Shown here piece by piece: positions 1 through 20,000 of a stretch of 20,000 bases of DNA (positions within the stretch are counted from its first letter, which is position 1; every line of letters begins with the position of its first letter). The DNA lies in IMG/VR virus record IMGVR_UViG_3300008954_000034, positions 57,955-77,954 of that record, one strand, 5' to 3'. The notes below the pieces were generated by a model. That model saw only the letters and a list, made by a program, of their open reading frames with translations, did no database searches and had not been told where the DNA came from. The position numbers were made by a program, and so were the translations under genes. This DNA is from an uncultured virus (IMG/VR IMGVR_UViG_3300008954_000034) (Duplodnaviria > Heunggongvirae > Uroviricota > Caudoviricetes).

Positions 1-511
1 CATGGGGAAAATATACGCTCCGAATTGCAGACATGATCCTGTCATTGATCGAGTATACAGATCCATCCCACAGTGGAAAGGCGAGAATTGTTTTATCAAA
101 GCTGGATAGATCATTAACAACTACAACGTCTAGTGGATTCATCACATAAACAAACCTGATATTGTCTTCCGTCACATTATTAATGTTGTAAGTGAGATGC
201 GTAATGTTAGCACTAATATGAACAACCAAGTCAACCAACCCGGCCCACGTGTCAAGCTGCCCCGGTTGACTTGTGTAAGCTGCTTTGTAGGAAACATCAC
301 CCGCCGACCCAATCCCCTCACTTGTAACAAAGGTCTGATTGATCACAGATGTCTGCTGACTGGTAAGATAGCGAAAGGCAATAGTACTTCCAGTTGTTCG
401 AGCTTTGAGTGCAATGATAAACTCAGAAACCCGGTCGTAGGCAACAAGTGCCCCACCACTCTCATAGGCCATTGCATCTTCTGGATCGAGCGCTATGGCA
501 ATTGATGGCAT
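1..511 (-). CDS. Hypothetical protein, runs off the window start (>=170 aa, MPSIAIALDPEDAMAYESGG...)
   Basis: Not in the ORF track. Manual translation gives ATG at 511, SD GAGG upstream and no stop down to position 2. Confidence 0.8.
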   Translation of the reverse strand, partial: MPSIAIALDPEDAMAYESGGALVAYDRVSEFIIALKARTTGSTIAFRYLTSQQTSVINQTFVTSEGIGSAGDVSYKAAYTSQPGQLDTWAGLVDLVVHISANITHLTYNINNVTEDNIRFVYVMNPLDVVVVNDLSSFDKTILAFPLWDGSVYSINDRIMSAIRSVYFPH

Positions 512-633
512 AACCAGTCCTCAAAACTTTGTGCGAGAGCTTTCTCCCTCACCGGTACTAACTCTCGCACGGGGCGCAGGAGGTCAACGACTCGTACAGC
601 CTGTGGGGAGAATCGCTGCATCCATGGAAATAC

Positions 634-1173
634 TCACTTCTGCTTGTTACGTTTCCGGTTGGCCTTGGTCAGTTCTGGCTTGGGAATCAGGTCGAGCAGT
701 GGTTTGCACGGCCCCCAGACAACGAAGAACCCTGCACCATACAGCGCAAGTAACTCGAAAGTAAACTTCCAGCCAGCACCCCATGGCACCGTTACAGTCA
801 AACTTCCCGTGACAGCCTCAGCTACGGCGACTACGAGGTATGAAAAGGTCATTGCAATGATAACCCCGCGTATGGTTCCAAGCGCGTGAACCGCGTCGCT
901 GAATAGACTAATGCCCTGTTCAAAGAAGCTGATAAGCCACGGTGGATAGTTGTCGTACCATAGTTCTTTCATCGGAAGATACAGAGACCGTTCGCTGTGA
1001 TGCCAAGCGTACGAGTTAGTCCACCACTCTCTGGACAGCGGGGAGACTAGAAAGTCTCGAACCGAGTCCGGGACTCGTTTCATGAAATGGTCGCGGAGTG
1101 CGTGAATTGCACCGAGTACAATCATCACAATTCGCAGCACCCAGATAAGATGACCAAGTAAGAAATCCATCAT
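634..1173 (-). CDS. Hypothetical multi-pass membrane protein
   Basis: 179 aa with about three hydrophobic segments; ATGA overlap with the upstream gene. Confidence 0.75.
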   Translation of the reverse strand: MMDFLLGHLIWVLRIVMIVLGAIHALRDHFMKRVPDSVRDFLVSPLSREWWTNSYAWHHSERSLYLPMKELWYDNYPPWLISFFEQGISLFSDAVHALGTIRGVIIAMTFSYLVVAVAEAVTGSLTVTVPWGAGWKFTFELLALYGAGFFVVWGPCKPLLDLIPKPELTKANRKRNKQK

Positions 1174-1805
1174 GACTCCGCATCTTGTTCACTTAATGGT
1201 AGTTCATTATACCAGTATTCGTACGCCGTTTTCCACTGAAACTCGTCGGGGGTGTAAACTTCCCCGCGACTACACTCAAGACACGACGTACTAATCTCCC
1301 CACCCTCAAGGTAAATGTAATAGGTCTTTTCGCCACACTGCGGACACTTCGGCGTTCTTATTGGACGAGGCAGGGACTTCCATAACAACCGAAACTCAGC
1401 CTCAACCAGCTTAATCGTACGGGGGTCTTTGGAGTACTCCTCCAGCAGTTCCCGCCTCGTCCGATAGAAGGCCACGGAGTACTGAGTCCGACGCATTCCG
1501 GGTTTAATCTTCTTTGACAGGTACTTGAAAAACTTAGTGTCTCGCAGTACGAGCATCGTCCGGACAGGCCAGTTATCGCGGAATGGTGGAATGAATGACT
1601 CAATGGTAGATCGTCCGAGGTCGCCAATCTGAAAGTACCTACCGTTCTTCGACCGCCGTACGTAACGCGGTGTTAGCCTGTCGGCGGATTCCCGGTAGGT
1701 CTCGTCGGTGAACTCAAGTCGGTTCAGTTCACCCTTTACACGTGCCCGCTCGGTCTGTACGTACAACTTGGTCAGGACTGCGATATCTTGCGCGTACAGC
1801 ATCAT
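1170..1805 (-). CDS. Hypothetical protein with C-terminal zinc ribbon
   Basis: CPQC-x17-CLEC motif; ATGA overlaps on both sides. Confidence 0.75.
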   Translation of the reverse strand: MMLYAQDIAVLTKLYVQTERARVKGELNRLEFTDETYRESADRLTPRYVRRSKNGRYFQIGDLGRSTIESFIPPFRDNWPVRTMLVLRDTKFFKYLSKKIKPGMRRTQYSVAFYRTRRELLEEYSKDPRTIKLVEAEFRLLWKSLPRPIRTPKCPQCGEKTYYIYLEGGEISTSCLECSRGEVYTPDEFQWKTAYEYWYNELPLSEQDAES

Positions 1806-2077
1806 AGATGAACGCCCAGTCCGGTTGTTAGCACCTCAAAGAACTTGGCCTCGTCGACGATCTTGGTGGTGCTGGCCGAGTCGTCTCGGACCAAGGACAG
1901 ACGAACTCGACGGTCGCACACACCTTCAACTTCTGGAACGACGTCAATGGAAAGTTTGAATGACTCGTTATCTTGCTCGCCATGTACAACTAATGGGCCA
2001 GCCCCTGCATCAATCTGCTCACGCTGCTCACGGATGGTTGATAGTAGGGCGGACTTCTCGAATTGCTGCTCCGACAT
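1802..2077 (-). CDS. Hypothetical protein
   Basis: SD GAGGT; lies directly downstream of promoter cassette 1. Confidence 0.75.
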   Translation of the reverse strand: MSEQQFEKSALLSTIREQREQIDAGAGPLVVHGEQDNESFKLSIDVVPEVEGVCDRRVRLSLVRDDSASTTKIVDEAKFFEVLTTGLGVHL

Positions 2078-2100
2078 AAAAACCTCAGGTGGTTATGGTT

Positions 2101-2155
2101 ACATCAACATGATAAAGAAAAACCCCTACAGGGTCAAGTGCTCCTGTAGAGGTTT
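2101..2155 (-). promoter_or_regulatory. Terminator/promoter cassette 1
   Basis: TTGACC(2132-2137)-N17-TATCAT(2109-2114); hairpin AAACCTCTACAGG/CCTGTAGGGGTTT followed by a T-rich tract. Confidence 0.8.
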
Positions 2156-2172
2156 GTGGGGTTCCGGTCGTT

Positions 2173-2487
2173 TTACTTTGGTTCGGTCGCCTGTGTCAGG
2201 GCGGCAAGATTTACGTGATATGTCTTGGAAGTCCAAGAGTTGCCTTCGTAGTCAAGTTCAAAAACCAGCTCGGTCTCGCCCTTGGCGATCTTCTCGCCGG
2301 TGATCCGGCAGCGGGCTCGGCCAGTTGCGGTCTTTATCTCGATCAGGCTGTTCGGGTTGAACCAAGGTGTGCGGCTGATGATGGTGTCCTTATCTCCCCG
2401 CACACTGTTGCGATGGTTTTCATAAGCCTCTGCAAGTTCGTGAATCTCGTTTGCGGGCAGGGTCTTGAATTCGGTCTTGGTTTCCAT
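2173..2487 (-). CDS. Hypothetical protein with degenerate PARP-type zinc-finger-like motif
   Basis: Start reassigned to METK (SD GGAGG). TATGRARCRITGEKIAKGE...YH resembles the zf-PARP pattern AKSGRSxCxxCxxKIxKGE with some Cys missing. Confidence 0.65.
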   Translation of the reverse strand: METKTEFKTLPANEIHELAEAYENHRNSVRGDKDTIISRTPWFNPNSLIEIKTATGRARCRITGEKIAKGETELVFELDYEGNSWTSKTYHVNLAALTQATEPK

Positions 2488-2513
2488 GGGGCGTCCTCCG
2501 GGGTTGTTTACTT

Positions 2514-2582
2514 TGCACATGTACATGATAACACAAAGCGAGCCGGAAAGCAACCTCATGTACATGAGATGCTCTCCGGCTC
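2514..2582 (-). promoter_or_regulatory. Terminator/promoter cassette 2 (long-hairpin type)
   Basis: TTGCTT(2548-2553)-N17-TATCAT(2525-2530); hairpin 2540-2582 centred on CTCATGTACATGAG; second CATGTACATG overlaps the -10. Confidence 0.8.
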
Positions 2583-2596
2583 TTAAGCGAGGATAC

Positions 2597-2945
2597 TGGT
2601 GGAGACGTGGGGAATCGAACCCCAGTCCGAATGGTTTTACCAACCCCATTCTACGTGCGTAGTCTACTCAGACCGCAGACAGGTCATCACCGTGTATTTT
2701 GTGCTCCGGGACACGATAAAACCGGATCAACACAACCCAGAGGATTGAAGTGCCGACATTTGTCGACCGGAAATCCTGAGTCGCTATCGGCTTGCTACTC
2801 AGGGTCCGGGAGATGACTACTGTTTAAGCAGCCGCTCTCAAGGGAGTTTGCTCTTCAGCAATTATGGATGTTCTGCCCTCTTGCAGTTGGACAGCCACTG
2901 GCACGCATGAAATCAACTTACCACCCGTCGAAACCAATCGTCCCC
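2597..2945 (-). ncRNA. ssrA: tmRNA, 349 nt, tag (A)AEEQTPLRAAA*
   Basis: 5' GGGGACG pairs with 3' CGTCTCC-A-CCA with the G3-U alanine determinant; T-arm GGGGTTCGATTCCCC; ATAATT-GCT resume context; tag ORF at 2824-2859. Confidence 0.96.
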
Positions 2946-2947
2946 GC

Positions 2948-2959
2948 TTGTGAAAGATC
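2948..2959 (-). promoter_or_regulatory. boxA-like motif (GATCTTTCACAA) directly before the tmRNA
   Basis: Resembles rrn boxA (GCTCTTTAACA); similar motifs occur at 3612, 3912 and 4211. Confidence 0.5.
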
Positions 2960-2973
2960 AATGGTACAAACTT

Positions 2974-3474
2974 CTATTCACCGTCAGCTAGTGTACGCTG
3001 TGAATTCTTAATCACCGTCTGCACTGAATCAGCTGCGGCTGTCATTCCAGCCCGGTAGTACAAGTTACCTAAAAACCAGCGGAAGAAGTTAATGCCTTGT
3101 AACGTACCGGCAGTAGCCTCTTCCCCCTGTAAGAGCAGCTGTTCCTCCCATCTCGGAAGGATCAGCTCCATCGCAGTTACAGTCACAATAGGAGAAACTG
3201 ATCTGTGGTCGGCGAGCTGGTAATAGCAATATACAGTCACCGCTCTATCACGGAGTGCGTTGATCGACTCAGGTCCAAACAACGTGACTGCCAGCTCAGC
3301 AGCTGCACTCGAGTTAGTATAAGCAACATAAAAGTTCTCGTCAAGCGCATCGTAGTAAGCAGTCACACGTAGTGACTTATACAAGAGCTCGTCCATACTC
3401 AGTTCTTGCTCTGGTTGGCCCAGAACCATGGAAGTGAGCATTAACGATAATAGCAATGTCAAGATGTACTTCAT
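2974..3474 (-). CDS. Hypothetical exported protein (Sec signal peptide)
   Basis: N-terminus MKYILTLLLSLMLTSMVLG-Q; 166 aa; SD AGGA. Confidence 0.75.
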   Translation of the reverse strand: MKYILTLLLSLMLTSMVLGQPEQELSMDELLYKSLRVTAYYDALDENFYVAYTNSSAAAELAVTLFGPESINALRDRAVTVYCYYQLADHRSVSPIVTVTAMELILPRWEEQLLLQGEEATAGTLQGINFFRWFLGNLYYRAGMTAAADSVQTVIKNSQRTLADGE

Positions 3475-3495
3475 GGTCTTCTATCCTGTTAGACT

Positions 3496-3610
3496 GAGAC
3501 GGTGCAGCCCTATTAGCAACCAAGCACGTGGCTGGTGCAGGATGGATACTGCACCGTCTCTTAATCGAACCCGGTGCCGCGAGATTCCACCTCGTGGAAA
3601 GGTTCAATGG
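3496..3610 (-). ncRNA. Putative structured RNA D
   Basis: Perfect 12-bp inverted repeat GAGACGGTGCAG/CTGCACCGTCTC (3496-3560) with an internal hairpin; TTCCAC/GTGGAA hairpin; GGGTTCGATT T-loop-like motif. Confidence 0.45.
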
Positions 3611-3621
3611 GTTGTCAAAGT

Positions 3622-3712
3622 CTGGTGGTCGACTGGTTCTCCGGAGGAGTCGTTCCCCAGCCTCTGGAACAGAGCCGCAGCGCTCCTCACACTACGGTTG
3701 CCCCACCACCAG
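3622..3712 (-). ncRNA. Putative structured RNA C (possibly a degenerate tRNA-like element)
   Basis: Closing stem CTGGTGGT/ACCACCAG; inner GAGGAG/CTCCTC and CTCTG/CAGAG stems. Confidence 0.45.
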
Positions 3713-3716
3713 TTTG

Positions 3717-3792
3717 TCGGAGATACAGGATTCGAACCTGTGGCCCCCTGCTCCCAAAGCAGGTGCGCTCTACCGGACTGCGCCAATCTCCG
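3717..3792 (-). tRNA. tRNA-Pro(UGG), CCA not encoded
   Basis: Full cloverleaf: CGGAGAT/ATCTCCG acceptor, GCGC D-stem, CCTGC-TTTGGGA-GCAGG anticodon arm, ACAGG-TTCGAAT-CCTGT T-arm. Confidence 0.96.
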
Positions 3793-3794
3793 AT

Positions 3795-3904
3795 GAGGAG
3801 TCACCACTTGCCCCGTTGCCCGCGTTCGCGGTTCAGCCGCTCTGTCGCCTTAATCCCCGTTTCCGGTTGAGGCCGAGAGCCAACGTTGGGTTCGTGACAA
3901 CCCC
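3795..3904 (-). ncRNA. Putative structured RNA B (~110 nt)
   Basis: Nested stems GTCAC/GTGAC, CGTTG/CAACG, GCTCT/AGAGC; CCG-GAAA-CGG tetraloop; CCGC-GAAC-GCGG side hairpin. Confidence 0.55.
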
Positions 3905-3921
3905 TGTCTGATTGTCAAAGT

Positions 3922-4212
3922 AACCTGCTGATAATACTACCTACACCCCACATTACACCAATGCTGCGGGGAGGCCAGTACCGGTTACCAACCACCGCGC
4001 ACTACAAAGGTTCATCTGACAGCCATCGACGCAGATGTTAGCGTCAGAATGGGTCACCCACTCCCACATTCCTCAATAGTATCCAACCGTAGTCAGCGCC
4101 AGAAAAGGAAAGTGTTAGTCTCCAGTTCTATTGATCTACGATCTGAGGTAGCAAGGACTCCACATCGTTCCACAGAACTTCGGACGGTCCTTGGTCTCGT
4201 ATTCAGCAGGTT
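3922..4212 (-). ncRNA. Putative large structured RNA A (~290 nt)
   Basis: Termini pair AACCTGCTGA-ATAC / GTAT-TA-TCAGCAGGTT; several internal stems; no credible ORF. Confidence 0.6.
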
Positions 4213-4222
4213 GTCAAAGAAC
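4211..4222 (-). promoter_or_regulatory. boxA-like antitermination motif GTTCTTTGACAA
   Basis: Close match to rrn boxA; follows a promoter and a leader hairpin (GAGCGAG/CTCGCTC, 4272-4297). Confidence 0.6.
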
Positions 4223-4304
4223 GTTCCCGCTACTTGGTCCATCCACACGAGCGGTCAGCGTGGTTGTCGATGAGCGAGGCTATGCCATGGCTCGCTCTGG
4301 TACT

Positions 4305-4333
4305 AATATACGTTCAACCGGGCTACGCAGCAA
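4305..4333 (-). promoter_or_regulatory. Sigma70-type promoter of the RNA cluster
   Basis: TTGCTG(4328-4333)-N17-TATATT(4305-4310). Confidence 0.55.
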
Positions 4334-4850
4334 CTGCCGCCCGGACCCTCTTCATCTCATCCTGCAACCACTCAAACTTGAGCTGTTCGAATGCTCGAAA
4401 GGCTGGAATGCACTCCGGGCCGCCGTTCCACAAGTCCGGATGATCTCGAATGGTAAGCTGGGTCGCGGTACTGCGGACCAAGTCATCCACGTGATCGAGA
4501 TGGTTGATCTCGCGGCACGCCTCGTAAAGCTCAATGGCGCTGCTGTAAATCCGCAGTCCAAGCAGGTGGCTCTTGGCAGCGTACGCTGCGGCCTTCTTAT
4601 CCTCGTGCCCGCTGCTGCAAATGCAAGGATAAAGACACTCTGGATCGTCCGTGTGAATCAGGAAATACCCCCAGCCATTGCGCGGGTCGCGGAAGACGAC
4701 CGCTGTCTGCTTGTCGCTGGTGATGTACATCGGGGCGTAGCTGCCACCAAGCATCTTCTGAATCTTGTGCCCGGCGTCTTGCTTGGCTGCGGTCACGTTG
4801 CGACCCTCGCCCTCAACACCGTAGTACTCGACCTTGACCTTGGTACTCAT
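4323..4850 (-). CDS. Hypothetical protein
   Basis: SD GGAGG; downstream of cassette 3; C-terminus ...QLKFEW...RAAVAA. Confidence 0.85.
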   Translation of the reverse strand: MSTKVKVEYYGVEGEGRNVTAAKQDAGHKIQKMLGGSYAPMYITSDKQTAVVFRDPRNGWGYFLIHTDDPECLYPCICSSGHEDKKAAAYAAKSHLLGLRIYSSAIELYEACREINHLDHVDDLVRSTATQLTIRDHPDLWNGGPECIPAFRAFEQLKFEWLQDEMKRVRAAVAA

Positions 4851-4874
4851 AAAATCCTCCAGTGGTTGTTACAT

Positions 4875-4929
4875 TGCACATCTACATGATAAGAAAAGCC
4901 CCTGCTGGATGCAAGCTCCAACAGAGGCT
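4875..4929 (-). promoter_or_regulatory. Terminator/promoter cassette 3
   Basis: TTGCAT(4909-4914)-N17-TATCAT(4886-4891); 13-bp stem AGCCTCTGTTGGA/TCCAGCAGGGGCT with two G-U pairs. Confidence 0.85.
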
Positions 4930-4947
4930 CTTGTATAACTTAGTGAA

Positions 4948-5253
4948 TCAGTTCATCGAGTGGTCCGCAACCTTCGGGGTCTCGACCGGGACGGGAACCA
5001 GCCGGTAGTTCTCGTCGCCCTCGGTGATGCTGCCGGACATCCGACCGCCGTTGCCACCGAAGTGAATGTAGAAGCAGCAGTAAGCCCGACCGTCGATGAG
5101 GTTGTCACCCCGGGCGTGAACTTCTGCGATCTCATACGGACCGTGGTACTTGGCGTTTGGCTTGGCCACGCTCGGCGTGGTGAAAGCCTGCATGTCGAGG
5201 GTCCACTCCAGCCACATTCCGGGCTGCAAGGATTCTACTTCGGCGCGGGTCAT
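4948..5253 (-). CDS. Hypothetical protein
   Basis: SD GGAGGT; single gene between cassettes 4 and 3. Confidence 0.85.
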   Translation of the reverse strand: MTRAEVESLQPGMWLEWTLDMQAFTTPSVAKPNAKYHGPYEIAEVHARGDNLIDGRAYCCFYIHFGGNGGRMSGSITEGDENYRLVPVPVETPKVADHSMN

Positions 5254-5288
5254 GGTGACCTCCGGGTTAGGTTACGGGCGGTGCCCGA

Positions 5289-5340
5289 TGCACATGTACA
5301 TGATAACAAAACCCCCTATAGGATGCAAGTCCTATAGAGG
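5289..5340 (-). promoter_or_regulatory. Terminator/promoter cassette 4
   Basis: TTGCAT(5323-5328)-N17-TATCAT(5300-5305); stem CCTCTATAGGA/TCCTATAGGGG. Confidence 0.85.
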
Positions 5341-5481
5341 ATTAGTAAGAGCACACATGACTGCGTTGTTGAAAACCGAGGAGTCTGAGGCTACTTATCC
5401 CATCCAATAACCTCGATAAGAACTGCGAATTCATCACCGGTTGGAATTGAAATCTGGTTTCCACCCTTTTAGTTTCAAAAC

Positions 5482-5507
5482 CTCGGTGGAGCTTTCACCC
5501 CACCGAG
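5482..5507 (-). terminator. GNRA-capped hairpin, probable intrinsic terminator
   Basis: CTCGGTGGGGT-GAAA-GCTCCACCGAG followed by GTTTT. Confidence 0.55.
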
Positions 5508-5588
5508 ATCCAAGGGGAAGGAGGCACTACCTGCCGAAGATGCCTCACACAATGATAGACAAAGCGAGAACCCCATGGACCTCGTTTA

Positions 5589-5939
5589 TCACCATAGTTT
5601 GATCATTCGCTGCGGCTTTGGTTTCGGTGCGGGAGCGAACTTCAAAATCCCCGGTGCGATGTTGTTTTCCGGTCGCAAGCGGTCGGGCATCTCCGGGCGA
5701 CCAAATCCAAGAATCACGTCTCCTGCGACCTGCATCGCCTCCTCCGGCGACCGACCACGGTCAAGGGCGTCGTTGATGGCTGCGTTGAACTGTTCCACCC
5801 GTTCCGGGGTGTTGACCACTTCACACATCGGACCTTGCCCGGCTTCTGACGGTGGTTGCATGGTCCACAAAACTTCAGGGTCTTGCCCGACCATCTTACA
5901 GACACGAACAAGACCCTGCGGCACGTCGCTGTGTTCCAT
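5589..5939 (-). CDS. Hypothetical protein
   Basis: SD AAGGAG; starts 3 nt after the upstream stop. Confidence 0.8.
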   Translation of the reverse strand: MEHSDVPQGLVRVCKMVGQDPEVLWTMQPPSEAGQGPMCEVVNTPERVEQFNAAINDALDRGRSPEEAMQVAGDVILGFGRPEMPDRLRPENNIAPGILKFAPAPKPKPQRMIKLW

Positions 5940-5942
5940 CGG

Positions 5943-6449
5943 CTACTTCTCCTTGTTATGAACTGGAAGTTCCATGCACTTTTCGCATGTCACTGGAGTG
6001 CTGTCGTCCACAATCGTCATCCGAGCTCCCAACAAGCGGCTGCGTGACTGCATCTTCACTGCACCGCATGATGGCTGGTATAGTTCGTCTGTTGAAATCT
6101 TCAGGGTAGCATAGTGAATGTGGGTGCCGTCGCCGACGCGGACCTTGACTACTTTGTAGTCGCTCATGTCAGGTGGCATGGGCTTACGGGTCTCGAACCG
6201 TTCCCATGCGTGCTGACGGACGGTGTCTGGGTCCAGTGGCTTATCGTAGTCGGTGTGCCCATCTGCCTTGTTCTCAAAGCAGCAAGCGTAGAAGCAGGAT
6301 ATGTATGGAAACTCAGTGCTTCCCGGGTTTTCAACCTTGTCGAAGCCGGGAAGTGTAATCCAGTAAGTCCCCATCCCCTTTGGATAGCTATCGCGGCGTA
6401 CGTGCCCGCCAGCGTCTTGGATGGCCTTACGGAATGCGCGGTCTTTCAT
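5943..6449 (-). CDS. Hypothetical protein with C-terminal H...CG...VTCxxC zinc finger
   Basis: SD GGAGG; downstream of cassette 5; HYAT...PSCG...PVTCEKC. Confidence 0.8.
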   Translation of the reverse strand: MKDRAFRKAIQDAGGHVRRDSYPKGMGTYWITLPGFDKVENPGSTEFPYISCFYACCFENKADGHTDYDKPLDPDTVRQHAWERFETRKPMPPDMSDYKVVKVRVGDGTHIHYATLKISTDELYQPSCGAVKMQSRSRLLGARMTIVDDSTPVTCEKCMELPVHNKEK

Positions 6450-6470
6450 GGTATCCTCCAGTGTTGATTA

Positions 6471-6523
6471 TGCACATGTACATGATAAGAAAAACCTCTA
6501 TAGGATGCAAGTCCTATAGAGGT
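6471..6523 (-). promoter_or_regulatory. Terminator/promoter cassette 5
   Basis: TTGCAT(6505-6510)-N17-TATCAT(6482-6487); perfect 12-bp stem ACCTCTATAGGA/TCCTATAGAGGT followed by TTTT. Confidence 0.85.
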
Positions 6524-6545
6524 ATCTAAGAGAATATCGTTAGGT

Positions 6546-6878
6546 CTAATCTATATTTAACCCATCAACCACATCCGAAGTATGATCAATGAATCCTTTC
6601 ATATTTTCATCCATAAGATAGGCGTTATCATTAAGTAACTTGTATATATCAGCAATCCCAGTCATAATTCCGTCAATGAGATGCGCCCCGTTATCACTGA
6701 CCGGTTCCACGGCATTCTTTGCGAGTGCAAGATCAGAGTATAGATCTTCCAGCTCCCCACTAACTTCCCGCAGCTTTGTAGCTGCGTTTTTGAGACGTTC
6801 TTTCGAGCCAGCAACAGTCTCGCTGGGAGACAACTGAGACTGAACTTCAATCATATCTGCAATTCGTGTTATTGGCAT
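6546..6878 (-). CDS. Hypothetical helical/coiled-coil protein
   Basis: ATG at 6878 with SD GAGG; amphipathic helical sequence. Confidence 0.75.
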   Translation of the reverse strand: MPITRIADMIEVQSQLSPSETVAGSKERLKNAATKLREVSGELEDLYSDLALAKNAVEPVSDNGAHLIDGIMTGIADIYKLLNDNAYLMDENMKGFIDHTSDVVDGLNID

Positions 6879-6924
6879 AACTACCCTCACAAAATGATAA
6901 ACGTAGCACTCAGTAAATGATAGA

Positions 6925-6953
6925 GTCCGAGGGTCATTATTCGACCCCCGGAC
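6925..6953 (-). terminator. Probable terminator hairpin
   Basis: GTCCGGGGGTC-GAATAAT-GACCCTCGGAC followed by a T-rich tail, after the 6988-7815 gene. Confidence 0.55.
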
Positions 6954-6987
6954 ATGGTAGATTACTAGTTATCTACTGTCATAGTAC

Positions 6988-7815
6988 TTAGCCGAGGATG
7001 TCAATGTTCTGGCTGAGGATGCTTGGTGCTGCACCTGCCTCTCGCCAGTCGGTCATCTCGTTGTCGGCGTTGAAGAAGGCTGTGCCCATGTCCATGCCGT
7101 TGCCGCCAAGGCCGATGTGCTTATACTGAATCTTGAAGTCGATGTTTCCGGTGCCCATGCTTTTTTCATGGAGGCTGCGGTATACCCGGGCGGTGATTGC
7201 GCACTCGGTCAGTAGATGCCCGAAGATGCCAATCTCGCCGCCGTGGAGCTTGCAGACGTAGTAGGAATACTCTACCGGGTTCGGTTCACCTTCTTCAGTC
7301 TGGTGGTTGCGCGTCCGGCGCATGTTCTGTTCGAACCTGAAGGTGTAGTCGCCACCCAGTCGATACTTTGCGCGGAAGGTTTCGACCGCTTCTTCATTGA
7401 GCGGCAGGGCATCCGCCTCGTCCTTGATGCGCTGGGCTTCCGCCCGTTTCGCCCGTTCCTGTTCCATCTGGGCCGCGATGGCCTCGTTCTCGGCCTTGAC
7501 CTTCGGCATCAGCTCGTCGAACTCGTCGGCGGGCATGGTGCTCAGCTGCCATTCGGATACACCCTCGCCGCCGAGGATGGTATGATGGGCAAAAAGCTGG
7601 CCCTTCTTGATCGCGGCTTCGACTGCTTTGAAGTCAACCTTCGGATTGTTTTCGCGGGTGAACCGCTGGGTCGTCTGTGAATACTGTTCCCGACTACGAA
7701 CCATGTTGAAGACTTCCTGCGCTCGCTTGCTCAGAATCAGGCCGTTCAGGGTGAAGGTTCCGTCGTCGTTCGTGGTGTAGTTGCGCTTGCTGTTTGCCAA
7801 TACTGTGCGTGTCAT
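6988..7815 (-). CDS. Hypothetical protein (275 aa) with central coiled coil
   Basis: SD AGGAGG; downstream of cassette 6. Confidence 0.85.
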   Translation of the reverse strand: MTRTVLANSKRNYTTNDDGTFTLNGLILSKRAQEVFNMVRSREQYSQTTQRFTRENNPKVDFKAVEAAIKKGQLFAHHTILGGEGVSEWQLSTMPADEFDELMPKVKAENEAIAAQMEQERAKRAEAQRIKDEADALPLNEEAVETFRAKYRLGGDYTFRFEQNMRRTRNHQTEEGEPNPVEYSYYVCKLHGGEIGIFGHLLTECAITARVYRSLHEKSMGTGNIDFKIQYKHIGLGGNGMDMGTAFFNADNEMTDWREAGAAPSILSQNIDILG

Positions 7816-7855
7816 CTTTCAATCCTCCTGCTGGGGTGTTTGTTATCCTAACGCT

Positions 7856-7920
7856 CACATGTACATGATAACACTCCAGCGAGCCAAAAACAACTCATGT
7901 ACAAGAGTTGCTCTTAGCTC
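7856..7920 (-). promoter_or_regulatory. Terminator/promoter cassette 6 (long-hairpin type)
   Basis: TTGTTT(7888-7893)-N17-TATCAT(7865-7870); 16-bp stem with three G-U pairs centred on TGTACA. Confidence 0.8.
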
Positions 7921-7926
7921 TCAGGG

Positions 7927-8154
7927 TCAACTCAGATCACATACTAAGTTTAACCCAGTTTCCGTAAGCCAGTACTCACGGAAACGATCACCCCACCGAA
8001 TACTTCCACGCACCAGACCACGCCGTACAAGTGATGTAACAGTGCTGCTCGGAACCTCGTCGTGCTGCGGTGAAAGTCCGGCACCCCGGTGCGTTGCCCC
8101 AGCCCGCAGCATTTCAAATAGTGTTAGTCTTTGAAGTTTAGTAATCCTCTTCAT
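7927..8154 (-). CDS. Small winged-HTH-like protein
   Basis: ITKLQRLTL...TVTSLVRRGLV...YWLTETG pattern typical of wHTH domains. Confidence 0.6.
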   Translation of the reverse strand: MKRITKLQRLTLFEMLRAGATHRGAGLSPQHDEVPSSTVTSLVRRGLVRGSIRWGDRFREYWLTETGLNLVCDLS

Positions 8155-8155
8155 G

Positions 8156-9046
8156 TCATCCCTCAAGGTCAAGTGCTATCTTCCGCAGCTTAGCGCGGTG
8201 CTTGTGCTCGATATCCTGAGCCTTCTCGAACAGACTCTGGTCCATGTGGTTGGTGACCGTCCCTTGAATCAGGTCGATAAGCACAGTTGGGTTGAGTGCG
8301 TCCAGCTCCCATGAACTGTATCCATACTCTTCAACGTACCCATCCGCCCGGGAGTCAGAAAGTTTTGTTGGGTTTGGCGGTGGCTGGTACTCCTCCACCT
8401 GATCATAGTTCAGCGCGATGCGATCAACCTTCAGTGCTGGAAATCCGTGCGTGGTAAGAAAGGTGTCCATGCGCTTTACGATGTCACGGGTCATGTCCAT
8501 ACCGCTGGGGTCATGGTCGCCGAGATGGATAATAACCGGTTTGCGATTTGCGGCCCGTTCCATGATCCGACGAGCTGCCACCCACATCTCGGACAGCGAA
8601 ACGTAGCCCCGGCAAGAGAACCAAGTGACGTCCAAGGGCTTGCACGCGGCCTCAAGGATACCAGCCAGCGCTTCCTTCTCAATCCAAACCTCGACGTAGA
8701 AGGGCTGGTCGGCCCACTTATCGATGGCGAATTGATCCGCACACGCCCTGACAATTGACGCCGGTCCGGACCAGTGGCTGTTCTCTTCCTTCTTCCGGGT
8801 GCGGTCTTCGATGGCTTCCCAGTCAATGAGCCCAGCCAGCCGTGCATCTGCGACGACCTTGCCCAACTTCTTGTACTCACGATGGGTGTTCGGAATCAGG
8901 TCTCGTGCCACGAACTGGTAGTAAAGCTGCCTGAGTGTGAGCTTGAGATCGTCTGCCAGATACTCATCGATGATGGTATTTGCGTGCTCAATCAACTGCA
9001 CGGACTTGGTAGTGAACCTTTTAGGCACATAATCAATCTTTGGCAT
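8156..9046 (-). CDS. Spo11/TopoVI-A-like protein (wHTH tyrosine domain plus TOPRIM)
   Basis: TLRQLYY motif, VEVWIEKEAL (TOPRIM Glu), HLGDHDPSG (DxD), WELDAL. Start reassigned to MPKIDY (SD GAGG). Confidence 0.75.
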   Translation of the reverse strand: MPKIDYVPKRFTTKSVQLIEHANTIIDEYLADDLKLTLRQLYYQFVARDLIPNTHREYKKLGKVVADARLAGLIDWEAIEDRTRKKEENSHWSGPASIVRACADQFAIDKWADQPFYVEVWIEKEALAGILEAACKPLDVTWFSCRGYVSLSEMWVAARRIMERAANRKPVIIHLGDHDPSGMDMTRDIVKRMDTFLTTHGFPALKVDRIALNYDQVEEYQPPPNPTKLSDSRADGYVEEYGYSSWELDALNPTVLIDLIQGTVTNHMDQSLFEKAQDIEHKHRAKLRKIALDLEG

Positions 9047-9521
9047 TGTCGTCCTCACGTGGTTCGAGCTTGTTGACCTGCTCAATGATTGCCGCTGCTA
9101 CTTCCGGAGTTCCCCGCTTGCTGGGAATGTGAACGGTCATACAATCTGGCCCACACATGTCAACGATGCAGCCCTCGTCCTCCAGCATCTTGACCGTGGT
9201 CGCGTTAAGCTGTGTCATCATCTTCGCAGCCGCGTCTGCCTGCCTGATATAGTGATCGGTTGCTTGCTGTGGAATCTCGTGTGGAATGGTAATCGACCGA
9301 AATCCGATGTCCACCGATGGGTCGTCAATCATGAACCAGATATTGAGATCGTCATCGATCAACTTGAAGGCTATCTGCAGGCTCAGCAGCGCCTTGACCG
9401 CATGGTCCTCGCTATCGAAGTAGAACGGGCCGTCAAGGGTCCGACCTAACTCTGTGTCTGGCAGCGGGTCGTTGGTAATGAACCCGTCGAATACGATTCT
9501 GTCAATCTTCAGTTCTGGCAT
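9033..9521 (-). CDS. Hypothetical protein
   Basis: Start reassigned to MPELKID (SD GAGG); overlaps the downstream gene. Confidence 0.75.
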   Translation of the reverse strand: MPELKIDRIVFDGFITNDPLPDTELGRTLDGPFYFDSEDHAVKALLSLQIAFKLIDDDLNIWFMIDDPSVDIGFRSITIPHEIPQQATDHYIRQADAAAKMMTQLNATTVKMLEDEGCIVDMCGPDCMTVHIPSKRGTPEVAAAIIEQVNKLEPREDDNAKD

Positions 9522-9525
9522 TGTA

Positions 9526-9882
9526 TCAATCCTCATCTGAAAACTTGTCAACAAACCCACGTAGAACGTCAATGGTTACTAGAATACCTCGATTCTTGTT
9601 TTCAACGAACTCCAAGGTGTCCTCTGCGTCCTGCTTGCTTGTCATCTGGTAAAAGCCATCGTTGCCCGACCCAATGGGAAGACCGTGCAGTCTAAGCTGC
9701 TTCACAACGTCACTTATCTTGCGCTGGACGGTACCGAGGTCTTTCTCCATCTTGCCCGACGCGGTTACCGGGTTATCTCGCGTGCGTCTCCAGACCCGCT
9801 TAAGAACCGCCTGCCCAAAGGAAGAGATACATAAGTACTTCCCTTCTTTGAGGGTGAAGATGTTGTCATTCGATGTCGTCAC
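9526..9882 (-). CDS. Winged-HTH DNA-binding protein (HTH_11/BirA-N-like)
   Basis: RKISDVVKQLRLHGLPIGSGNDGFY motif. Confidence 0.65.
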   Translation of the reverse strand: MTTSNDNIFTLKEGKYLCISSFGQAVLKRVWRRTRDNPVTASGKMEKDLGTVQRKISDVVKQLRLHGLPIGSGNDGFYQMTSKQDAEDTLEFVENKNRGILVTIDVLRGFVDKFSDED

Positions 9883-9895
9883 TGGTCGTCACCTT

Positions 9896-10150
9896 TCAAT
9901 AGAGAAACTTGCTAGTCTGGTCCTGCAGCATACGCGAAGCCTCATAGAGGGCGGCTCTTGAAGCCTCGAGCTTTGTCCGCAAACGAACGCCGGCCTCCAT
10001 ACGAATGTTAGCCTCGCTCGTTGACATACACTCCTCAATACCTGTACACTGAAGTACAATTGTATCCTGAATTGCGATCTCCAAGAAAGCTACTTTCCAG
10101 CGGATCTCTTCGAGTTGTTCTTGGAACGAGTCTCTCTCTTTTGTAGTCAC
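9896..10150 (-). CDS. Hypothetical coiled-coil protein
   Basis: GTG at 10150 with SD AAGGAG; alternative start at 10174. Confidence 0.7.
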   Translation of the reverse strand: MTTKERDSFQEQLEEIRWKVAFLEIAIQDTIVLQCTGIEECMSTSEANIRMEAGVRLRTKLEASRAALYEASRMLQDQTSKFLY

Positions 10151-10263
10151 GTCTCTCTCCTTTGTTGTAAACACCTTGTGCCTCTGTTGGGTCTCGCTCC
10201 CTTACAATTGGAAATGGAAGACGAAGGGAGTCTAGAAAGTCAGGGTCTTTAACCAGTAAGTCA

Positions 10264-10548
10264 TCATAGTCCACCCCCGGTCCACCCCATATTCCTCGGC
10301 ATCTCAATGGCATGTGCCTCGACCAACATATCGAACTTCAGTTGGGTCTCATCATCAAAGCGAACCTTGGATCGCAGACTCTCGTTCTCTTCTATAAGAT
10401 CAGCCAACTCTGCCTTGATCTTTGGATCACTGATACTCTTCTTTTTCATCTCAGTGATACCATTCTCAGTTCTGGTGAGAGTAACGTCCACCGTATTCTT
10501 AAGCCGTTTGACCTCAAGCAGATGCGCAATGACATGGTGCTTTCGCAT
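10264..10548 (-). CDS. Hypothetical protein, possibly frameshifted at its 3' end
   Basis: Start MRKHH (SD GAGG) after cassette 7; contains DDETQLKFD. Confidence 0.75.
   Translation of the reverse strand: MRKHHVIAHLLEVKRLKNTVDVTLTRTENGITEMKKKSISDPKIKAELADLIEENESLRSKVRFDDETQLKFDMLVEAHAIEMPRNMGWTGGGL
10330..10356. repeat. 27-bp perfect direct repeat, copy 1
   Basis: atcgaacttcagttgggtctcatcatc, identical to 13888-13914. Confidence 0.95.
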
Positions 10549-10571
10549 AGCCGCCTCAGTAAATTGATGGT

Positions 10572-10619
10572 TGTACATGATAAAGACAGCCCGCACAGGA
10601 TGCAAGTCCTGTACAGGCT
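10572..10619 (-). promoter_or_regulatory. Terminator/promoter cassette 7
   Basis: TTGCAT(10600-10605)-N17-TATCAT(10577-10582); 13-bp stem AGCCTGTACAGGA/TCCTGTGCGGGCT with two G-U pairs. Confidence 0.85.
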
Positions 10620-10625
10620 TTACTC

Positions 10626-10970
10626 TCAGCATACAAAGCTGCAGGTGTCGTTATTGAACTCGTAGACAGGTTCGATACTTTCCCAGTCACAAAGCCGGAA
10701 CCCAGTCTCCTCGTCCGTCCACGAGTGTTCGTAAACCTGCTGCTCAGCCTGCACCGTAAACTGACCGTCTTTGAGGTGCTTGTTTACGTAGGCAGACGCG
10801 AGCCCGAGGTTTGGGAAGCTCCGGGTGTTCTCGATGAGCTCATCGATGTCCGGGTACTCCATCCCTTCCTTCCACCAGTCTGGTTCTGTCCACCAGAAAA
10901 TTTTCCAGCGCTTGTCACCCTCTCTTGTGGTCGGCAGTGGTGGGCTCTCGACGGATCTCCGTAACTCCAA
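10626..10970 (-). CDS. Hypothetical Trp-rich acidic protein (start uncertain)
   Basis: Protein-like ORF filling the gap in the minus-strand run. Confidence 0.65.
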   Translation of the reverse strand: MELRRSVESPPLPTTREGDKRWKIFWWTEPDWWKEGMEYPDIDELIENTRSFPNLGLASAYVNKHLKDGQFTVQAEQQVYEHSWTDEETGFRLCDWESIEPVYEFNNDTCSFVC

Positions 10971-10999
10971 AGGAGGAGCTAAAATAGGGGGTTTGTTGG

Positions 11000-11335
11000 C
11001 TAAATAAGTCTCGCCATACGTCCAACAATGTCAATACGGTCGTACCGGGTACCATCTGACTCAAACAGCTTACCCTTCTCATGGAATCGGATAACATAGG
11101 TCTTATCACCTTCGTCGCAGTGAAAAATACATACGCGGAAGCGACGGGCCTTACCATGATACATGAGATCTATAGACTCTCCGCCCTCAAGACGAGTCTT
11201 ACCAAGATAGTCATGTACCTTGCCATCCTCTTTCTTACGAACAATCTCGAACATGTCGCCAGTAATTGACTGTTCCTTCTCAGGGGACTTTGACTTCTTC
11301 TTCAGTTTCAGTGGTTCACGCTTCTTGAGTAACAC
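11000..11335 (-). CDS. Hypothetical protein with basic N-terminus
   Basis: GTG start with SD GAGGT, just after the HNH stop. Confidence 0.75.
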   Translation of the reverse strand: MLLKKREPLKLKKKSKSPEKEQSITGDMFEIVRKKEDGKVHDYLGKTRLEGGESIDLMYHGKARRFRVCIFHCDEGDKTYVIRFHEKGKLFESDGTRYDRIDIVGRMARLI

Positions 11336-11338
11336 AAC

Positions 11339-11668
11339 TCACCTCACAAACTTTGAAATGTCGAGTTCCCAGCTGAACTCGCTCCGCTCATCGCATTCCA
11401 TCTTGACCTGCTCAATGTGTTCTTCTACGTGGTTACGGGTCCAACCATTAACCCGCATAATATGTTCTACAGCTTCTTCGTATCTCCCAATCCGCTGTGC
11501 CCGACCAATGTGAATAGAAAGATGGCACAACGGACAAAGAGCAATGATATCAGTTAGAGTCTGTGTCCAAGTATCAAAGTTAAAGTCCCAGACCTCGTGG
11601 GCTTCAACGGGGTGCTTAGGACTACAACCAGCGTCCTTTGTACCTCCCAAGGAATCTATTTGCAGCAA
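11339..11668 (-). pseudogene. HNH endonuclease, apparently lacking its N-terminal part
   Basis: HPVEAHEVW...IIALCPLCHLSIH is an HNH core. The first CxxC is absent and the only candidate start lies inside the upstream gene. Confidence 0.6.
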
Positions 11669-12329
11669 CGTGCCACGCTGGCTTGATCTCCCCCCTGCTC
11701 ATGTGGGCAACGTCGGTGAGAACTGCGTAGCAGGCGGGCTGGTTATTGTGCTCCAACATGAAGTTTGACATGTTGAGTGTAAAGGCGATGTCGTAGAAGT
11801 GAGTGGTGAACTCATGGTCCCACGGACTCGTCTTCATGGTCTCCAAGTATGCATCAACAACAGACCTCCTGACAGCGATGCAACACCCGTCCAGAACGAC
11901 CACAGGTCCGGGTCCGCCGAAGTAGGTAAACCCGAACGTAGTCTCGCCGTGACGGGCTTGACCGGTTGGATGCATAACAAAGCCCCGGTTCGGGCCGTTG
12001 TACATGTCTGCGGTGTGGGGTGCTTGAACCCACCACGCCGGATGGTGCTGTGGATGATAAGCTCGAGACCCAGCAACCCCAACCACAGGATAGTGATCGA
12101 GAACGATATCAATATGTGCCAGAAAGTCGTCTGGCTTACGAATTGAAAAGTCATCGTGCTTGAACACAACAACGTCACCACCTACTGTATTGAATCCACG
12201 TTCCCACGCTTGACTCAAATTGCCATCGGCGCACTCAACTAAAGTAGTTACAGCCAGATCTTCAGGGACTTGGAACTGGTCCGAGTCCCCCGGCCTGACT
12301 GGAACGATGATCTTGTAAGATCGACTCAT
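11622..12329 (-). CDS. GT2-like (GT-A fold) glycosyltransferase
   Basis: IIVP, L..AW.RG, VVVFKHDD (DxD-like), VVGVAG, VVVLDGCCIAV and HFYD motifs. Confidence 0.75.
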   Translation of the reverse strand: MSRSYKIIVPVRPGDSDQFQVPEDLAVTTLVECADGNLSQAWERGFNTVGGDVVVFKHDDFSIRKPDDFLAHIDIVLDHYPVVGVAGSRAYHPQHHPAWWVQAPHTADMYNGPNRGFVMHPTGQARHGETTFGFTYFGGPGPVVVLDGCCIAVRRSVVDAYLETMKTSPWDHEFTTHFYDIAFTLNMSNFMLEHNNQPACYAVLTDVAHMSRGEIKPAWHVAANRFLGRYKGRWL

Positions 12330-13063
12330 TTGGACTCCTGCTCTTCAAGCTGGCGAACCATGGACTGCACCTTGTCAATGACCATCTCAGAAAGCTCACC
12401 GGTGCCGTAGTCCTTGGACGTGTCAATACCCACCGCACGTGCAACAGCGGCCTTGAAACCACTCAGCTCATTCATCCGATTCTGCTGGTATGCAATGTGG
12501 TTGCTGATCGGAAGTGGTACGGTCGTCTGCACTGGGAATTGCTCCCCTTGGTCCACCGAAGGATGTCCAATTGTATCTGACTCTTCAATCGGAACAGGAT
12601 CAATAAAATCCGGGGGGTCAAGTGGGAACTTATCGCCTTCGGCACGAACCGTCAGTCTACCAAACAGCTCTTCGCCGGTCAGATGCTGGCGATCCTTGAT
12701 CCAGTCATGGATACGCTCGCAGGCTAACTCCCATGCCCCCCGAGGTGAGACCCCAAACGGCGACCCACCGAGAATCTCCTTCAGCTCGGGAATGGATGCG
12801 CGGAGATCTTCAAGTGCCTTCGGGTCGTTGCTCTCAAAAGCGTCGATTACCATGCCCATGTAGTTCCGAAACATCAAGATCACATTCCGGGCCGACATGA
12901 GGGCGTCACCAATAACAACGTCACTATCACTTTTGAGATCGACGGGGACTCGCATTGTCCAGCGACGACCACCGCGATAAGGCCCGTCACACAGAGCGGA
13001 AACCTCATCGTGTGCCTTTGCCAGCTTGGTAAAGACGTTCTGGTTTAACATCTCTTGGATCAT
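12326..13063 (-). CDS. Hypothetical protein
   Basis: 245 aa; ATGA overlaps on both sides. Confidence 0.8.
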   Translation of the reverse strand: MIQEMLNQNVFTKLAKAHDEVSALCDGPYRGGRRWTMRVPVDLKSDSDVVIGDALMSARNVILMFRNYMGMVIDAFESNDPKALEDLRASIPELKEILGGSPFGVSPRGAWELACERIHDWIKDRQHLTGEELFGRLTVRAEGDKFPLDPPDFIDPVPIEESDTIGHPSVDQGEQFPVQTTVPLPISNHIAYQQNRMNELSGFKAAVARAVGIDTSKDYGTGELSEMVIDKVQSMVRQLEEQESK

Positions 13064-13368
13064 TCGACATCCTCCGTTTTCTTTTGAATCACGAGTCTTA
13101 AGTCAGTACCATAAGATTCATCGCGAGAAGACTGGCTTCTGAAAAAAGACCATACGTCGTCAGACGTGAATCCCTTACGGTTATACAGATCATGGACTAT
13201 CAATAGAAAGTCATTCTTGGCTTCTTCCGGTAGAGGGCCAACCACCTCCACAGCGAAGTCTTCTAGTCCATCCATCGGTATAGCAACAAGATCTGGGTTT
13301 GCATCAAACTCTTTCCAGAGTTCTTCCGCCAAGTCATCTACATAATTTGAAAACTCAGCTCCGGGCAT
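13060..13368 (-). CDS. Hypothetical acidic protein
   Basis: Tightly packed between neighbours; 102 aa. Confidence 0.75.
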   Translation of the reverse strand: MPGAEFSNYVDDLAEELWKEFDANPDLVAIPMDGLEDFAVEVVGPLPEEAKNDFLLIVHDLYNRKGFTSDDVWSFFRSQSSRDESYGTDLRLVIQKKTEDVE

Positions 13369-13369
13369 A

Positions 13370-13816
13370 TTAACCCCCGTATTTATAAACCTTCACATCG
13401 ATATCCGAGTAGTCTTCAAATACCTCGATGACCAGTGGCTTGACGTCCTCCCACTTGAGCCCACCAAGCCCACATCCGAGAAGTGGAAGTGCTACCGTCT
13501 TGATCTTGTGCGCGTCCAGTAGCTTCGCCAAGGCATACAAGCCCTCTCGGATGTATGAGATCTGCGATGGGTTCTTCCAGTGGTCCTTGGTCGGGAAGTT
13601 GAAAATATAGATGCCGGACTCAGTTCTCAGCATCTGAACCTCGCCCGGCACCAGCGCTTCCTCATCGCAGGCAGTTCTATATAGATTTATGATCTCTGGA
13701 AATCGGATCGCGAAGTCCTGAGCCAGCCCCGCACCCATGCGCCCAGCACAATTGACTGGATTTACAAGGGCGGCTGCTTTGGACTTGAATATATCTCCGC
13801 GAATGTACCGGATCAT
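13370..13816 (-). CDS. Macro-domain protein (DarG/Poa1p-like ADP-ribosyl hydrolase)
   Basis: GDIF...LVNPVNC.G.MGAGLA..F...FP...IFNFPTKDHW...ALPLLGCGLGGLKW. Confidence 0.9.
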   Translation of the reverse strand: MIRYIRGDIFKSKAAALVNPVNCAGRMGAGLAQDFAIRFPEIINLYRTACDEEALVPGEVQMLRTESGIYIFNFPTKDHWKNPSQISYIREGLYALAKLLDAHKIKTVALPLLGCGLGGLKWEDVKPLVIEVFEDYSDIDVKVYKYGG

Positions 13817-14322
13817 GATCGATGCACCTCAACTTCGAACTTACCACTCGGCATGTAATAGGTACCCTTGTTGATCTTGCCGAGCCCATCGAACTTCAGT
13901 TGGGTCTCATCATCGTTGGAAATGTCCTGAGTCTCAACTGCACTGAGAATGCTTGGAACCTCGTCCACCGAGGTGTAAATCCTGATTCCGATGTTACGTG
14001 CCAGCTCCATCTCAACAGCAGCGCCGCTAGACCCGTAAAAGCCCGGAGCACCGACGAGGATGTCCAACTCCGGATCAAGACGCCGGACGAGGGATAAGTC
14101 CTGCGCCAACCACCACTGCCATGGAACCTCGGGCATCAGCCGTTCGAATCCGGCTGTGTTCTTGTGCGGGCAAATGACGCCCCAACCTTTCTCAACCAAA
14201 CAACGCTCAACCGCCTCGGCTGCAGCGATGTTGGACTGGATAGCCTCCGGGCTACTACCTGAATACCGCCCGAAGACATAGGCAAATCTCTCAACGTATG
14301 GTAGAATGAGTTTGGTGCTCAT
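13813..14322 (-). CDS. DUF4406 / nucleoside 2-deoxyribosyltransferase-like protein
   Basis: AYVFGRYS...NIAAA...VICPHKN...DLSLVRR.D...SSGA..E..LA...GI motif series. Confidence 0.7.
   Translation of the reverse strand: MSTKLILPYVERFAYVFGRYSGSSPEAIQSNIAAAEAVERCLVEKGWGVICPHKNTAGFERLMPEVPWQWWLAQDLSLVRRLDPELDILVGAPGFYGSSGAAVEMELARNIGIRIYTSVDEVPSILSAVETQDISNDDETQLKFDGLGKINKGTYYMPSGKFEVEVHRS
13888..13914. repeat. 27-bp perfect direct repeat, copy 2
   Basis: Identical to 10330-10356; translated in the same frame as DDETQLKFD. Confidence 0.95.
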
Positions 14323-14558
14323 TCAGATCTCCCCAGTTGTAGTGCATCCTTACCAGCCGATGAAATAACAATCGAGCTGTGTTTATTTATGTAGGTCATA
14401 CCCTTCTTATCGAGAATGGAAATGGTGCTGGCCAGCGCACGTGCGGCACCTTGACGAGACTTGAACTCTCGGTCGGGCCATACTTCCTCAGCAATTGCAG
14501 CTGGGCGGCTTGGTCCGTTGCTGAGCACAGTAAGTACCTGAAGTTGCAGATCGGTCAT
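14319..14558 (-). CDS. Winged-HTH protein
   Basis: Start reassigned to MTDLQLQVL (ATGA overlap); AIAEEVWP...LDKKG...ISSAGKDAL. Confidence 0.7.
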   Translation of the reverse strand: MTDLQLQVLTVLSNGPSRPAAIAEEVWPDREFKSRQGAARALASTISILDKKGMTYINKHSSIVISSAGKDALQLGRSE

Positions 14559-14899
14559 AGGTAATGCGACTCCGATTTCACTACGTGAGCTACTGGTGGA
14601 TCTTGATCTTGATCTACACTGATAACAACGCACACCATCGAAGGATTTTTACCTTCCTTCATGTAGTCTTCGCAGGTATTCCACTTACGATATGGCTCTA
14701 CCCAGAACTCAGCCCGCCAGTTCGACATCAGACGAACTAGGTCATCCTCGTAAACTGGACCGTTGCGCACGACGAAGCTATGTGTGGCCGGGTGGTTATT
14801 GACCCGAGCCTTAGTAATAACCGTGGCCAGTCGTAGCAGTGTACCAGCCACTAGCGCAGCGACCAGCAATAGACCAAGTAGATAAATTACGAATTCCAC
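14555..14899 (-). CDS. Hypothetical protein with N-terminal membrane anchor
   Basis: GTG at 14899 with SD GGAG; FVIYLLGLLLVAALVAG segment. Confidence 0.7.
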   Translation of the reverse strand: MEFVIYLLGLLLVAALVAGTLLRLATVITKARVNNHPATHSFVVRNGPVYEDDLVRLMSNWRAEFWVEPYRKWNTCEDYMKEGKNPSMVCVVISVDQDQDPPVAHVVKSESHYL

Positions 14900-14900
14900 A

Positions 14901-15176
14901 TCATCTCCGAATACCAAGTACAGTTCGAACCTCACGGGCCTTGTCTTTTCTTCCAAGGCAACGGCCACGGTCAACTCCCATGTCCCAGACCTTGATGTAC
15001 GCAGCGATGGACTTCTTTACCTGTTCCTCGCTGGTTTCCATGGGCAACGAAATGTGAAACCGGGTCTTGAGATCAGCCCCCTCACGGACATGCCAAACTA
15101 TCTGGGACTCAGTATCTTGGGTGGTGTCGTGGTTAATCCACCACCCCACAACGACATCAATAAGGTCGCTGAACAA
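14901..15176 (-). CDS. Hypothetical protein (probable paralog of 15179-15436)
   Basis: TTG start with SD AAGGAG. Confidence 0.75.
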   Translation of the reverse strand: MFSDLIDVVVGWWINHDTTQDTESQIVWHVREGADLKTRFHISLPMETSEEQVKKSIAAYIKVWDMGVDRGRCLGRKDKAREVRTVLGIRR

Positions 15177-15178
15177 GG

Positions 15179-15436
15179 TCAGTTCTCCTTGCCATAGCTA
15201 ACGCCCAGCAGAAACGCACGAAGGAGCTCGTTGGCGTGGTCCTGTACTTCAGTCTCGGACACCGATACGGAAAGAGAGAAGGTCACAAGCTCCGCCTGCG
15301 ACCATCGTTCGGTATAGATAACCCACGTCGTGACCTCTTCCGTACCCTCAGGGCGGAATGATCGAACTGACTCAACATAGAATCCGGGACGTAGTTCAAT
15401 CCGTTGTGGCTCGAATACAGCTCTCTTCCTCAGCAT
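15179..15436 (-). CDS. Hypothetical protein (probable paralog of 14901-15176)
   Basis: ATG with SD GAGGT. Confidence 0.75.
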   Translation of the reverse strand: MLRKRAVFEPQRIELRPGFYVESVRSFRPEGTEEVTTWVIYTERWSQAELVTFSLSVSVSETEVQDHANELLRAFLLGVSYGKEN

Positions 15437-15461
15437 TACGTCTGTACCTCTGTCTTGTGTT

Positions 15462-15517
15462 CAAGTACATTAAGAACTACAGAGTAAAGGATCAACTCAC
15501 TTCGCTCGGCTCTTAAG
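15462..15517 (-). promoter_or_regulatory. Degenerate promoter cassette
   Basis: TTGATC(15490-15495)-N17-TAATGT(15467-15472) then ACTTG; shares CTTAAGAGCCG with the flank of cassette 2. Confidence 0.4.
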
Positions 15518-15521
15518 AACA

Positions 15522-15731
15522 TCAACTGTCAAAGCACTCAATACCCATGATAACAAAGTACTCAGTGTCATGAGGTGGCGGCTTGTTGGGAACTGCGAAC
15601 CCTTTGGTGGCCAGCGCTCGGAGGTCGTTTAACTCCACCGACCGGCGTGCCGGTTGAATCGAACGCCGGGAATACAAGGTTTCCAGTAAAGATCTCTCCC
15701 GGGAGGTCAACTTCTTGTTCTTGTTTGCCAC
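15522..15731 (-). CDS. Small basic wHTH-like protein
   Basis: GTG start with SD AGGA; KLTSRERSLL...LRALATKG. Confidence 0.55.
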   Translation of the reverse strand: MANKNKKLTSRERSLLETLYSRRSIQPARRSVELNDLRALATKGFAVPNKPPPHDTEYFVIMGIECFDS

Positions 15732-15899
15732 GTTTGTTTTCCTGAGTATAACTGGTGAACTTTGATGTTTCATCAAGGACATACCGCTACTTAGCCATAC
15801 TGAGAGTTGCATCGACGCCACCACAATATGGTAAGAAGATAATATAGGTCTTTGTACTAAATCAAGTCAGATCTAGTTATGAAAGATTGAGAGGTCAAA

Positions 15900-15932
15900 C
15901 TAAAAGGGTCAGCAACACTACGGCTGACCCTT
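15900..15932 (-). terminator. Intrinsic terminator after groEL
   Basis: AAGGGTCAGC-N9-GCTGACCCTT followed by TTAGTTT. Confidence 0.75.
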
Positions 15933-15959
15933 AGAATAATCGTAAGTGAAATGGTTAGA

Positions 15960-17603
<1,644 letters not shown>

Positions 17604-17647
17604 CCTTCCTAACTCCTGAGTAATATCACATGAAGTACAACTTAGAC

Positions 17648-17947
17648 TTACTTCTCGATCACACCGAGAATGTCAGTGCGGTTGACCAACAGATACTTCT
17701 TGTTGTCGATGTCGACTTCCGTTCCGCCGTACTTCGCGAACAGAATCTGATCACCAACATTGACGATCTGTGACAACGGTTTACGGTTCTCACGCGTGTC
17801 AGTAATGTCGTCACCAACGGCGACTACCTCACCGATCTGAGGTTGTTCCTTGGAAACCGTGTCTGGGATGATAATCCCACCGCTGGTTTTCTCGTCCTTC
17901 TCTACTACGGTGAGAAGAACACGTTCATCAATCGGACGTACGTTCAT
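17648..17947 (-). CDS. groES: Co-chaperonin GroES
   Basis: [42 protein letters not shown]. Confidence 0.97.
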
Positions 17948-17990
17948 CGAGCTACTCCTCCTTCTATGTGGTTAGAATATGTCAATCTTA

Positions 17991-18311
17991 CTACTTAGAC
18001 TGCTGAATTACTTTCTCGGCCTTGGCCCACGCCACCAAAATCAGGTCGGTGGTGGCAAGTGAACACAATGTTTCAACCTCATCGTACGAGAGCTCGGCAG
18101 GAGAGAAAGGTTTAACAACCAGCTCACGCAGTTGAGTCATGAACTCTCGGATGTACCCAGCCTTTCCATGCGCCCAAATGAACACAGCATGTCTGGTCTG
18201 CTCGGAGCTGAGCTGCTGATCCGGTGGATCACCAACCAGAAACATCCCAGTCGGTGAGCAGTGAACATCGTCTGCACCGTAGGGTTCCAGCCACGAAAAG
18301 AGGTCCGGGGG
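17991..18311 (-). CDS. Hypothetical protein; frame open to 18311, possibly the 3' half of a frameshifted gene
   Basis: The frame extends 22 codons upstream of the ATG at 18245, to a CCCCC run. Confidence 0.6.
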   Translation of the reverse strand, partial: PPDLFSWLEPYGADDVHCSPTGMFLVGDPPDQQLSSEQTRHAVFIWAHGKAGYIREFMTQLRELVVKPFSPAELSYDEVETLCSLATTDLILVAWAKAEKVIQQSK

Positions 18312-18450
18312 TCAGCTGCGAAGGTTGGGGCTTAGTCAGCGACTTGAACGTTCCCCCGAAACGGAATGACCACTTCCAGTAAGAATCGCCTTTCTTAATA
18401 CCTTGGGCTGGGTAGTCCTTCCGTGCGCGTTGCTGTGTTGCTCGTGCCAT
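18229..18450 (-). CDS. Phage hypothetical protein (MARA...ARKDYP..GIKKGDSYW.W.FRFGG), truncated or frameshifted
   Basis: SD GGAGGT; the sequence looks less protein-like after PSQLTP. Confidence 0.65.
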   Translation of the reverse strand: MARATQQRARKDYPAQGIKKGDSYWKWSFRFGGTFKSLTKPQPSQLTPGPLFVAGTLRCRRCSLLTDWDVSGW

Positions 18451-18451
18451 G

Positions 18452-18622
18452 TCAATAACCTCCTTCAATCAGCGCCTTGCGATTTACAACCGCAAGATAT
18501 GTTTCTGGCTGTGGTGTTATGGTCGGATTGTCCGGTCGGACTTCCCATTCTTCTAACCAGTTAAGGTGATCGATAACCGCTGAAAACTTGATCAGAGTTG
18601 CGGTACCCGCTGGAAGTTTCAT
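18452..18622 (-). CDS. Small hypothetical protein (56 aa, MKLPAGTATLIKFSAVIDHLNWLEEW...)
   Basis: Below the ORF-track cutoff; fills the gap with 1-nt spacing on each side. Confidence 0.7.
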   Translation of the reverse strand: MKLPAGTATLIKFSAVIDHLNWLEEWEVRPDNPTITPQPETYLAVVNRKALIEGGY

Positions 18623-18623
18623 C

Positions 18624-18968
18624 TCAGTGGGCCGGTCGTAAAGCTGAACCCCGGTCGCCTTCCTGAAGGACGTGGTATCCGAGCTTGGCAGCCTTGCTTG
18701 CGCTGACTACCTCAATCCCAAATCCGTGAGAGTAGCTCTCATTAAACCCAATGAGATACCCAGACTCAAGTATCCACCAGATTGTTACGCTCTTACGCTG
18801 GCCGGGCCACCTTTTACTAGGATACCCGTACTCACCGTTAGAGCTGTAAGTCACGGCGACTAGCGTGTCAAAGTGACGAGACGCTGGTAGCTCGTTCGTC
18901 TCAAAGTATGATACAAGGTTGCTGGCTGGGATTGCGTTTCGTAGAGTTTCTCTCTTCTTCGATTCCAT
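18624..18968 (-). CDS. Hypothetical protein
   Basis: Start reassigned to MESKK (SD AGGAG), downstream of promoter 8. Confidence 0.75.
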   Translation of the reverse strand: MESKKRETLRNAIPASNLVSYFETNELPASRHFDTLVAVTYSSNGEYGYPSKRWPGQRKSVTIWWILESGYLIGFNESYSHGFGIEVVSASKAAKLGYHVLQEGDRGSALRPAH

Positions 18969-19005
18969 CTTACCATCTCCTGCGTTTCGGGGTGCTTGTA
19001 ACTCG

Positions 19006-19043
19006 CTCATGTACATGATAACATTTTAAGCATCTGAAAGCAA
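19006..19043 (-). promoter_or_regulatory. Promoter cassette 8 (no hairpin around the -35)
   Basis: TTGCTT(19038-19043)-N17-TATCAT(19015-19020) followed by GTACATGAG. Confidence 0.75.
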
Positions 19044-19057
19044 GAGTTATACGGGAG

Positions 19058-19342
19058 TTACTCAGGCTCTCCATAAGGCCAGTCCACCATCTCTATTGTC
19101 TGCCCAGCTAGTTTATGAGTACTGTCGTCCAAGTAACGAATCTGTCCATCAGTGATGAACAGGTGGCATCGATGCCCATTCGATCTGATGTCGCCGTGCG
19201 TCAGCACAGACGGTGTGATGGTTGGTTTCTCTGTATCCCCGTTCCACGACCAGCGCCCCGGCGACGTAATGATTCCGTGGGGCTCGTCGCACCCGGGGCA
19301 CCAGAAAAAGAGTTGTCCTCCTTGTACTGGCTGAACCTTCAC
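19058..19342 (-). CDS. DUF6527-family Cys/His protein
   Basis: FWCPGC..PH...WSWNGD..KPTITPSVL...RCHLFITDG.I.YL.DSTH.LAGQT. Confidence 0.75.
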   Translation of the reverse strand: MKVQPVQGGQLFFWCPGCDEPHGIITSPGRWSWNGDTEKPTITPSVLTHGDIRSNGHRCHLFITDGQIRYLDDSTHKLAGQTIEMVDWPYGEPE

Positions 19343-19962
19343 CGGATAGTACCAAGAGTCCGATGAGTTGTACCAGTCTTCCCAACCCCCGGAGGAAGTT
19401 CAGAAAATCCAATGTCAGTGGAAAGATCAACATGTATAGAATGTTGTTTCCGCATAGACACCGGATCAATCACCGTCCCCCTCTCTGGTATTGTACTCGT
19501 AGCTAGATAGCGTGTCTTATACTCAGGGTTTCGCAACCGCTGGTCACGCCGTGAATGTGGATACATCCGTTTGAATATCCCCCGAATGGTCTCTGGCTTG
19601 ACATCGCGGTGATACAGCATCATACAGTAGTTAGCAATGTCGACCACGTCGCCCTTGGGAATGTGCTCAACAAACATCCGAACAAGATCTTCTTCTGAGC
19701 AGATCTTGGGGTCGTCCCATCCGTGCTTGCCGTTCTCCTCACTCTGCCACTCCATCTCTTCGTTCATGGCAACTGAGAACTCCAGCACCGCCTGCTCGTC
19801 CTTACCGTCCATGGGAACTTGAGTATCGATCCAGTCACTGAGTCTAGAAACGGCGAAGAAAGTATCTTCTGGAATGTCCTCGATCTTCTTATCGCGGTCG
19901 AAAAGTACCGCTTCCAACAAGGGACGCAACTTGAACAACATGGTCTTCAACATGGTAGTCAT
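19339..19962 (-). CDS. Phage hypothetical protein with a possible MazG-like NTP-pyrophosphatase helical domain
   Basis: GWDD...L..MF.EH..KGD.VDIANYCMML motif; the functional call is tentative. Confidence 0.6.
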   Translation of the reverse strand: MTTMLKTMLFKLRPLLEAVLFDRDKKIEDIPEDTFFAVSRLSDWIDTQVPMDGKDEQAVLEFSVAMNEEMEWQSEENGKHGWDDPKICSEEDLVRMFVEHIPKGDVVDIANYCMMLYHRDVKPETIRGIFKRMYPHSRRDQRLRNPEYKTRYLATSTIPERGTVIDPVSMRKQHSIHVDLSTDIGFSELPPGVGKTGTTHRTLGTIR

Positions 19963-20000
19963 GTGCCTTTTCTCCCAACTAGTTGATCAACCCCAGCTGC

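Follow-up and report, generated by a model that had tools for sequence, protein, structure and literature searches.

A stable-RNA operon in an uncultured marine phage, with a leader boxA identical to that of some bacterial rRNA operons

The minus strand of an uncultured marine phage contains a stretch of 1.75 kb that is made up mostly of folded, untranslated RNAs, together with a tRNA and a tmRNA. It lies in a window of 20,000 nucleotides, the whole stretch of DNA that was analysed, for which the proposed phage origin is borne out by GroEL/GroES, a macro domain, PHROG matches and the fact that the sequence is a virus record. The elements follow one another in the order leader hairpin, boxA1, RNA A, RNA B, tRNA-Pro, RNA C, RNA D, a protein-coding sequence, boxA4 and tmRNA. 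All those named in the original prediction, from the promoter through to the terminator cassette, were recovered on the minus strand at their predicted positions when the sequence was read directly:

4305-4333, minus strand: putative promoter, TTGCTG (4333-4328), a 17-nt spacer and TATATT (4310-4305)
4272-4297, minus strand: leader hairpin in the boxB position, stem of 7 bp (4297-4291 with 4278-4272) and loop of 12 nt
4211-4222, minus strand: boxA1, which is motif copy 1, GTTCTTTGACAA (sequence reading and motif search)
3921-4212, minus strand: RNA A, 292 nt, delimited by its closing helix and folding
3927-4094, strand not given: metatranscriptome contig within RNA A, 168 nt, depth 6, 100% identical (run X4)
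3912-3920, minus strand: motif copy 2, CTTTGACAA, 5' context GGTTA, beginning one base past the 3' arm of the RNA A helix
3793-3911, minus strand: RNA B, 119 nt, with a 12-bp closing stem whose end lies 3 nt ahead of the tRNA
3716-3792, minus strand: tRNA-Pro (UGG), RF00005, no encoded CCA
3621-3715, minus strand: RNA C, 95 nt, a branched hairpin with CTGGTGGT/ACCACCAG as its closing stem
3612-3620, minus strand: motif copy 3, CTTTGACAA, 5' context CCAGA, beginning one base past the 3' arm of RNA C
3475-3611, minus strand: RNA D, or the 5' UTR of the coding sequence, two hairpins
2974-3474, minus strand: orphan coding sequence, 166 aa, signal-peptide-like N-terminus
2948-2959, minus strand: boxA4, the fourth site, GATCTTTCACAA, stopping 2 nt ahead of the tmRNA 5' end
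2597-2945, minus strand: one-piece tmRNA, RF00023, full model 1-374
2540-2582, minus strand: terminator hairpin of the unit, 13 bp (2582-2570 with 2552-2540), 92% complementary (inverted repeat I5)

About 840 nt of this arrangement are non-coding, in a gene-dense phage region where other gaps are of about 100 nt. The claim that there is no credible coding sequence between 3480 and 4320 holds, since all the open reading frames in 3475-4320 are negative in codon-usage log-odds (-0.04 to -0.30 per codon, with 41 long open reading frames of the phage as the training set), as against +0.22 to +0.46 per codon for the genes beside this region. The embedded coding sequence itself scores +0.22 per codon, compared with -0.8 in shifted frames. 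Among 5.8 billion proteins, of which 188 candidates were scored, its 166-aa product matches itself alone. The ESM Atlas describes this protein as TPR-like (features score 0.94, TM 0.61-0.72), which may serve as a lead at the level of predicted structure; an AlphaFold model made without an alignment has a mean pLDDT of 48 and is too poor for a fold search. The two familiar RNAs are more straightforward, in that both exceed the cut-offs of their Rfam covariance models as had been predicted, tRNA-Pro with 65.4 bits against 29 and tmRNA with 122.2 bits against 47. The former is the sole tRNA in both phage records (this record, of 77,954 nt, and a sister record of 127,741 nt), and the latter has the tag AEEQTPLRAAA, a G3:U70 pair and an encoded CCA, the acceptor pairing being read from the sequence.

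The boundaries of a transcription unit can be drawn from the way in which this phage organises its other genes. A terminator-promoter cassette occurs six times in the phage, five times in other gene gaps and once at 2582-2540, where the terminator hairpin is followed by GCTTTGTGTT and then by the promoter of the next gene; indeed, the 3' side of this hairpin contains the -35 of that gene (TTGCTT), with its TATCAT at about 2530-2525. The phage's own promoters have TTGC(A/T)T or TTGACC, 17 nt and TATCAT-GTACATGTG. The putative promoter at 4333-4305 overlaps the stop codon of the upstream coding sequence (4325-4323), and its -35 resembles the TTGC(A/T)T of the repeated cassettes; in the promoter scan this site fell below threshold, with the first hexamer matching at 3/6. 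Transcription could also reach the unit by read-through from the promoter that drives the coding sequence at 4850-4323, since no terminator intervenes. Between 4305 and 2582, none of the six promoter-terminator cassettes is found, and this lack of an internal cassette makes the single operon of the original prediction plausible. The region is a real phage stable-RNA operon, and the balance tips slightly towards its being a single transcription unit, mainly of stable RNA, running from the promoter at 4333-4305 (or from read-through) to the terminator at 2582-2540. A pairing of leader with trailer that would span the unit from end to end (inverted repeat I13, 4299-4289 with 2544-2534; 11 bp, of which one is G-U) was also considered and set aside, being no more than is expected by chance in 2 kb and having both arms in local hairpins as well.

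The most informative element is boxA1. Its 12-mer, GTTCTTTGACAA, is identical at 12/12 positions to one found at five of ten bacterial rrn loci, where it precedes the 16S rRNA gene by 168-283 nt and has the same orientation; these loci were taken from 151 genomes of one phylum that may not be that of the host. The rrn operons which carry it have 16S, tRNA-Ile and tRNA-Ala, followed by tRNA-Met about 3.4-3.9 kb further on. Against GYTCTTTAANA, a gammaproteobacterial consensus that may not be the host's, boxA1 matches at 10 of 11 positions (consensus as given in PMC5725501). Its placement is also of the rrn type, in that it lies within the transcript, after the putative promoter and a hairpin, and before an RNA and its long-range helix. 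This helix (inverted repeat I22) comprises 10 perfect bp (4212-4203 with 3931-3922), a 2-nt bulge and a further 4 bp (4202-4199 with 3937-3934), and boxA1 overlaps its 5' arm by 2 nt, while its 3' arm ends 1 nt before motif copy 2. When 20,000 random pairs of 20-mers 250-300 nt apart were drawn from the same 2 kb, 37 had at least 10 bp, the real helix included. The sequence CGCTCATCGACAACC (4276-4262), after the leader hairpin, is identical to the boxA1 region at 12 of 15 positions (repeat family D1).

The motif that boxA1 shares with the other sites is present in three exact copies of CTTTGACAA on the transcribed strand, with measured spacings of 299 and 300 nt, exactly as had been claimed. 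Over both records and both strands there are five exact copies; the two outside this region are antisense, inside minus-strand coding sequences, and so, of some 173 kb of phage DNA, it is this region that contains all three sense-strand copies. When up to one mismatch is allowed, the window has 13 matches where 5.3 are expected; none of 200 shuffles reaches 13, and the frequency of the motif is more than chance. The equality of the 299- and 300-nt spacing is a feature for which a model based on an operon and Nus factors offers no explanation.

The description of the RNAs as punctuated by boxA can be kept only in part. Copy 1 reproduces the boxA of bacterial rrn leaders exactly, in line with the original prediction of a boxA, and the fourth site has a good 5' half; together with the preceding T, boxA4 gives the octamer UGAUCUUU, which is the octamer of the Bacillus subtilis rrn boxA consensus AUGAUCUUUGAAA (PMC13753749). 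Copies 2 and 3 are GUUACUUU followed by GACAA and CAGACUUU followed by GACAA, such that the 5' half of boxA is missing and CUUU alone is kept. The part that never varies from one phage copy to another is the 3' one, CUUUGACAA, whereas in the crystal structure of NusB-NusE-boxA (PMC3177189) the contacts are to boxA nucleotides 1-8. This NusB-contacted stretch (..G-Y-U-C-U-U-U) is incomplete in copies 2 and 3. Since these two copies keep merely the part which is not contacted by NusB, the proposal of a boxA before every RNA is half supported. According to PMC13753749, boxA suffices for nucleation of the rrn complex, and it is present before both 16S and 23S.

The same observations bear on a different account of the motif, that the CTTTGACAA repeats are single-stranded linkers for cleavage or recognition by a host or phage endoribonuclease and not Nus sites, the boxA likeness of copy 1 being coincidental or secondary. 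The conservation of CUUUGACAA in place of the NusB-contacted 5' octamer speaks for such linkers; every copy, moreover, is flanked by two closing stems, following the 3' arm of one and preceding the 5' arm of the other, and copy 4 is 2 nt ahead of the 5' end of the tmRNA, a point at which the precursor has to be processed. The ACUUU in copies 2 and 3 also presumably fits the loose preference of RNase E. However, an exact rrn-leader boxA 12-mer behind a promoter and a hairpin is an improbable accident, we know of no nuclease with specificity for CTTTGACAA, and the phage window encodes no recognisable RNase. Overall, this explanation is considered unlikely, and the reading of copy 1 as a true boxA is preferred.

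Turning to the RNAs themselves, all four have a propensity to fold. RNA A has a minimum free energy (MFE) of -109 kcal/mol (z -3.52), which none of 200 shuffles equals, and RNA D, whose second hairpin has a perfect 12-bp stem (3560-3549 with 3507-3496; inverted repeat I6), has an MFE of -55 (z -4.34), again equalled by 0/200. The values for RNA C (MFE -44.7, z -3.08) and RNA B (MFE -45.1, z -2.20) are equalled by one and four of 200 shuffles, respectively. That these RNAs stand outside known families, as originally predicted, is consistent with searches of Rfam 15 at E up to 10, in which the RNA A region (3915-4305) had no match and 3470-3925 gave the tRNA and one chance match of 12.7 bits, nothing more; nor was a decayed tRNA detected in RNAs A-D, even at this E. 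At a threshold of 80%, ARAGORN added one call, an implausible one of 95 nt spanning RNA C, motif copy 3 and RNA D. Two further origins were tried and rejected. Recent tandem duplication of A, B-tRNA-C and D is not indicated, local alignments being no better than those of shuffles except at the motif, and RNA D as a decayed tmRNA has a best local alignment score of 22, equalled by 16 of 200 shuffles.

Putative evidence of transcription comes from the 168-nt contig, which is the sole contig of run X4 on 2400-4500 (2.1 kb) and which may stem from DNA carry-over. It is one small run, probably from the same study as the DNA, with contigs that carry neither strand nor RNA ends. In this run of 21 million letters, which is too small for an absence from the contigs to carry weight, no contig falls on the tmRNA, the tRNA, the coding sequences or other parts of 2400-4500. 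The tmRNA is usually an abundant RNA. RNA A would be the species likeliest to accumulate, and is a candidate abundant phage RNA.

Given that no relative was found in any collection, RNAs A-D are candidates that stand unproven as RNA families, and it could be that they are not separate RNAs at all, the 840 nt being a long structured leader and spacer around one tRNA whose sole role is to help the tRNA, the coding sequence and the tmRNA to be expressed, processed or kept stable. RNA D, lying directly ahead of the start of the coding sequence, is at least in part its 5' UTR, and structured spacers with balanced GC content commonly give negative z-scores; these points, along with the lack of homologues of A-D in the collections searched, speak for a leader or spacer. 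Against this, 840 nt is large beside the roughly 100 nt of the other gaps, each module has a terminal helix of its own that closes it, and RNA A alone was recovered from the RNA library while the tRNA, tmRNA and coding sequence were not. Such a role for the whole 840 nt appears quite improbable, and separate stable RNAs are favoured. It is very improbable indeed that the motif acts on the DNA, with TTGACA as the -35 of three internal promoters or the 9-mer as a regulator site 300 bp apart, for although CTTTGACAA includes the sigma-70 -35 consensus TTGACA and an array on the DNA is the simpler picture for the even 299/300-bp spacing, the copies here are confined to the transcribed strand, the phage's promoters belong to a well-defined cassette of another kind, and promoters at the copies were rejected from sequence reading and the promoter scan, which finds none there; the hexamers 16-18 nt beyond the three copies (ACGAAC, ACGAGG, CCAAGG) do not resemble a -10.

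The phage is a singleton, with no relative in any collection searched. The homologues that were to be collected from IMG/VR did not materialise, whether the flanking proteins, the motif pattern or the tag pattern was used as the query. The two flanking proteins returned the same phage only, at 100% identity. The two-copy motif pattern matched at least 118 loci, and the 120 loci compared, three of which (L001, L002 and L083) are the phage's own copies, gave one 63-nt match, to the tRNA (L057). A degenerate pattern of the tmRNA tag found only the phage itself in IMG/VR and nothing in 185,579 species genomes. Among GenBank phages, 126 records match by blastn in the tRNA-Pro part alone (4% of the query) and none covers at least 80%. 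The neighbourhoods of topoisomerase-like relatives (38-57% identity; 80 loci) show no similarity to the region, those of GroEL relatives (79 loci) match at the tRNA part alone, and the phage promoter 16-mer and 18-mer give lone chance matches in IMG/VR and metagenome contigs.

With regard to the host, the best GroEL matches among those listed have 57-68% identity and are mostly from Bacteroidota and relatives. The rrn boxA of this group ends differently (GTTCTTTGACAT or GTTCTTTGAAAT), and the phage's ribosome-binding sites (GGAGG) and promoters of sigma-70 type also speak against a host of this type. In five Bacteroidota-type genomes TTCTTTGACAA is not enriched, having 26 matches where its reversed control has 74.

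By analogy with rRNA operons, the phage operon probably makes use of host Nus factors. Neither of the two phage records contains a gene for NusB or for SmpB, and so the phage would depend on those of its host. Host NusB/S10, with NusA, NusG and others, would load on boxA1 in the manner of an rRNA operon, and the loaded complex would render RNA polymerase resistant to Rho across about 840 untranslated nt. The 5' arm of the RNA A helix may be held beside boxA until the 3' arm emerges 271 nt later, whereupon the closing helix would form like a leader-trailer helix. The RNAs would presumably then be freed by a double-strand-specific RNase, RNase P and 3' trimming, with copies 2 and 3 as single-stranded linkers between closed modules, and maybe as weak boxA or cleavage sites. 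RNA D would double as a 5' UTR, the embedded coding sequence giving a small secreted protein, and boxA4, past this translated sequence, could reload or keep the complex for the tmRNA. A broader and more speculative proposal, which is possible but doubtful, is that large phages have copied the whole production line of the rRNA operon, that is, a boxA-loaded, Rho-proof RNA polymerase together with an end-to-end helix beside boxA, and use it to turn out small stable RNAs of their own in quantity. RNA A might then be an abundant, phage-specific RNA of a new class, present in ocean RNA surveys and acting on the host during infection alongside the phage tmRNA and tRNA.

Antitermination by boxA and Nus factors is well known from rRNA operons and lambdoid nut sites, and in the former the complex consists of NusB/S10/NusA/NusG/SuhB/S4. 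The phage unit resembles the leader and spacer of a bacterial rrn operon in its succession of promoter, hairpin, boxA and then directly the 5' arm of a long-range helix around a stable RNA, in having a second boxA-like site further in and a tRNA inside the unit, and in a boxA1 that matches the leader boxA of certain bacteria at every letter. It differs from such an operon in that the enclosed RNAs are not rRNA and are of 95-292 nt, the closing helix comprises 14 bp, boxA is reduced to its 3' half at two of the four sites, and one protein gene lies within the unit. Phage T4 has a tRNA gene cluster with two small stable RNAs of unknown function, and is similar by description, being a large phage of lytic type with a polycistronic precursor of tRNAs and stable RNAs that is matured by host RNases. 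T4, however, has eight tRNAs and no tmRNA, whereas the unit here has one tRNA and a tmRNA, and to our knowledge neither a boxA nor enclosing helices have been described for the T4 cluster. GOLLD (RF01998) and ROOL (RF03087) are large ornate RNAs of phages and prophages adjacent to tRNAs, and are likewise phage non-coding, highly structured RNAs beside tRNA genes; unlike these, the RNAs here have no Rfam match at E up to 10, and are much smaller and modular.

Outside rRNA, Nus factors have more recently been described as acting in boxA-led CRISPR arrays and suhB leaders (PMC5725501 and PMC13753749). There, too, boxA heads a long untranslated transcript in which Rho would otherwise terminate, but these systems are cellular, whereas the phage element is viral, repeated and coupled to closing helices. 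A literature search returned nothing on boxA heading phage operons of tRNA, tmRNA or non-coding RNA. The present unit is viral and lacks rRNA, and has an exact rrn boxA directly against a helix that encloses an unassigned RNA, which suggests that phages borrow the role of the complex in co-transcriptional folding besides that in antitermination.

The unit lies on the minus strand, and every element originally listed for it sits where it had been placed. The predicted tmRNA (2945-2597; ARAGORN, Rfam) is a one-piece molecule with the tag AEEQTPLRAAA, scoring 122.2 bits where the cut-off is 47, and the predicted tRNA-Pro, of anticodon UGG, lies at 3792-3716 (65.4 bits; ARAGORN, Rfam). The claim that the region carries no credible CDS also holds. 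On codon-usage log-odds trained on 41 long phage ORFs, neighbouring genes score +0.22 to +0.46 per codon and the embedded CDS (3474-2974) +0.22; the ORFs inside 3475-4320 all score negatively, from -0.04 to -0.30, and the ~840 nt are therefore non-coding. The modules concerned, together with the embedded CDS, are as follows.

4212-3921, minus: RNA A, putative structured RNA, 292 nt, folding z -3.5
3911-3793, minus: RNA B, putative structured RNA, 119 nt, z -2.2 (4/200 shuffles equally good)
3715-3621, minus: RNA C, putative structured RNA, 95 nt, z -3.1
3611-3475, minus: RNA D, putative structured RNA, 137 nt, z -4.3
2974-3474, minus: orphan CDS of 166 aa, the sole CDS inside the RNA unit

Three exact copies of CTTTGACAA were reported and are present on the minus strand, at 4219, 3920 and 3620, with spacings of 299 and 300 nt; a one-mismatch variant, CTTTCACAA, stands at 2956-2948, 2 nt ahead of the tmRNA. 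These are copies 1 to 4. Matches with at most one mismatch number 13 in the window against 5.3 expected, and none of 200 shuffles reaches 13. Exact copies amount to only five per phage record, both strands counted, and the two outside the region are antisense, within minus-strand CDSs, such that the transcribed-strand motif is exclusive to the RNA locus. A 14-nt string, CTTTGACAACCCAT, is common to copy 3 (window 3620-3607) and to a site in the 77,954-nt record (G000:C1:57075) on the opposite strand, within the record's CDS 56711-57235 and 879 nt short of the window; this sharing is probably chance, though five additional identical bases are unexpected.

Taken whole, positions 4300 to 3475 (826 nt) have a folding z of -4.2 against 20 shuffles, and in the predicted fold a terminal helix of its own closes each of modules A-D. 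The most telling of these helices is that of RNA A, where AACCTGCTGA (4212-4203) is fully complementary to TCAGCAGGTT (3931-3922), forming inverted repeat I22, followed by a 2-nt bulge and four further pairs. AACCTGCTGA shares the last two bases of copy 1, and TCAGCAGGTT ends one base ahead of copy 2. Helices of at least 10 bp occur in 37 of 20,000 random pairs of 20-mers drawn from the same 2 kb at a separation of 250-300 nt, the real helix being among the 37. The original reading could not assign these RNAs to known families, and in Rfam 15, GOLLD and ROOL included, A-D have no match up to E 10, also when the two halves are searched alone with the laxest filters; the only exceptions in the region are the tRNA itself and one 12.7-bit chance match. 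At its 80% threshold ARAGORN adds only an implausible 95-nt call over C, motif copy 3 and D. RNAs A-D are therefore neither known families nor decayed tRNAs. Recent duplication of the modules is likewise rejected, local alignments outside the motif being no better than those of shuffles.

The central question is whether the motif is boxA, the NusB/S10 antitermination signal of rRNA operons. As far as its sequence and position show, copy 1 is. Of 151 genomes sampled within a single bacterial phylum, 53 contain GTTCTTTGACAA at least once. Ten of these loci were retrieved; in five, a 16S rRNA gene follows on the same strand at a distance of 168-283 nt, and the other five, with no rRNA within 1.5 kb, are probably chance matches. 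Near variants are found in three Bacteroidota rrn operons: two have GTTCTTTGACAT ahead of 23S, and one leader has GTTCTTTGAAAT. The gammaproteobacterial consensus quoted in PMC5725501 is GYTCTTTAANA; the consensus sequences quoted in PMC13753749 are B. subtilis AUGAUCUUUGAAA and E. coli UGCUCUUUAACA. According to the crystal structure of NusB-NusE (PMC3177189), recognition extends over nucleotides 1-8, the eighth being the final U of the U-run, and those after 8 are probably irrelevant. Judged by this contact region, copy 1 (CGUUCUUU followed by GACAA) and copy 4 (UGAUCUUU followed by CACAA) carry good octamers, while copy 2 (GUUACUUU followed by GACAA) and copy 3 (CAGACUUU followed by GACAA) do not. 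Indeed, what is invariant among the phage copies, CUUUGACAA, lies mostly outside the part contacted by NusB. The proposal of boxA punctuation is thus supported for the first and last copies but not for the middle two.

Putative weak internal sites do have a parallel, because in two bacterial operons with leader boxA GTTCTTTGACAA (loci L423 and L424) the stretch from tRNA-Ala to 23S holds only degenerate look-alikes, which mirror the phage internal copies.

L423 ~2590-2610 and L424 ~2360-2375, 16S-23S spacers: look-alikes GTTCTGTTTGACATCG and AAAATGACATCG, TGACAT part kept

It is nevertheless doubtful, if possible, that copies 2 and 3 are working boxA sites. A fair summary is that they are linkers of uncertain role, in a unit whose leader is of rrn type, with a hairpin, an exact boxA and a long-range helix abutting it, and which has another good site ahead of the tmRNA. 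Right behind the leader hairpin, CGCTCATCGACAACC (window 4262-4276, minus) is identical at 12 of 15 positions to the boxA1 region CGTTCTTTGACAACC, and could be a decayed second boxA at the E. coli rrn position directly behind boxB.

The boundaries of the unit are best seen against a cassette repeated in the surrounding gene gaps. This comprises a GC-rich hairpin with a T-run, a -35 element (TTGCAT, TTGACC or TTGCTT) within the hairpin loop or 3' side or adjoining the hairpin, 17 nt, TATCAT, the near-palindromic GTACATGTGCA, a GGAGG ribosome-binding site and a start codon.

2101-2114, 2517-2530, 4878-4891, 5292-5305, 6474-6487 and 7857-7870, minus: the six TATCATGTNSATGT cores

The small genes across 2.1-7.9 kb thus each form a promoter-to-terminator unit of their own; the cassette words never occur more than once in any other IMG/VR or metagenome contig. 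Between 4305 and 2582 there is no cassette core, nor any convincing terminator in the terminator scan, and so a single unit ending at the hairpin 2582-2540 fits. Its proposed promoter (TTGCTG, 17 nt, TATATT) falls below the scan threshold, yet is like the cassette -35. No terminator separates the RNA region from the CDS upstream of it (4850-4323), such that read-through from that gene's promoter would be equally possible. An 11-bp pairing, one G-U included, can form between CAGAGCGAGCC (4289-4299, minus), which is the leader hairpin's 5' arm, and GGCTCGCTTTG (2534-2544, minus), which lies 1.75 kb downstream at the 3' foot of the terminator. Such a pairing would enclose the whole unit as a leader-trailer helix; it is no more than chance would give over 2 kb, and each arm is also part of a local hairpin.

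Expression was sought in one metatranscriptome run of the study that also yielded the DNA runs (21 million letters of contigs, with 9% of the sampled words present). A sole contig maps to 2400-4500, of 168 nt, depth 6 and 100% identity, at 3927-4094, which is positions 119-286 of RNA A; contigs carry neither strand nor RNA ends. The rest of 2400-4500, both flanking CDSs included, has no cover in this small run. Such a contig may be DNA carry-over. However, cover confined to one patch within the stem-closed RNA and absent from both flanking CDSs gives weak to moderate support to an accumulating stable RNA, for RNA A only.

The window is the final 20 kb of the 77,954-nt record, and a second IMG/VR record of 127,741 nt (CheckV completeness 69%) is from the same phage, with 100% identity across the window region; the two overlap around the window and together span ~173 kb. 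The stretch is present, with no variant letters, in three DNA runs of one study labelled marine metagenome, from which it probably originates. The convincing genes are all on the minus strand, those identifiable encoding GroEL, GroES, a macro domain, a nucleoside deoxyribosyltransferase-like protein and a member of the PHROG "DNA topoisomerase" family.

15960-17947, minus: GroEL (full, 547 aa, Cpn60 E 1.5e-69) and GroES (99 aa)

The embedded CDS encodes a protein with a signal-peptide-like N-terminus (MKYILTLLLSLMLTSMVLG...), whose ESM Atlas neighbours are TPR-repeat proteins (features 0.94, 174 shared; structure TM 0.61-0.72); its AlphaFold model is poor (pLDDT 48), and the protein-database copy is of 151 aa, covering 91% of the 166-aa ORF. 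Neither phage record contains a NusB or SmpB gene, and tRNA-Pro is the sole tRNA in both; host factors would therefore be needed for antitermination and trans-translation.

As to the host, the best bacterial matches listed for GroEL are 57-68% identical and mostly from Bacteroidota, Ignavibacteria and allies, a group which the strong GGAGG sites and sigma-70-like promoters of the phage do not resemble. Two of the five GTTCTTTGACAA operons run 16S, tRNA-Ile, tRNA-Ala, then tRNA-Met ~3.4-3.9 kb on, an order typical of alphaproteobacteria. Alphaproteobacteria have two-piece tmRNAs, in contrast to the one-piece tmRNA of the phage.

The collection of homologues originally proposed came back empty by every route (GenBank phages, IMG/VR, metagenomes, genomes, proteins). 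No homologue of the region was found by blastn against GenBank phages, via flanking proteins in IMG/VR, via motif pairs among the matches listed, or in the loci surrounding topoisomerase-like relatives (80 loci) and GroEL relatives (79 loci). Nor was there a relative of the tmRNA tag pattern in IMG/VR or 185,579 species genomes, of the promoter words in IMG/VR and metagenome contigs, or of the embedded protein among 5.8 billion proteins. The phage is a singleton. Another phage contig in IMG/VR (L186) has at 9312-9850 a permuted, two-piece type tmRNA with tag VNDNDMFEDVRLAA, and tRNA-Pro(UGG) 86 nt later, just upstream of a 44%-identical homologue of the topoisomerase-like window gene 8156-9085; this RNA gene pair matches that of the window, but without sequence similarity or a CTTTGACAA-type motif.

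On balance we lean towards a boxA-led stable-RNA unit using host Nus factors. The sequence elements and their geometry are observed; from them we infer all of the protein-RNA steps. Polymerase would start at or upstream of 4305 and transcribe the hairpin and boxA1, which host NusB-S10 would bind, with NusA, NusG and partners joining to convert polymerase into a Rho-resistant, RNA-chaperoning form as in rrn operons. Tethered boxA would hold the neighbouring 5' arm by the exit channel until the 3' arm appears 271 nt later, and it is proposed that the RNA A closing helix therefore forms. A, B, tRNA-Pro, C and tmRNA would be freed by double-strand- and single-strand-specific RNases, RNase P and 3' trimming, the embedded CDS would be translated from the D-led segment, and boxA4 would maintain the complex over the untranslated tmRNA.

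The interest of the unit is moderate to high in principle, held down by the singleton status of the phage and the putative nature of A-D. The tmRNAs and tRNAs of large phages are well known; boxA heading phage tRNA, tmRNA or non-coding RNA operons was found described nowhere in the literature covered (main texts, few subscription journals). The T4 tRNA cluster contains two unexplained stable RNAs and is, by general description, similar. The phage unit is not an rRNA operon, but its layout would work like an rrn leader and spacer, and in placing boxA on untranslated RNA it resembles the boxA-led CRISPR arrays and suhB leaders, as these are outlined in PMC5725501 and PMC13753749.
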